Below, one piece after another: positions 1-64,000 of a stretch of 64,000 nucleotides of DNA. Every line of letters begins with the position of its first letter. Within the stretch, counting starts at the first letter, position 1. Made by a program: the position numbers and the translations under genes. The DNA is from Neodothiora populina. Lineage: Eukaryota. The DNA lies in the NCBI RefSeq assembly GCF_041146345.1, contig NW_027191410.1:1178001-1242000 (forward strand), given 5' to 3'. The notes under the pieces are model-generated. The model made no database searches. It was not told the DNA's origin and saw nothing but the letters and a program-made list of their open reading frames with translations.

Positions 1-498
1 GGCGCGGTGTCGCTGGATCGGCGGTCCGAGTCAGGCCATACGAGGTTCGGGTACGCCGTATGCAGAATGTCAATGGTATCATGAGTATTTCTGTCCCAGA
101 TCATTATGTACGTTCTTTCCAGACGCTTCCTACAAGTGTCGAGATCTGTCGATGGGTTGCACTTCGACGCTTACCGTCGGCTCGCACCTTAATTTGTGTC
201 GATTCCACACCAACCTTTCCTTATCTACCAACAGATCGCTGTCGATCAGGTGGAGAAAGTGTATCGGGATGTCACGTTGCCCTGAGGCTAGCTACAGTGG
301 CTGTTGGGATTTATTCTTTTTATGATTAGGCTCTCTGCCAGTGATCTGACAGAGAATACGATATTGTTTCATTAACCATCACTCGTAGCATCCCTTGCTG
401 GTTTTTCCTGCATAGCAGTTCCCAGTGTTTCGGTTCCTCTCTAAGTCGACCTCGGAGAAGCTACCGACCGGTAATCATGTTGAGCTTGGATAGCTGTT

Positions 499-2196
499 TC
501 AAGCGTCAATCTCAAGCCTTTCCTCCCTGTCAAGGATGGCACGTAGCTTCTGCGATTCACGCTCTCGTCCCTGGATTCTGATTTGCTCCAATCGCTCGAC
601 GCCCTGTCGAATGTGCTCGATATGCATCTCAAGAGGGAGACCATCAAGTACCCCGACAGCTTCGGGCTGTCCAACTCTGTGTCTGAGATCTTCCAGATTG
701 TTCGAGATCGCCTGCAATTTGACTACTGTGCCGGCTACATGCGCAGTAGCGAGTTTGCGATAGGTCGAGACATCGTTCAGGAGCTGAAGCTTACTGTTGA
801 GCCGCGCAACCGAGTTTTGATTACCACCCAGCCATGTCCACAAGTTGGCCAAGAGTTCGTCCTTGTTGTCTTGGATCTTCGCGCCATCCCTCACAGCAAT
901 GTCACCAATCAATTGCAAGCGATTGTCGAGATTGTCGAGTACTATAAGCAGTGCTTCTGCTTCGATGATCAATGCTTCGATCTCTGTCTGGATCGTAGCA
1001 GTATGGCGGAGATATTGCTCAACTAACAATTCTTGTGTCATTTGTTGGGCTGGGAGGAAAGGCGTGAAGATGTTGATATTAGACATTAAGCGACTTATGC
1101 TACCTCGATGAGCTTCATCGTCTGCAACGCCGCTGATGACTTGTAAGGTCCACTTGTTGGTAGTCAAGATTTTGTCTACGCCTCTGCCAATGCGAGTGTT
1201 GTATCTTGAAAGATCCTTTGAGGCTTGTCTAGCTGTGTCGATGAAGCCAGTAAACTCGAAGACAAGCTCGTTACGCGAAGGAAGTTTCGAGTGCTCAACA
1301 ATAGTCCTCAAGTCGCGGATGGAGGCTTCTGAGTGTTTCATGGCCAGGGGTAGAGCACCTTCTCCTACAGAGGCCGACAAGACCTCATCGATAGCGGATT
1401 GAGCAGTAACTAATTTGTCGAATTCCACTGGACCAGTCGGCATATTATGGAAAGGCTCGCAAAATGGCAGGTTGAGCAAGCTAGATCCTGGGATCCGACA
1501 CAGAGGTGTTAAAGCTGTGTTGACAGACTTCGTCACGAAATTCTTGCCCATAATGAAAATTCCTACGAGGAGCCACAAGGCCAGTCCATAGGATAGGATC
1601 GGCTTGGCAAATTGAGCTGCGATACCCAAGACAGACAGAGCATACTGAAGCATCGGTAAGAGTACATGGGATCCGAACATGGTAAGATAATTGGTCCCTT
1701 CATAATCGGTGTTAGGGGTTGGTTTGTTCGTGCGTTTCTTCCCTTGCGAAGTCCTCTTGGGGGTGGTACCGGAACGATCAGGGGAGAATTGCTGTGAAGA
1801 CATGGTGTTTCTCTGTCGCTTGCCTTGGTCTGGCAGGCTGTCCATACAAGGCATTATGAATTCTGCTCCTGCCGGCTGCACAGACCTGGTGGTTCTTCTT
1901 CGCGGTGACTCTCCATATGCTGTTTGTGCGATACCGCCCCTCGTGATCCCATCCCGAACAGAACGTCTGCGTCCAGACATGCTGTTTTGTACTGTTGATG
2001 CATGAGATGGCCGGACTTGATCGTCGTTGATTGCCTGCCTATGACGTCTAGTCTCGCTTTCTGGGGAATACGTCTGATGATCAATATGTTGGCTCTCTTC
2101 TGAACTGACTGAATTGGCCTCCTCAGCCCACCCATCTATATTTGATGCCCACGAGGAAGACATCTGAGGGGGTGCGCCACGGTAGTTTCTCGACAT
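499..2196 (-). CDS. Fungal hypothetical membrane protein (disordered N-terminus, hydrophobic segment, helical/coiled-coil C-terminus)
   Basis: Uninterrupted 565-aa ATG-initiated ORF with a hydrophobic stretch (aa ~175-215) followed by a long amphipathic helical region; no family recognised. Confidence 0.8.
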   Translation of the reverse strand: MSRNYRGAPPQMSSSWASNIDGWAEEANSVSSEESQHIDHQTYSPESETRRHRQAINDDQVRPSHASTVQNSMSGRRRSVRDGITRGGIAQTAYGESPRRRTTRSVQPAGAEFIMPCMDSLPDQGKRQRNTMSSQQFSPDRSGTTPKRTSQGKKRTNKPTPNTDYEGTNYLTMFGSHVLLPMLQYALSVLGIAAQFAKPILSYGLALWLLVGIFIMGKNFVTKSVNTALTPLCRIPGSSLLNLPFCEPFHNMPTGPVEFDKLVTAQSAIDEVLSASVGEGALPLAMKHSEASIRDLRTIVEHSKLPSRNELVFEFTGFIDTARQASKDLSRYNTRIGRGVDKILTTNKWTLQVISGVADDEAHRGSISRLMSNINIFTPFLPAQQMTQELLVEQYLRHTATIQTEIEALIIEAEALLIVLDNLDNRLQLIGDIAVRDGAKIQDNKDELLANLWTWLGGNQNSVARLNSKLQLLNDVSTYRKLATAHVAGTVVKLQAISNNLEDLRHRVGQPEAVGVLDGLPLEMHIEHIRQGVERLEQIRIQGRERESQKLRAILDREERLEIDA

Positions 2197-2525
2197 GACT
2201 ATTATACTATCACACCTGTGGTCCTGGATGATGTGGTAAGGTCCGATCAGAATTCACTGGAGATTTGTTGCGCGTGGAAGTTATGGACTCTAGCAGGATG
2301 AAATATGATGGGACATATCCATTCGAGCACGGAATATTTAATACTTCAGGAATGGATCACGTTGCCACAGAGGAATATGCGACCTGGAACGGATGCGTGT
2401 TAATAATCCCTGTTTTGGCAGACGCGTTATGGTCAGCGCGCGTCACAATGCTTGGCGTGTATTTACGTCACATGCTGGATTCAAATGTGGAACTCAGAAC
2501 ATCAGAGGCGGTCTAGCGATGCAAC

Positions 2526-3704
2526 ATGTTGCGGCATATCCGTAGCAAGAGACGTGGACTGCAAACTCCGAAAGTACTGCTCTTCCCTGATCAACATTGT
2601 TATAGCTATTATGGTTGCCGCCGTGAGACTGGAGGCCTGCTGTATGGCAGTAACCATGGCATGGTCAGCCATCGCCTCTCCGTACAGACTCGCTCCTTGT
2701 TCACGGGCATCTCACCTTTTGTTCTAGTACCTGGATTGTTTGTAGGCTTGTTGCTTGCTCATTGGGTGCACAAGTGTCTCCTTATGGTTCTGTTCCAAAA
2801 CAAAATCGTATATATGCCGTCACTTCCGCCGGGATCTAGACGAGAGAAGCTCGAGAGTTATAGTAAAGCAGTCGCACCTGTGTCTTGGGAAGAGACAAAG
2901 ATCAAGTCTCTAGATGGTACTGATCTATCCTTGGCCGTTGCTCAACTACGAGACTTACCTCGAACCAATGAGATCAACGACGAGCGCATGTTGAGAGTCA
3001 TTGTCTACTTCCAAGGAAATGGCGCGTCTCTGCCCCCCCGAACCCTAATGCTGTCGAATGTACTACGTTCTGTTGCATCAAAAAACTCGCATGACGAATG
3101 GATCATGGTCGGTCTCTCCTATCGAGGATACTGGACCTCCTCTGGACATGCGCATCAGAAAGGAATCGAAAAGGACGCCGAGGCTGTGATGGACTGGGTG
3201 CTTAGCAGCTACCTTTCACCCCATCGCAATGTGGATCTCATTCTGTGGGGCCAGAGCATCGGCTCTGGTGTTGCTGCTTTTGCAGCGGCAAGGTACACCG
3301 AAAAGTACTGTGACGATAGTGCCAATTGGAAGGCGCCACCTATATCTCGTCTCATACTGGAAACACCGTTCGTCAGTATAAAAAGTATGCTTGCGGCTCT
3401 GTATCCAGATTGGTGGGTCCCATATCGCCATCTATGGCCATTCCTGCGAAGCTGGTGGGACAGCGAGGAAGCTCTGAGGAAGATTGCCTCAACGAAGCAG
3501 TCCCCTAAGATACTCATGGTCATAGCTTCACGAGATGAGATCGTTCCTCCTATCCAAGCTGATCAGCTTGAGCAGCTATGCAACGATCTACAGCTCGATT
3601 TACAGAGACGGAATGTGCTCGGCGCATTGCATACACAAGCAAGCTCACTTGAGGTGGGCAAGAACATCATTGTGGAGTTTTTGACTTCGACAAATCAGCG
3701 GTGA
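2526..3704 (+). CDS. Alpha/beta hydrolase, ABHD13/BEM46-like
   Basis: 392-aa ORF; FQNKIVYMP after a TM segment, YFQGN, SYRGYW, nucleophile elbow GQSIG, Asp in RDEIVPP, C-terminal His (ALH). Start codon uncertain. Confidence 0.85.
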   Translation: MLRHIRSKRRGLQTPKVLLFPDQHCYSYYGCRRETGGLLYGSNHGMVSHRLSVQTRSLFTGISPFVLVPGLFVGLLLAHWVHKCLLMVLFQNKIVYMPSLPPGSRREKLESYSKAVAPVSWEETKIKSLDGTDLSLAVAQLRDLPRTNEINDERMLRVIVYFQGNGASLPPRTLMLSNVLRSVASKNSHDEWIMVGLSYRGYWTSSGHAHQKGIEKDAEAVMDWVLSSYLSPHRNVDLILWGQSIGSGVAAFAAARYTEKYCDDSANWKAPPISRLILETPFVSIKSMLAALYPDWWVPYRHLWPFLRSWWDSEEALRKIASTKQSPKILMVIASRDEIVPPIQADQLEQLCNDLQLDLQRRNVLGALHTQASSLEVGKNIIVEFLTSTNQR

Positions 3705-3824
3705 TAGTTCTCGACAATTTTTCGAAATTCCACGTCGTAAGACGCTAGGAGATTATGTACACCCGTGCGCCTTTCGTGCGCCAATAATTTATTGATGGCT
3801 TCGAGCTCATAATGAGAGTCAATA

Positions 3825-5228
3825 CTAGGGCTCTACCGGACTCTGAGTCATCTGCTGGTCGCCATGTGACTCACTTTTCTTGAGTCTCCAAGTAGAGCTG
3901 TTGCTCGACTTTGCCCTCTCAAGCATTTCCTTCCCGCCGTACTTCGCCATCATTCGTTCCTCCGTCTGCTGCTCCGCAGCCACAGCAGCTATACATCTGC
4001 GATGCATACCCATCTTTGCTAGAGGCAGTAGCACAATCTCGTATGCGAAGAGGATTGGAAGAGCCTGGTATAGTCGATTCGGCGCCCCTCCGGAAAGGAC
4101 CTGTATCAGCACCTGCCATAACTCGTGCGCTGGCAAAGCGTAGCCTATCCTGTAGAACCCAGGATTGAGCTCAAATGGGAAGATGGAGGAGGTGACATTG
4201 ATAATAACCCAGGTGACAATGAAAGGCGGAAGAAACTGGATCGGAATGTAGGCGGTGACAACGTCCATGATCAGGAAGTTGATGTGCATGTAGAGCCAGA
4301 AGATGAGCCAGACACACATGAACTGTCCGCCACTTACATCCAAGCTTTCCTTGAAGGCCCATACGACACTGGTCACGCAAAGTGAGCCAATGAAAGTAAA
4401 GAGGGAAGAGAGCACCGCGCGGATGATAATGTTGTCCACAATCGGAAGGTGGTTGTAGATGCCAAATTTGGCGGCGATGCCATTGAACGACAAAAGCCAA
4501 AAGAACTGCATGATGATCGGCAGGACCACAGTCACCGTATTGTAAAGTACGCGACTGCCTTGAGTGGAGGGCTGGATGTTGATGCTGTTGGCAGTCCAAG
4601 GCGAGAGGAATATCTGCAAGGCACTCGGCTCTTGCTGATTCAATGTTCTCAACGCTCCAGTCCCATTCATATGATTGTACGTGATTCGCGCGACTTGCAC
4701 AAGCTGCTCCAAGTTCGCTCTGAGATACCCATCTGCAGCTGCAGCATATCGTGCTTCGTTCCAGACGTAGGTGATCACATCGCTCGTGTTATAAGTGCTA
4801 GTAGCCGAGCCGCCACGAAGAGCAGCTTCCAGCCGTGCTGAGGAGCCACTGTGAGTGTATATACCAGCCCAGTAATCGCCGTTTCTGACAGCGTCAAAGA
4901 CATGTGAAGGATCCGGATATCTGACGGTAGTCCCATGATGAACTGCAGGGAATGGGTCGCTCTCGAGGGTAGCGATGGCAGCTTGCAAGCTATGAGCGAT
5001 GACGCTGTCATCATAATTGACCATGAGGACACTGAGGCTGTGAGCCCTGTGCGAAACCCGGAACAACGACCCATATAAATAGCAATAAATGAGTAGAAAG
5101 ACGACTTGTAGCATGAGTGAGCTTGCCACAAGTGCTTTCAGAAGCGGCTTCTTTTTCCCCTTCCAGAACTCATGGGACCTGTGTAGCCTCGCTGGCACTG
5201 GAGGGGATAGTGTATCATGAATAGTCAT
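3825..5228 (-). CDS. SNG1-like (DUF3533) multi-pass membrane protein
   Basis: 467-aa ORF; N-terminal TM, luminal domain (YWAGIY, WNEARY), several C-terminal TMs with FYRIGYALPAH motif. Confidence 0.85.
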   Translation of the reverse strand: MTIHDTLSPPVPARLHRSHEFWKGKKKPLLKALVASSLMLQVVFLLIYCYLYGSLFRVSHRAHSLSVLMVNYDDSVIAHSLQAAIATLESDPFPAVHHGTTVRYPDPSHVFDAVRNGDYWAGIYTHSGSSARLEAALRGGSATSTYNTSDVITYVWNEARYAAAADGYLRANLEQLVQVARITYNHMNGTGALRTLNQQEPSALQIFLSPWTANSINIQPSTQGSRVLYNTVTVVLPIIMQFFWLLSFNGIAAKFGIYNHLPIVDNIIIRAVLSSLFTFIGSLCVTSVVWAFKESLDVSGGQFMCVWLIFWLYMHINFLIMDVVTAYIPIQFLPPFIVTWVIINVTSSIFPFELNPGFYRIGYALPAHELWQVLIQVLSGGAPNRLYQALPILFAYEIVLLPLAKMGMHRRCIAAVAAEQQTEERMMAKYGGKEMLERAKSSNSSTWRLKKSESHGDQQMTQSPVEP

Positions 5229-6093
5229 TACGTATAATAATTCTTTGACAGAAAATGCTATACAGTTATGGGAAGGGCTCTACCTTTCAGAGGTAGAGTG
5301 ATGCCATAGTTATAGCACATCATCTGCGCACCCATCTCCGACCTACCGCGATCTACATACGGCTGTTCGGTTCCATGAAAAGTCCGTAGCTGCAAAGGAG
5401 TTTCAACGAGAATGGTCGTGAGACAGTGGTGGTTGACATGATGCATCTTCTCGTCGCAGGTTGTTGTTTCGGCCTCGAAGTCAAAAACCACCATAAGCCG
5501 TAGGTCCAGAATAGACATATGTCCATCTTCGCTTTGCCTTCTCGGGTCGGAAAGTATGGATGGCCGCTCCATTGCTTTGATCGTACTCCACACTAATTAC
5601 TGCTCCACACTATCAGTACGTGTATGGTACATCTCTCAATCTCGCTGGATTCCAGTCGGTGTTCATAAACGCCGACTGAATACCTAAAACACTAGATCTG
5701 TATTACCTCACGGTACGAAGTTGACATGGCTTCTTGTAGGAACTTCTCGAGATAGAAAGGTGGAAACAGTCTAAGCTTGGTCTCATACACTCAGTAGTGT
5801 ATTTGAAAATAAGGTTATACTGGAAAGCCATGAAGGTTGGCGAGTCAATTGTCGCACTCATCGTTTACAGACTTCTATCAAAAATGGCAAGCGCGTCCAG
5901 CTCGCTTCGCGAGAACAAAGTGATCCTTCACCAGATGATTCGTCCACTTTTCCGCCATACATAACAATGATTTCTCCCAATTGTGACTCCGATAGCACCA
6001 TGCTCCCTTCCTCCATCCAAATGCATGAATGACGCTGAAAAGCGACGTGTGTAGGTATAGACAGTAAATTAAGAAAAAATGTATTATCATAAA

Positions 6094-9000
6094 TCAGGAC
6101 AATCCAGCGGGGAAAGTCGCGGTCCGCGGACTGTCCATAGAATTGGGTCTCGAGTGTTGTTTGACGATGAACGTGTTATGTCCATTCACAGCGACAGAAA
6201 TTGGTGACTCAGTCCGAGTCGGTGGATTTATTGCTGCAGGTCTTATCCCTGACGGCTTCAATGGAGCCGGTGCTGGCTTCTCCATGGGATTGATGTCTTC
6301 GTCTCCCTCTTCTGGAATAGGCGCGCAGTATTCCTTGAGTACTTTTTTAAGAGCCGGTCTGCGGATAGGCTTGCTCAAAAAGTAGTTCATCCCGGACTCA
6401 AGGCAGTCCTTGACATTGCTTTCTTCCGAAAATGCGGTTAGCGCGACAATAGGTGCCTGGTAGCCCATTTCACGTATCAAGCGTGTGGATTGTAGCCCAT
6501 CAAGATTTGGCATCTGCACATCCATGAAGATGAGGTTGTAGCCCTGGTGGGTTGGGTTGGTCATGCTTTCTTTAACCAAGTCCAAAGCTTCTTGACCATC
6601 TTTGGCTACAGTCACATCATAGATATCTTCCAATTTGAGCATTCTCAGTACGACCTCCTGATTGACCTTGTTGTCCTCGGCGACTAAAACTCTGATCTTT
6701 CCGGTGGTGCCAGCGTCTTGAGCGATCTTATCCATTGCGGCAGCTTGTGATCCCGGAGACTCCATCGGTTGGTTAGAAGCAAAGAAGGGTTGACTAAGGC
6801 CAACAAGACGAGGTTGTGAGTCAGGCTGATAAGCCGTCGCAGTCGGCTCCCGAACAGAGAGACTGGGCGAAGGAGCGCGAGACGTATGTGGCGAAGGGTA
6901 TGATTTGCGAGATTCATCATCACCACCACGGAGGACTGGTGAGCGTGCACCACCTTGCTCTCCGGAGCCTCGCGGGTTGTTGAAGACGACCGAACTTGCT
7001 GTGCTATCAGACCGACTGAATAGATGTCTGAGGGGTATGCGCATCGTGAAGGTACTTCCACGATTGACCTCGCTTTCAAGTTCTACAGTACCGCGCATAA
7101 GACCTGCCAATTGGGAGCAGATGCTCAAGCCGAGTCCTGTTCCTCCGAATTTCTTACTGAGACCTAGATCTCCTTGCACGAACGGCTCAAAGATGCGTTG
7201 TTGTAAATTCTCTGCGATACCTGGACCAGTATCCTGGCATTCGAACTCAAACAACAAATTCCTGCCAGGCGGTGGTGTGCCAGGCCTCTCTGAAGCGAGC
7301 ATGTGGGCGATGTTCTGCGTTCTTTCTGAAATGGGGCCGATCTCGTTTGCCGTGCCAGAGATGCGATGCTTTTGGGTCAATGCGAGCGAAGCATCTGAGT
7401 TGTGTTTCCGACTCGATACTTGTTTGGAGCCTTTCGAAGCCACAGATGTCTTCCGACTGCCTGTGACTGGAGCTTCACCCACACAGCGTATAGTCAGAAC
7501 GACCGAGCCGCCAGCGGGTGTGAACTTCAGACTGTTTGACACCAAATTGATGACAACTTGCAATATGCGGTGTTGGTCACCCCATAGGATCATGTCCTTC
7601 ACGCGTCCTGTGCCAAATGGTCCGAAATCTCTTGAGTCTTCTTCTCCAGGCATGATGATGCCGCTGCTTTCCGTACCTTGAAAGTCGACGCGAAGAGTGA
7701 TTTGACCTTCCTTGGCTTGTTTTTCGAAGATGGCGAGTACTTGCGAGCTGATTTCGCGCAGTCTGAACTCCTTCTCGTCAAGTTGCAATTGTTGGCCAAC
7801 CTGGTTTTTACTGAACGTCAAAAGATCAGTCAGCAGATTGAGAAGAAGATCTCCACTTTTGTAGATAATCCCAAGCGATCTCTTCAATTTCACTGGGTCG
7901 TCTTCCTGCATACAAACTGCACACATGCCCAGAATGCCGTTGAGGGGCGTCTTCAGTTCGTGCGAAATATTTGCAATGAACAGCGTCTTGCTCTCGTTGG
8001 CAGCTTCCGCAGCCTTCTTGCTCAATTCTAGCTCGGCTGTACGCTGTTGTACCCTCTCTTCGAGCTTTTCATATTGCATCATGAGCTCGTCAGACATCTC
8101 GTTGAAAGTCCGGGTCAGATCCGTGAGCTCGTCTTGGACACAATGGTTCCGGTCTTTAACTTTGCCAGGTATTCGGTATTGCCGCCGTCTCGCTGCCTCT
8201 TTGCGCTCCTTGCGCTTTGCTTGTGTCAATGCTCTCTTCTCGCCCCAGCCCTTGACATTGGGGAAGAAGCCCTCTTTCCGAGCGATCACAGCATCTGCAT
8301 CGTCGCTGGAACCATCGATACCAGGCGATTCGGCGAATGTTTCGTGTGAATCTCGGCTGTAATTGCTTTCCGTGTAGCCGACAGGAAGGACGGACCGTCG
8401 AGTGGCCTCTCTGAGTCTGCGAATCGGAGCGCTGGCGAAGTGAGCCAGCGGCCAGGAAAGCAGGAGCATGCCACCGAGTGTTCCGAATATACAGGCAATA
8501 AGAACTTTGCGCAGGTGCGCGATTGGCTCCCAGACTTCTCCACGCGACTGCTCAACGACTATGGCCCAGTCGACAAGTTGTGTATTCAGCACGGCAAAGC
8601 CGACGGATACTTTGTTGCCAACTTCATTCTTCGCATAGATCGAACTTCCAGCATTATTGATAGATTCCTGGTCCTCCATGAAAGCTTTGCCAACAGCGGG
8701 GAACTGCTCCAGGGTGAAGGGGGTGGATATACCTGGGCTGCAGCAGTAGGATGGCGGTTCTTGCTCGTGGGTGGCAGCGGCCACAGATATTGGACGCTCA
8801 CATTGGAGGGGTCGGCGGTGGGACCATCAGATGAATCCCATAGCACATTGTTGGGAAAATGATTTGTAGTGTTGGTAGGGCCGATCAGTAAGGTCTCGCC
8901 CGTTTTCCCCAGGCCTTCTGGCGAGGTCGTGATCTCAGCGAGTAGACGTGCATCGCAGACAATGCTTAGCCAACCCAAGACGTCAATAGCGGACGTGTTG

Positions 9001-9683
9001 TTGATGATCGGCAGAGTAAGAGATAGCAGGGAGAAAGACGCATTCACATGATATGGCCCTATGACAAGTGTAGAGTTCGGGCCCTTCAGTGTCTGTCCAT
9101 TGTAGATAGCCTGAGCCGCGCTAAAAGTGTCGTTGATGTATTCGGAAGTATAGGTCAAATTAGGATAGAGTTCGGAAGGATAACCGTAATCTGGGTCTCC
9201 GAGTAGGACTCTGGAGCCATTTGGGGACGAGTAAGGTAGCTGGATCTCTGGTATATTCTGTCCGGTGACGTTGAGTAAGCTCGAAGGACCTGCAAGACCA
9301 CTAGCATTCTTGGGAAAGATCTTGGTCTGGAGCAGAAGGGCTTGACCAATTCCACCAGTATTGCCTCCTCCAATCGCGGCTTGCATATCGTTTGCTGCAT
9401 TGATCCAATTGGCTGCAGTGTTGTTGCCCTGCGCGTTATACCGGCGAAGAGCAGACTGTATCAGGACCCTACTAGAGACAAATTGCGCACTGTTCTGAAT
9501 CAAGTTGAGGCTCGAGACGAGCTGGGCAGCTTTGAGAGATGCAGTGAGCGACAAGCGTGTCGACCGTATGTCCAAGACGAAGGAGTGGTTCGTATACCAA
9601 GTCGCCAGCGCAATAATCATTAGGCCCAGACCAGAGGCCAGTACGACAAGCCCTGCGAGCTGTTCCCTGATTGGGATCCTCAT
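6094..9683 (-). CDS. SLN1: Osmosensing hybrid histidine kinase (SLN1/TcsB type), split by a 1-nt frameshift near 8720-8730
   Basis: ORF 8586-9683: MRIPIREQL start, TM1, extracellular domain. ORF 6094-8784: TM2, HAMP (DELTDLTRTFNEM), HisKA (FIANISHELKTPLNGILG), HATPase (NLVSNSLKFT, DTGPGI, GGTGLGLSI), receiver (VAEDNKVNQ, FMDVQMP). Confidence 0.9.
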
Positions 9684-12600
9684 TTTGCCTGCAGTGAGCT
9701 TCCAGGTATCCGAGACAGTAAGGCTTTTGTTGTCGTGCCGGTCAACACCTGTGGGACGTCGGGGTGGAGTGAGTGCTAGTTTGGCTCGACTATGCCAAAG
9801 GATTCAATCAAATTCGCGAGGACAGTCGAAGGTCACACTCGATGTCAGCGGCGGACGGAGTGTTCAGAGAAGTCGCCAAAGGATCCGTCAAGGCCCATAC
9901 CGCAGCCACGTTGCTATAGAGGCAGTCAATGCTGGTAAAGACAAAGAACCGGCGTCTTCAATGAAGCCGGTCTACTGATCGTGCTTGAAGCAAGCCTTGG
10001 ATACGCTATTCGATTCAGGTTGTACAAGGAAATTGTATGTATGCTCGAAGATGGTACTGCAGCTTACGTGCAAGGCCGAAGCTGTATGAAGGTGAACGAC
10101 GAAGAAACAGGCGGATGCAACAAATGAACGTGGGGTGCGTGGAGGCGTTGCGGATTATTGGCAGATCCGCTCGATCAAAATTAGTGCAGGTATCTGGTCG
10201 TGAAGCCTTTCCAGAAGTCGAAACGGGATATGTCCAATGGGCGCAACGGACAAAAACTGCCGCTTTACGAGGACGAAAAATAAAAAGGATAAAGGGGGGA
10301 AAGAGAGAAGACGGTCTGGCACATCAAACGCTGCAGCTAGGTTAAATCAACAACCCGAGAGCATAAGAAGCTTAGCCATGACTACTACCGCACTTGTACC
10401 AGGCCATTAGACTCATCGCATGGGCACCTGAGATGTGGCTAAGGAATGCTTGCACAAGTTACCAAGGTACCTGACGTGCTGCCTTGCCCAAAAGTAGACG
10501 CATGTACAGTACAGCAGCACGCACACTGGCGGTAGCCCCCTGCCTTACTTTAGATGCCGCTGCGGCTACGAGCACCTTAGGTAGCGATGGAGGCTCGGGC
10601 GGAGTGTACTCGTGCATTTACCATGCCGTGCTGCAGCACTGTATCACTGCCCCGGCTGCTGTTTCTCCTTTTGTGCAAAGTGCTCGTGCATTCCGTCCGG
10701 ATGACCCGCCTGTCCAAGGTGCCAACTCCGCATCCCATTCAACACTAATTACAGGTTACGAAGGGGTTGAATGGTTCCGGACATATGATTGCGCAAACTC
10801 TGCCTCAAGCTTCACCCGTCGGCAGCCTATTGTTGCGATTGTCATGTTTGATAGAGGGCGGAACAATGCGTGCGACGCCCTAGACCCGCCCTAAATATCG
10901 AGGTCCTAGCTCGGCCCGTACTTGGCCGTCGTTTTCCTTCTAACGTGCCTTCAGAGCTTGCTTTCACCTATGAAACACCCTGAGCTGAAGGGTGACATTG
11001 CGCACCGTGTTTGCCTCATTGGCCCGGCATCGTAGGATCGACTATCAATCTTGCTTAGCTTGGATGAACCGACGCGATCTGAGTACTTGGAGGCTCGCTG
11101 ACAAGATATCATCTGGTAGAAGTCATCAATATGCGAATAATGTCGCCAAAGACCCTACATCAGACCGGCCACCGCCGGATGGTCAGGCACTGAACTCTGT
11201 CTGCTGTTCTGCCACGTTACTCTTGAGGGCTTCGCCCCATGAGTTGAAGCTAGGTAGCCGAGTCCTCCATTTTAAGAGTGTTCATTGCCGAAGGCAAAAT
11301 AAGTTCTCAATAGCAGTGGGCCAGTAATGGCCGGGTTCAGACGCGCGGCGATCGCGAGATGAAATTATTGGCGCTGGGGAAAATCTTGCGTTCTCGACTC
11401 GACTTCAAGCCACGCATCTGCTCCTACAAGATGATCATTACTTTCTTCGATCTGCCTGTAAAACTGCTTTCTTGGACAGGATCTTTGGAATGGGCGATCA
11501 CCCCATGCGGCGGAGTGTCTGAGACGTGTGGCCCTTGCATTTGGGCAAGTGCTGAATCCTTAGCTCAGACTAGCGCAATATACTGCACTGTAAGTAGCTT
11601 CTCCACGCTAATCCAAGATTTCCTTGGTACTGAGCCGTACTGCAGTACTGAAATGTGCCACTCCTGTTGCCATGCACAGAATAAGGTAAGTACTGGACCT
11701 ACGTTCAAGTCGTGATATACTGTACAGCAAAATGTACCTGTACGGTCGACGTGTTCCTGCAATCTTCCACGTGTCTTCGGGAACCTGTAAATACGGGATG
11801 CTGGCAGTGATTCGGAGGGTGAGATCCACGGAGCCGACTCCATCCGATCCTTCGAACATACCTCAATAATGTTCGCATTCGACACCTCCCAAGCCACACA
11901 TACCAAGATGCAGGCTGTCTCATAGGTTTGAGCCAAGCCAGCTTTGCTCGTGTACCGCCGAAAATGATACGATCGTTGTTGTTCTTTGACAGCCTGATAT
12001 CACAGTTCTGTGGGGCAAAGCTACGAAACACCACTGTAAGATGCTGGCTTACTGCCTCTGATTCAGAGGATACCTGCTTAACGGCGCATAGTGCTTGTCA
12101 GACAAGCGCTATTATCTGAGATCCCGAGGTACGAATTGCCCAAGTCTCACATATGAGCTGCCTACAGTACGATCACGTGTCGAATCCTTCCTTGTATGAT
12201 CAACATGCCAAATTCGTGCTGATGCAAAGATATGTGTTGTTCTATCCCTGCACTTTGCATCTCATTCAGAAATATTAATTGCAAGCATTTGATCTCTCGC
12301 ATCCATATGGCGTTACTCCTGTGACGCAAGATCTATTGCCTGTGCTCGTGCAGACGTCTTACATGGTCGACCATCAGTCGAGTGTTTTCGAAGGTTCAGT
12401 TCCCGCTCTATAATTTGAGTCCTTGTGGCAAGCTGGGTACCAATGACTCGGTGGGGATCCTAGTAATCAGCTATGAGGTGTTCTTGTCTGCCGCCGTGTG
12501 TTGTCAGACGAACCCACAAGTTGTCAAGATGACATAATTGACAAAGAGGGACAAAGAGGAATAGGTATGTCGACATGAGCACAGATCCAAGTAGCTCAAG

Positions 12601-14802
12601 TAATGACTCGTCAGTATCGTAGCCGTTTGCTCGTACAGTTGAATGTCGGCAAAAAAAGACTGAATACACTAGTTCGTAAGCCCCCGTCGAGTCATTCCAA
12701 CTTGTAATTATATCTGATGTGCATGAACCAGGGCATGAAGTTCGCTATAACCTCCTTCGCCTAATTGCATATACTGTAGCTAAACCAAGTAGAGAAATAT
12801 CCATGGCTTGCGGCAGCATCCTTTTTCTTCGAACGCACAAGGATGGCTGTGTTTGTTGCAGCTACAGCCACTCCAATACAGATGGAGGCTCATAATATGA
12901 GACGTATCGCGATTGCGAGATTACAAATGACTTGCTTTGCCCTGATCTGCCTTGGGGCAAAGTGTTATAACTATAGATCCCGCAGTGGTCCGATTATTCT
13001 GATCTGCGAGGAGGTGGTTCGTGAATCCTTTCTCGCGATGCCCGTACCCCTGGTCAATATTGGCGCTTGCCTCCGGCTGCTTGCGGACGCTGGTAGCTAA
13101 GATACTGAGGATTTGATAAAGATGCCGTCTGTCTGCAGCTTCGAATGAGAGGCGTGCTTCGATTGAGGAGCCTCATATCTCGCAGATACGGCGGATCCGC
13201 TCCACTGCGCACATTATATCTCGCAAGTACAGGGTTCGCTTTCTGGACCCATAGTATCCGAGAGAACAATCACAACATTCTACGAGCGAAGCTTCTCCAA
13301 GCCAGGACATGCTGTTCATAGATGGTTGAAGTTCGACACTTAACGTGCACGCCCTGGTTCGAGAAGCTCCAGACCCTCTACCCGCAGAGCCTCTTGTTTG
13401 GGACGGGCGGTTCCCAAAATACCTTAGTGTGGTCTTCATCACCCGTGTCGTACGGACCACCTTGACAGAATTTACCATACCAGAACCGTCATGCTATGCG
13501 CGCATCGCTCCCACCGAATTGCTTCACCATTGTCTGAAATGGTCAAGTTGCTGCACTTATGGCGCTCCAGGTCGCGAGTCATTTCGCCCACTTTTTCGGG
13601 TTTGAAATGCTTGGATCTTCGGTGGCGCTAAGGTCAGGTACCAATTGTCCTACTATCTCTGCATGAATCGATAATGCCACATGCTTCCACACTGACTGCT
13701 CTTGCGACCCATGATGCATCAACAGTATCCGAAGCCACGCCCAATCTTCGTAATGTGCATGGCTGATAACAGGACGGAGTACCGAGGCAGCAGCGTTGTG
13801 ACGAGTAACGTCCCAATGACCTAACACTACCTTCCGACCTACCCTGCCTGACGTACTTGAATCTGGTCAAATGCCACAATAAGCCTGTCGAAGAGTATAA
13901 GCGACTACCCGAGCTACAGACCGTCTTCGTTTGAGATGAACGAATGGCTCTGTTGCCTGATACTTCCGTCAAGCGTCACACAGCCCGCCGGCAAAGCAGA
14001 GGTTCTCCGTGTCAGACGTTCTGCTCACAATGTCCCATTGCGAAGTTGCAATCTTCAACGGGTCGAAATGAATGCAGTCTGTGAAACTTGGCTCTTCGTG
14101 GCGATGAGAACAGCGGTTTTGTGGGGGCCGGTTTTCTTCCGAGCATCGATGTCGCGCTCGAAAATGTTGACGGGGCGACCCTGTTGGTTCGTTCTGCGTC
14201 GACTACATCGTTTGAAATCGTGTAACTTGACTATCAGATCCTGCCATATCTGATCATGCTTTCTTGTATGCCAGACCTTGATAGATGTAGCATGTTGACG
14301 TAGGTGGTTTGCTTCAAGTATCGCGCCGCACATTCAGCAAAATGCATTGCATTCATGTCAGATATGCGTGCAGTGGCGCATTTCGCCGTACACCATGGCA
14401 ATGCCGAACCGTAATGTAGCTTGCGCATATGATAGAATCTTGCTGCAAAGTCGGAGGAGGAGAAGAGTCATTTAGTGCTCTCAAAAGAAAACCTTGATCT
14501 GTATAGCTTTGAGGAGTATTGCGCAGCGCAGGTGAAGCTTTCTTTTGAGATGGATGAGGGCGAGCTTGCTCTGTAGTTCTGGAGACTTGCTAGCTCGTAG
14601 ACGATCGAGAAGCGTGACTTTTGGCGTACAGATCGGGAGTTGCATGTCTGGGATGCGTAAGTAGTCTTTAGGAGTGCAACAATGAACAAGATGAAAGACA
14701 AATAGTTATTATGTTCACTTTGCTATGCTGTGGATATGCTACGCTATGCTATATTGTGTTATGCTATGGCTCTCCTTCATGTGACCATGTAAAAGACACA
14801 CT

Positions 14803-15902
14803 CTACTTCTGTCCACCGAACGCGACTCCACCAACACTCTGATCGAAAGCGACAGCATCATCAAGACCACAGATACGGAAAAGAGCATTGGGACCAATAG
14901 GCTCACACTCATCCCTGCCCTCCTCCTTCAACAACTTCATCGCCCTCTCCAGCGGTCTAACGACCGTCTCCAGCGAAAGCGTAGGGTTGATATAAATCCT
15001 GAACCCACACTCCTTTGCCTCGCGCACGCCCATCTGAGGCGTCTTACCCCCAGGCACCATGTTGAGCAACATCGGCGTGCCCTGGAAGATCTTGACCGCG
15101 CGCTCCGCCTCCTCACGCGACTGCAGCGCCTCGAGAAACAGCGCATCAACACCACACTCGACGGCGCCCTTGAGCCTCTCAACGGCCTCGTCGAAGCCCG
15201 AGTCCGCGCGCGCGTCCGTCCGCGCAATGATCAGCATCTCGCTGCCGCACTCGTCGCGGGCTTTGACCGCAGCGCGCAGCCGCGAGTAGTACACTTCGCG
15301 CGGCACGACTTGCTTGCCGGATAGATGGCCGCAGCGCTTTTCTTGCACTTGGTCTTCGATGTGCAGGCCGGCGAGGCCGGCGAGAGCGTAGGCTCGCACG
15401 GTGCGCGCGACCATGATGGGCCCGCCGTAGCCGGTGTCTGCGTCTGCGATTACGGGCACCGAGGGGTCCAGGGAGGCGATCATTGATGCGTGTTGCACCA
15501 TGTCGTTCATGGTCGCTATGCCGAGATCTGCGGTGCCGAGCTTGGACATGTTGGTTCCTGCTCCGGTCTGGGTTTGGGGATTAGTTGAGGCGGTGACTGG
15601 GAGGATTGTGTCTGTGGTTTGCGATGATAGTCGTTTCTTGCTATGATAATTGAAGTGATAAGAAAAGAAAAGAGGTGAAGAGAAACCATTCGAGCATTAT
15701 TGGTCCACCGCTCAATGTACTCAGAAGAAGAAGAAATGATCTTGAAACTTACCATGTACAAGCACTCGAAATCATGCGCCAGCGCGATCCTGGCCGTGAG
15801 TCCATCATAGACACCAGGGGCGACGACAGTGTGATTGGGGTCTTTGAGGAGTTGTCTCAGTCTCGAGGCGCCCGTGGGCTTTAGTGGGGTTGGGTTTGCC
15901 AT
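14803..15902 (-). CDS. PEP mutase/isocitrate lyase superfamily lyase (2,3-dimethylmalate lyase / OAH-like)
   Basis: Exons 15902-15753 and 15567-14803 (185-nt GTAAGT..CAG intron); motifs PGVYDG, YMTGAG, DADTGYG, HIEDQ, KRCGHL, IARTDA. Pro at the position where OAH has Ser (RIYINP) suggests not true OAH. Confidence 0.9.
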
Positions 15903-17175
15903 TGTTTCTTATTGTGTGCTTTCACGAAGATAGAAGAAGTGATTAAGCTGTGGGTACAGATGCGGTTGCGTATGATAGGTCGTGACGTTGTAGTATTGTG
16001 CAGTGCAGTGTGAAAATAGACGTCGAGATAGAGAGTATATCCACGATCTACACGGAGGAGGAGATTCGAAGAGGAAGTCTGTATATATACCGTACGACAC
16101 TACTGCTGGCGATCAGGATCTATCTTACCTCGTTGTCATGAGTGCGCAACTGAAGTCGCTCCCCAATTAGACCGCCCTCCGACTTCGGGTTTCTTCCGCT
16201 TTGCAAGAGAGACAAAAGAGGCATTCACTCGTTCGTTACCACAGCGGGAATATCTGATACAATACAAATGGTAAATCGCCCAATCGTTTCGAAAGTTTTC
16301 CCTTGCAGTATAGACATTTTCCAGTTATTTTACGGGTGTGCTAAAGGCGCCAGTTTTATTCCCGGACGATTCGCACTTGGTATGGGGCGGAACGGGGCTG
16401 CGTCATTCCGCTTTCGCTGCTGGCTGTCGCTGCGCTGTTGTTCTTCGCCCAATGGGAGAAGAGCCTTTTACGCCCGGGTTTTGTCCGCGCGCTTTTTCGT
16501 GATTCAATCTCGTGCGGGAATAAAAGTGGTTTATATCCAGTCGTTACAGTGGTATAGGTACGATACAGTGGATTGGATTATTAATGTCATGAAATTTGGA
16601 TTGAATGTAAGTATGTCTCCGAAGTCGGTTTCGATTGGTTCTCTACGACTCGGGAGGTCGAAGGGTTCAAGCAGCTTAGTCCTCTACCTTTGTGATGTAA
16701 CTGCTGATATTCTACTGTATATCGTGACGTATGGAAAGGAGGAGATGGTAGCTAAGGTATCTCACGTCGGCAGTAACACGCCTACATGTGGACCAACTAC
16801 CTTGACGTTACATAGCACGCAGAGGAAGACGGTCAAGTGACTATCACCCGAAGCGGTATTACGGCGATTGATGAAGACGGTGTTGTATAGCTCACAGACG
16901 TAGATCTAGCCTTGATCTGACCCAATGGTCATATCTCGGTCGTGATGTAGGTAGTCTTTCCATAGCAGCATAGACCTTATATCAAGCTCTTCAGCAACCT
17001 GCGATCGATGCATGGACAGCAAGAGTCAAGCTAGCTGGGCCCCTCACAACCTGGCGGATCGAAGCGGTTTCAAGTGCGCGTCACTCTCTCACTGGACACG
17101 AGCATGAAGAACTGAAGGATAATTTTTTTATTGGATTGCGGTGTTTCATTGGGTATGTACATCTTCTCTGCGCGC

Positions 17176-17777
17176 TCAAAAGTCCTTCTCGTCGGTGCGT
17201 GCCTGTCGTGTTCGGATCATGTCAGCATTCCACGCGCTTCTTCTTGATGATCGAAAAGACAAAACTCACAAGCCAAGCTCCCTTGCCGCCCAACTCAGCC
17301 TCCAGACCATCGGGGTAGGTCTTGGGCACACTGGCCTTGTCCGGGTAGAACTGGTAGACGACAGCGCACAAGCCAAACACGGAGGCGACGAAGGTTCCGA
17401 GCAGGACGGCGCCGAATCCAGGCTGGTAGTGGGTGTAAGGCTCGGTGGAGAAGACACCAAGGATGTCGTTGTCCTCGTGGACAGGCTCGCCGTAGTTGCG
17501 ACGTTCCTGCTTGTCCCACCAGTCGCCGTAAGGGTCACGGAGCGATCGCTTCTGGGGGACGGGGTTGATGTATCCGCCGTTCTTGGGGCATGTCAGTTCT
17601 GGATGCGTCTCTTCGGGAGAAAGAGCAGAGGAAAGGTACCATGTTGGGGTCCCCGACGGAGAGGTCGCCATGGTCGGACGAGGCACGACGGATCTGGGAG
17701 ACGATGGTGGTTCGCGGTGCCGTTGACTGGAGGGCGCGAGAGAGCGGACGCGCCGCTGTGATTCTTCGGGAGAGCAT
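17176..17777 (-). CDS. NADH:ubiquinone oxidoreductase ASHI subunit (NDUFB8 family)
   Basis: Exons 17777-17640, 17581-17270, 17202-17176; mitochondrial-type presequence MLSRRITAARPL; motif RDPYGDWWDKQERRNYGEPVHED; single TM. A further intron (17778-17838) lies just upstream of the ATG. Confidence 0.9.
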
Positions 17778-18396
17778 CTGAAAAGGGCGGTCAGTCAGAC
17801 GGAGGTCGGGGGTGGCGAGAGGAGGTCAATTGACTCACTGTGATGTGTATTGATTGATCAAACAATTAATCGATCAATCGTCAATGGCATCTTGCTGTGC
17901 CTGTCTGTCGTTGGATGCTGACCCGCGCATGTCTTGGCATCGAGGTCGAAGCTTGGCATTGACATGCTTGTAACCCTAACACAAGATCAGTATCGGATGT
18001 TTGGCCGTAGCGGTATAACACAGCACAAGACACATGCAGTAAGATGCCCGGCTAAAGCGAAGAGTCGATCACATGATGAACATCTAGCACTTGCGACCAA
18101 CACACTGGAATGGCAGAGAAAGCTGCTGATGCTGCTGATTGACTAAAGCGGGACAGGCCGACATGGCGATGGTGGGAATTACTGATCAATGACCAGCTCT
18201 TGCAATTTTCCTACAAGCCAGCCATGACGCGACTCTTTTGTCTATAACTCGCTCCACAGACCCGATAATTTCTTTTCGACAACGGCATGATATCCAGCAT
18301 CTCCACGAGCATCTCCAGCACTACTTTTCATTGGATTGTCGGTTGGTGCGGCAGGACCAGAGGGGGTCTAGTGCTCTCGGAACACATCGTCTCCTG

Positions 18397-19053
18397 ATGA
18401 TGCAGCTGGAAAACACGTCGGCGATTGACACGGAGAAGAAGCCAACCCCGGCACACGCGACGAAACGCGACGACATTGATAGTATTGATCAAATAAACTC
18501 GACACATTCAGACACCAACGGTCTTGTCCATGTAGAGACCAACCCTGATAATGATCATGTTGACGAATCTGATGCATCCGATGATTCTGCACCGCTGTCA
18601 CCACCGCCCGATTCCATGTTGACACCCTCGCCGGAACCACAACCATCTCAGTCTCCATCTGCAGTGGTGCCAGAGTCCAGGAATTCATCAGCCTCGCGTC
18701 CCTCGACGCCACCTCCGCCCGTCCACAGTGCGTCTGAGGAAGGCCAGAGTAACGCAACCACCAACACCAAAAAGCGCAAGCTGCCCACTGATGAGCTGCA
18801 GTCGGGATCGAGGTCACGCTCTGCCTCGCGCCCCATTTCACCGCCCTGGAAGAAGTTTGGCGCCGAGGGGCCCACCGTCTTTCTCGACAATGGCAAGCGG
18901 CGGTCAGGTCGCGTCAATATCCTTCCCCTGGAGCTCCAGCCGTCGACAGGCAAGAGAAGCACGAGATCGGCCCAGACCAACGGCACTCCTGCCCGGGCCG
19001 AGAAGAAGGTTCATGCTTCGACGTCTTCTGCCAAGAGAGACTCCCGTCACTCT

Positions 19054-19092
<39 letters not shown>

Positions 19093-22000
19093 ACGACAAA
19101 GTCAGCTGCCCAGTCGCCTGCACCCAAATCAAATGGAGTCAAATGCGAACACGATGCGCCGCTGCCCACAAAGACCAAGACCAAGACCAAGACCAAGACC
19201 AAGACCAAGACCAAGACCAAGACCGAGACCGAACGAGCGCTCAATCGAGATGGCCCACCTGCATCGCCCGTCACTGCGAGGAAAAAGTCGAGCCGTATCC
19301 AGAGAGCTAATCAGATCGCTAACGAGGAACTGAAACAAGAGACCAAGCTGTCCATGAGTGACGAATCTGTCCAGTCAACACCACGCATCACGCTGAAGCT
19401 GCGCCGCACCGAAACCACGTTTCCCCCGACTCATCCATCCCACCTGCCCACGCAGCCATCGCACGCGACCCTCGAAGAATCCCTGGCCGCCATAGATGCA
19501 AGAGAAAAGGAAGTCGAAAGAGTTGCCAAGATTGACGAGAACTACGAAGGCCTCGAGCGGGCACGCGCCGCCAACGAGCGAGAACGCCCGGCCGACCCCA
19601 GCTCGTACGAGCTCGCGGAGAAGGAGGCGCGCAGCCGCCTGCGCATATTGGAAGCTGCCGAACCAGGCGGACCTCTGTCCGAGGAAAAGTGCAGCCTCTT
19701 TCTGCCTGACGTGCAACCGGAACCGCCAAAGCAGTTCTCTCATTCCGACCATCTGTGGTCTCAAGGCATCTACTTCCGTGTTTTGCTTGATAAGGAAAAG
19801 CGACAGCACAGGGAACAGGCCAAGAGACTAGCATATGCTGCTCTGAACAAGTGGAAGGAGAAGCAACCGCAGACCGAGGAGGAGAAGGAACGTCAAGAAA
19901 GAACCTTCTTCGAGCTGGTCTACAGGCAGCTCGTCAAGGACATGGCCAGGAAATGGGAACTGGTGGGCGAAGAGATCAACCGACGACGACATGCCAGATG
20001 GGAGATTGAAGAAAAGTCGCGCAGAGAGAAACGTATGCAGGAAGTCATGGAGCGAAGCACCAACTTGCTGGACGCGCGGAAAGCTGCGAGAGAGGCCAGG
20101 AGCACGAGTCTTGTGTCAGCCGACAGCATGGACGAAGGCGACTACGAAGACACGGCAACTCCTGCCTCGCCATCTGGAGACGAAGACGACGGTGATGAAG
20201 AGCGCGAGGACAGTGATGTCATGAGCGACTCTGATTTGGACAGTGACGAGGGCAATGTAGATGACCCGGACGCGAAGCTCTCACCTGAAGCTCTACGACG
20301 GAAGTATGCATCTCTGCCCGACCTTCCCGATATCCCCGAGCCTTTGGATCTGGACGACGACGATGACCGCAACGACGACGGCGACGCTGGAACTGAAGAG
20401 GAAACCGACCATGCGCATGCGCAGGACCCATCGACTTTGATCGCCGAGACTCCAGCCCAAGACACAGACACAGACCTGAACCCATCCAGATCTGAACGCG
20501 ACTATGCCAATATTGAGCTTGAAGAAGTCGATGAAACCTTGCTAGATGACAGCGACGAATCCGTTGACATGAGTGACGAAGACATGACCTCTGAAGAAGA
20601 CGAGGACGAAGACAACGGTAGTGATGAAGATGACGACGACGACGACGCCGGAGACGACATCGGCCTCTTGGGTTTCCTCGGTGGCAAAGAACGACAAGTC
20701 GTACAGAATCGCCACGGGTCTGAAGAGCCTACGGCGGATGTGGACATGGAGGAAGCGGCAGAGGCAACAGAGTCAGCCTCACCAGCGACTCTGCAGGCTG
20801 ATACTATTGAACAACCTTCCGTCACAGGCGACGATAAGCAATCGGCTCATGCTGTTGTTGACACTCCCACTGATGTATCAAACACGAAGCGACATGCCTC
20901 TGAAGCCAGCCAAGACCAGAACATGCTCGGTATCGACTCCCACGGCGAGGATCGCAGCAGCCAGCTCTCTCCCAAAGACGACACCACTGTTGAGCCTACT
21001 GAAGCCGAATCTACCACTAGCGTTGAGTACGAAGAAGCCGAGAAAGATGTCGAGGTCGCTGCTGAGCACACGCCACAGCCCACTCAAGGCCCAAGAACAA
21101 AAGTTCCCTCTCTGCTTCGTGGCACCCTGCGCGAGTATCAGCACGAAGGCCTCGATTGGCTTGCAAAATTGTATGCTAACAAGACCAACGGCATCCTCGC
21201 TGACGAGATGGGTCTCGGAAAGACCATCCAGACGATCGCTTTGCTGGCCCACCTTGCCGAGGAACACGAGATTTGGGGTCCCCACCTGATCGTTGTGCCG
21301 ACATCTGTCATTCTGAATTGGGAGATGGAGTTCAAGAAGTTTCTGCCTGGGTTCCGAGTGCTTTCCTACTACGGTACGGTGGAAGAGCGAGCCCAGAAGC
21401 GCAAAGGCTGGAGCAACCCCGACAACTACAATGTGGTCATCACTTCCTATCAATTGATTCTCAAGGACATCAACGCCATCAAGGTTCCCGACTGGCATTA
21501 CATGATCCTGGACGAGGCCCATAACATCAAGAACTTCAACTCGCAGCGTTATCGCGCCATGATCAGGCTCAAGACCCATGCCAGACTGCTGCTTACCGGC
21601 ACGCCTCTCCAGAACAACATACAAGAGTTGTGGTCATTGCTTACTTTCTTGACCGCTGGTCATGATGGCCAAGGCATGGGTGAGCTTCACGAGTTCGAGG
21701 AGTGGTTCAGTAAGCCAGTAAACGAGATATTCATGGACAGCAGACAGACCTTGAGTGGAGAAGCGCAGAAAATTGTGAACAAACTTCATCACTCTCTTCG
21801 ACCCTATCTTCTTCGTCGTCTCAAGGCACACGTCGAGAAGCAACTCCCCGGAAAGTACGAGCATACCGTCATCTGTCGACTGTCCAAGCGTCAACGCCAG
21901 CTCTACGATGCTTTCATGGGACTGTCCGACACGAAGGCCAAGCTGCTCTCCGGGAATATGGTCAGCGTGTCTATGGCCTTGATGGCTTTGCGAAAGGTCT

Positions 22001-23886
22001 GCAACCATCCGGACCTGTTCGAAGAGCGACCCATTGTGACTTCTTTCGCCATGCCCAAGCCTTACTCGAAGATGCCGAGGGCTGCGATCGCCGACTATGA
22101 GATCAAAGACCTGCTTGTCAGGAAGAAACTTCTCGGTGCAGAGAATTGCTCGAGGCTGGACCTTGACTTTTTGAGTCTCAACCTTGCCAGTCGTGAAAGA
22201 CATTCTGGATATCACCTCAGCCGAAGCAGAAAATTGCGGGCCACCAACGTATTGAACGAGATTGCAAGACATGAGACATCGGCTCCTTCCAACACGAACA
22301 CTTTTGACGGTTCGTCCCTGGCTTCTGTCTTGGCTTACCAGCACCGACAGGCGTCCGCCGCGAGACTGGATAAAATACGCAGAAACGCTTTCCTCACCAA
22401 GCACCGCACTGACCATCTGCCTATCTACGGGACTGATCTCGTAGAGCGCGTGACCGTCCGTGGAGCGGTTGACCCTCTTCTACGGACACCGCCTCGTGAG
22501 AGAGCAGCGCATATGGACTGGTACATGTCGACATCCTCACTGATCCATGCGGTCGTTAAGACACTGCCCGAACGAGCCGAAGAGATGCGCCCTTATGTGG
22601 TCAAGTTCGCGTGCATCACGCCTAATGTGACAGCTGAGAATCTTATTTCTTATACTACGCCTGCTTCGACGATATCTGCTATCCGTTCGGCTGCACAAGC
22701 TGATCTCATCACTCCAGTCAGCTCGAAGACGTTGCCGCCTTCATTGACACCTCGAATCAACGTCGACCCCTTCCACGAAGCTCGTGTTCGTCTGTCTATT
22801 GCTTTCCCAGACAAGCGACTGTTGCAGTATGATTGCGGAAAACTACAACGACTAGCGATATTGTTGAGGAGTTTGCAATCGAAGGGATCTCGCGCCTTGA
22901 TCTTTACACAAATGACGTCGGTCCTGGACATTCTCGAGTCTTTCCTCAATATCCACGGCTACAGATACCTGCGACTGGATGGAAGCACACGCATCGAGCA
23001 GAGACAAGACATGATGGAGCGATTCAACCGCGACTCACGCATCGACGTTTTCATCCTGTCGTCTCGGTCTGGTGGTGTCGGTATGAATCTCACAGGTGCA
23101 GATACAGTCATCTTCTACGACCTCGACTGGAACCCGCAAATGGACCGACAATGCCAAGATCGTGCTCACCGCATTGGTCAGATGCGTGACGTGCATATCT
23201 ACAAGTTTGTGTCAGAAAGCACAATCGAGGTTAACATATTGAAGAAATCCAACCAGAAGAGACTGCTCGATGAAGTTGTCATCCAAGAAGGAGAATTCAC
23301 GACCGATTGGTTCAACCGACCCGAGCAACAAAAAGTGACCGATGTAGGGGTGGATGGCGACGATGATGTCGCAGGTGCCGCCGTGGATAAGTTCCTCGGT
23401 GCGCAACAACCCCCTGTAGCCTCTTCTTCCGCGGCAGGTCCCGGAGATGGTCCGAACAGCCAACATCAACCCCAAGACATCGCGCGTATTCTAGAATCAG
23501 TAGAAGACGCGGAAGACGTCGCCGCAGCTCGAGGCCAGCAGAAAGAACTCCAAGAAGTCGTAGCAGCAGACTTTGACCTCGACGAGTCCAACCAGCAACA
23601 GGGGCGTCGCTCGCGCTCCTCGGCCGCTCCAACCGGACCCTCCGACTCTTTCTCTACTCCAGTCGCAGCAGAACTACAGAATGCCGCAGACGCAGATGAC
23701 GTCGAAGTCGTGACCAAGGCAGACGGTACCCGAGGCGCAGTGACGCACGTCGACGAGTACATGTTGCGATTCATAGAAGATTTCGCTTGGAAGGGCGTCT
23801 TGTATGTGCCGCCTATTGACCGCAAGAGAGCGCGATTAGATCGCAACGGGCGGGATCGGAGTCATCGGGCGAAGAGGATTCGTTGA
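18397..23886 (+). CDS. SWR1: SWR1 chromatin-remodelling helicase (HSA domain + split SNF2 ATPase)
   Basis: Intronless ORF; LREYQ, GILADEMGLGKT, LDEAH, LLTGTPLQN, LRKVCNHPDLF, long insertion, FPDKRLLQYDCGKLQ, QDRAHRIGQ. First in-frame ATG at 18397. Confidence 0.95.
19057..19089 (+). repeat. (GCA)n microsatellite encoding poly-Ala in SWR1
   Basis: About 11 tandem GCA units. Confidence 0.95.
19171..19230 (+). repeat. (AAGACC)n hexamer repeat encoding a Lys-Thr repeat in SWR1
   Basis: About 9 perfect units plus one variant. Confidence 0.95.
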
Positions 23887-24437
23887 TAAAAACGCCAAGG
23901 AGAAAAGAAGAAGAAGCGAAAAGAAAAAACATTGTTACTTGGAGTGTAAGATTATTCGAGTAGGGTGGACGACGAGATATAGTAATACACGCAAAACGCA
24001 AAATGAAAAGTCTCAAATACCAAAGATAAACCCCTCTGTTCTTGATTTCTCTCATTGAGATATACATACGCACACGTATATGTCTATGGAATGCAAAAAA
24101 GCAGCGACCAATGATTGATACATTCATGTATTTCCCATCTCCAGCAATTGTCCTAGGCTCGTCCGTAGGCGCCTGCGGGGAGTGGATTCCAGCTTGCAGT
24201 CGTTGTCTCACACCCGCGAGTGCCTTCCTTAGATACTAAGCTCTTCGTTTCAGACAGTAATTACCTTTATCTTGCCTCATCCTCCATCAGCCTGTGCGCC
24301 CCCTCAAAAAGTAACCTCATCCTCCTGGACCCCTGTAAGCGCCGCTAATCATGAACCACATAATAAAGATGCGAGCGAAGAGAAAGAAGAGAAGGTCAAG
24401 AGAAAGGAATGCAAAAGAAAATCAGAAAAGAGTTATA

Positions 24438-24556
24438 ACATACCGCAGCTGGGATTCCCACGTGGTCACCCACCGTAGTACTAATCAGCCGGTCAACTGC
24501 TTATGTCTGGCAGAGCGGACGGGATGCCCAGTTTTCAGCTGCCTGTGGCCGTATGT
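24438..24556 (-). rRNA. 5S rRNA gene (copy 1)
   Basis: 119 nt, ACATACGGCC...GTATGT, internal CATCCCGTCCGCTCTG and TTAGTACTACGGTGGGTGACCACGTGGGAATCC; TATAAT ~28 nt upstream; T-runs downstream. Confidence 0.95.
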
Positions 24557-25129
24557 ATAGTTATGGTTCGATATTAGTATTATATTCTATGATTGAAAGA
24601 GGCCGAGCGAGACGTTTCTGATTTGGTATCATTCGACATGCGATGATGGATGTTATTAGCAAGATCATGAGATTTATCATTGTTTGATATCATTGCAGAC
24701 TATTGTGACTTTCTAGCCCCTGTGAGTTCACACATCATGTCCTAGCTCCCAGCATGGAGTACGATACAGCGCCTACGATGCAACTGCCTGGCTCCTGTAC
24801 TACGCAGCCACTGCTTACCCAGGCAAGCAAGCAAGCAAGCACCCGTGGACGGAAAAATTCCGTAAGTTACAAAGTCCTAGAGCCTGGTCTGCTCGTACAC
24901 TGTGTACAACTTTTCGCATTGCTGCATATTGCCTATCGCAACGTTGCCTCGTTTGCTCACGAAGCACAATTTTGATGACACGAACAGGACAGATACATGG
25001 AAAAACCCTAGGTCTGGCCGGTAACAACGCACGCCAGTAGCGGGCACCAGTGCAAGAAGCCGAACGCCTTGTAATTGAAGTACTTTGGAGGCACGGCAGT
25101 GAGTTCCTCACGATATCCAGGCGCGGCAG

Positions 25130-25235
25130 CGTCAGGTAGGTATAGATGATGTGTGTGGCGGACTGAAATTCACCCAACGTCACTGTAATACCACACACCC
25201 ATATGACAACCCAGCCAGTTAGTGTAGCCATGTAG
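25130..25235 (-). pseudogene. Degenerate fragment resembling the C-terminal TM tail of the 27995-28555 family
   Basis: WVVIWVCGITVTLGEFQSATHIIYTY aligns by eye to WTVLWVGGITIVLGIFQLATGILQAY. Confidence 0.45.
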
Positions 25236-25409
25236 CTAACTTCTGCAGATGCTGTCCGTGGCGTTGGTGCCCATAGTACGACTCGCAATCACATGTGTCC
25301 GTCGATGATCAGCATGATAGCAATTGTTGCTTCCGAGTCCTCCGTAAGCAACATCGCACGAGTTCAAGTTCTTTTTGTAAGTCCAAGTGTTCGAAGATCA
25401 TAGCTCCAA

Positions 25410-25850
25410 ATGATAGTATCATGTTTCAAGGACTTTTGACGCCTTACTTCGTCGTGCATTTGTCCAAACATCTGCAACTCCTTTTCTTTAGCCTCGATAT
25501 ACCGGCTTATCAGAAGTTCTCCTATCCAATCTCATATATTCTCAGAACGCTTCAGAGCCTGAATTGTATCAGACAAGCAACTCGGCATACTTTCACTCAT
25601 GCCGAACTTTCGCAACATTTGTGGTGTGAGTTTGTCCTTGAATTCCATACAATCCTTGTACCGCAATTTCGCACAATCTCGCATACCATCATATCCTGCG
25701 GATAGTAGACCAGCCAAGGACAGATAATGATTGACTGTGGCGCCCACGAATCGGAATTCCCAGTGCTTCGCATGGATTCTGCAGATGGGTAGATCACGGT
25801 TCTCAGTACCCCAGCCAACGAAGCAGCCTGCTCTGTCGTAAATCAACAGT
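25410..25850 (-). pseudogene. Glutamine-synthetase-like (GSI/FluG C-terminal type) catalytic-domain fragment
   Basis: WGTENRDLPI, HWEFRFVGATVNHYLSLAGLLSAG, MPSCLSDTIQAL; in-frame TGA at 25532-25534; N-terminal part of the gene absent. Confidence 0.75.
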
Positions 25851-25989
25851 ACTCCACTGATGGCTTATGAAATATGAAGTGAATCAGTGGCTCCAGCATT
25901 GTTGAATTTGGTGGCAAGGACGGCCAAATATGGGCTTTACCTCGCATAATTTGGGATGCTGATTAGTCGGACATATAGCAGTATTCACG

Positions 25990-26600
25990 TATGGTATACA
26001 GTATTTTTGCAGCCGGCAGAATATTCGCTCGATGGATGTCGAGTCGCGAAGTTTCCTGTTCATACGATAGCAGAAATGCAGGAAATTCCTCAAATGGCAG
26101 GTCTCGACGCACGATTGCGCCTGCGATCTGTGCTTGCGAGAGCTGGTCCTCTCGGTTCATCTGTGACACTCTCTGACGACTGAACACCAGTATCACGAGA
26201 GTCTCCAGTCAGCTCACGCACGCAGAAGTAGGCGAGCCTCTACTGCTGAGATAGGTTCCAAATCGAGTCCTTCCGTGACTTGTACGTGGATCATCATCTT
26301 GGTTAGCGGATCCCGACTAGTTATAAGTATAGATCCGCATTCCGCCTCCGGGCAAAAGTCGCGTAGTATGTTATGATTGTCGGCATTGTCGAGGATCAGT
26401 GACCATGGCATAAAATCTTGCTACTGACCTTAACAAATCATAGTGCGTACAGGAATGTGTCTAACTGGTTGGAACCACCGAAGGACAACATCATTGCTGA
26501 CAATGAGGTCCGGAGCTTCACTCTCTAGACCTAAGACCAAAGATATCTGGGCAAACGACTGCGCTAGATTCTGTGTCGCTAGCCTGGGATATGAAAATAG
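25990..26600 (-). pseudogene. NB-ARC-type STAND NTPase (fungal NLR) central fragment
   Basis: LAQSFAQISLVLGL, Walker-B-like WSLILDNAD, GSILITSRD, LDLEP, AQIAGAIVRRDL; several stops and frame changes; no P-loop seen. Confidence 0.75.
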
Positions 26601-27339
26601 CTCCTACATATCTTTGTTTGCAGAGGCATGCCTTGCTTCGATCTATTGTTCTCATGCCGTCAGGAAATCTAGCGGCAGACTTCAGATCTCCAGAGGCAGC
26701 AGTAGTCCAAATTACACTGTGAAAACCCGAGAGGATTGTGCCCCGATTGAGATCGCCACCATGTCCTGAATCAGTTCAATCAAGCAAGCCATAGGATTCA
26801 CGAGTGATCTTACCAGAGGGGCCATATTCGAAGTAGTCTTAAATGACAGATTCTTTTGTCAATAAAGGAAAAGGTAATTTTAACAGACTGAGTTTCATGC
26901 GCACTGGGATCATCGATCTCTTATCATCATGCATAGTACGAAGGTAGTCCATGAATTGGAAAACAAGCCCGTTGACAAAGACTAAGATAAGGCAGGCATC
27001 CATCAGCTAATTGCAAAGCTATAACATCAGCACCCTCGCATACCTGCTTGCAGTACCTTGACTGAGGTACCTTCCTGGCGCAGTGGAATGCTTGCCCTGG
27101 ATACTGACCCATAACATGCTTACTCCTGCACCCTCGTCCCTGCATCACGAATGCATTAATCTTATTCGACTGTTGACAAGTACAAAGGTACCCAACCCAC
27201 ATCCCGCGTTGTTGCAGCTTTTGAAGTAGTTGCTGCCTGATACACATGCAAGGCCGGTAGTTTGCTTGTTGCTTTGTCAACAAGAGAAAGTCCCGTGACA
27301 CTGTTTCCAAACACTGCACCATTGCCATAACCTCCGGAA

Positions 27340-27963
27340 TGAGCGATTCAGTTGTTTGTTTGAGCAAGTACAACTTGTTAGTTCTTGGGATACGCTGCAA
27401 AAGGTGGTCTTCGACCATAGTCCGGATGCAACTCGAAAACCGATCCCATATGAAGTGTCCTTGATCAAACCAACCCTTGGCCACTTCCATCAATTCACCT
27501 CCATCTTCGAGTCACGATTGGCACCGGGCCTTGAAGCCAACTTCTTCTGGGGCATAATATACCTACTTTTAGAGGTGAATTGCGCGACCCTTTGAAATTT
27601 TTTCACAAAAACTAATCGCTTACTGCGCAATAGCTCACCACGCAAGATTCCCAAGCTCTCTCTAAGGTCCCAAGAATGATCAAATCACTTGGCTACAAAG
27701 CAGAGGCTTTCCACCGAATTTACTCTGCGTCATCCCAAGAAGATACAGATCAAGTCAAAGAGGTATGCTTTGACATCCACGTCCAGCTACTTGAGTTCTT
27801 CACAGCCGCGGTAAAATCCATGCGTGGCGGCGAAGGCGGAATAGAAAACTGTAAGCACTAGCAGATGGAAACCCTTTGCATCGTCCGCTGATAGCCTACA
27901 GATGAACGAGATACTCGCCACGAGCAGGAAGACCCATGGTCATTACTCCGTCGTGAGTTTTGA
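27340..27963 (+). pseudogene. N-terminal helical domain fragment of a fungal STAND/NLR protein
   Basis: FFWGIIYLLLE | intron | RMIKSLGYKAEAF...CFDIHVQLLEFFTAAVKSMR | intron | EDPWSLLRREF*; intact-looking introns, abrupt end. Confidence 0.55.
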
Positions 27964-27994
27964 AACTCAATCGAATGGTTAAACTTACTTTTGA

Positions 27995-28555
27995 GTGCCT
28001 CAAAGAATCACAAGTGAACTGTTACCCTCTATATACTATACAGACGAACCAAACCATGACATACCTTTGATCCACAGGGAGGTTTTGCTTACCTACCGCC
28101 TTATATTCGGCCAATCCTCACACTCCCGCGCACTCGCCTCGAAGCTCCTCGAGCCACATGAAATATCCTCTGGAGATATCGATCCGTTCCTCTCCACCAT
28201 CTGCACCCTCTCGACCAAACGACCCTACTTGTCCCGTTTGTCTAATAATTTTGCCATTCCGTCCGAACTATTCCCCGCCACTGTACTCGATCTCAACAAC
28301 TGCCTCAAATAATCTAACACATACTCTTCGCGACACGGCTTCCCACACTTCGGATCTCGGCTCTTAGTGTTGCAACAATACAGTTTAAGACAGCAGCCGA
28401 GCCGTGTCCGAGACCTATGGCGTGATCGGAGAAATCCACTTCAATGGTACACGTTCTGGACTGTGCTATGGGTAGGTGGGATTACAATTGTGTTGGGTAT
28501 CTTCCAGCTTGCTACAGGCATCTTACAGGCCTATTACTCTGCACCAGGTCTTTAA
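27995..28555 (+). pseudogene. C-terminal fragment of an uncharacterised fungal membrane-tailed protein
   Basis: REVLLTYRLIFGQ...DPFL...FPHFGSRLLVLQ...RDLWRDRRNPLQWYTFW + TM; in-frame TAA at 28310-28312; no 5' part. Confidence 0.7.
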
Positions 28556-29053
28556 TGTGGGAGTGTATGGAGATGCATTCTCGAAGTGGGCTGGGTTGCA
28601 ATGTGTACAGATAATTGCGCTAGCGCAAGCCAACAATAATATTATGCTGTAAGATGTGATAGCAGCTTTTTGCATGTGCTTGCCCTGCCGGTCATGCATC
28701 TCGCAGCTACTGTACATGTGAACGAGGCGGCGCGCTAGCAAGGAAATAATCAAGAGAACAGCGGGAAGTCCGATGAGCTCGAGTAGAGGCAGTCAATTTA
28801 TGATTAGTCTTGCGTCTGTTAAAAATTCCCTAGTCTATGGCAGTCTGCCTGTTCGTTTGTGTTCGCAATAGAGTGACAGGGACAATTGCTTGTTTTATGC
28901 GATGTCCTCCAGCCTTACTGCGGTTGGACAATCATGAGAGCTTTTCGCGATCGGGAGGCTATCAGTGCTTGGGAGTATGCAACATTCCGCCAATCTCAGG
29001 AAATGGCCTAGTGCTTCCGTGGAAATATGTGACTGATTCAAGCGAGCGTTACC

Positions 29054-30052
29054 TCAACGGAAAGCCACGCATCGAACTTCCACACTCTCCCTCGGCTGCT
29101 CCGTCGCGTCCGGGATGAATACTGAGCAATGGAATCCTTCTGCAGAGCTCCGTCAGTGTGGTCCTTGGTGGAAATCTGGCTAAAGAACTCACGAGCACGC
29201 CTGCCCAGGGAATCAGCATTGCGGAAGACGATCAAGTCCTCCACCGTCTGATCTTGCATGAAATACCACTTGTGCTTCTGGTTGTAATGCAAAATAGCAT
29301 TTTCATCAACCCTGTCGCGACGAATGGCATCGTTGAGACGAATGTCCTTCTCAGGATCGATCGTCGTCCAGTCGCACATCGCCAGTGGCCAGTCATTGTT
29401 GGGGCCTCGCAGGGGTCGCCAAACACTAATAGAGAAACGTTAGCATGCCACCAGTATTTACTGTAGTACGAATGAAGGTTAAAAGATACTTCAGAACATC
29501 GAAATCTTTGCCTTCCCAGAACTCTTGCTGGCCTGGAAACGCACGATCGAGGTTCATGCGCGCGCCTAGAGCTGAGCAGTCACTGTGAGGTCTTTGTGCT
29601 GGCTGCTCAACTTTGGTGTAGACTCTGATGTCCGTAGGAAAGTCAGGATCTCTCTTCCGCACCTAAATGAGATTCAGTTATGGCACGTTATTGGATGATA
29701 GTCCTACCGATCAACGCACTGTGCAGTCATAACAGTCGATCCTCGAGTACTGCGGAAATCGCTCGTGCAGCAAAGCCTCGATCTCATACCAGTAGTCCTT
29801 CTGCACTTCTCGCTTTCTTGTCAGTGCATCTCCAGCTGACAATCCCGTCTTCGCTTTCATGACGCAGAAACCGTGTGTCTCAAGGTCCCAATCCGCTGGG
29901 TCGGTGACAGGGAAAACTGTCACATTTCTCTCATCGTTGCGGTGGTTGCTGGCGATTGCACCTGCGATATGGTCGACTGGTACATCAGTATCAAAAGGTT
30001 TCTCCTTGTCGAAGACAGAGTCCCGGGCTAGATAGGAAATTGAAGTTTGCAT
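29054..30052 (-). CDS. AsaB/CmcJ-like hydroxylase-desaturase family protein; frameshift in last exon (possible pseudogene)
   Basis: Four exons with GT-AG introns (29719-29663, 29489-29426, ~29193-29143); motifs DLETHGF, HSD, NVWRPL, DWPLAMCD, FH, RESVEVR. The RESVEVR frame needs removal of one base near 29110. Confidence 0.8.
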
Positions 30053-31568
30053 GGTAAAACATGATATCGCATCAGGTGGTAAGTATAAGAGCTTTCCCGG
30101 GAGGAGAACTCAGATGTTATGGCATGTGGGGGTACCGGACAGACGTCCACCCCAGCCTGGTCAAGTTTGGATTATGAGACGTTTGCCTTGATTTTATAAA
30201 GCAGTAAGACTGGACTAGTCTTGATGCACAAGCATGTAGATTGATCACCTGTCACGTAGATGAACTATGAGCGCGATTCACAGAAGTAGAGGCTGAATTT
30301 ATGCAGACGACCCCACGAGAATCCCCAAAGATCCGCATATGAAGCCTTTGATACGTGTCAATGATATGATTCGCCTCGTTTTTACATCAGGATGGTAAGG
30401 ACAGGAGAAGAGGGGTAGGTGGCGGGATCATGCATATCTTCCTTATCTCGCGAGTGTGAGAATGACTGACCGACCTTTTGTACAACCAGCTGCAACGTCC
30501 GCATTTCTTGAACATCTTTTCTCTGCTCTTTTGTGCTCTCTTCATATCTTGACCCGAACCGGCCTTCTTAACCAAAATAACAAACGTTGATGATGTTTTC
30601 CCGACCCAATTTGATACAGCCTTGGCACAAATGGTACGCAGAGTTGAGAGCGACATCAGCACCCGGAGAAAGCAATCTCTCTAGCGTTGAAGATAATGAG
30701 ACGGCCAAGGGCATGGTCCTAGCTGGCAGCTCAGGCACTAGCCAACATGGCACGGTCGCTCTCAATCCAAGGACAGATGTGGAGTTCTCGAAGGAGAAGG
30801 TCAAGCCTACCAGGAAAGAGTCGAGTGGTTGAATGAGGTGAGTATGTGATCATGCAAGAGGGAAGAGGAGCTGACGCTGAGATATCGAGCAGGCATATCA
30901 AGATAAGAGCTCCTCATGACACGGACGTTCAGGGAGATCATTTGGGTTGGGTGTGCAGTGCGAGAATGTCAAGCAGTGGGAATAGGAGAATGACTAGAAT
31001 GTCCTGTCGTGGGCTGATATTTGGTAAAGAGGGTCAGGTTGTTTGGCATGATAACGTCGCTTAGATTCATGATGAAGCTAAATTGTATCCGGGACTTACA
31101 CATCAACTGTTTCGCGAAGGCGATGAGTAGAATCAGCTGTTCGGTGTTACGTCCTTAGTGAGAATTCGAAAGTATTTGACAGTATAGCTCCGCAGAGCCC
31201 GATCCCTTCAGGATTTCCTTGTAAGCTTTAACGTCGTCCTTTATACTAGACACTGCTGCTTATATCTCGATCTAGAACGACTAGGTGTTGGACATATATG
31301 ATAGTCCTAATTAACTAGTACCGTGTCTAGAAATTCTATACCCCCCCAACTTACGAGTGAAATTGAGGCCGGCGGCTTCATAACGAAGAATAAGCGATAG
31401 GTATCTTCCATCACCAGTGTATACACTTTCCCGCTTCGCAGAGACTATGCGCTTGGATATGATTTAGCAGTGCACCATCGAGCTCCGAAGTCCTGGGTGC
31501 TCCTCGACGCGGACCAGTATAGAGCAATCTTTGTAAGTATATGTCTTGTAACGCTGTGAAAATTTGGC

Positions 31569-31687
31569 ACATACGGCCATAGGCAGCTGAAAACTGGGCA
31601 TCCCGTCCGCTCTGCCAGACATAAGCAGTTGACCGGCTGATTAGTACTACGGTGGGTGACCACGTGGGAATCCCAGCTGCTGTATGT
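31569..31687 (+). rRNA. 5S rRNA gene (copy 2)
   Basis: 119 nt, 117/119 identical to copy 1; terminal helix ACATACGGC/GCTGTATGT; TATAT ~30 nt upstream; T-rich terminator. Confidence 0.97.
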
Positions 31688-32756
31688 TTCTATTTTGCTC
31701 CCTTCCTCATCTCTCTTTTTGCTATCCATTACTTTTGTATTGCCTCCTCGCTCTGAGCACTTGCGTGCAAACAAGTACTGATGCCCCTCGCTACTCAAGA
31801 CCAGACGCGTGGGTTTTGCGTTCCGTGGAGTATAAGTCCAATACTCCTAATGAACCCAAAAAGCCCAGGAGACGAAACTATGTCAGAATTCCTCCTGGAC
31901 ATATAGATATATCCAGACTCGGCCTTTTTCCTAGCTATCCATAACCCTGCCTTCATTGCATTTACCGTGCTGTATCTTACACTGCATCGCTACCCCGGGT
32001 ACCTACGTATGTCCTGTCGCCCTCCCGCTTGGCTCTATCTTTCTTGGCCTTGTATGTCCTGTCGTGCTTCTGATGTGTCCTGTTGCATTACTTTGCTGTG
32101 ACTCATGTATGCGGCTTTATTCTATCATGTCCCATATGCACTCTTCTGTGGTCCTTTCTTGCACTCTTCACTATTGCGCGAAGGAGAACAAGGAATGAAA
32201 TCCACTCTCTTCGTCCAATATTGAACCTGTTGTTCTCAATAACTATATTCCTGCGTGACGAGATGCAAGCTGGGTGGCTTTTGACGTGCCCTGTCTAGTA
32301 GCTTGTCGCTCTTGTGCCATTCTTTCCATCTTGGTCATGATTCTCCATCGAGGGTTGTAGTAGCAGGCACCTTGCCGTAGCACAACCTACGATGTCCGAC
32401 ATCTGACACCCAGATCATTGCTCAATCACGCATTACTTTTCTCTGGTCTAGAATGGCAAGCAGGGCAAACAGTTGCAATTATTCGTGTATCTGAATTGAA
32501 TCATCGTTTCCCTCTTACCTAATTTACTCACCCATCTGAGTACTCAATGACTCGAAACTTTGATCTTCTTCTTTTTTGAATTGTACATTGTTATAACTCC
32601 TCCATCCCCTCGATGTCCTCCTCACTGACTAGACATCCATCCTCTTCACGTTGACTTCACATGCTTGTATGGGAGCGTAGTGAAGATCAATTGAAGAGGG
32701 AAAGAAAAAGAAGCTCCACGCAGTGGCGCCGCCCGCGCAGGGCACACACCGCCCCC

Positions 32757-35700
32757 TCACTCCTCAGGCTGACCAGCCCTCATGGTGCTCACCACCTCCT
32801 GCACCTTTTCGTCTGTTCCGAATTGGACAGCCCACGTCTCCATTGTCTTCCCATCTCCTCCACCGGCGACAATCATCTTCACTCTCTTCCCCAACGGCGT
32901 GTAAGCATCCTTGACTGCCTTCTTGGGCAGCAAGGAGAAGCTGAACATGAGGCGGCCAGAGGGCGTCATGCGCATCGCGGACCAGACCTTACCTGATTCG
33001 CGATCGCGTAACAGTCTGAACATGCCGTAGCCTTTGCTCTGCCAGCCTGTTGAGCCGTCGGCCTTGGCGAACTGGAAGGCTTTGGCTTTAGACTCGAACA
33101 CCACCTCGTTGGCCTCGAGCTCCTCCGGTGTCAAGGCGGAGAGATCAGTGGATGGCGGCGTGTCCTTGACTTCGTCGCTGGGCTCGTTGGAGTCGGCGGC
33201 AGCACTGTTGTTTGCGCTATTTTTGTTCGCCAATGCTGCATCGTCTGTGCGGTTGCCACCCGTTGCGGGGGTAGAGTCGCGTGTGGATGTAGGGCTGTTG
33301 TTGCCACCAAACACCGAAGAACCGGCAGATGCCGGTGTGCCTGCGTTGTTGCCGTAGAGAGAAGGCTTTCCGGCCGGCGAGAATATGGATGCGTTCAGAC
33401 CCGAGGCAGCAGCGCTGGCAGGCTTGCTCGCATCTCCAAATACACTCTTCGAGGCAAAGCTGAATTTGGGAGCAGGCTTGTCGTGAATACTAGTCGCGGT
33501 AAACCCTCCAAATTGGGGTGGAGCCGTGGCGTTGCCAGCAGCAGTGGCTGCATCAGAGGCCGCCTTGGCCGGAGCTCCCGACGGAGTCGTCGTGCCATCA
33601 CCGACATCACCAGCTTTCGTGGTACCGAATTTGATCGGGGTGTTCTCTTGCCCCTTCCATGTGTTGTCGCCCGCTGGGGACGTCGTGCTGCTGTTATTGC
33701 TAGCACCGAATATGTTGCCTGAAGTAGATGCACCACCAAACTTGAATGGTGTGCTAGCAGCCGCAGGCTTGTCACCGCTCGAAGGCTTGCCGATGCGGTC
33801 GAAGAGGCTGGCACCTGGAGTCTTTGCGGGCGTCGCATCCTCGTCAGCGTCAGCGTCCGCATCCGACTCTTCTTCGTCGCCATTGTCATCTGTCGAATCT
33901 AGATGTCCGAAGATGTTACCTGAGGCCGAGCTGTTGGAAGAGAAGCTCGTGGCAGCTGGCTTATCGTTGCTCTGATTCACAGACCTGAATGTAAAACCAG
34001 ATGCCGGCTTGTCAGTGGTCTTGTCTCCACCAACATAGAACACACTGGCAGCGGCAGGCTTAGCCGTAGAATCACCGGCCGGCTTGAATGTGAAGCGAGT
34101 TCCGGCGGCAGCGTCAGCGAGAGCCTTGCGCTTCGCAGCTTGCTGTTCAGCATCCTTCCTCTCCCACTCTTCTTCGTCTTCGTCAGAGTCCATGTCTTCC
34201 AATTTGCGCTTCTCGCGCTCTTTCTTTTCTTCGTCTGCGGCGTTAGCACCAAATGCAGACATGAAGTTGGGACCAGCAGCTCCAGAGCCGAACTTGGGCG
34301 GCGCGGCAGTTCCGCTCGCGGCAGGCTTGATAGCCTCGAAGGTGGGTTTCTTCAGCGATGCGCTTGCGGCATCTTCAAGGAGCTTCCTGCGCTTGGCGGC
34401 TTGCTCTTCCGCGTCCTTCTTCTCCCATTCGGCTTCGTCCTCGTCGGAGTCATAGTCTTCGGCCTTGCGCTTCTCCTTTTCCTTCTTCTCTTCTTCCGCA
34501 GCGCGGGCGCCAAAAGCCGACATGAAGTCGGTGGTGCCAGCGCTACCGCTTCCAAACTTAGGCAAAGAGAGAGCTGGAGCAGCTGAAGAAGCCGAGGGTG
34601 TGCTGACCTTGAATGGGCCAGAGGTGGTGGTTGAAGCATTTGTGGAAGGCTTGAAACTGCTAGTGGCAGTCTTCGGGGTCTGTGCAGCCGCAGGGGGCGC
34701 CGGAGGAGGGTTGTTGACCTTAGTCAGTGTGGCAAATGGGTTAGCCTTTGGTGTTTCTGAAGGTGTAGCTGCAACCTTGGGTGCGGCTGGAGTAAAGCCT
34801 CCAAAAGATGGAGTAGCTGGCGTAGCAGCAGGCGCTTTGGCCTTCTCGGGGGTGTTCAAGATGTCGTTGAACAGAGACGCGGTCTGAGAAAAGGGCTTAT
34901 TTGGTGATGACGTTGACTTGGAAAAGTCGATGGTGCCCTTGCTACGTTTGCTGGGGTCGTCCTTGCTGATCTCGTCGTCGGCCTTTCTTTTGTTTGTAGA
35001 GTTCGAGGCTGGGGGCGCAGGTGCTTGTGCTTGAACAGTGCCGTTGGAAGGTGCGGCAGGAGTGGCGGCGGACTTTGTGACTGCGTCAGGGATCGCACCG
35101 AGACGTGCGTTGTTCATGATCTTGTTGTATTCATCATAGTAACTGCGTATGACGTGTCCCCAGTCCTCAGAAGGATCTAGAGTGGAGAGATGCAGTTTGA
35201 ATGCTTCGTTGAGCAAGCGGTTCTTTGGGATGAGTTCCTTTGCAGGGTATTTCTTCAGAGGCTCAATTTGAGCCTTGGGAGTCATTGGTTGCGTCTTCTG
35301 AGGAGACGACTGAGTGGCTGGTGTGGCTGGTGTGAACAGCGGTGCGGATGGCTTGGCGGGGGTAGCAGGAGGAGGAAGTGCAGCTGGTGCAGATGACTGA
35401 ACTGCAGGAGCAAAGGGTTTGGCTGCAGGCATAGCCTGCTGAGCAGAGAAAGGTTTCTCTGCGGGTGTAGGTGGTTGTGCAGAGGATGGTTTGAATAGAG
35501 GGGTAGCAGCCTGAGCAGAAGATGGTTTGAACGCAGGGGTAGCAGCCTGAGCAGAGAATGGGTCGCTGGCAGGCGTGGCTGATTGTCCAAACGACGCGAA
35601 AGGCTGAGCAGCGGGTGTGGCTGCGGAGGCAGATGGCTTGGGAGTCGAAGTGCCAAACATGGAGTTACCAAGTCCATTGGCAGCAGGTTTGGGAGTTGAA

Positions 35701-38700
35701 TCCACAGTATTGACAGCGGCCGAAGCCGGTGCAGCAGGTGCGGGCTGCTGAGGAGTTGCGCGAGCTAGGTTAGCAAAAGGATTTGAGGGTGTGGGAGCCG
35801 CGGGTGTTGAAGGCGCCATAATTTGAGGTTTCGGCGTCTGAGGTTGAAATTTCGAGTTAGCATGGGCAGTGGTTATGAACGAAGATTCAGATTGCTGAAT
35901 GAAACGAATGGGTGGTCTGAACTGGGGCTCCTGGGGTGAAGGTGCCAGTCTGGAGTAGTAGAATCCTTGAGTGGTGATCTGGCTAAATATGGCCCTCTGG
36001 GGGATTTGGGAACGTGTCGGAGTGAGCATTGGGGCCAGGGGACGTGCTGGCATGCCTGTGAGAGGAGTGGAGACCGTAGGCGAGGGAGTGTTCTGATAGA
36101 TCCCCGCTGCAGCCCTCTGTGCCGTCAGAGCGGAGAACAGGGGAGAAGAATAGTTTCCCACTGCTGCAGAAGGAGTGGAAGGTGCAGGCGGGCCTGCAAC
36201 AGGATTGGAACCCGCGGGAGAAGGGCTGTTTTGCAAGCGTGCCGCTGCAGCTCTCTGTGTAGCTAGGGCGAGAAGACTAGAAGAAGAATTTCTCGCTGCT
36301 GGAGACGGTGTAGAAGCTGCCGGCAGGCCTGTAAGACGGTTGTTTCTCAAAGGTGAGGGACTGTTGTGAAAATTTACAGTTGCTGCTCTCTGTGCTGCCA
36401 GAGCAGAGAACATGGGTGGAGAATAATTTGCGTCTGCCGGAAAGGAAGCAGCAGGCTGTGCCATTGGCAACTGTTGCTGATTGACAGGCTGTGGGGGTTG
36501 ATAGTAATTGTGGTTGTTGGCCGCTGGAGCTGCTGTATCGAACTGAGCAGCGTGTTCCATTGGGGAATCTTGCTCTTGCTCATTGAAGGGCTGCACGGTG
36601 GGAGAGTGACTGTAATCATTGGCCGCTGGAGTCGCGGAATTGAATTCAGCAGCGTGCTCCATTGGCGAATCTTGCTCATGCTGATTGAAGAGCTGCAAGG
36701 TGGGAGAGTGACTGTAATCGAAGGCCACTGGAGCCGATGAATTGAATTCAGCAGCGTGTTCCATTGGCGAATCTTGATCATGCTGATCGAATGGCTGTAC
36801 AGCAAGAGAGGGATTGTAATCATCGACTCCTGGAGTGGCTAGAGAGAGCGCATCGATTTGTTCCATGGGCACATCTTGCTCATTGAAGTTATAATAATTG
36901 TCTGTTGGATTATTTTGGAGGAGGGCAACGTCCTGTGCCGTTGGCCATTGCCCGGCAGGAGAGTAACCGTTGCTGGTTCCCAGTGCAGGTCCTTGGGAGA
37001 GAGCGGGATTCAGAGCCATCTGCAGTCGCGATTCAACGCTAGTGGGAGAATAGTTGTGCGCAGTGGCTTGTGCAGGCTGCGAAAAAGGAGCATGAGGTGG
37101 AGCCAGTGGCATGGGAGTCTCTTGCGGAGCAAGATTCTGCATGGCAGCAGAGAAGCCGTAGCCGTTGGCTGGTGACTTTGCCGGAGATGTCTGCTGGGCT
37201 CGCGGAGATGGAGCAGCAGCGCGAGTGACAGCTGGGGTGTACTTGTAGACAATAGTCGGGGGAGGAGCGCGAGACCACTTGGGATTGGAAGCGCCCTGGG
37301 GCGTTGGCAGCGAAGGCCTGGGTGCCTGGGTCGAGACATTCGAGGACTTGGTGAGGAGATTGGTCACCTCTGCACCACGAGTAGGTGTGGGAGACAGGAC
37401 TGGCGGAGCAGTTTGGTTTGCAGGTGTAGCCAGGACCTGGTGAGCAACTTGGGGTGTAGGGGTGGTCAGGATCTGCTCGGCAGCTTGAGAGGTAGGTGTA
37501 GGTGATCGCGCGAGCAATGGTCTCAGGCCAGCAGGCCTTCTTTGGGGCAGTCTCTTCCTGGTGGGTGGCATGGCCAGCTCTGCAGGTGGGCTGGCAGCTT
37601 TCAGAGCTTCGACATAGGCATTGGCCTGGGAGATGGAACAGTGGCCGGACGCGTCCTAGGCGGCGGCGATTCCATGCTTCTTCAGGTCAAACCATTCTTC
37701 TGCCTGGTTGCGCCCAGGCCTCGCTTTCGTAGGTCTTTTGTCCTCGGTGGAGTCCTTGTCTTGCACCTTTGGGGTGGCAGGAACCACAGGGTCGGCGGCC
37801 AGGTTGAAGAGGGAGCCCTGGAAACCAGCACTCCTTGGCAACTTCCCGAAGGTGTCGAACTTGGTAAATGGATTGGCCAGTCCTTGGCCCTTGGTAGAAA
37901 ATTCAAATTTTGATGGGTCACTTACTGATGCGTTTGTGCTAGGCACTGGGTTTCTGACATATGAGAGCAAATTCCTCTGTGCCTCGATAGGCAGTTCCTT
38001 GAGGTCAAGACCAGCAAGGCTTGTAGCGCTCTGTTTGTTTACATTGTCAGTACGCGTGTCTAAAAAAAAAAAAAAGATAACAAATAAGAATAAAGAACAA
38101 ACTCACCTTATATTTCTCGTCAGACTCTCTGACAATTCTCTCCAGCTCATCCAATCTACCCTGCGAAGCGAGTCTGGGGCCGGCGTCTTCGATCTCCTTG
38201 ATCTCAGCATCGCTGATGGCCTGGTTGGCTGCAGGTTGACCGAACATGTTTGTGGTATTGGTCTGAGATTCTGTGGGTTTCGCAGGAGTGGTTGTGTTGG
38301 TGGCACCGAATGAGAAGGAGGGTGTCTTTGCAGGTGTCTCTGTAGCAGCTGGTGCACCGAAAGAGAAGGTGGGTGCAGTGCTTGGCTGTGATGGCTTTGC
38401 AGGAGTCGTCGAACCGAACGAGAACGAAGGGGTCTGTTCTGCGGGTTTGGGAGTGGAGGAAGAATTGAAGCTGACCACTGGAGTGTTGCTTGTGGCGGCA
38501 GCTGGAGTTGCTGCAGATGATGTTCCTCCGAAAGAGAAAGACGGAGCGCTCGCTGCAGGTGCTGGAGAAGCGGGCGCAGGCGAAGCTGGTTGTGTTCCAA
38601 ATGTAAAACTCTTGCTTGTCGCTCCGTTTGACGCAGATGCTGGTGCAGGTGCTGCTGCTGTCGCTCCGAAACTGAACGACGTGGGAGCTGCGGTCTTGAG

Positions 38701-39476
38701 AGGCGAAAAGGAGGGCGTGTTGTTTTGTGAGGCACCGAATCCACCGAAGCTCTGTGATTGACCCGAGAGACTGGCAAATGGATTGCTCGCTGGCTGTGAA
38801 TTCGATGTCGAAGCTCCGAACGTGAAAGAGGACGCGGTGGGTGGCGCGAATGCTGGTTGTTGCTGTGGTGGAGCAGGTGAAGGACTGAATGTGCTCGCGC
38901 CAAAGCTGTTCTGTGCTGGTGCAGGAGCTCCAAAGGGATTGTTTAGAGCAGGAGGAGCGAGGGGTTTGCTGGGTGAAGTTGATCGAGAAGAAGCGGCGCT
39001 GCCTCTCTTGAGTGGTTTGATGCTGTTTGAACAAGACGTGTGTCAGTTGTTGTTGCTGTTATTGTTGTTGTTGTTGTGGCTGCCTGGTTTCCCTGTTGAG
39101 CGGAACTCTTGCTCTACCAGCCACCTTCTTGTTCCGTCCACATGCCCCCTATGGTCATCGCTTTGGTCCCTATTTCTGAAACAAGGGTGGCTAGCAGAGT
39201 AGGTGAAGGTGATGTTGGCCCAGCCGTCTTCCTCGTTTGCTTTTGTTCCCTTCCACCTATTTCGACCTTGACCTTGACCTGGACCTTGACCTTGGTACCA
39301 ACGGACCCACCTTTACGTCTACAGACAAGTGACAGAAAAACCAAAAGAACAACATACCTTCTCTTAGCCAGCTGAGCAGCAGTGGCCTTACGCGGAGGGT
39401 CGTCCGGCGCATCCTTTGCCTCTGGTCCTCCATATCTCGCGCTTCCGCCCTGAGCGTCGGCGAATCTCTTGGACAT
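32757..39476 (-). CDS. NUP2: Nup2-like nucleoporin (NUP50-type N-terminus, FxFG repeats, C-terminal RanBP1 domain)
   Basis: Predicted exons 39476-39358, 39022-38107, 38030-37926, 35837-32757 give 1406 aa. RKATAAQLAKR/SIKPLKR N-terminal motif, SFSFG repeats, RanBD (VFESKAKAF, WQSKGYGMFRLL). Intron 3 is itself an in-frame ORF (see findings). Confidence 0.85.
36045..36430 (-). repeat. 135-138-nt (45-46-aa) tandem repeat x3 inside the Nup2 intronic ORF
   Basis: ALxxQRAA...N(S/T)PSP units at about 36106, 36244 and 36379. Confidence 0.8.
36500..36895 (-). repeat. 102-nt (34-aa) tandem repeat, 3 good copies plus 1 degenerate, inside the Nup2 intronic ORF
   Basis: QDSPMEHAA units anchored at 36552, 36654 and 36756 (exact 102-nt spacing). 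Confidence 0.9.
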
Positions 39477-40015
39477 GTCGAAGATGAATTAATGTCTTGT
39501 CGTTGACCCGGTGCTGATACTAATACTATGGATGATACACGCCCACACAAGCCAAGTAGTGGTTGGTCGTATACACAGGGTCGACTCCAAAGTCGGGGAT
39601 CGAGGAGGACGAGTATGGGTCGAAATGATGGGCAAAAACACCAAGAGGGTTTCGAGGTCGATATTATTAATACATGCGCGTCTGATCTGGTATACAAATC
39701 ATTCGTGCTCGATGATGCTTTGGTCAGGTGGCAAATCCCCGTTTGGATACACAGAGTATTAGGTACGGTTTAGTATCGTGTGTTTTTGTGATGCAAGACT
39801 TGCCCGTGTTGCACAAATCCGGCGTTGTTTCGTGCTCGCAACTGCCAAATTGTTGCGTCGGTGCTTCTGATCCATTGGTCCGTGCGTCATCTACTTGTGT
39901 CTCCTCCTCACACTCATCCTATGAGCTATATTGATTATACTGCAATGTACCTGCTTGTTCATGCTGTGCATTATAGTACTTTGTTGTATGAATTTCGACC
40001 TGTTCAAGCTTCCCT

Positions 40016-42440
40016 TCAGTCACTGTCAAGCTCGACAACCACCCTCTGCCTCTTGCGTGCTGCCTCGCCGTACTCAGCCCCTGCTCGCCCTCCCTCCCTA
40101 GCCATTTCCTCAACCAGCTGATCTGCCACAAGATCATCCTCACTCTGCTCATGAGCCCCTGTCGTCGCGCCAAACACCGCATCCAGATCTCTGAACTTGT
40201 GAGTCCCACGCTGTGCATCTTTCCTTGCCGCGTAGTCTGCTTCCGTGCTGCCAAACACCACATCTTGCATATCGTCACTGTTGCCATCGTCGTTATTGTC
40301 ACTGTCTTCTTCATCCTCGTCGCTCTGTGTCTGCACTGCGTTCAATCCTCCAGCAACCAGTGCAGACGCGGCAAACTTTTGCGTGAGACCCTTCATCTCT
40401 CTTGATTTTCCCGATCCTGCAGGCCTTCCTGGTCCCCTGTGTCCTTTCTCGCGCGCTCGTTTCGCCCTTCTCATGGCATCCAGGTGTTTTGCTTGCCGAG
40501 GTGATATGCTGATCTCACCTCCAAACTGTGTGTGGGAACCGACGTCGACGTTCTTGAACTCGTGTAGATCAAGCTGTTGCACACGGTTCTCACCCCAGAA
40601 CCACGTCTTACCAACTCGACGAATGATTCGAGGATCTTGTGCCGCACCTTGTTCCCGACTGGCCATCGCTCCTTGTAAGCCGAGCGAGAGGTCTGCCCGC
40701 ACTGTGTCTGTTTCTGTCGCCTTCTCCTTGCCCTTCCCTTTGCTATTGATAGGTATGAAGCTTGCGACTGGGGGAAGTTCTCGTGCACTTTGTGGAAACC
40801 AGAGCATCATTGCCTCGTCCTCGTAGCATCGTCCGAGCACTCTTTGAAATGGCATCTGCATGCGCTGGCTAGGTTCGTGGCTGTAGAACCAAGATCCATA
40901 GCCATCCAGTCCCTGGGGTAGCTCTCCGGACTGTGCGTCGATCGGTGTCTTGCTCAGCCCATGAGCCTTACGTGCATCTGTTGTATAAACAATGCCTGAC
41001 ATGTGCACACACGAGAACCATGGTAGGGCTTGTCTGTCGTCATCATCATCGCTGTCATCTGACTCTTCGACGGAGTCAATGTCCAAGAACTTCAATTTGA
41101 TGGCCGTGATCTTCATGACATCCTTGACATGGGTTTGGTCTTCATCGCCGGGTGCTGGCATAAGGCGGACAGCATCTCCGACCACAAGGAGCTCCGCGCC
41201 TAGATAGATGCCTTTACAGAAAATCGTAGCAGCAGGATAGACGCCTTTGAAGTGGTACTTTTTCAGCAGAGAAAAGGATGAGGCTGCTCCTATAGCATTT
41301 GAAATTGTTTGGTGAACGTCTGTTGTCTTGTGTAAGAACTGCTCCGAGAAGACGAAAGGTCGAATCTGTCGCAGAGGCAGATAGGTAGATCTCTTGCTCC
41401 AGAGCTTGTCGTCTTGACCTATCCGTGGCATGGGTTCGACGCGGAAACCTGAATAATTGACAGGAAACTCCTTGCCTTCGTCACTGATCAGGTCTTCAAG
41501 TGTTGCTGGCTCTACGCAAGCTTCCGCGACCACTCCTGCTTCCCAGCTAGGCCGATGGGTTGACCAGGACATAGACTGTTGATCCCAGATCCTGAAGATC
41601 CCATCGGTCTCATCCAATGAGATGGTTTGATAGTCGTGGAGTTTGCGGACAAAAATGACCAGCTCGCCCTTTCGTGGCAGCCATCTTGGTTGTTTTCGCA
41701 ACTGCTCCAAGTGCTGGGGAAGAGTTTCGTTCTCTATACACCAATCGATTGAGTCCGGTTCTTCGATAGATTTACTGAGCCCTTTACTACCAGCCTCTTT
41801 CAGCTCTGCTACTAGACGCCGGTAAATATCAGAAGTCCCTTCTTCATCGACCATCTCAGAAAAATCCTGCTTTGGGGCGCGAAACGTTGGAGGAGAGGGG
41901 AAAACCTGTCGCTCAGCTGGCGCTTGCACTGGCTGAGGTGGAGGTGAAATTTGACGAACACCCATGGTTGGTTGTGCGGTTGCTGTTCGTCCTAGAGAAG
42001 AGTGCCCGCTTGGTCGTACACAACCTTTGCATTGACAGCTACTGCTGCCGTTCTTCTGAAGACTGACAAAATGGTCATAGAATTCTGGCACCGAGCGAAA
42101 AGCATAACCTGAGGGATGTCCATACACGTAACTGTCGAGCTATTTGTTTGCTCAGCAGGTTTTCGATCGTACACGTGACGTGACTTCTACTTACGTGTTT
42201 CATGTCTTCACAAAACCTGCCATAGAGTCTATACCCCGTAGGTAGCCTTTCGATGGCATAGGAGAACCCCGGCTTCGACTCGTTTCTGTCACTCATCCAT
42301 CTGTTGCCAACACTTGTGCGGAACCTTTCCACCCTACTGGTATCGAGAGCGCTCACAGTGCTGTCATGACCTGGCCATTTGGACGCGTTACCATCAGAGT
42401 AGTCCGTGATGGGAATCACTTGATTGATTACTGGGGGCAT
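40016..42440 (-). CDS. clr2: Cryptic loci regulator 2 (Clr2)-like silencing protein
   Basis: Exons 42440-42195 and 42139-40016; SDG, LPTGYRLY, DSYVYGHPSG..FRSVPEFYDH, CQCKGC, PRKGELV, GIYLGAELLVVGDAVRL. Confidence 0.85.
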
Positions 42441-43475
42441 TTTGGTGGATCTGCGTCGCAGACTTGACGTCGCAATAGTCAAAGTCTTCAGTGAGTCTCA
42501 ATGTCACATACGACGAGCCTGCTCTCCGCGACCTCAAAGTCACAATTTACAGGTCAGGCAGGTTCTTTGGTTACTGCATGGGTTGAAGGAGTGAGAGTGA
42601 AATCAGACCATCTAGGTTCTTGATTGGAAAACAACTATAGCTGGAAGATGCAAGAAGCGCCATACCACACTACCAACACATTTCGGGGGATCTGATGTCT
42701 ACAGAAGTCTTTGGCACTCGTGACAACGACTGGTGTTTTCTACGACTGGTATATCCGAGAAGATACCTGTGTCACATGTACGGATGCACTGTATACAGTA
42801 CGCTGTTGCACCAAGACTGTTCAGTTCATACAGGCAAGACGCGTTCTGGAAATGCGTCCCTTCCCCAAGGTTCGACTGACCTGTGGCAGCCACATGCGTC
42901 TATCGAATTTTGATTGGCTGCAATTGCGCCGGTGTGGGGAGGATTCAATGACGCTAGCGCAAGGTACGGCAGGCACATTAACATTCCGGTTCATGGTTCG
43001 CCAGCCTTGGGATAGCCTGTGAATCGTCCGTGGATCGCCTATCACTTCTAGACCTTGTCTGCTTTCAGCTGGACTAGTTCTACAGACAAGCCACGCTTGC
43101 GGAGTTGTCGCTGTGGGTGCCGTGGTTAAGGCTCTGGTGGCGGCATTTCATGGCGACGATGACCATATGTATGTACAGTAAGTGCTAGGGTAGCCAGCCA
43201 GCCTGGTTGCCGACTTGTAAGGTCGCTTTCATTTTCTTCCATCTCTGTTGTTTCTCTCTTGCAGCATCACTGTGCTATACCACGAGACTGTCGCGACGAC
43301 ATCTGCCTTCTCTCAGATCCGTACATCCTGGTCCTGTCTCGTAGTAGCTGCACAGCACCTTTTGCGCAACACGTGCCACCGTTGGCGAACGACCAGTGCC
43401 CGTTGCGATATCTTGTCTCAGAGCATCGTCGCAGGGTACAGCAATTGAAGACATTAAAGGCGCGCCAGTGTCGCT

Positions 43476-44645
43476 ATGGACTGGCTGCGACTTCCCAGTC
43501 GTCGCGGCAGCGATGGCACAGCAGACTCGGAGATAGCAGAAGCAGGACAACTACCCGCGATTCCAGAGAGCACATCAGGGCCGGATTCGATACTGCCAGG
43601 CCAGGCATTGACTTCAGACGACGCCGTTCCCCCGTTACCGCCCAGAAGCATCTTCCGCAGGATGATGGGTTCACCCCCTCGCGTCAGCGCAGACACTCTA
43701 CCGCCGGAATATGAGACTTATGATTCGAGATACGAGAAGCGCGACAGGCCGCCTGAGGGTGCTGTGCTGGGAGACGGTCATCGGCGCATCGCTAGCAGAG
43801 GCGGGTGGAAGCGATTGATCACTCTGCTGGTCTTGCTGCTGTGTATAGCCATTGCATTAGGAGTCGGATTGGGAGTTGGCTTGGGCCATAGGAAGAAAGC
43901 CGCAACTACATCAGAGTCGTCACCGGAAGGCGCATCGCCATCGGCTGCCGCCGCAGAGTTCCCAATCGGCGAATACAGCCTCGACATAGCTTTGCGCTCA
44001 ATCCAAACAAACTGCACTTCAAACCCGAGTACTTGGCGCTGCTACCCATACACGACCTACTCCGCCTCCGACCCGGCCTCAGCAAACACATCCATAACCA
44101 TTTTCAACTGGATAATAACCAACACATCAAGCACCTATGTGACCAACACTTCCTTTCCAACAACAAACTCGAACGGCATCCCCAGCAACCTCTCAATCTC
44201 CTCCTCCGACAACCCTTTCAGCATCTCCTTTACAGCTCAGCCTCTAGTCTACTACAACGACAACAACCAACCCCGCTACACATTCAACCACACAATGTCT
44301 CAGCAAACTTCCCCCTCCTCGGCTCTGACAGACGACAACTCCGCCTCGACCTGCTTCTACAACTCGACTATTTTGTCCGCTGTGCTCTATCTTTCCGCTG
44401 CAGAAACCAGTGGTGCGCCAGCAGTCGACTTCCCGGCACCGTCATCACAAGAAGGAGGGGTAGCAGGCAATTTCGCGAGCTGGCCATTCGCGGTCCGCGT
44501 TCAGCAGATCGCGGCTGGCGGCGTCGATGTTCCCGCTTGCTATAAGACTATGAATGGAGTCGTTGGGGAGAGGATCACGGCTGGGTTCAGTGCTGAGGCT
44601 GAAGAGGACATCTGTCGTTGTGATTATAGGAACTATGAACCTTGA
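43476..44645 (+). CDS. Single-pass membrane protein with Ser/Thr-rich, Cys-containing extracellular domain
   Basis: 389-aa ORF; PPEY, TM ending ALGVGLGVGL, CTSNPSTWRCYPY, terminal CRCDYRN. Confidence 0.85.
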   Translation: MDWLRLPSRRGSDGTADSEIAEAGQLPAIPESTSGPDSILPGQALTSDDAVPPLPPRSIFRRMMGSPPRVSADTLPPEYETYDSRYEKRDRPPEGAVLGDGHRRIASRGGWKRLITLLVLLLCIAIALGVGLGVGLGHRKKAATTSESSPEGASPSAAAAEFPIGEYSLDIALRSIQTNCTSNPSTWRCYPYTTYSASDPASANTSITIFNWIITNTSSTYVTNTSFPTTNSNGIPSNLSISSSDNPFSISFTAQPLVYYNDNNQPRYTFNHTMSQQTSPSSALTDDNSASTCFYNSTILSAVLYLSAAETSGAPAVDFPAPSSQEGGVAGNFASWPFAVRVQQIAAGGVDVPACYKTMNGVVGERITAGFSAEAEEDICRCDYRNYEP

Positions 44646-44951
44646 ATGCCTAGTTACTACTTTTCTCTTTGCGGTTATTTCCTCGCGAGTACGAGGTCTG
44701 GGTGTTGATTTGGCTGGCGCTGTTGGGTTTTATGTCTTTTTGCGCGGGGTCTGGTATTTGGTTCTGGTGAAGGTCAGCAGGGAATGATGAACTGGCGTGC
44801 TTGGTTTTATCCATGATGCAAGGCTCTACGATGGAGGAATTGGGAAATAGGCGGCGCAGACAGACTTCCTCAAGCGACTGGGGGTTTTACATAGCATATT
44901 GTATATATCTCCTTCATCTTCATGATCTCGATCCTCTGAATCTCTGTTGCT

Positions 44952-46481
44952 TCAATACATCTGCACCTCAACCAGCGCCCTGCCGACCCCACCCCCCTCA
45001 ATACCCCTATCGACTCCCTTCACCCCCGAGTTCTCAACCTCATACGCAACCGCCCCCCGTTCCGCACACTCGACTTTCAGCGCATCGACACTGCCTCCGA
45101 CGCCGAAATACACTCTTTTCGCAGCGACTATGGCCTTGGCCATCTTGACACGCGAAAGCAGAGAAATCAAAAGCGTGACGAACGCAGACGTCGATGCCGG
45201 CGAGTAGATTGTCTCAGAAGCCAGGATTAAAGTGCCCATTTCCGGGGCGCTGGCGGGGATCAGAGACGAGAGAGCTGGCGACCAGGGCCCGGACAGAAAC
45301 GTCAGGTGGATCCCGATCTCTGCCAGCGAGGAGGTGAAGGCCGAGAGTAGCGCTGGGCTCAATTCTAGGTCGCCGCTATTGTCGAGGCTGCTTGTTGGGT
45401 CGACCAGGGCTTCGGGAGTCGTCGTCGTGTGCAGAGCCCATGTCAGAAGCAGGTTGGGGAGTGTGACTAGGGACAGCACCGACGCGTTGTAGTCTGCTAG
45501 TGTGAATGATTGCGGGATCCTTTCGCGGATGCAGTGTGCGAAGAGGGTCAGTGAGGGGAGAGCGGTGCCTGCACCCAGCTGTTGATTCGTTAGGTGATAT
45601 GTGCAAAGTGGCGGAAGGTCCGAAGGAAACATATGCAGCATCGCAGAGTTGGTCAGAAGAACTAACCTCAATAACCTGATCACACTTGACAATCTCATCA
45701 ATGTCCTTCCTCGGGCCCCGATCCAGTAATAAGCTCGCAAGATCCACGCTGCACTCCCAAGTCTTGAATCCACCTTCGTACACGCCTGTTCGGAGATCCG
45801 AATTCTCCAAGTCGGCTAACGTGCGGTCGTTGTCGTCTTCGCCATCGGCTTCACTCATGAGCTGTACCCGGATGTCGAAGAGTTCGCGGCGAGGCAAGAC
45901 CAGCGTCTTTCCGGTCGGAGATGTGATTGTCACCAGGCTGTATGAGAGTCTATCGGGTAGTGAAGAGAGCTATCGAGTATCAGAGGCTGTGACGTTGATT
46001 ATGGTCCTATATACATGATCATGCGAAGCAAAAGCAGGTGCCACCACAATTGAGGTTCTGATGACCATGTCTCGTATATTGCGATTAGGAATTCAGGACC
46101 TTTGAGGAGATACGAAGGGGCAAATAAACATCAATTTGTGAGATCTCAAACACAAGGAACGATAATCTGAAAACAGGACTTATTTCATGATCGCAAGTAT
46201 TCTTTCTTCCGAACATAGCAAAACGCATAGGAGCCATGAAACAAGAGAAATGTAATCGTACACACGACTCGCCAACCACCCACTCCTCACAAAGGCAGGA
46301 GCAACACACATACCAATTCATTGAAATCATGCTGCTTGACATCTACAACAGCAGCACCAGCCTCGCCCTCATGGTGGTCAGCCACGGCCTGCCCCTCGGC
46401 GTTTGACATTTCAACATCATTGCCATTCTGGTCCAGAGACTCATCAATGTCCTCTCCCGAGAAGTCGAAACTGAAAGACAT
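44952..46481 (-). CDS. HPM1: Histidine protein methyltransferase (Hpm1/METTL18 family)
   Basis: Exons 46481-46314, 45969-45667, 45578-44952; VYEGGFKTWECS, ELGAGTALP, ADYN, ILASETIY, AAKRVYFGVGG. Confidence 0.9.
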
Positions 46482-47056
46482 GATTTTCTTGCTGACAGCA
46501 GTTCGTTATACCTGGATTACGGCGCAGATCTCAAGAGTTGCCGGTGGATTTTTTTTGTTTTCGGCTCCGCGAGCCGAGAAAGTTTAGGACAGTGCAGATG
46601 ATTTTTTGGGGGAGGAAGAACATAGCTTGGCGGTGCTAGAGGACAGGGTCGCCTTGATGTTCAGGACGGCAATGCTCCGAGACATCTAGATGAGACGCGG
46701 GATGAAACATAGCCTCGCGGTAGTACAAGGGAATCTACGTCACGAAGATCAATTTTGGTCTTTCTGGTTTGCATTTGTCTAGACGGTTCAGACCACGTAG
46801 GAGAGTCCGCTATGACAGTGGGTATTTGTAGTGATAAGATAACACCAACCTGCGGTGTTAATGCGCCAAACATGCTTTTAAGTCCGTTATGATTAATCAT
46901 AGTGGAGTCCAAGATGATGGTCCACCGCCGCGACCCGGTCATCGATATAAGAAGTAATTCTGAAGCTACGTGCATAGGATCAAGCTATCTTGTGGCGTAA
47001 AGTGTCCCCTCCTTCACATAACTACATACAGTCAATCACAGCACCTTGCACACACA

Positions 47057-48088
47057 ATGCCTGCTCCTCAAACCCCTTACAAGCCATACGCTGATAGGTT
47101 CAGTGCTGATGAACATACTTGCCCTACCGCACTCGAGATTGTCAAGGATGCCGGAGTTTTGAATGGTCTCAAGGGAAAGGTGGTAATCATCACCGGCGCC
47201 ACATCCGGCATAGGCATCGAGACGGCAAGAGCTCTACATGCCACAGGCGCCAAGATCTACCTGGCAGTCCGTAATCTGGAAAAGGGCGCCGCCGTCATCA
47301 AGGACATCCAAAGCAACCCGGGATCTAGCGGAGAAGGCGAGCTCGTGCTGCTCAAATTGGACACGGCGAGTCTCGCCAGTGTTCGATCGGCCGCCAAAGA
47401 GTTCCTCAGTAAAGAGAAGACGCTTAACATCTTGGTCAACAATGCTGGCATCATGGCCTGCCCGTACACACTCACGGACGATGGTCTTGAATCGCAGATA
47501 GCCACCAATCACTTTGGGCACTTCCTCTTCTTTCAGCTCCTGAAGGACACCATGTTGTCCAGCAGCTCAGCCTCCTTCCAGAGTCGTGTGATCGATGTCG
47601 CGAGTTCCGGTCACGCTTTGTGTCAAATCAACTTCGACGACATACACTTCAAGAAAGGTGACTATAACACCTGGAATGCCTATGGTCAGTCCAAGCTCGC
47701 CAACATCTACATGGCAAGCTCGATCGAGCGACATTACGGCGCGAAGGGTCTGCATGCGTTCTCCCTCCACCCAGGTGTCATCTTAACGACCGGTATTGCA
47801 AGCAACATGGATCCGGCACAGGCGCACCTGATATCACTCAGTGAGGAGAGCTTCGGGAATCTCTTGATAACAGCCGAGCAGGGTGCAGCGACAACGGTTT
47901 GGGCAGCTGTGAGCCCAGATCTGGAAGGTAGAGGAGGCACCTATCTCGCTGATGTTGGCGAGGCATCGCCAAGGGAGCCAGGCGAAAACCAGGGCGGACC
48001 AGGCTATGCGCCGTATGCCTACGACGAGGAGCTGGAGGAGAAGTTATGGAAGCTTAGCTATGAGACCGTAGGCGTGCCCGAGGAGTAG
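47057..48088 (+). CDS. Short-chain dehydrogenase/reductase (retinol dehydrogenase/WWOX-like)
   Basis: TGATSGIG, NNAG, TNHFGHF, YGQSK, LHPG, QGAATTVWAA. Confidence 0.92.
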   Translation: MPAPQTPYKPYADRFSADEHTCPTALEIVKDAGVLNGLKGKVVIITGATSGIGIETARALHATGAKIYLAVRNLEKGAAVIKDIQSNPGSSGEGELVLLKLDTASLASVRSAAKEFLSKEKTLNILVNNAGIMACPYTLTDDGLESQIATNHFGHFLFFQLLKDTMLSSSSASFQSRVIDVASSGHALCQINFDDIHFKKGDYNTWNAYGQSKLANIYMASSIERHYGAKGLHAFSLHPGVILTTGIASNMDPAQAHLISLSEESFGNLLITAEQGAATTVWAAVSPDLEGRGGTYLADVGEASPREPGENQGGPGYAPYAYDEELEEKLWKLSYETVGVPEE

Positions 48089-48963
48089 TTACGAGCTCCA
48101 TGTCAGTTTGTTGGATTCGCTATCACAGTAAAACCATCTTGCCCACGTGATCTTGTGTCATGCAAAATTTCTTCTGAGAGCCGAGGTTGATATTGTCGTA
48201 ATGCCATCTGATCAGTCAAACTCGGGACAATTTGATTTAAGTACTGTCCTATGTATGATTTTTCAACGCTCATCAGCGTATGCAGGGACAGCTAGAACCA
48301 TCTCAAGACTGCGAGTGTAAGACCCGACTCTCCGTAGACAACACATTGTAGAACTAAATGCATCCAGTCAGGGATCAACAAGTTGCGGTGACCCGGACTT
48401 AACGACTCTTCCCCTTCCGTGAATCTTACCTTACGGTTGATACACTTTTCGGCGGGGTGACAGACCCTTGAAACCGGCCAAGCCGGGCACACAAAGACGT
48501 GGGGCTTCGGGGGGCTCCACAGTCTCTACCTTAGCTTCGAACTTGCCCCCGCCAGAATGGATAGAATTCACCCGCTGTCTTCTGCCGCATCTCCCAAGCC
48601 GCTCACCAGATTTCCGAGTAGATTGTTCCACAGTCGACCGGATAAATGTAGACGATTTTTTTTATTTTGGTAAGATGGAATCGTATTTCTCGGCAATTGA
48701 CATGAGCCAGGTCGTCCCATTCGCGCTTGAATTCGGGTGCCTGCATGGGTCACAAGATACATTTACCCTGGTGTTTCTCCACAAGTTTCTTTAGTCGGTC
48801 CGTGGAGTTGAGCCTTTGGTTATCGTGAGCTGTTTTTTCCCCATTAGCATTCATAGGGTCGTCTCTTCTGTATCTTTTCTTGTCGTTGTTGGAAAAACAA
48901 TTGTTGACTTCTCTACTCTCACTCGCTTCTGCTTTCTCTAGCACAGATCTCACACATTCAACC

Positions 48964-50151
48964 ATGTCTTCGACCACGACGATAACAAAGCCTTCCAAGG
49001 CGAACATTGGTGTTTACACGAACCCCGCACACGATCTCTGGCTTGCAGACGCTTCGCCTTCGTTGGCACAGGTGGAAAGCGGTGAGACTTTGGAGCACGG
49101 CGAAGTGACCGTGGCGATCAAGAGCACTGGAATCTGCGGGTATGTGTTTTTTTTTGTAGTCTGTAGCAAGGAAGCAACTAATCTCTGGCCGATTTACAGC
49201 TCTGATGTACACTTTTGGCACGCGGGCTGCATCGGCCCCACGATGGTGGTGAGGGGAGACCACATCCTCGGCCACGAATCCGCAGGTGTCGTTGTGGCAA
49301 AACACCCGTCCGTGACACATCTCGAGATTGGTGATCGCGTTGCCGTCGAGCCCACGATTCCTTGCGGCAAGTGTGAGCCTTGTCTTACTGGTAGATACAA
49401 CGGTTGCACAAACGTCGAGTTCCGCTCGACACCGCCCGTGCCTGGTCTTCTCCGCCGCTACCTGAACCACCCGGCCATCTGGTGCTTCAAGATCGGAGAC
49501 ATGAGCTACGAGGAGGGCGCCATGCTCGAGCCTCTCAGTGTTGCCCTCGCAGGTGTGCAACGAGCAGACATCAAGCTCGGCGACGCCGTAGTCATCTGCG
49601 GTGCCGGACCAATCGGTCTCGTGACTCTGGCTTGCGTAAAGGCAGCAGGTGCATCTCCCATTGTCATCACCGACATCGACGAGGGCAGACTGAAGTTCGC
49701 CAAGGAGTTCTGCCCGACAGTCCGCACCCACAAGGTCGAGTTCAGCCACACGCCGGAGCAGTTCGCCGAGAAGGTGCTCGAGCTGTGCGAGGGCGAAGCG
49801 CCCCGAGTCGCGCTCGAGTGCACGGGCGTCGAGTCGTCCATCGCAGGCGCCATCTACAGCGTCAAGTTCGCCGGCAAGGTCTTCATCATCGGCGTCGGCA
49901 AGAACGAGATCAAGGTTCCGTTCATGATGCTCAGCACAAAGGAGGTCGACCTCCAGTTCCAGTACCGATACGCCAACACGTGGCCTCGTGCCATCAGACT
50001 GTTAAGAGGAGGCGTCATCGATCTCAAGAAGTTGATCACTCACAGATACACTCTCGAGGATGCTGTCGAGGCGTTCAAGACGGCCGCAGACCCCAAGACC
50101 GGCGCCATCAAGGTGCAGATCCAGAGCTTCGAGGATGGCGAAGCCCGATGA
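48964..50151 (+). CDS. lad1: L-arabinitol 4-dehydrogenase (Zn-dependent MDR)
   Basis: 60-nt intron 49140-49199; [35 protein letters not shown], structural-Zn Cys cluster, [22 protein letters not shown]. Confidence 0.88.
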
Positions 50152-50838
50152 TTGTTTCTAATCAATCAGACAAGTAACCGAGTCAGAGAGAAGGTTTGGA
50201 CGGTGCCCCTGTCAGAAAGTGGGTATCAGTGGCGTTTGGTGTCTGTCTGCCTACCTGCCCTGGACAACAAGATTCTCCACACAGTGTTTAGACATTTTTT
50301 GTTTCTAGCGCAGCGATTTCGTCTAGGTAGTCAAAGAGAGACACGATACAATTAGATGCTACGATCCTTATTCCTTTCAGAATCTTCCATGGCGCCGTCA
50401 CGAGTGGCGGGGTCAGGGTAGTAGTACGTTACAGTACAGTACAAAGTATTGCCTTGTTCGCCCGGATGATCGACATGTTCAAAGCAGACCGTCGTCCTCT
50501 CCCCCGCGCTGGCTGCCTCCAAATGAAGCGAGAACCCCCCCCCCCCCCCCCAAAATTCGGAGTTACAGTAGCTTTTCCCCGCATTATACAAAGGCTGCCC
50601 CCTCATTAACTTGCCCGTACGTGGAAGCTGAAGGTACGGAAAGTCAAGGTAAGGTAGGGTAAGGTAAAGTGGGACAAGGTAAGCAGGGGGAGTGAGGAGT
50701 TTGGAACCATGTAATTGGTACAAGAGTAGATGATCAGCTCACGAGGCTATATTCTTCTCTTTCTCATCACTCTATTGACAAAAGAAGTTTATTGCTGCTC
50801 TCTAGCTAATCCAAAGCTTTCCAAAATAAGAAGAAGCC

Positions 50839-51695
50839 ATGTCCAACAACAAGCCATCATCGACCGCGGAGTTCAAGCTCGGTCGTCTAGAGGGCAAAGT
50901 GGCTCTCGTGACGGGCGGCGCGAACGAAGCAGGATTCGGCGCCGCCATCTCCAGACGATTCGTGTCCGAGGGAGCAAAAGTGCTCATTGGCGACCTGGAC
51001 GAAAAGGGAGCTCTCGCTGTGGCCAAAGGGCTGAGCGACGACGACGGGGGGTCATGCAAGGGCATCAAGATGAATGTTTGTCAAGAGAGCGATTGGAAGG
51101 CGGCTGTTGATACGATCGTCAAGGAGTGGGGAGGGCTTGACATCGTGGTCAATAACGCAGGAACGACTTATCGCAACAAGCCGACGGCGGAAGTGACGGA
51201 TGACGAGTGGGAGAGGGTGTTCAAGGTCAATGTCAAGAGCATCTTCTGGAGCGCCAAAGTCGCTATTCCGCAAGTACAGAAGCGTGGTGGTGGGAGTATC
51301 ATCAACATTGCTAGTATTGGCAGCATCAGGCCTAGACCTGGACTGGTCTGGTACAACAGCTCCAAGGCAGCCGTGTCCAATGTAAGAGAATCTACCAATG
51401 TGCAAACAGCAGGACTGACATGATGCAGGCGACCAAAGGTCTGGCGGCAGAGTATGGGCCAGATCAGATCAGAGTCAACGCAATCTGCCCTCTGCTTTCG
51501 GGGACAGGTCTCTTTGAGTCCTTCGTCGGGGTCAAGGACACGCCAGAGAACCGCAAGAAATACGCCGAAGCCATCCCGCTGCAGAGGTTGACGGAGCCTC
51601 AAGATGTCGCCAACGCTGCCGTGTACTTGGCCTCGGACGAAGGCAAGTTCATCACAGGAGTCAATCTGGAGGTCGACGGCGGCAGAGGAATTTGA
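50839..51695 (+). CDS. Classical SDR (FabG/TsaC-like)
   Basis: Intron 51382-51428; TGG..GFG, NNAG, RPRPGLVWYNSSK, RVNAICP, ITGVNLEVDGG. Confidence 0.92.
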
Positions 51696-51730
51696 GGCAG
51701 CCATGAGGCCGGCGTATCGTCAAGTGTAGA

Positions 51731-52318
51731 TCAACCGGCAAGTGCCTTCTCGACCAGTTCTTGAGACCTCTGTGCCATGTGCATCTCCAAGGCCAACTTA
51801 TGGCCCTCGGGACTCATCTTTCCCCAGGTCTTCTGTAGAATCTTGATGATCTTGTCTTCATCGTGCTCCTTTTCAAAGGCCTCGAACTGATCGTCGAGGA
51901 AGACCAGACAGGCGACGTCCTCGAGGACCTGAGTGTCTGCATTGCCCTGAGCAAGACCCTGTTTCTCAATCATGCCGCGACACTTGATGATGTCCTCGTC
52001 AGAGTACCCGTTCTCTTGCAGGATAGGGGCAACGAGCTGAGCCTGTCGCTTCTTCAGGTATGTCCGCCAACTGTGGTAGCCGATGCGCGTCATGGGGTAC
52101 GAGTCTCGCGGGACCTCCCAGCGGCGAAAGTGTTGGGCGCGGATGGCGAGCTTGACGACGTCCGAGGCATCTGGCGATCTCTTGTCCAGATAGGCCGTCA
52201 TCTTGTTGGCATAGTGCAGTTCGTAGGGCGTCTCGGTGCCGTCGATCGTGACCTTCTTGGGGTCTTGGGCGTGGGCTTCGTCGATGGCCTTGAGAGCTGC
52301 TTTGTAGTTGGGAGCCAT
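51731..52318 (-). CDS. DUF4202 family protein
   Basis: IDEAHAQDP, YELHYA, RAQHFRRWEVPR..YP, GYHSWR, QVLEDVACLVFL, KTWGKMS. Confidence 0.85.
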   Translation of the reverse strand: MAPNYKAALKAIDEAHAQDPKKVTIDGTETPYELHYANKMTAYLDKRSPDASDVVKLAIRAQHFRRWEVPRDSYPMTRIGYHSWRTYLKKRQAQLVAPILQENGYSDEDIIKCRGMIEKQGLAQGNADTQVLEDVACLVFLDDQFEAFEKEHDEDKIIKILQKTWGKMSPEGHKLALEMHMAQRSQELVEKALAG

Positions 52319-53571
52319 TGCTGTCCGCTATAGCATGTGCTTTGACAAGAGATACGATGAGTTGCTTAAGTAGTTGCTCAATGAACTGGTTTTGTGTTGA
52401 GGAAATGGTGGATTAGAGCTGGACTGCTGACCTACAGTACAACTGAGCTAATTACCACTGACGACTCTACCCTATACCGTATCCATCCTATCCTTATCTT
52501 GCCGCAACGGACCCCACCAGATCTCTTGGCGGCCATCATCTGGGCGCCATCTGATTGTGAGGAGACATTGGCTTTCTACCTGCATCTGTCGAGACACGAC
52601 ACATGACGACCGCCAGACACCCGTTGCTCCTACAAGGGGGCAGAATCAGTAATCATGGCCCAGTCGAAGAGCTATGGTGGAGTCATGACGACTCGCCTAC
52701 ATGAATTGTAGGATCAAAGGAACAAGTGACGCTCGATGGGCAAGCAAGTAATTACATGGCTGCGGGGACCGCGGCGCCCGCTCTCTCTTGCGCGTCTCCG
52801 CCTCACCAAAACATCCATGGATGTCACCTGGGCCACACGGGTACCGCTCTTGTCATGGACCTTTATCACAATCGGCACAAAATGCTGCTTGCTAATCAAC
52901 ACGGGCGACTTACAGTACTGCCTGGGTCGTCATACTACAGTAGGTACGTCGCAGGCATTAAATTCTCTATGCACCTCAAGTACTGCTTCTGCCAAGAATC
53001 GTCAACAACTACTCCTTTGGGAATAGCCCGCCAAAGCAACAAGCGAGAGACATCCAGTGCTGGCAAGAGTTCTCTACGAAAGAGTTCTCTACGAGTCAAA
53101 GGCCAGTGGACTCTGTATCCTCTACCAGAAGCAACAAAACATAAAGGTGGACTCGAAAACACAGCTCGGACTACCAAGCATCGTATAGACATCGAAACAG
53201 TCGTGTGAGAGCGCACTTCTATACCACTACCGTCCATGAATCCAAAGAGGCAACTAAAGCCAGCCAACCGCTGCCGCCTCTTACGACCCGCTAAACCCCA
53301 TCCGGATCGTCGGAACGTCCTTTTCATGACCTCAGCATTTATGCTGTCGTCGCTGTTCAAATCATGACAAACTCAAACCACTTTCTGCCTTTCGCTTCCT
53401 GAATGTAAATATCCCTTCTTTTCCTGCTTGTCTGATGTCTGTTCACATTGTACTATGATACCTTTTCTTTCTGCATTTGTTCTTCGCTTTCTCAATTGCC
53501 ACAGCGCTGCTGCCAGTACCTTGATATTTTCTTGCTCTTGTGCAGTATAAGAGAAACAATCTACAAGTCAA

Positions 53572-55206
53572 ATGTCTACCCCGCTGAGGCTTCTGACGCG
53601 GGAGTCTAGTCATACTCCTGAGGGGATGGTGCCGACTCTTAGTCATGATCAACATACTGTCAACATGACGAGGGCAGACGAGGACAACAGATTAAAGGAC
53701 CAATGTGTTCGGCAAGAGTCAAAGTCAGACGTCGAAATAGTAGACTGGACGGGACCCCTTGACCCGGAAAATCCTTTCAATTGGCCCAAGAAGAAGAAAG
53801 TCATCATCACCGCCGTCGCACTATTCGCAACACTTACCTCGCTTCTCAATGGCACCATAATCACTGTTGCTCACGAGGCCATCAACGATAGATTTGGCGT
53901 CAGCGATGCTACGTTTCCAAACTCATACTGGCCAGTCGCCAGCTGGACCTTGGGAGGAGCCTTGTCCATGATGACTATATTACCTTTGATGGAAGACTTT
54001 GGCATCCGCTGGCCATTCCTTGGCACTTATTTCGTCTTTCTGTGCTTCCTCATCCCCCAAGCGCTCGCACAGAACTTTGCCACTCTGATCATCACACGCT
54101 TCTTCGCTGGAGCCTGTGTGTCCATCTTGGCCAACTCGGTAGGTGCCATCATCTGCGACATCTGGGAGGGAGATGTGGGCCGCACCGTGCCCATGTCATT
54201 GTTCGTTACTGTCTACCTTGTCGGATCCACCCTGGGACCCGTGATAGGTGGCGGCATCTTTGCCCACCTCAACTGGCGATGGATCGGCTACATCCAGCTT
54301 ATCTACATGGGCGTTTTCTTTCCCATCTATGTCATCGTCATCCAAGAAACCAGAGGCCCGGTGATCCTGCGCCGCCGCGCAAAGCAAATCCGAGCCAAAA
54401 CAGGCAAGCAAGCATTCACGCGCGAAGAACTGGAAGAAAAATCATTCCTGCAAATCTTTGTCACGAGTGTCAAGCGACCCATCTACATGCTATGCACCGA
54501 ATACGTCGTATTCAGCTTCACGTGCTGGTCCGCTTTCTCCGTCGGGACCGTCTACCTCTTCACCCAATCTGTCGAACAAGTCTTTGCCGGTCTCTACGGC
54601 TGGAACGCAGCACAAGCAGGCTACGTGCAAGCGGCCGTCGTCATCGGCGAGATCCTCGGCTGGTCAGGCTCCCTGCTGTCGTCACGCCTCTACTTCGCAT
54701 CCGCAGCGCGCAACAAGGAAAACCCCGGCGAACCCATCCCCGAAGCCCGTCTGTACGTCAGTATCGTAGGCGGCTTCGTGGGCGTCACGGGCGGCATGTT
54801 CGTGTATGCCTGGACGTCCTACCCCGAAGTAACATGGGTCGCGCCCGCGATCGGCATGGCCATGGTCGGCTTCGGAATCAACGTCATCGTCATTGCCATC
54901 GCCGACTACGTGACGGATTGCTACTCGATGTACGCCGCCAGCGCGGTCGGCGTCATCGGGTTCGGCGAGAACGTGCTCTCGGCTTTCTTGCCGCTCAGTG
55001 CTCAGAGCATGTACACAAACCTCGGATTCCACTGGGCTAGCACCCTGCTGGCTTTCCTGGGTATGTTGCTTGCTTGCGCGCCGTTGGTTTTGTTGGTGTG
55101 GGGGAGCAGCATCAGGGCGAATAGTCCGTTCATCAACCAGGCGAGGTACATCAAGAAGAGCGATGATTCGATGACTTCGATCCGCGGAAAGGAAGGCGAG
55201 GCATGA
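53572..55206 (+). CDS. MFS transporter, DHA1 family
   Basis: VDWTGPLDPENPFNWP, about 12 TMs, ETRGPVIL, PEARL. Start may be a downstream ATG. Confidence 0.92.
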   Translation: MSTPLRLLTRESSHTPEGMVPTLSHDQHTVNMTRADEDNRLKDQCVRQESKSDVEIVDWTGPLDPENPFNWPKKKKVIITAVALFATLTSLLNGTIITVAHEAINDRFGVSDATFPNSYWPVASWTLGGALSMMTILPLMEDFGIRWPFLGTYFVFLCFLIPQALAQNFATLIITRFFAGACVSILANSVGAIICDIWEGDVGRTVPMSLFVTVYLVGSTLGPVIGGGIFAHLNWRWIGYIQLIYMGVFFPIYVIVIQETRGPVILRRRAKQIRAKTGKQAFTREELEEKSFLQIFVTSVKRPIYMLCTEYVVFSFTCWSAFSVGTVYLFTQSVEQVFAGLYGWNAAQAGYVQAAVVIGEILGWSGSLLSSRLYFASAARNKENPGEPIPEARLYVSIVGGFVGVTGGMFVYAWTSYPEVTWVAPAIGMAMVGFGINVIVIAIADYVTDCYSMYAASAVGVIGFGENVLSAFLPLSAQSMYTNLGFHWASTLLAFLGMLLACAPLVLLVWGSSIRANSPFINQARYIKKSDDSMTSIRGKEGEA

Positions 55207-55434
55207 TGACAATGATGATGAATAGATCTCTTCTGTCTTGGCGATTATTTTGTATTTAATGTACATATACGACACATAAAAAGAACAAATTCTGTAGATA
55301 CCCAACAAAAACAATAATACAACTTTACATCTCAAAGAAAAAAAAAAAAAAAAAAAAAAGGTAAACCCCAAATCAACCACTTATTCCTCTCCCTCACTAA
55401 CCTCCAAGACAATCCCATCAACAATCTCAACAAA

Positions 55435-57441
55435 TCAGAGCCTAGCCCCCTGCTCCCTAAACACAACAAGCCTCCGCCCCTTCATCTTCTCATCACCAAA
55501 GACCACAACCCTCCTCCCAATCGGATCCTCAACTCCACTCGCGAGTCTGCGCAACGTGTCCTCGTCACCGTGATTCGCCAGGAACCGATGTCCGCTCTTC
55601 ACTGATCTGCAGACGATATGTCCTAGCACGGCAGTGTTGGCTCGAGAATAGTCGATTGTGTACGTCTTTTCTCTCTCGCTCGTTAGTCAAGGTCACGGGT
55701 AGAAGGGAGAGATGAGAACTCTATTCTGCCAAATGGGGAAACAGAGATGGAATGGATATGTACCTCTATAACAGCCTCGCCTTCCACCTCTTCTTCGCCA
55801 TCAATGACCGGCGGTACATCCTTCGAAACCAAAACGGCCTGGAGTGGATTCTTCTCTGGATATCTCCTCGTCTCATGTGGCGCAGTGGTTGAGAAACACA
55901 CCGCGTGCTGATAGGTCAGACATCCCCCGTTTGCGAGCACAAGAGCTGTGGTGCCTTTTCCGGAGCGCAGAGCGCGCGTTGTAGTCGTTATTGCCTTTTA
56001 CATGTCAGTTGAGGGAATCGTCTAATTTTGTGTGGGAATTCTGTGGTAAGTAAAAACGGGGGAGTCCTCACATGTAGTGCGTAGTTATTCCCTGCGCCTC
56101 CGAAAGACGTCAGCCCGCCTAGTAGTGTTATTGGCTTTTTGCCGCCTGTTATCGGCAGGTCGAGGTGTGCGCAGGCTAGCTTTGGGACGATTGGGAAGCA
56201 GCTGGGGGGTTTCGTCGGGTAAGTCGGCGTTCGCTGAGTAAGAGGGTGGGTTTGATATGGAAAAGCAAGACTCACGAGTAGAAATCAAACAGGTCGATTT
56301 CTTCTTTCTTCAAGCCGCTGGCTACTAGTGCTGCGTCGATAGATGCTGAGAGTGCGGGACAAGAGTGGTAGTTCGGCCTTTCCCAGACTATTGTAATCAT
56401 GTCTATGTCAGTATTCTTCCGGCACAATTACTCGGACGTGAGTCTCACAATTCTCACTATCTTCTGTCCCTGCCCCTCCTAAAGGAAATACCCACTTACG
56501 CCTAGGAACACCAAGCTCCTCAGCGTACTGTGTCGAAGTCAACAAACAAGCAGCAGCCAAATCTACAGTATTGAATGCATTCATAAGCAATGGATACGGA
56601 GAACAGATCATCCTGTTGCGCTTCGAAACCGTCCCGATCTCCTCGGCTGTCTTCGCTGACTTGCCGTAGTTCCAAGAATACATGTTTTGCTCGGCGGCTT
56701 TGGCGAAATCGGCGTATAATCGTGCGGATTCACGGTTGTTGTCGAGGAGAGACTGCTTTCGGTGGGCTCGAAATCCGTGTTCGTAGAGTGGGTAGACTTG
56801 GATCGGAGCCCCTATCGAATGTACTGCGCCGTGACCTGGTCGGGATATTCAGTGTTATCCCCCCCACTTTCGGGATATCGTCGTTCGACTCACCTTCTGG
56901 GAATTCCTGGGTTGTAGGTGAGAATATGGAGTCAACCGACTGCTCCACTTTTGTCCAATCCGGTGGAGGTAGCCTGCCAGCTTTTGCATATGCCGTCACT
57001 GAGATCTATCAGCAAAGTCACGGCAGTTGATACGCCTTTTTTACAAATATACATACACGATGCTAAAGCTTCACCGCCAGCCACGATCGCCACCTTTGCC
57101 TCCCCTCTCGCAACACGACGAGCGGCATCATCGAATATCCTAGCTGGCTGATTCCCGCCATTTCCACTATAAGACTTATGTCTCGGCCTTACACCCAATC
57201 TGGCGGCCAGCAAGGTTGGCAGATCCGGGTATGGCCACGTCCATGTCCTGACGATATCGAGACTGTCGATCTCGCTTCGAAGTTGCTGTCGATGTCGGTC
57301 GCTGATGCCGGTATCGTGCAGGGCAAGTTCTATTGCTTGAAAGATGATATCTAGTGGTTCGATTGTTTCGCTTAGGGTTGTCAGGCGGTTCACGACGTCG
57401 CCTACGCCTATGATCACTGGGGTGTAGTAGGGGGGTTCCAT
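55435..57441 (-). CDS. Thiolase-like protein (TLP1 type with extra C-terminal domain), PTS1 -ARL
   Basis: Seven exons join in frame via GT-AG introns; TPVIIGVG, GGNQP, GGEALAS, YPLYE, PYPLLMNAFNTVD, DFYSCFP, GGLTSFGGAGNNY, ETYTIDY; ends QGARL. Confidence 0.85.
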
Positions 57442-57748
57442 GACGGTCGTTTTCTAAAGGACATTTACTGACACTAGAGCTATCACGTTGTGTCTCGTAT
57501 CAGTCATTTTTCAACCTCTTGTATTGTTCTTACTCTTTTGCATGATCAACAGTTGTGAGTGGTTTACCCCGTTGCCCTCTTGGGGTATCGCAGCTCCCCC
57601 ACCTTGGGGTAAGTCTACCTCGGCACGATTTCTTGTATCCTTTCGCTTGACTCGGGGTTCTCCATACGTCGGTCTGAAATCAAGAAATGCGGATATATAC
57701 ATATCATATAGACACTCGATAAAGATCTGGTCCTCCAATCCAAGCGAA

Positions 57749-58636
57749 ATGCAGACTCAGCCTCCGAAGGTCGAAGGCGTCCGAATTACCAACCCAGCCC
57801 CACACGTTCTTCTCGTGACCATCGATCGCGAGAAGCAAATGAACTCGATACCATTCAAGCTTCACTGGCGAATGGACGCCTTATTCCGGTGGTTCGACGA
57901 ACAACCCGATCTACGTGTCGCCATCATCACTGGCGCGGGCAAGAAGGCGTTTTGTGCAGGTCAGGATCTGATTGAATTGAATTCGCGCGATAGCAAGAAA
58001 GTCAACAGTGAGCCATGGCTGGAATGGCATCCGCCGTCTGGGTTTGCGGGCATCAGTCGCAGGGTTGGAAAAAAGCCGATCGTCGCGGCTGTGAATGGGT
58101 TTGCGCTGGGAGGAGGGTTTGAGATTGTTTTGAACTGGTGATCATCACTTTTGACTTGAACAATGTGTCGATACAAGTACTGACCCAACAACAGTGATTT
58201 GACCATAGCCGCGCCTGGAGCTAGTTTCGGTCTCCCGGAAGTCTTGCGAGGTCTCTATGCTGGCGCGGGTGGTATTCCTCGCCTGGTCCGCAATCTAGGT
58301 CTACCACTTGCCGGTGAGATAGCGATGACAGGGCGAAGGCTATCAGCAACAGAAGCAAAGGATCTTCGGCTTATCAACAGGATAGCCTGTTCGCAAGAAA
58401 TGGTGGTTGATGAGGCTGTCCAACTCGCCGCTCAAATCGCAGCCATCTCCCCTGATTCAATCATCGTCACGCGGGCCGCATTGAGAGAAGTCTGGGAAAG
58501 CGCCAGCGTCGAGAGAGCTTATCAAAATGTCGATGATAGGTTCAGCAGAAAGCTGTTCGAAGGGGAGAACGTTCGGGAGGGACTCGAAGCCTTCGCTGAA
58601 AAGAGGAGCCCTGTCTGGAAGCCCTCGAAGCTCTAG
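57749..58636 (+). CDS. Enoyl-CoA hydratase/isomerase (crotonase), PTS1 -SKL
   Basis: Intron 58138-58194; AFCAGQDL, KPIVAAVNGFALGGGFE, FGLPE, EGLEAFAEKRSPVW; ends SKL. Confidence 0.92.
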
Positions 58637-58734
58637 TTGTGCTGGTCATCGCTCAGATCATGTATTTTGCTCGTTCACCATATTCGATATAATCACTACA
58701 CATGCATAGATGACATATAACCTACGGAATCCAA

Positions 58735-59568
58735 TCAAGCAACATCCCAAAGTTCCTCTGCGTTCGTGCAAAACACCTTCTCTGTCACGCCGAGCTCCTC
58801 GGTCCATCTGAGGCATTGCGCAACGAAAGGCTTGACATCCAAACCGTCGAATCTGGTGTGCGGCCAGTCAGACGCAAACACTGCACGGTCACCAGCGACT
58901 CTCAACAACTCCTTTCCTACCGTTGCAATGCATCTCATGTTTGGGTCCGAGTCGAAGCGATAGGCAGCCGAAAGCTTCACCCACGTATTTCCATCCTGTA
59001 ACAGATTCGTGAGCGATCGAAATCCTTCCAGACCATACGGATCGAGCATGTTCTTCGATGGCAGGGTAGGAGCTCCGAAATGCGCGATACACAGCCGAAC
59101 ACCCTCCAACTTCTTGATAACACGCTCCAGCATCTCAATACTTTCCATACCAACAAAAAGCTCCAAGACCCAATTCATAGGCCTGACAACCTTCGCATAA
59201 GCCAGTAGCATATCCGACAAAGACTCCTCGGTGAAGCGAGCATTAGTAGACTTAAGATTGAGCCTTACACCCCTCACACCCATCTCATGCCATTCTTTCA
59301 TAATCCCCACATCGATAGTCGCAGGATCAATCCCCACAACACCACGCCCATGTCTCGGCCCGACGGCCTTCAGCGCATCGAGCAAACACGAGTTATCATT
59401 CCCGTAGATAGAAGGCTGGACCAGCACGATGTTAGAAACGCCAATCGTTGACTCGAACGCCATGGCCTGCTCGAGACTGTGTAGAGATGGCTTGTATGCC
59501 GCTGTGCTAGCTAGAGCGTAGTCGGGCGATGTCACGTGCATATGCGAGTCCCAGGCCGTCTTTGGCAT
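58735..59568 (-). CDS. Amidohydrolase-2 family (LigI/lactonase-like)
   Basis: WDSHMHV, VLVQPSIYGNDNSCL, GVRGVRLN, AHFG, WVKLSAAYR, FASDWPHT. Confidence 0.88.
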   Translation of the reverse strand: MPKTAWDSHMHVTSPDYALASTAAYKPSLHSLEQAMAFESTIGVSNIVLVQPSIYGNDNSCLLDALKAVGPRHGRGVVGIDPATIDVGIMKEWHEMGVRGVRLNLKSTNARFTEESLSDMLLAYAKVVRPMNWVLELFVGMESIEMLERVIKKLEGVRLCIAHFGAPTLPSKNMLDPYGLEGFRSLTNLLQDGNTWVKLSAAYRFDSDPNMRCIATVGKELLRVAGDRAVFASDWPHTRFDGLDVKPFVAQCLRWTEELGVTEKVFCTNAEELWDVA

Positions 59569-60319
59569 TCGCGAGAGTATCGACTGAGAAGACGTCGAGT
59601 AGCTCCACGCCGGTTTATTGCTGCTTCGTTGGGCGCTGGACTGCGTGTGTGTTGCTGTCTGTGTGCAGGTTGTGATTGGACTGTTTGAGTTACGGAGTAT
59701 GTAAGCACTAGGTAGGCATTATTGCGCATGCTTTTGTATATACTACAAGAGCGGCGCTTTCTTTCGAAGGCCATGATAAGACCTCTGCAATCTCTCGGGC
59801 ATATCACGTACCGTGTCGTAATACGTTCTGCACTAATTCTCTTCGATAGACCTGAACATGCTTGTCGAGCGACTCGACATGTTGGTGGGTACGCATACAT
59901 TTCGGTTTAAGTCTGGAGCACAAACTCCGAACACGACGTGTATCAATCAAGACGAAACAACAAAGTCTCAACGAAGTCAAAGCTGAAGGCGAGATAGCAA
60001 GACCAGAGGAGCAAAACAAATATATGGATGGGCACATTTGCATGCAGGAGTAGAATTAGTCATTGGCGGATCGTCGAAGCAGCCGCATTTGCTTTCTAAG
60101 AGGTGTTTGTTGTCCGATAGACGGGCTTACACTCGGCTAACCGGATGGGGTACGATCTCCGGACCCTCACGTCTTCCTTCGAATAGTCCACACCCATCAC
60201 CATGTGTGATAGGCGCAGTGCTTTCTGCACCGGGTGATATATGGACATGCCCCTCACTGCTGTCGGATTCCCCAGTTTGTTGGACGTGACCAGATGCAAA
60301 CAACCCAAAAGAACAGAAG

Positions 60320-62052
60320 ATGGTTACTATGAAGATCGTACCGTCTTATATATACACATTAGTTATACTATCAGCAGGTGGCATACTTAAAGGTAACAAC
60401 CTCGAACACCTTCAACATATGCAAAATCATCGGGCAGCGCTAAAGATCAGATCAAGGGTACGACGAGGGAGGATACAGCGCCAGTGTGACTCTGCCCTCG
60501 TTCAAAAATGACTTCAACCTCGGAAAGTCGCACTGGGTGCATAACGCGACAGGGCTTGCGAATCGAACAGCCAATATAACCTCTTTTGGTTTTAGGTGCT
60601 GCTCTCGGATCGCTTATTGCGTTCTTCTTTAGTGATAAGTTTGGAAGGCTGTGGTCATATCGGCTTGCGATCCTCGTGTGGGCTAGCGGTATCCTGGTAC
60701 AGGTCTTCTCCTCCGGATTGTACGGACTGCTTCTCGTTGCGAGGATCTGGGGAGGGCTGGGGGCAGGAGCGTTGACTGTCATCTCTCCACTAATGCTGTC
60801 GGAGGTCGCTACAGCGAAGCGAAGAGGATTGGCAGTCAGTATGTACATGGTTGTTTTGCTGGCGATTCTTGCTATAGGTTGGTCGTATCTTCCCTACTAT
60901 TGCCAGGTCGCTTTTTCCACACGCAGGGTTTTTACCAATTACGGTGCGAATTTGCACATGGCTCCAACGCGCAAGCAATATAGGCTGGTACAGGCTATAC
61001 CACTCATTCCGGTCGGCCTGGTATTTTGTGGTTCCTTCCTGCTAAGGGAGAGCCCGCGTTGGCTAGCGAGTCGTGGTAGGTACGAGGAGGCCTTGGACTC
61101 TCTCAGTCGACTACGTGGAATGCGCGCAGATCATCCGGCATTATTGGCAGAATGTCACAGTGTCGAAATCGATGCTCGTATGATTGCAGATTCAAAGGAC
61201 CGGTCCTCTTTCCGTAGCTCTGCAGCGGAAATCATTAATATGCCGGACTTGAGAAGACGATTTTTTCTTGCAATCGCCATGCAGACCGTCGCGTATGCCC
61301 TCCCAAACCATACATGATCGAGACCAGAAGCTAATGCTTTTTCAGGCAATGGACCGGCGGCAACGGGATAACGTACTACATTTCGCAAATTTTCCAGTAC
61401 GCCGGCGTTACCGGATCGTCCACTTCGCTGATCACCTCTGGCGCATATGGGTTGGTCAAGTTGGCCTTTACCATGCTCTTCGCGTGGGGCCTCATTGACA
61501 GGCTCGGACGAAGACTGTTTCATAGTCGGTCTCTCTTTGCAATGCGTGTCTCACATCTACATGGCGGTCTATTTCGGAGCCATATCCAAAGACAACCAGA
61601 ATGCCTCGAATGCTGCCATTGCTTCTGTGTTCGTCTATGCAGTCGGCTGGTCGATCGGACTATGCACAATTCCGTACATATACGGCACAGAGCTGTTCCC
61701 TACAAGAGTTCGCAGTTTCGCGTACGCGGTCAACATGGCTGTGCACTGGTTCTTCCAGTTCGCCGTCGTGAGAGTCACTCCTGTGATGCTTACATCTCTG
61801 GACAAATGGGGCGCTTATCTGTTCTGGGCACTGGTCTGTGCAATCGGATTACTTGTTCTGTCGCTTTGGGTTCCTGAAACGAAGGGAGTGTCCATGGAAC
61901 GCATGCCAGAGCTCTTTGATCGACCCTGGTGGCAATGCGGCAGTGCCAAGTTGGCATCAGTTGAGCATGGTGAGCCAGTTCCAGTTGGGAAATCTGGCCA
62001 GTCCCTTATCACAGAGACTGGCCAAGTGGATACGTCTCGAAAACTACCATGA
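60320..62052 (+). pseudogene. Sugar porter / quinate-permease-like MFS transporter with about 3 frameshifts
   Basis: GYDEGG, SDKFGR, ESPRWL, QWTGGNGITYY, IDRLGRR, ELFPTRVR, PETKG; frame breaks near 60587, ~60930 and 61515. Confidence 0.7.
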
Positions 62053-62288
62053 AAGCTCTGCTGAGATATGACCATAATGCACCAAGATTTCACCTCCGAT
62101 TCGTCTCGTTATTCAAATTAGCCGCTTTTCTGCTGAACACAGCTTTGTCGTGATTAGAGCAATATATGCAACGCTATGCTGGTTGATGCACTTGGTCGAT
62201 TATTTTCTTCGGCGTAGTAATCGCGGGTGTCAACCACCAAACCGGTTGGACAAGTCGTTGCAACGGTATCGCACTCTTCGTGCCAAAC

Positions 62289-63789
62289 CTATACCGTCTT
62301 CGCATTGACCGTGTATTTCGACCAATTCTCTTCGGTGTCAGCTTGCTTCCATACATCCACGCCTCCAGCTACGCCTTGTGCGTCCACAGACCAGTAGCCG
62401 CTCTCGACATTCTTGAGCCAATTCTCGAGAATTGCAAACAGTTTTGGGCCGTGACGCATGATTTGTGGATTTATGCCGTGACCGTAGAGATCCACGTTGC
62501 TTCGCAAGATGCGATGTCCATCACTAGTTCTGGCGCATTTGTTTGCACCTAGGGGGAATGGCAGAACCAAACGACAAGCGTCTTGGAAGGGGTTTTCCTT
62601 GTTGGGATATGCATCCAAGTACAATCCGCAAGGGACTTTCTCGACGGTCGAGAACGGATATCTGAACTTCGCTTCCTTGGAAGTGACGTATCCCTCGCAA
62701 CGAAAGAATAGAATTGGCATAGTGACGGCCTCTGTTTCTTTTGGGAATTGCTGAGCGATGTTCTTGAAAGGTTGGTTGATGAATTCGCTTGTCGTTGGCA
62801 ACCTTACGCCAGGGGCTACGAACCAGATGCCAGGTTGGCGTGCATATGACAGAAGATCGTAGGCAAACCCTCTGGCGATCGATGCTGCGTTCAATGCTGA
62901 GCGTCCACATAGGGGCGTGATGTTGTGATCGTCCTCATCCTCGGGTGCGATCCCAGCACGCTTCTCAATTGCACTGAACAGCTTTTGCCATATACTTAGG
63001 CAATTTGTAAGATCGCCATGAGTATATGGCACTAACGCCCAGGGGTCAGTGTTATACTTAGATCTACGGACTCCGCTATACGGGTCCATCTCGAGAGATT
63101 TGCCCACACTCTGGTGCAGAGCTACAGCTTTGCCGGATTCAATCATGTCAATGTAAGTACTTAGTATTGACTCTAGACGTTGCCACGGCAAAGCAGGGTC
63201 GTTCAGATTGAATATGTGATGAAGTGTGGGCATGAATATAGCCTTATGCGTAGCTTGGTCATATCTTAGAATCATCAGCTTGCGTGACGTGAAGAAAAGT
63301 CCTGTAACCCATGTGGGCTATCGGAGTGATGTACTGAAGAGTCTGATGGAATGATACCACTTACATTATTCCGTTCGGTTTCGTGACCAGGTCTTTCGAC
63401 GTCAAGTAGAGGGTAATGAATCTGTTTCTTTCCTGAGGCTTGTGCTCATGTTCTTCATCCGCGAGCAAGTCGCCAAAGCCAGCCATTTGCTTGGGTCCAG
63501 CAAGACCAGAGACATAGTAGAAGAAATTGCACTTTGGTAGATCGAACACTTTCTTGAGAAAGCGTACGAGTGAAGGCCGTAGGTAACGTTCTAGTACCGG
63601 GCTACCATGTTTGGTCCACCAGGGCCGTCGGTCCATGTCGACAATTTGTCTTCCGCTCCGAACCCATCCATAGATCGAGATGGAATTGTGGAGAGTCGCG
63701 CATCGCTCCCAATCCATCTCAGCCCCATTGCGCGGTGGATTTGCGTCCGTCACGCGGTGTTTCGCAATTGACAGAAACGGGCTCGTCAT
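62289..63789 (-). CDS. Conserved-looking fungal hypothetical protein
   Basis: Exons 63789-63365 and 63264-62289 join in frame; DWERCATLHN, WQRLESIL..YIDMIESGK, WSVDAQGVAGG..WKQADT. Confidence 0.8.
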
Positions 63790-64000
63790 GATGGAAAATA
63801 ATTGGTGACCGAACGAGAATCAACACAAGTATGATTGAGGGAGTATTGAACTGCTTGTTAAACTCTTTTTCAGAAGGCGAACCCCCCAAAAAAACCGTTT
63901 GCCGATGATTCTCGGGCGCTAAATGAAAATCAGTAGGCTAAGCTTGATGACGTAGCGTTGTATATGGAGACCTAGGCTGTCGACCAAGAAAGCGGTTAAT

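Follow-up and report, generated by a model that had tools for sequence, protein, structure and literature searches.

A long coding-like intron with a single in-frame stop in a Nup2/NUP50-type nucleoporin gene of Neodothiora populina: a probable exitron-type segment conserved within a lineage

Exitrons are described, in the available text of Marquez et al. (2015; PMC4484396), as segments whose retention brings no stop codon, whose splice sites are weaker, and whose exitron-containing mRNA is the major form. The same text cites the statement that stop-free introns with a length that is a multiple of three are generally selected against, which makes a site where such an insert stays open in several fungal genera well suited as a natural test case. 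The question on which such a case bears is whether fungi vary the disordered modules of FG nucleoporins by exitron-type splicing, and the gene concerned here is a nucleoporin of an essential pathway. Two familiar concepts, the intronization of exons and the precise loss of introns, also bear on segments of this kind. Among the literature listings searched, none was found that ties exitrons to ascomycetes or to fungal Nup2. In this report, we focus on the third intron of a Nup2/NUP50-type nucleoporin gene of Neodothiora populina, which is located on the minus strand of the window, that is, the whole stretch of 64,000 nucleotides that was analysed, and which comprises four exons and three introns. 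We regard intron 3 as probably a lineage-conserved exitron-type intron, whose long isoform has been cut in N. populina by a nonsense codon of probably recent origin. The gene is laid out as follows.

39358..39476, minus strand: exon 1, with the ATG at 39476 and the basic N-terminal motif ...KATAAQLAKR; RNA contig joint 39022/39358, in agreement with the public protein P0001
39023..39357, minus strand: intron 1, 335 nt, GTATGT..CAG, absent from the RNA contig of run X2
38107..39022, minus strand: exon 2, FG-repeat block (FSFG/FTFG), from translation, P0001 and the RNA contig
38031..38106, minus strand: intron 2, 76 nt, GTGAGT..CAG, T-rich, GC 0.276, absent from the RNA contig
37926..38030, minus strand: exon 3, 35 codons (SATSLAGLDLKELPIEAQRNLLSYVRNPVPSTNAS), a motif conserved in relatives; P0001 and RNA contig
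35838..37925, minus strand: intron 3, phase 0, 2088 nt long, with a single TAG among its 696 in-frame codons; exitron-type, coding-like
32757..35837, minus strand: exon 4, including the stop TGA at 32759-32757, with acidic and FG-like blocks as well as the Ran-binding domain at the C terminus; RNA contig

Homologues of the gene product (n = 144) are mostly annotated as RanBD1 domain proteins, and belong to the Dothideomycetes and Eurotiomycetes. The Ran-binding (RanBP1) domain, encoded at about 32778-33116, was recognized as PF00638 (E 4.4e-7; 30.6 bits, above the cut-off of 23.2) over residues 1514-1626 of a frame of 1632 aa; it is the sole Pfam match in the gene pieces scanned, with nothing in intron 3, and FSFG, FTFG and FGA repeats are legible in exons 2 and 4. 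The Pfam scan, which was made on gene pieces with the exon 1-exon 2 join outside them, returned no PF08911 match, and the precomputed domains of P0001 consist of PF00638 alone. The Aureobasidium orthologues P0008-P0011 and P0013 have PF08911, and the N-terminal residues of P0001 align by eye with them. P0001, the publicly annotated protein of 1406 aa, is identical to the spliced form that the first-pass annotation had derived from the letters of the window, and the splice junction of intron 3 falls after its residue 380.

That annotation had drawn attention to intron 3, and the positions it gave on the minus strand for the donor, the GCTAAC, the acceptor, the TAG and the ATG at 37571, as well as the length of 2088 nt and phase 0, are all correct. 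Within the intron and at its ends, the following elements are found.

37920..37925, minus strand: 5' splice site GTAAGT, read in frame as the codons Val-Ser; donor TCA/GTAAGT (the slash marks the cut), with the G at 37925
37659..37925, minus strand: intron part ahead of the TAG, 89 codons, with a peptide motif (NPFTKFDTFGKLP...GSLFNL) common to the relative P0002
37656..37658, minus strand: sole in-frame stop, TAG, at intron codon 90; in the sequence, the X1 DNA contig and the X2 contig
37569..37571, minus strand: first in-frame ATG 3' of the TAG, from reading of the sequence; it would start a 1604-aa form
36517..36823, minus strand: three tandem repeats of 102 nt, or 34 codons (..QDSPMEHAAEFN..); TRF period 102, 3.0 copies, 82% matches, 0 indels
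36027..36428, minus strand: imperfect repeat in three copies, 46, 45 and 43 codons long (..FSALAAQRAA..NSPSP..), with length differences of whole codons
35856..35861, minus strand: branch-point-like GCTAAC, read in frame as Ala-Asn, ending 18 nt ahead of the acceptor end
35838..35840, minus strand: 3' splice site CAG, read in frame as Gln, with the acceptor end at 35838

Between 38102 and 32757, the reading frame is interrupted by the TAG at 37658-37656 alone, and exon 3 is continuous into exon 4. As computed from this frame, a product ending at the TAG would have 469 aa, one made by read-through would have 2102 aa, and one initiated at the ATG at 37571 would have 1604 aa; these are the sizes that had been given before. 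The base following the TAG is G.

The open frame of intron 3 is not a product of chance. The intron has 1, 13 and 19 stops in its sense frames and 8, 35 and 32 in the antisense frames; base composition predicts 22.0 stops where frame 0 has 1 (Poisson P(<=1) = 6e-9), in line with the earlier statement that a single stop in 696 codons is far below expectation. Mononucleotide shuffles of the intron (n = 2000) had a mean of 22.3 stops, with a standard deviation of 4.5 and a minimum of 8. Its GC content is 0.555, versus 0.49 in intron 1 and 0.276 in intron 2, and its second codon positions contain 45% C and 10% G, the same as in exon 4. The codon-usage score of frame 0 is +0.120 bits per codon, as against -0.158 and -0.256 in the other frames, with exon 2 at +0.128, and frame 0 is the top-scoring frame in all 12 sliding windows of the intron. 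In intron 1, this score is below zero in every frame, and the three frames hold 3, 1 and 6 stops within 335 nt. The copies of the 102-nt repeat have pairwise dN/dS values of 0.37, 0.53 and 0.39, which rest on small counts.

Database-wide searches with the encoded peptide were negative. No match was found with the 606-aa peptide that follows the TAG in a word-indexed search, and none at E <= 0.001 with phmmer when the 731-aa read-through peptide, carrying X at the stop, was compared with 1.84 billion representatives. Exon 3 together with the peptide ahead of the TAG, searched against longer proteins, retrieved only the organism's own protein, and the ESM Atlas, queried by features, gave no usable match for the intron peptide. 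Rfam returned no match in 35700-38100 on both strands at E <= 1.

Splicing of intron 3 is directly observed. Two runs come from the same sample, namely X1, a DNA run, and X2, an RNA-derived run, which is filed as 'DNA?' but has a contig that lacks all three introns; none of the runs listed as containing this sequence is registered as RNA. This contig, of 4817 nt and with a word depth of 19.3, carries the joints 35837/37926, 38030/38107 and 39022/39358 with canonical ends, and no X2 joints beyond these three introns were reported. The 37926/35837 junction, which had been predicted from the splice signals, is thus in use, as the main RNA contig carries its exact joint; the absence of shared letters at this 2088-nt joint speaks against an artefact of reverse transcription. 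The segment 37925-35838 is an authentic spliceosomal intron, and its removal from the dominant mRNA yields the 1406-aa protein. The TAG occurs with 0 differences in the X1 DNA contig (record 8) and in an X2 contig (record 13, 37186-37773) and, being present in both DNA-run and RNA-run contigs, is not a base-call error; X3 and X4 contributed short pieces only, none of them across the TAG. The first-pass annotation had named relatives with a closed frame, or an unused junction together with a sense codon at the TAG, as grounds for abandoning its view; the relatives keep the frame open, the junction is used, and two libraries confirm the TAG. For N. populina, the annotated spliced model is therefore right and the TAG is real.

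Contigs of X2 also lie within intron 3, at 36050-36351, 36349-36853, 36841-37123 and 37186-37773, with depths of 2.3-3.1 and 0 differences, and could derive from pre-mRNA, from contamination by DNA or from a transcript in its own right. None of the X2 contigs bridges an exon-intron border. X2 contig cover is missing from introns 1 and 2 and from the ends of intron 3 (35838-36049 and 37774-37925), and these holes are uninformative on retention. Taking contig depths as the contig-wide means they are, and hence as a rough guide (19.3 vs 2.3-3.1), the spliced form dominates in the single RNA data set.

The intron frame contains 528 in-frame GT..AG pairs whose excision would remove the TAG, and consensus-like signals accompany only two of them, the annotated 2088-nt intron and a 1809-nt alternative with its acceptor at 36117, which is accompanied by a CTGAC. 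A short nested intron that removes the TAG was considered and rejected, as only the 2088-nt and 1809-nt pairs had such signals and no such RNA joint was seen.

Thirteen relatives carry an in-frame insert at the same phase-0 site, with 141-317 visible residues; they belong to the Dothideales and include several Aureobasidium species and other relatives, and were drawn from protein and ORF collections, which are biased toward open frames. Two of the 13, P0003 and P0015, begin inside the insert, so that an upstream interruption is possible in them, and there is close kinship among the 13, as in P0012, P0016, P0022 and P0024, whose inserts are 84-96% alike. The insert is seen end to end in 11 relatives; there it has 184-280 residues and is open from exon 3 to exon 4, with a stop in 0 of 11. 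The insert starts with VS in all 11 relatives with a visible start, ends with Q in 13 of 13, and has [A/T][N/D] 8-9 residues ahead of the final Q, again in 13 of 13. Judging from the codons GTAAGT, GCTAAC and CAG of the window, these residues in relatives known from their proteins would correspond to splice signals. P0013 matches P0012 except that it lacks precisely the 190-aa insert, and the public models of this Aureobasidium gene measure 1474 and 1284 aa; annotators handle the insert inconsistently across relatives, as an exon in some and as an intron in others. In the available text of PMC4227064, transcriptomes are given for var. pullulans and var. subglaciale only, and the spliced A. melanogenum model P0013 is not known to have RNA behind it.

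Among six Aureobasidium sequences compared, the inserts are 70-96% identical and the flanks 76-100%, and the indels are of whole codons only. The peptide encoded by the N. populina intron resembles the insert of P0002 in its 5' part (23 of 51 residues identical, E 4e-12) and near its 3' end (12 of 22, E 5e-5); the exons of the two proteins are only about 45% identical. An HMM of the Aureobasidium-clade inserts did not score the inserts of N. populina, P0002 and P0003 above controls, which consisted of 20 shuffles and a reversal for each. Between the Aureobasidium clade and N. populina, P0002 and P0003, the evidence of homology thus comes from position, phase and signal residues only, and not from the peptide. 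A MAFFT alignment that placed 'W..GIAAA[TAG]' opposite 'WQ.GIAALQSRLD', with the TAG replacing Gln, was dropped, as the insert HMM did not exceed the controls. A metagenome scan gave eight loci. In L002, which is A. pullulans-like DNA and the only one with the exon-3 motif, exon 3 reads directly into exon 4 with no room for an insert; L001 starts past the insert site, and the other loci are distant relatives without a recognizable exon 3.

The sequence of events that we propose starts from a low-complexity, probably disordered coding stretch whose splice signals double as in-frame codons. The ancestral gene could have made both a short Nup2, by splicing, and a long one, by retention, and the retained form would be translated in the relatives. 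In N. populina, the insert would have grown to 696 codons through in-frame repeat expansion and then have gained one nonsense codon, probably recently. The absence of a stop in all 11 end-to-end relatives makes the TAG look like a lineage-specific nonsense change and not a conserved gate, and, as it lies in frame upon retention, N. populina itself has no encoded long isoform. An unspliced N. populina mRNA would yield only an N-terminal fragment of 469 aa, which lacks the Ran-binding domain. Under the general rules of nonsense-mediated decay, a retained mRNA with such a stop is prone to degradation, and this would probably be the fate of the N. populina form. The A. pullulans lineage would have lost the insert cleanly.

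Several other readings of intron 3 have to be weighed against this one. The most serious is that intronization of coding sequence gave rise to an ordinary, constitutively spliced intron 3, with its open frame a relic and no retained form translated in any species. The dominance of the spliced form in one RNA data set, with no contig across an exon-intron border, and the strong splice signals suit it, as do an A. pullulans lineage that manages without the insert and an insert peptide that has no detectable family and is not recognizably conserved between the two clades. A relic, however, is expected to decay, yet 184-280 codons have stayed open in 11 relatives with whole-codon indels only, the Aureobasidium inserts are almost as conserved as the flanking exons, peptide motifs of the N. 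populina intron recur in P0002 with exon-like identity, and the N. populina frame has a single stop instead of the expected 22; we therefore consider this reading unlikely, although it deserves to be kept in mind. At the opposite end, the segment could be part of one long exon, with the TAG an error of base calling or assembly and the intron a device of gene prediction to dodge it. The coding-like character of the segment would suit this, but the exact junction occurs in an RNA-derived contig and the TAG shows 0 differences in the DNA-run and RNA-run contigs, and even a strain-specific mutation would still be real; the chance that this explanation holds is negligible.

The remaining readings assign a present role to the TAG or to the frame behind it. 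The frame could still be used through an internal transcription start 5' of the ATG at 37571 or through a TAG-skipping splice form, giving a truncated or alternative Nup2 (e.g., 1604 aa). In its favor, 606 stop-free codons follow the TAG; as 162 of 5454 single-base changes would create stops there and zero were gained, fewer than about 0.056 neutral substitutions per site have accumulated since the TAG arose, or selection has continued. The intron-internal X2 contigs extend only up to 37773, and the in-frame alternative acceptor at 36117 has its CTGAC. A recent TAG, however, accounts for the open frame equally well; the reported RNA joints are those of three introns only, good signals among the 528 pairs belong to the annotated and the 1809-nt intron only, and pile-ups of starts or ends are not readable from contigs. 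Nothing was found to back the 1604-aa internal-start form put forward earlier, and continued use of this frame seems improbable to us. More improbable still is programmed read-through or recoding of the UAG, which would make a 2102-aa protein from unspliced mRNA, as the first-pass annotation had imagined with its 'gated stop'. The evidence for it is circumstantial, namely a frame that is open on either side of a single TAG; the stop is not conserved (0 of 11 end-to-end relatives have one in the insert), it is followed by G, no Rfam element lies in 35700-38100, and the unspliced mRNA is a candidate only, with no contig across an exon-intron border. The 2102-aa form thus gained nothing from the analysis, and the isoform switch of which it was part is likewise unsupported, as no contig crosses the border and the stop is absent from all 11 end-to-end relatives. 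A bolder view of the exitron-type intron is that Dothideales Nup2 contains a long-lived dual-use segment, whose splice signals, being in-frame codons (Val-Ser ... Ala-Asn ... Gln), would let the cell make either a short nucleoporin or a longer form that carries an additional disordered module, and that the TAG of N. populina acts as a switch between the full-length protein and a regulated, possibly dominant-acting 469-aa FG fragment. If this were true, the fragment would keep the importin-alpha-binding end and the conserved intron-encoded motif without the Ran-binding domain, and would not be waste; we offer this as speculation that is doubtful at present. On the practical side of annotation, gene predictors will handle such segments inconsistently, as in the Aureobasidium models that differ by exactly the insert (1474 vs 1284 aa).

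Compared with exitrons as described, intron 3 is similar in lying within coding sequence, in having flanks in the same frame and in a length that is a multiple of three (2088 = 3 x 696). Its GC content is above that of the ordinary introns of the gene and its codon score is exon-like; the frame is preserved in relatives, splicing excises an internal, probably disordered segment, and an ancestral coding origin is plausible. It differs in that retention in N. populina meets the TAG, whereas the no-stop feature holds in the 11 end-to-end relatives, and in that its signals are consensus-like (GTAAGT/CTAAC/CAG, as read by eye) and the spliced form dominates the only RNA data set. With its 2088 nt, intron 3 is also far longer than the other introns of the gene (335 and 76 nt). 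As a retained intron with a premature stop, the unspliced N. populina mRNA would resemble the known class in ending translation at codon 469 and leaving about 4.9 kb beyond the stop; ordinary retained introns, however, have stops in all frames, as does intron 1, whereas intron 3 has 1 in 696 codons. With intronization, intron 3 shares a coding-derived segment enclosed by splice signals which also serve as codons, and with precise intron loss, the clean absence of the segment from an A. pullulans-like genome; the change may have run in either direction, from exon to intron or through coding use gained by an intron. Finally, the gene resembles Nup2/NUP50-type FG nucleoporins in its basic N-terminal motif, its FG repeats and its C-terminal RanBP1 domain, and differs from them in the insert at the exon 3/4 site, which matches no Pfam family and was seen only in a subset of Dothideales-like relatives.

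The gene of the Nup2/NUP50-type FG nucleoporin lies on the minus strand and comprises four exons, the third and fourth of which are separated by the segment of interest.

Features of the Nup2 gene and of its third intron (window positions)
39476-39358, minus strand, exon 1
39022-38107, minus strand, exon 2
38030-37926, minus strand, exon 3
37925-35838, minus strand, intron 3 segment, 2088 nt, phase 0
from 37925, minus strand, GTAAGT, 5' end of intron 3
37658-37656, minus strand, TAG, sole stop of intron 3 in the frame of the flanking exons
35861-35856, minus strand, GCTAAC within intron 3
ending at 35838, minus strand, CAG, 3' end of intron 3
35837-32757, minus strand, exon 4

The frame of the flanking exons is open from 38102 to 32757, bar the TAG at 37658-37656, and the other two sense frames of intron 3 hold 13 and 19 stops, with 8, 35 and 32 in the antisense frames. 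Base composition predicts 22.0 frame-0 stops, and in two thousand shuffles of the intron the count averaged 22.3 and never fell below 8 (P(≤1) ~6e-9). The phase-0, one-stop segment with the donor and acceptor proposed in the first-pass annotation is thus confirmed on the sequence, and the product sizes it gave for spliced, retained, stop-recoded and internally started forms (1406, 469, 2102 and 1604 aa) are arithmetically correct.

Contigs of two sequencing runs of one N. populina sample, X1 and X2, were compared with positions 32500-39700. A 13,894-nt contig of X1 spans the entire gene with 0 base differences, and this run behaves as genomic DNA. X2 is on record as 'DNA?', and its contig of 4817 nt (word depth 19.3) joins 35837/37926, 38030/38107 and 39022/39358; since it lacks all three introns, with canonical ends, it is RNA-derived. 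The segment 37925-35838 is a genuine intron that is spliced out, and the 37926/35837 junction, as had been predicted, is used. No letters are common to both sides of the 2088-nt joint, which argues against a template-switch artefact of the kind that the available part of PMC8240250 discusses for some human exitrons. The spliced form and the publicly annotated protein, P0001 (1406 aa, 'hypothetical protein AAFC00_000711 [Neodothiora populina]'), have the same sequence. Both the X1 contig and an X2 contig covering 37186-37773 contain the TAG and show 0 differences, and its presence in two libraries of one sample excludes a base-call error; a strain-specific mutation is possible, being compatible with both libraries of this one sample. 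A long exon carrying a sequence error is refuted by the X2 splice joint together with the TAG in both contigs. Two further runs, X3 and X4, consist of short pieces only, all of them outside the TAG position. Four listed X2 contigs lie within intron 3, covering 36050-37773 in pieces at a depth of 2.3-3.1 (a mean over each whole contig, and hence a rough guide), and none of the four crosses an exon-intron border; their source may be pre-mRNA, an mRNA that retains the intron, an independent transcript or traces of DNA.

Several side observations concern these runs and the surroundings of the gene. The X1 contig shows 3 gaps against the window. Repeats were skipped in the comparison at 38051-38087 (a T-run in intron 2) and 39044-39086 (a CAA-rich microsatellite in intron 1), which are possibly length-variable tracts. 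X4, which carries another organism label and belongs to another study, contains short contigs 100% identical to intron 3 at 36164-36440, 36952-37024, 37115-37184 and 37580-37648, with a word depth of about 20-220, that then continue into unlike sequence, and its exon cover is a single piece at 39403-39511; this pattern may come from a reduced-representation or adapter-bearing library. Immediately 3' of the Nup2 stop codon (TGA, 32759-32757) lies a GC-rich tract of ~40 nt (32700-32744) to which the ends of several further genomic contigs of X1 align at 85-95%. The summed word depth in its bin is 204 vs 30 elsewhere, with many loose ends at 32702-32747, and the tract looks like a short dispersed repeat. 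Directly upstream of Nup2, a 707-codon open frame on the minus strand (40019-42139), ending ~540 nt before the Nup2 ATG, is probably the neighbouring gene.

Intron 3 resembles coding sequence over its full length. Its GC content of 0.555 exceeds that of introns 1 and 2 (0.49 and 0.276), and its second codon positions hold 45% C and 10% G (45% and 13% in exon 4). A codon-usage score trained on 12 further long frames from the window gave +0.120 bits/codon for frame 0 and -0.158 and -0.256 for the other frames, next to +0.128 for exon 2, +0.216 for exon 4 and negative values for all frames of intron 1; frame 0 scored highest in 12 of 12 sliding windows. The intron also contains three in-frame copies of a 34-codon repeat (TRF period 102, no indels), between which dN/dS is 0.37-0.53 on small counts, and a second in-frame set of 46, 45 and 43 codons whose lengths vary by whole codons. 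Pfam and Rfam gave no match in intron 3.

The C-terminal part of Nup2 has 144 homologues, of which the top ones were read by eye and all 120 listed were scanned with a motif pattern, the pattern scan standing alone past about P0024. Among these 120, the exon-3 motif (L..LP..AQ..LL.FVR...) is followed by an extra in-frame stretch, the insert, in thirteen proteins (P0002, P0003, P0005, P0006, P0007, P0009, P0011, P0012, P0014, P0015, P0016, P0022 and P0024). In 11 of the 13, exon 3, the insert (184-280 residues) and exon 4 form one uninterrupted frame. The coding character of the intron is real and extends to relatives. P0003 and P0015 begin within the insert, and their upstream part may be interrupted. 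Several, P0002, P0007 and P0016 among them, were translated directly from ORFs on genomic contigs, with intron 2 also read through, and the insert is therefore open at the DNA level. It starts with Val-Ser in all 11 visible starts, ends with Gln in 13/13 and carries Ala/Thr-Asn/Asp 8-9 residues before its end in 13/13; the window counterparts of Val-Ser, Ala-Asn and Gln are the splice signals GTAAGT, GCTAAC and CAG, and from these protein residues we infer that relatives keep the same three signals. P0013 (A. melanogenum CBS 110374, 1284 aa) corresponds to P0012 (1474 aa) with precisely the 190-residue insert taken out. Identity among six Aureobasidium sequences that carry the insert is 70-96% within it vs 76-100% in its flanks, and Aureobasidium insert indels are exclusively whole codons. 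In L002, an Aureobasidium pullulans-like locus on a metagenome contig (10001-13709), exon 3 runs directly into exon 4 with 30 nt between the matched parts, and the insert is therefore absent from that genome, with which the A. pullulans protein P0008 agrees; this looks like a clean loss at the splice borders. The L002 Nup2 keeps intron 2, with an in-frame stop.

N. populina and P0002 are ~45% identical in their exons, and intron-only comparisons align the P0002 insert with the first 89 codons of the intron at 23/51 identities (E 4e-12) and with its last part at 12/22 (E 5e-5); the middle parts of the two are not alignable. A profile of eight Aureobasidium-clade inserts scores those of N. populina, P0002 and P0003 no higher than their shuffled or reversed versions, and database-wide searches with the intron peptide gave no match. 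At the level of sequence, the insert peptide shows no recognisable conservation between the Aureobasidium and N. populina clades, and what is common to the whole group is position, phase, open frame and signal residues, with no shared domain. Within the Aureobasidium clade, a core of roughly DG..DE.K.A.AA.D....WQ.GI..LQSRLD, plus PQTYTHLP.FS and N/SVEG motifs, is seen in P0005, P0006, P0007, P0009, P0011, P0012, P0014, P0015, P0016, P0022 and P0024, persisting even in the distant P0006, and suggests that the long form of Nup2 in these fungi includes a functional peptide.

The isoform switch with a gated stop proposed in the first-pass annotation found no support. We favour a recent nonsense change as the origin of the TAG, since all 11 relatives whose insert is visible whole lack the stop; the N. 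populina insert probably grew to 696 codons and then gained it. Stops would arise from 162 of the 5454 single-base changes possible in the 606 codons that follow the TAG; that no further stop is present there implies fewer than ~0.056 neutral substitutions per site after the TAG arose, or selection that continued. Unspliced mRNA would yield a 469-aa fragment without the Ran-binding domain; with ~4.9 kb of sequence following its stop, such an mRNA would probably be subject to nonsense-mediated decay.

That intron 3 is a pure relic, its long form translated nowhere, is unlikely, as the open frames of many lineages are hard to reconcile with it. Use of the post-TAG frame through an internal start or an alternative junction is very improbable: no joint or start pointing to it was seen, and just one alternative in-frame intron, 37925-36117, has good signals. 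Programmed read-through of the TAG is hardly credible for a stop that is not conserved. Intron 3 is best read as an exitron-type intron that derives from coding sequence, preserves the frame, has a length divisible by 3 and would lie within a disordered region of this FG nucleoporin; several Dothideales lineages would have retained it at a single site, and one would have lost it.

The accessible literature on Neodothiora populina covers taxonomy, an aspen canker and a sister yeast species, and in the accessible full texts on fungal or ascomycete exitrons and Nup2 intron retention no description of such a segment in fungal Nup2 was found. Unlike classical exitrons, as presented in the available part of PMC4484396, intron 3 has consensus-like splice signals, its spliced form dominates, and the N. 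populina segment contains one stop codon. The same part of that source describes introns that are stop-free and a multiple of 3 in length as rare in eukaryotes, which makes the persistence of one at the Nup2 site notable.

Follow-up and report, generated by a model that had tools for sequence, protein, structure and literature searches.

Does the single in-frame UAG inside a large intron of a fungal nucleoporin gene mark a site at which the message is recoded, or is it a plain stop codon? The codon lies on the minus strand of the 64,000-nt stretch of DNA that we analysed (the window), and an initial annotation, made from the letters alone, proposed that it is a recoding or A-to-I editing site. 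The spliced gene model is letter-for-letter P0001, the best homologue and a protein named Neodothiora populina (Dothideales, Dothideomycetes). This confirms the suspicion that the host might be a Dothideomycete, and editing has been reported for Sordariomycetes and Pezizomycetes only (PMC11156358; this and all other papers cited here were available as partial texts, and statements that rest on them are limited to those parts). The gene is Nup2, with a weak NUP50 match in exon 1 and a RanBP1 domain at its end (Pfam). P0001 maps onto four exons, and the TAG falls in the 2,088-nt intron between the last two of them (37925-35838; Table 1). Upstream of Nup2, the neighbouring gene (40016-42139, minus strand) is for a silencing protein of the Clr2 type (Pfam PF10383, PF16761).

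Table 1. The Nup2 gene and the features of its third intron, with positions in the window.
Feature	Position	Strand	Evidence
Nup2 exon 1 (has the start codon and encodes a basic N-terminus like that of NUP50)	39358..39476	-	Pfam NUP50 E 0.016, under the curated cut-off; P0001 aa 1-39
Nup2 exon 2 (FG repeats and the beginning of a short module that the Dothideales conserve)	38107..39022	-	P0001 aa 40-345; RNA joint 38030-38107
Nup2 intron 2, 76 nt	38031..38106	-	76 nt skipped by a joint in X2 (depth 19.3)
Nup2 exon 3, 35 codons	37926..38030	-	P0001 aa 346-380; X2 contig
Nup2 intron 3, a retainable coding intron of 2,088 nt (696 codons) in phase 0, with GTAAGT...GCTAAC...CAG	35838..37925	-	X2 joint 35837-37926; coding score; same-position open intron in L011 and homologous proteins
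Intron 3, 5' coding part, 89 codons, F-x-G-S-[IL]-F-N motif at 37823-37803	37659..37925	-	Aligns to P0002, z 17
Lone in-frame TAG, A at 37657	37656..37658	-	Sequence, frame count, X1/X2 contigs
Predicted hairpin; the A is third in the 7-nt loop CUAGGAC (37659-37653)	37644..37667	-	Folding, 5/6 windows; folding energy not above shuffles
First in-frame ATG past the stop (MPPTRKR...), possible internal start	37569..37571	-	Sequence
Three 102-nt in-frame tandem repeats in intron 3, downstream of the stop	36517..36823	-	82% matches, 0% indels
Nup2 exon 4: central conserved region and RanBP1 domain (about 33116-32778)	32757..35837	-	Pfam PF00638 E 4.4e-7; P0001 aa 381-1406

Intron 3 is truly spliced out, and the ordinary 1,406-aa Nup2 needs no recoding. 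The site is covered by one sample, perhaps the source of this DNA, which was sequenced as a DNA run (X1) and a spliced-RNA run (X2); contigs of X3 and X4 stop short of the TAG. (X2 is listed as "DNA?" but carries two GT-AG joints, so we took it to be RNA.) One X2 contig, with a depth of 19.3, skips both the 76-nt and the 2,088-nt introns and includes exon 3. As intron 3 is really spliced, the main Nup2 protein can be made without any recoding. Splicing from the donor at 38106 directly to 35838 or 35748, which would omit exon 3, is absent from the RNA. (Intron 1 lies outside the RNA contig coverage.) A second in-frame branch and acceptor (GCTAAC...CAG) is present at 35748-35774 on the minus strand, 90 nt beyond the acceptor that is used, and no X2 joint leads to it.

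Sequence from within intron 3 is also found in X2: five contigs with depths of 2.3 to 3.2 span most of the intron, at about one eighth of exon depth. These contigs may come from retained mRNA, pre-mRNA, or DNA carry-over. They leave both ends of the intron bare (37774-37925 and 35838-35892), as would fit either assembly trimming or an internal transcript start; we did not adopt the transcript start, as trimming explains the gaps equally well. In X4, a run of another organism code, the region 36164-37648 is represented by short, near-identical, high-depth pieces with loose ends. We ruled out an assembly error as the source of the TAG, as an X1 DNA contig and an X2 RNA contig both read TAG and no other letter was seen.

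The reading frame around the TAG is as the initial annotation described it. The minus strand at 37661-37643 reads GCC TAG GAC GCG TCC GGC C, with a lone in-frame UAG; the frame is open for 89 codons upstream within the intron, from the donor GTAAGT at 37925, and to the end of the gene downstream. Followed on through exon 3, the upstream frame is open for 148 codons in all, up to 38102, and 1,632 open codons follow the TAG until the Nup2 stop at 32759-32757. Reading the UAG as Trp would indeed give HGIAAAWDASG. The TAG is the sole stop of intron 3 in its frame, and the 606 intron codons behind it contain no second stop or frameshift; across 38030-35839, the other two sense frames have 13 and 21 stops. 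We would expect 64-204 disruptions of the intron frame per unit of neutral divergence, and TAG accounts for 52% of its possible nonsense changes. As there is no second disruption behind the TAG, the frame, if it is dead, should have died less than about 1.5-5% of neutral divergence ago.

Intron 3 is coding in origin. Exitrons are in-frame retained coding introns within protein-coding sequence, and the splicing of intron 3 has their properties (canonical splice sites, removal in RNA, a length of 3n, and phase 0). In a dicodon model for which 780 kb of this genome served as training data, the intron frame scores 0.41 before the stop and then 0.42, 0.27, and 0.20, as compared to 0.30-0.57 for the exons, while the other sense frames score negative. 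In the orthologue P0002, the first 89 intron codons align with z = 17 and the 3' end with z = 5.8. The 102-nt repeats behind the stop have diverged by 18% with no indel, and synonymous differences are more frequent (pS = 0.34-0.39) than nonsynonymous ones (pN = 0.14-0.22). A second repeat family gives the same picture (pS = 0.55-0.69, pN = 0.18-0.26). The excess has a Fisher p of 0.052 for one pair and of 0.001 when pooled, with bounds that were chosen on peptide likeness. Intron 3 also contains three degenerate A-L-x-x-Q-R-A repeats (36134-36428, minus strand), spaced by 135 and 138 nt and all in frame. Protein-level constraint on the intron is thus apparent in its coding score, in its repeats, and in the identity of the insert among Aureobasidium proteins (see below). 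It is not stop-free when retained in this genome, with its one TAG, whereas the corresponding sequences of L011 and of 14 homologous proteins are.

These relatives come from a set of 87 homologues that is skewed towards open frames, because a stop in an orthologue would show up as an annotation with the intron removed or as an ORF that starts inside the intron. (P0004, P0011, and P0018, known as proteins only, are annotated without the insert, and P0003 and P0014 are ORFs that begin inside the intron.) Of the 87, 14 read through an insert of 182-280 residues at the same position without a stop, and two more begin inside the insert. The borders of the 14 inserts run from Val (GT) to Ala-Asn...Gln or His-Thr-Asp...Gln, that is, to a branch site and CAG. 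In L011 (2169-2732), the sole read-through case at the DNA level, the insert is 564 nt long, has the form GTGAGT...GCTAAC...CAG, and is open. Among named Aureobasidium proteins, the first 100 residues of the insert are 74-81% identical, versus 65-81% for the next exon; between more distant pairs, the identity of the insert falls to 26-55%. The inserts of the Aureobasidium group share a conserved Trp-Gln segment, for which we obtained no usable Atlas match. Public annotations of Aureobasidium melanogenum disagree about the insert, which is retained in P0017 and spliced in P0018. Three A. pullulans-like Nup2 loci (L003-L005) have neither intron 3 nor its insert, so the insert is dispensable there; L004 and L005 are also without intron 2.

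Profile comparisons between the Neodothiora peptide and the Aureobasidium group were not significant, so the homology of the inserts rests on their position and splice anatomy. Searches for relatives of the peptide gave none among 1,327 candidates, no match in a second search, none among 214 shorter proteins, and no usable match in the Atlas. The F-x-G-S-I-F-N motif, which here lies within the intron, is carried by 17 of the 99 proteins scanned, including Nup2s of Aspergillus, a Eurotiomycete. Six loci (L007, L008, L010, L017, L024, and L026) carry the motif, and our scan found no in-frame intron around it. This distribution suggests that intron 3 arose from old exon sequence. Unusually long Nup2 homologues (1,536-1,909 aa) also occur outside the Dothideales (P0023, P0032, P0046, P0051, P0061, P0068, and P0085). 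In P0023 and P0032, a charged segment follows a G-S-M-F-N motif, and L024 and L026 have no in-frame splice pair around it. Overall, the solid result is that Nup2 of the Dothideales has a conserved, retainable coding intron and that one stop breaks it here.

The initial annotation had itself counted a stop position that is not conserved among the findings that would speak against recoding, and among the relatives that we saw, the position is not conserved. None of the 14 read-through homologues has a stop, and Trp is never opposite the TAG, in a column that is unstable: three MAFFT modes and pairwise alignments place a gap, V, K, or Q there. Lys and Gln each have a codon that is one base from TAG. 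Because the column is unstable, the codon may still descend from Trp, and the Trp-Gln segment of Aureobasidium may or may not correspond to it. Furthermore, the stops that are corrected by editing in Fusarium often come from codons other than Trp, and in other classes, too, single species can have such stops (PMC10776026), so the missing Trp weakens the case for editing but does not refute it. Just past the stop, DASGHCSISQA ranks first in the intron when compared to DPDGLYSIGQA (D-x-x-G-x-Y), with p of only 0.076. A match to P0005 (z = 6.8) looks like Pro-rich composition, and we discarded it.

These alignments also bear on plain ribosomal readthrough of the UAG in retained transcripts, which had been offered as the alternative to editing and which we consider highly improbable. 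It would make use of the intact coding frame behind the stop. However, known leaky stop contexts include UGA-CUA and UAG-CAR-YYA, and UAG-GAC-GCG is neither of these; the stop is absent from the homologues that read through the insert; and a low rate of readthrough on a minor transcript would yield very little protein.

Another possibility, and in our view quite an unlikely one, is that the TAG is a working terminator. Retention would then lead to a 469-aa N-terminal Nup2 or to a decay-prone "poison" form that tunes the dose of Nup2, and the downstream frame would be either a young relic or used from the ATG at 37571. The part of the intron before the stop is its best conserved part, with a motif that is common to the Nup2s of other classes, and intron RNA is present at the level given above. 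The ATG has a GCC ATG context and is followed by a basic peptide, and one alignment mode pairs it with a Met of P0002. However, four out-of-frame ATGs (37695-37615) precede it, no relative seen has a stop at this site, and pre-mRNA or DNA carry-over could account for the low-depth contigs from the intron.

The local context of the TAG is the best evidence for editing. The preference in Fusarium is for C or U at −2, U at −1, A or G at +1, G at +2, A or G at +3 and +4, and hairpin loops (PMC9600606). At five of these six positions the TAG has a preferred base (C at −2, U at −1, G at +1, G at +2, and A at +3); its C at +4 is not preferred. The U, G, and A that the initial annotation pointed to are therefore present, but the U at −1 and the G at +1 are automatic for any UAG. 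At the informative positions (−2, +2, +3, and +4), three of four bases are preferred, and at least three are preferred at 23% of 11,981 comparable codons. The 19-nt hairpin with a bulged UA that had been proposed does fold as described, but only at the level of chance (−4.9 kcal/mol, z = −0.18, with 84 of 200 shuffles as good), and we rejected it because another fold wins once the flanks are included. The A at 37657 is predicted to be unpaired (p > 0.99) in a hairpin loop with all six window sizes, and with five of the six it is at position 3 of the 7-nt loop CUAGGAC. Among 800 natural UAGs, 255 are in predicted hairpin loops, 47 (about 6%) combine a loop with at least three of the four preferred bases, and five are at position 3 of a 7-nt loop, although this last criterion was chosen post hoc. 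Given the preferred bases and the predicted anticodon-like loop, the site looks editable.

Two genes of the DUF726 family, to which Ame1 belongs, are present in this genome: one is of the Ame1 type, and the other is of a long type that we take to be Mil1-like. Editing depends on Ame1, in which MV500-501 replaced an ancestral KN in Sordariomycetes (PMC11087585). We found neither a duplicated copy nor this MV: the Ame1-type gene is single and reads AKS at the corresponding distance, about 30 residues before the catalytic Ser (placed by counting, not by alignment to FgAme1). As far as the available part of the review goes, genome-wide editing has been reported only for Sordariomycetes and for Pyronema (Pezizomycetes) and was not found in Aspergillus nidulans or Botrytis (PMC11156358). 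Our literature search, which reached few subscription papers, found no report of editing in Dothideomycetes.

We also surveyed this genome for other lone stops in protein families. All 13 lone TAGs within domain matches are intronic (kinase, 8/8; Fungal_trans, 4/4; DUF726, 1/1). (The kinase survey comprised 120 matches, with 126 of 161 candidates scored, and the Fungal_trans survey comprised 88 matches.) There was no lone TAG among the 150 WD40 matches listed. Genes for RID, AMA1, SPO22, and VEFS-box proteins, families with corrected stops in Fusarium (PMC10776026), have open frames. As the frames of the RID-like (L032, G000:C3), AMA1-like (L037, G000:C5), and SPO22 (L154, G000:C5) genes are open, parts of the sexual toolkit look intact. 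We did not identify an orthologue of PUK1 in this genome. DUF3716 had no match in the genome, and 9 of 318 MFS candidates were scored; both are uninformative about editing. In 780 kb we counted 16 lone-stop pairs (6 TAA, 6 TGA, and 4 TAG), which were not resolved one by one. We thus found no other candidate for an editing-corrected stop in the families surveyed, which cover a small part of the genome.

As six of the eight lone kinase TAGs are splice acceptors, the TAG in Nup2 might also act as a second acceptor for exon 3. Removal of only 270 nt (37925-37656) would fuse exon 3, in frame, with the 606 codons behind the TAG and give a 2,012-aa isoform with no recoding; the phase and length of such an intron fit. 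This has little chance of being correct, because the nearest branch-like sequence (TTTGAC) is 31 nt away with two AGs in between, an arrangement like that of 1/45 and 2/45 sampled introns; because the joint 37926-37655 is absent from X2; and because the sequence lost would be the part of intron 3 that is best conserved.

What, then, of editing? As in FgBUD14, there could be a double switch, in which stage-specific retention is combined with editing by Tad2-Tad3 of UAG to UIG (Trp) to give a 2,102-aa Nup2. A real coding frame is interrupted by a site that looks editable, and to that extent the initial annotation holds up. The predicted loop and the preferred bases, the intact downstream frame with pN < pS, the frequent non-Trp origin of such stops, and their occurrence in single species would all fit. 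Editing is also known, rarely, from Fusarium hyphae outside the sexual stage (PMC11169179). However, the editing would have to occur outside the lineages for which it has been reported and with an Ame1 that is apparently not of the editing type. The stop is absent from the orthologues seen, Trp is not found opposite it, and there is no further candidate stop in the families surveyed. The one X2 contig over the stop (37186-37773, depth 2.3, one library) has an unedited A; as contigs drop rare variants, it says little against editing at a low level or in the sexual stage. A long Nup2 behind two locks (retention, and Tad2-Tad3 editing of a UAG that mimics an anticodon loop, with no Sordariomycete-type Ame1) is therefore a possibility that we hold only tentatively.

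The best reading of the TAG is that a coding intron, conserved and retainable, has recently acquired a nonsense codon, and to this we assign a probability of about 0.5. Most Nup2 transcripts lose intron 3 and encode the usual Nup2 of 1,406 aa. Intron 3 would be sequence that once was coding or that codes optionally, and it is open in related Dothideales, where its retention would insert about 180-320 low-complexity residues to give a long isoform. In the lineage of Neodothiora, the insert would have grown to 696 codons under selection, and a single-base nonsense change would then have created the TAG, which could be tolerated, as splicing yields the main protein. The product of transcripts that keep the intron would now stop after 469 aa, short of the central region and the RanBD, and nonsense-mediated decay may clear these transcripts. 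As no second strain or close sister species in our data covers the TAG, we infer that it is recent from the frame behind it. Two points argue against this reading. First, a random nonsense site would usually have a poorer editing context (47/800, or 5/800 for the loop). Second, the 606 intact codons behind the TAG demand a young age, of less than about 1.5-5% divergence. The implied youth of the dead frame and the good context are why we keep editing as an unlikely explanation instead of discarding it.

Whichever reading is correct, a frame-keeping intron can add 180-700 low-complexity residues to a nucleoporin that is essential in Aspergillus. If the TAG is a plain mutation, then the long Nup2 isoform has been lost naturally in this strain. 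If it is edited, then it is a single-base and directly testable site for asking which fungal classes edit their mRNA, and a long Nup2 behind two locks would bring a further class of fungi, and a nucleoporin, within the reach of mRNA editing.

The system most similar to a double switch is FgBUD14 of Fusarium graminearum, in which editing was demonstrated in a lineage with Ame1-dependent editing (reviewed in PMC11156358, PMC11050156). As in FgBUD14, the intron of Neodothiora Nup2 holds an in-frame UAG and, besides being spliced, may also be kept. Unlike in FgBUD14, we saw no edited base, editing is not reported for the lineage, and the intron measures 2 kb and is open in relatives. The lone UAG in the coding frame of an annotated intron, with an editable context, also resembles the PUK1-type PSC pseudogenes of Sordariomycetes (PMC4817773, PMC10776026). 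In those pseudogenes, the supposed intron is an artefact of annotation, and the gene is dead unless its message is edited, whereas the intron of Nup2 is really spliced (X2, depth 19.3) and a full protein is made without editing. The table of 71 PSC genes, as available, describes no nucleoporin, although many of its entries are "hypothetical" (PMC10776026).

Aspergillus nidulans Nup2 has a similar plan, with an N-terminal importin-alpha-binding region, FG repeats, and a C-terminal Ran-binding domain; its central targeting region (aa 401-802) is essential, and the protein is tied to mitotic chromatin (PMC5584150). The 469-aa Neodothiora product would be without the central region and the RanBD (by inferred position, not by alignment to Aspergillus). 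We found no alternative long isoform of Aspergillus nidulans Nup2 in the literature (PMC5584150, as available) and no paper on a coding intron in Nup2, in a search that reached few subscription papers. Finally, intron 3 differs from exitrons in that the Neodothiora copy has a stop, so that only the copies of its relatives fit fully, and in that retention is suggested by low-depth contigs only. Like exitrons, it has canonical splice sites inside coding sequence and a length that is a multiple of three, and its retention alters a low-complexity region.
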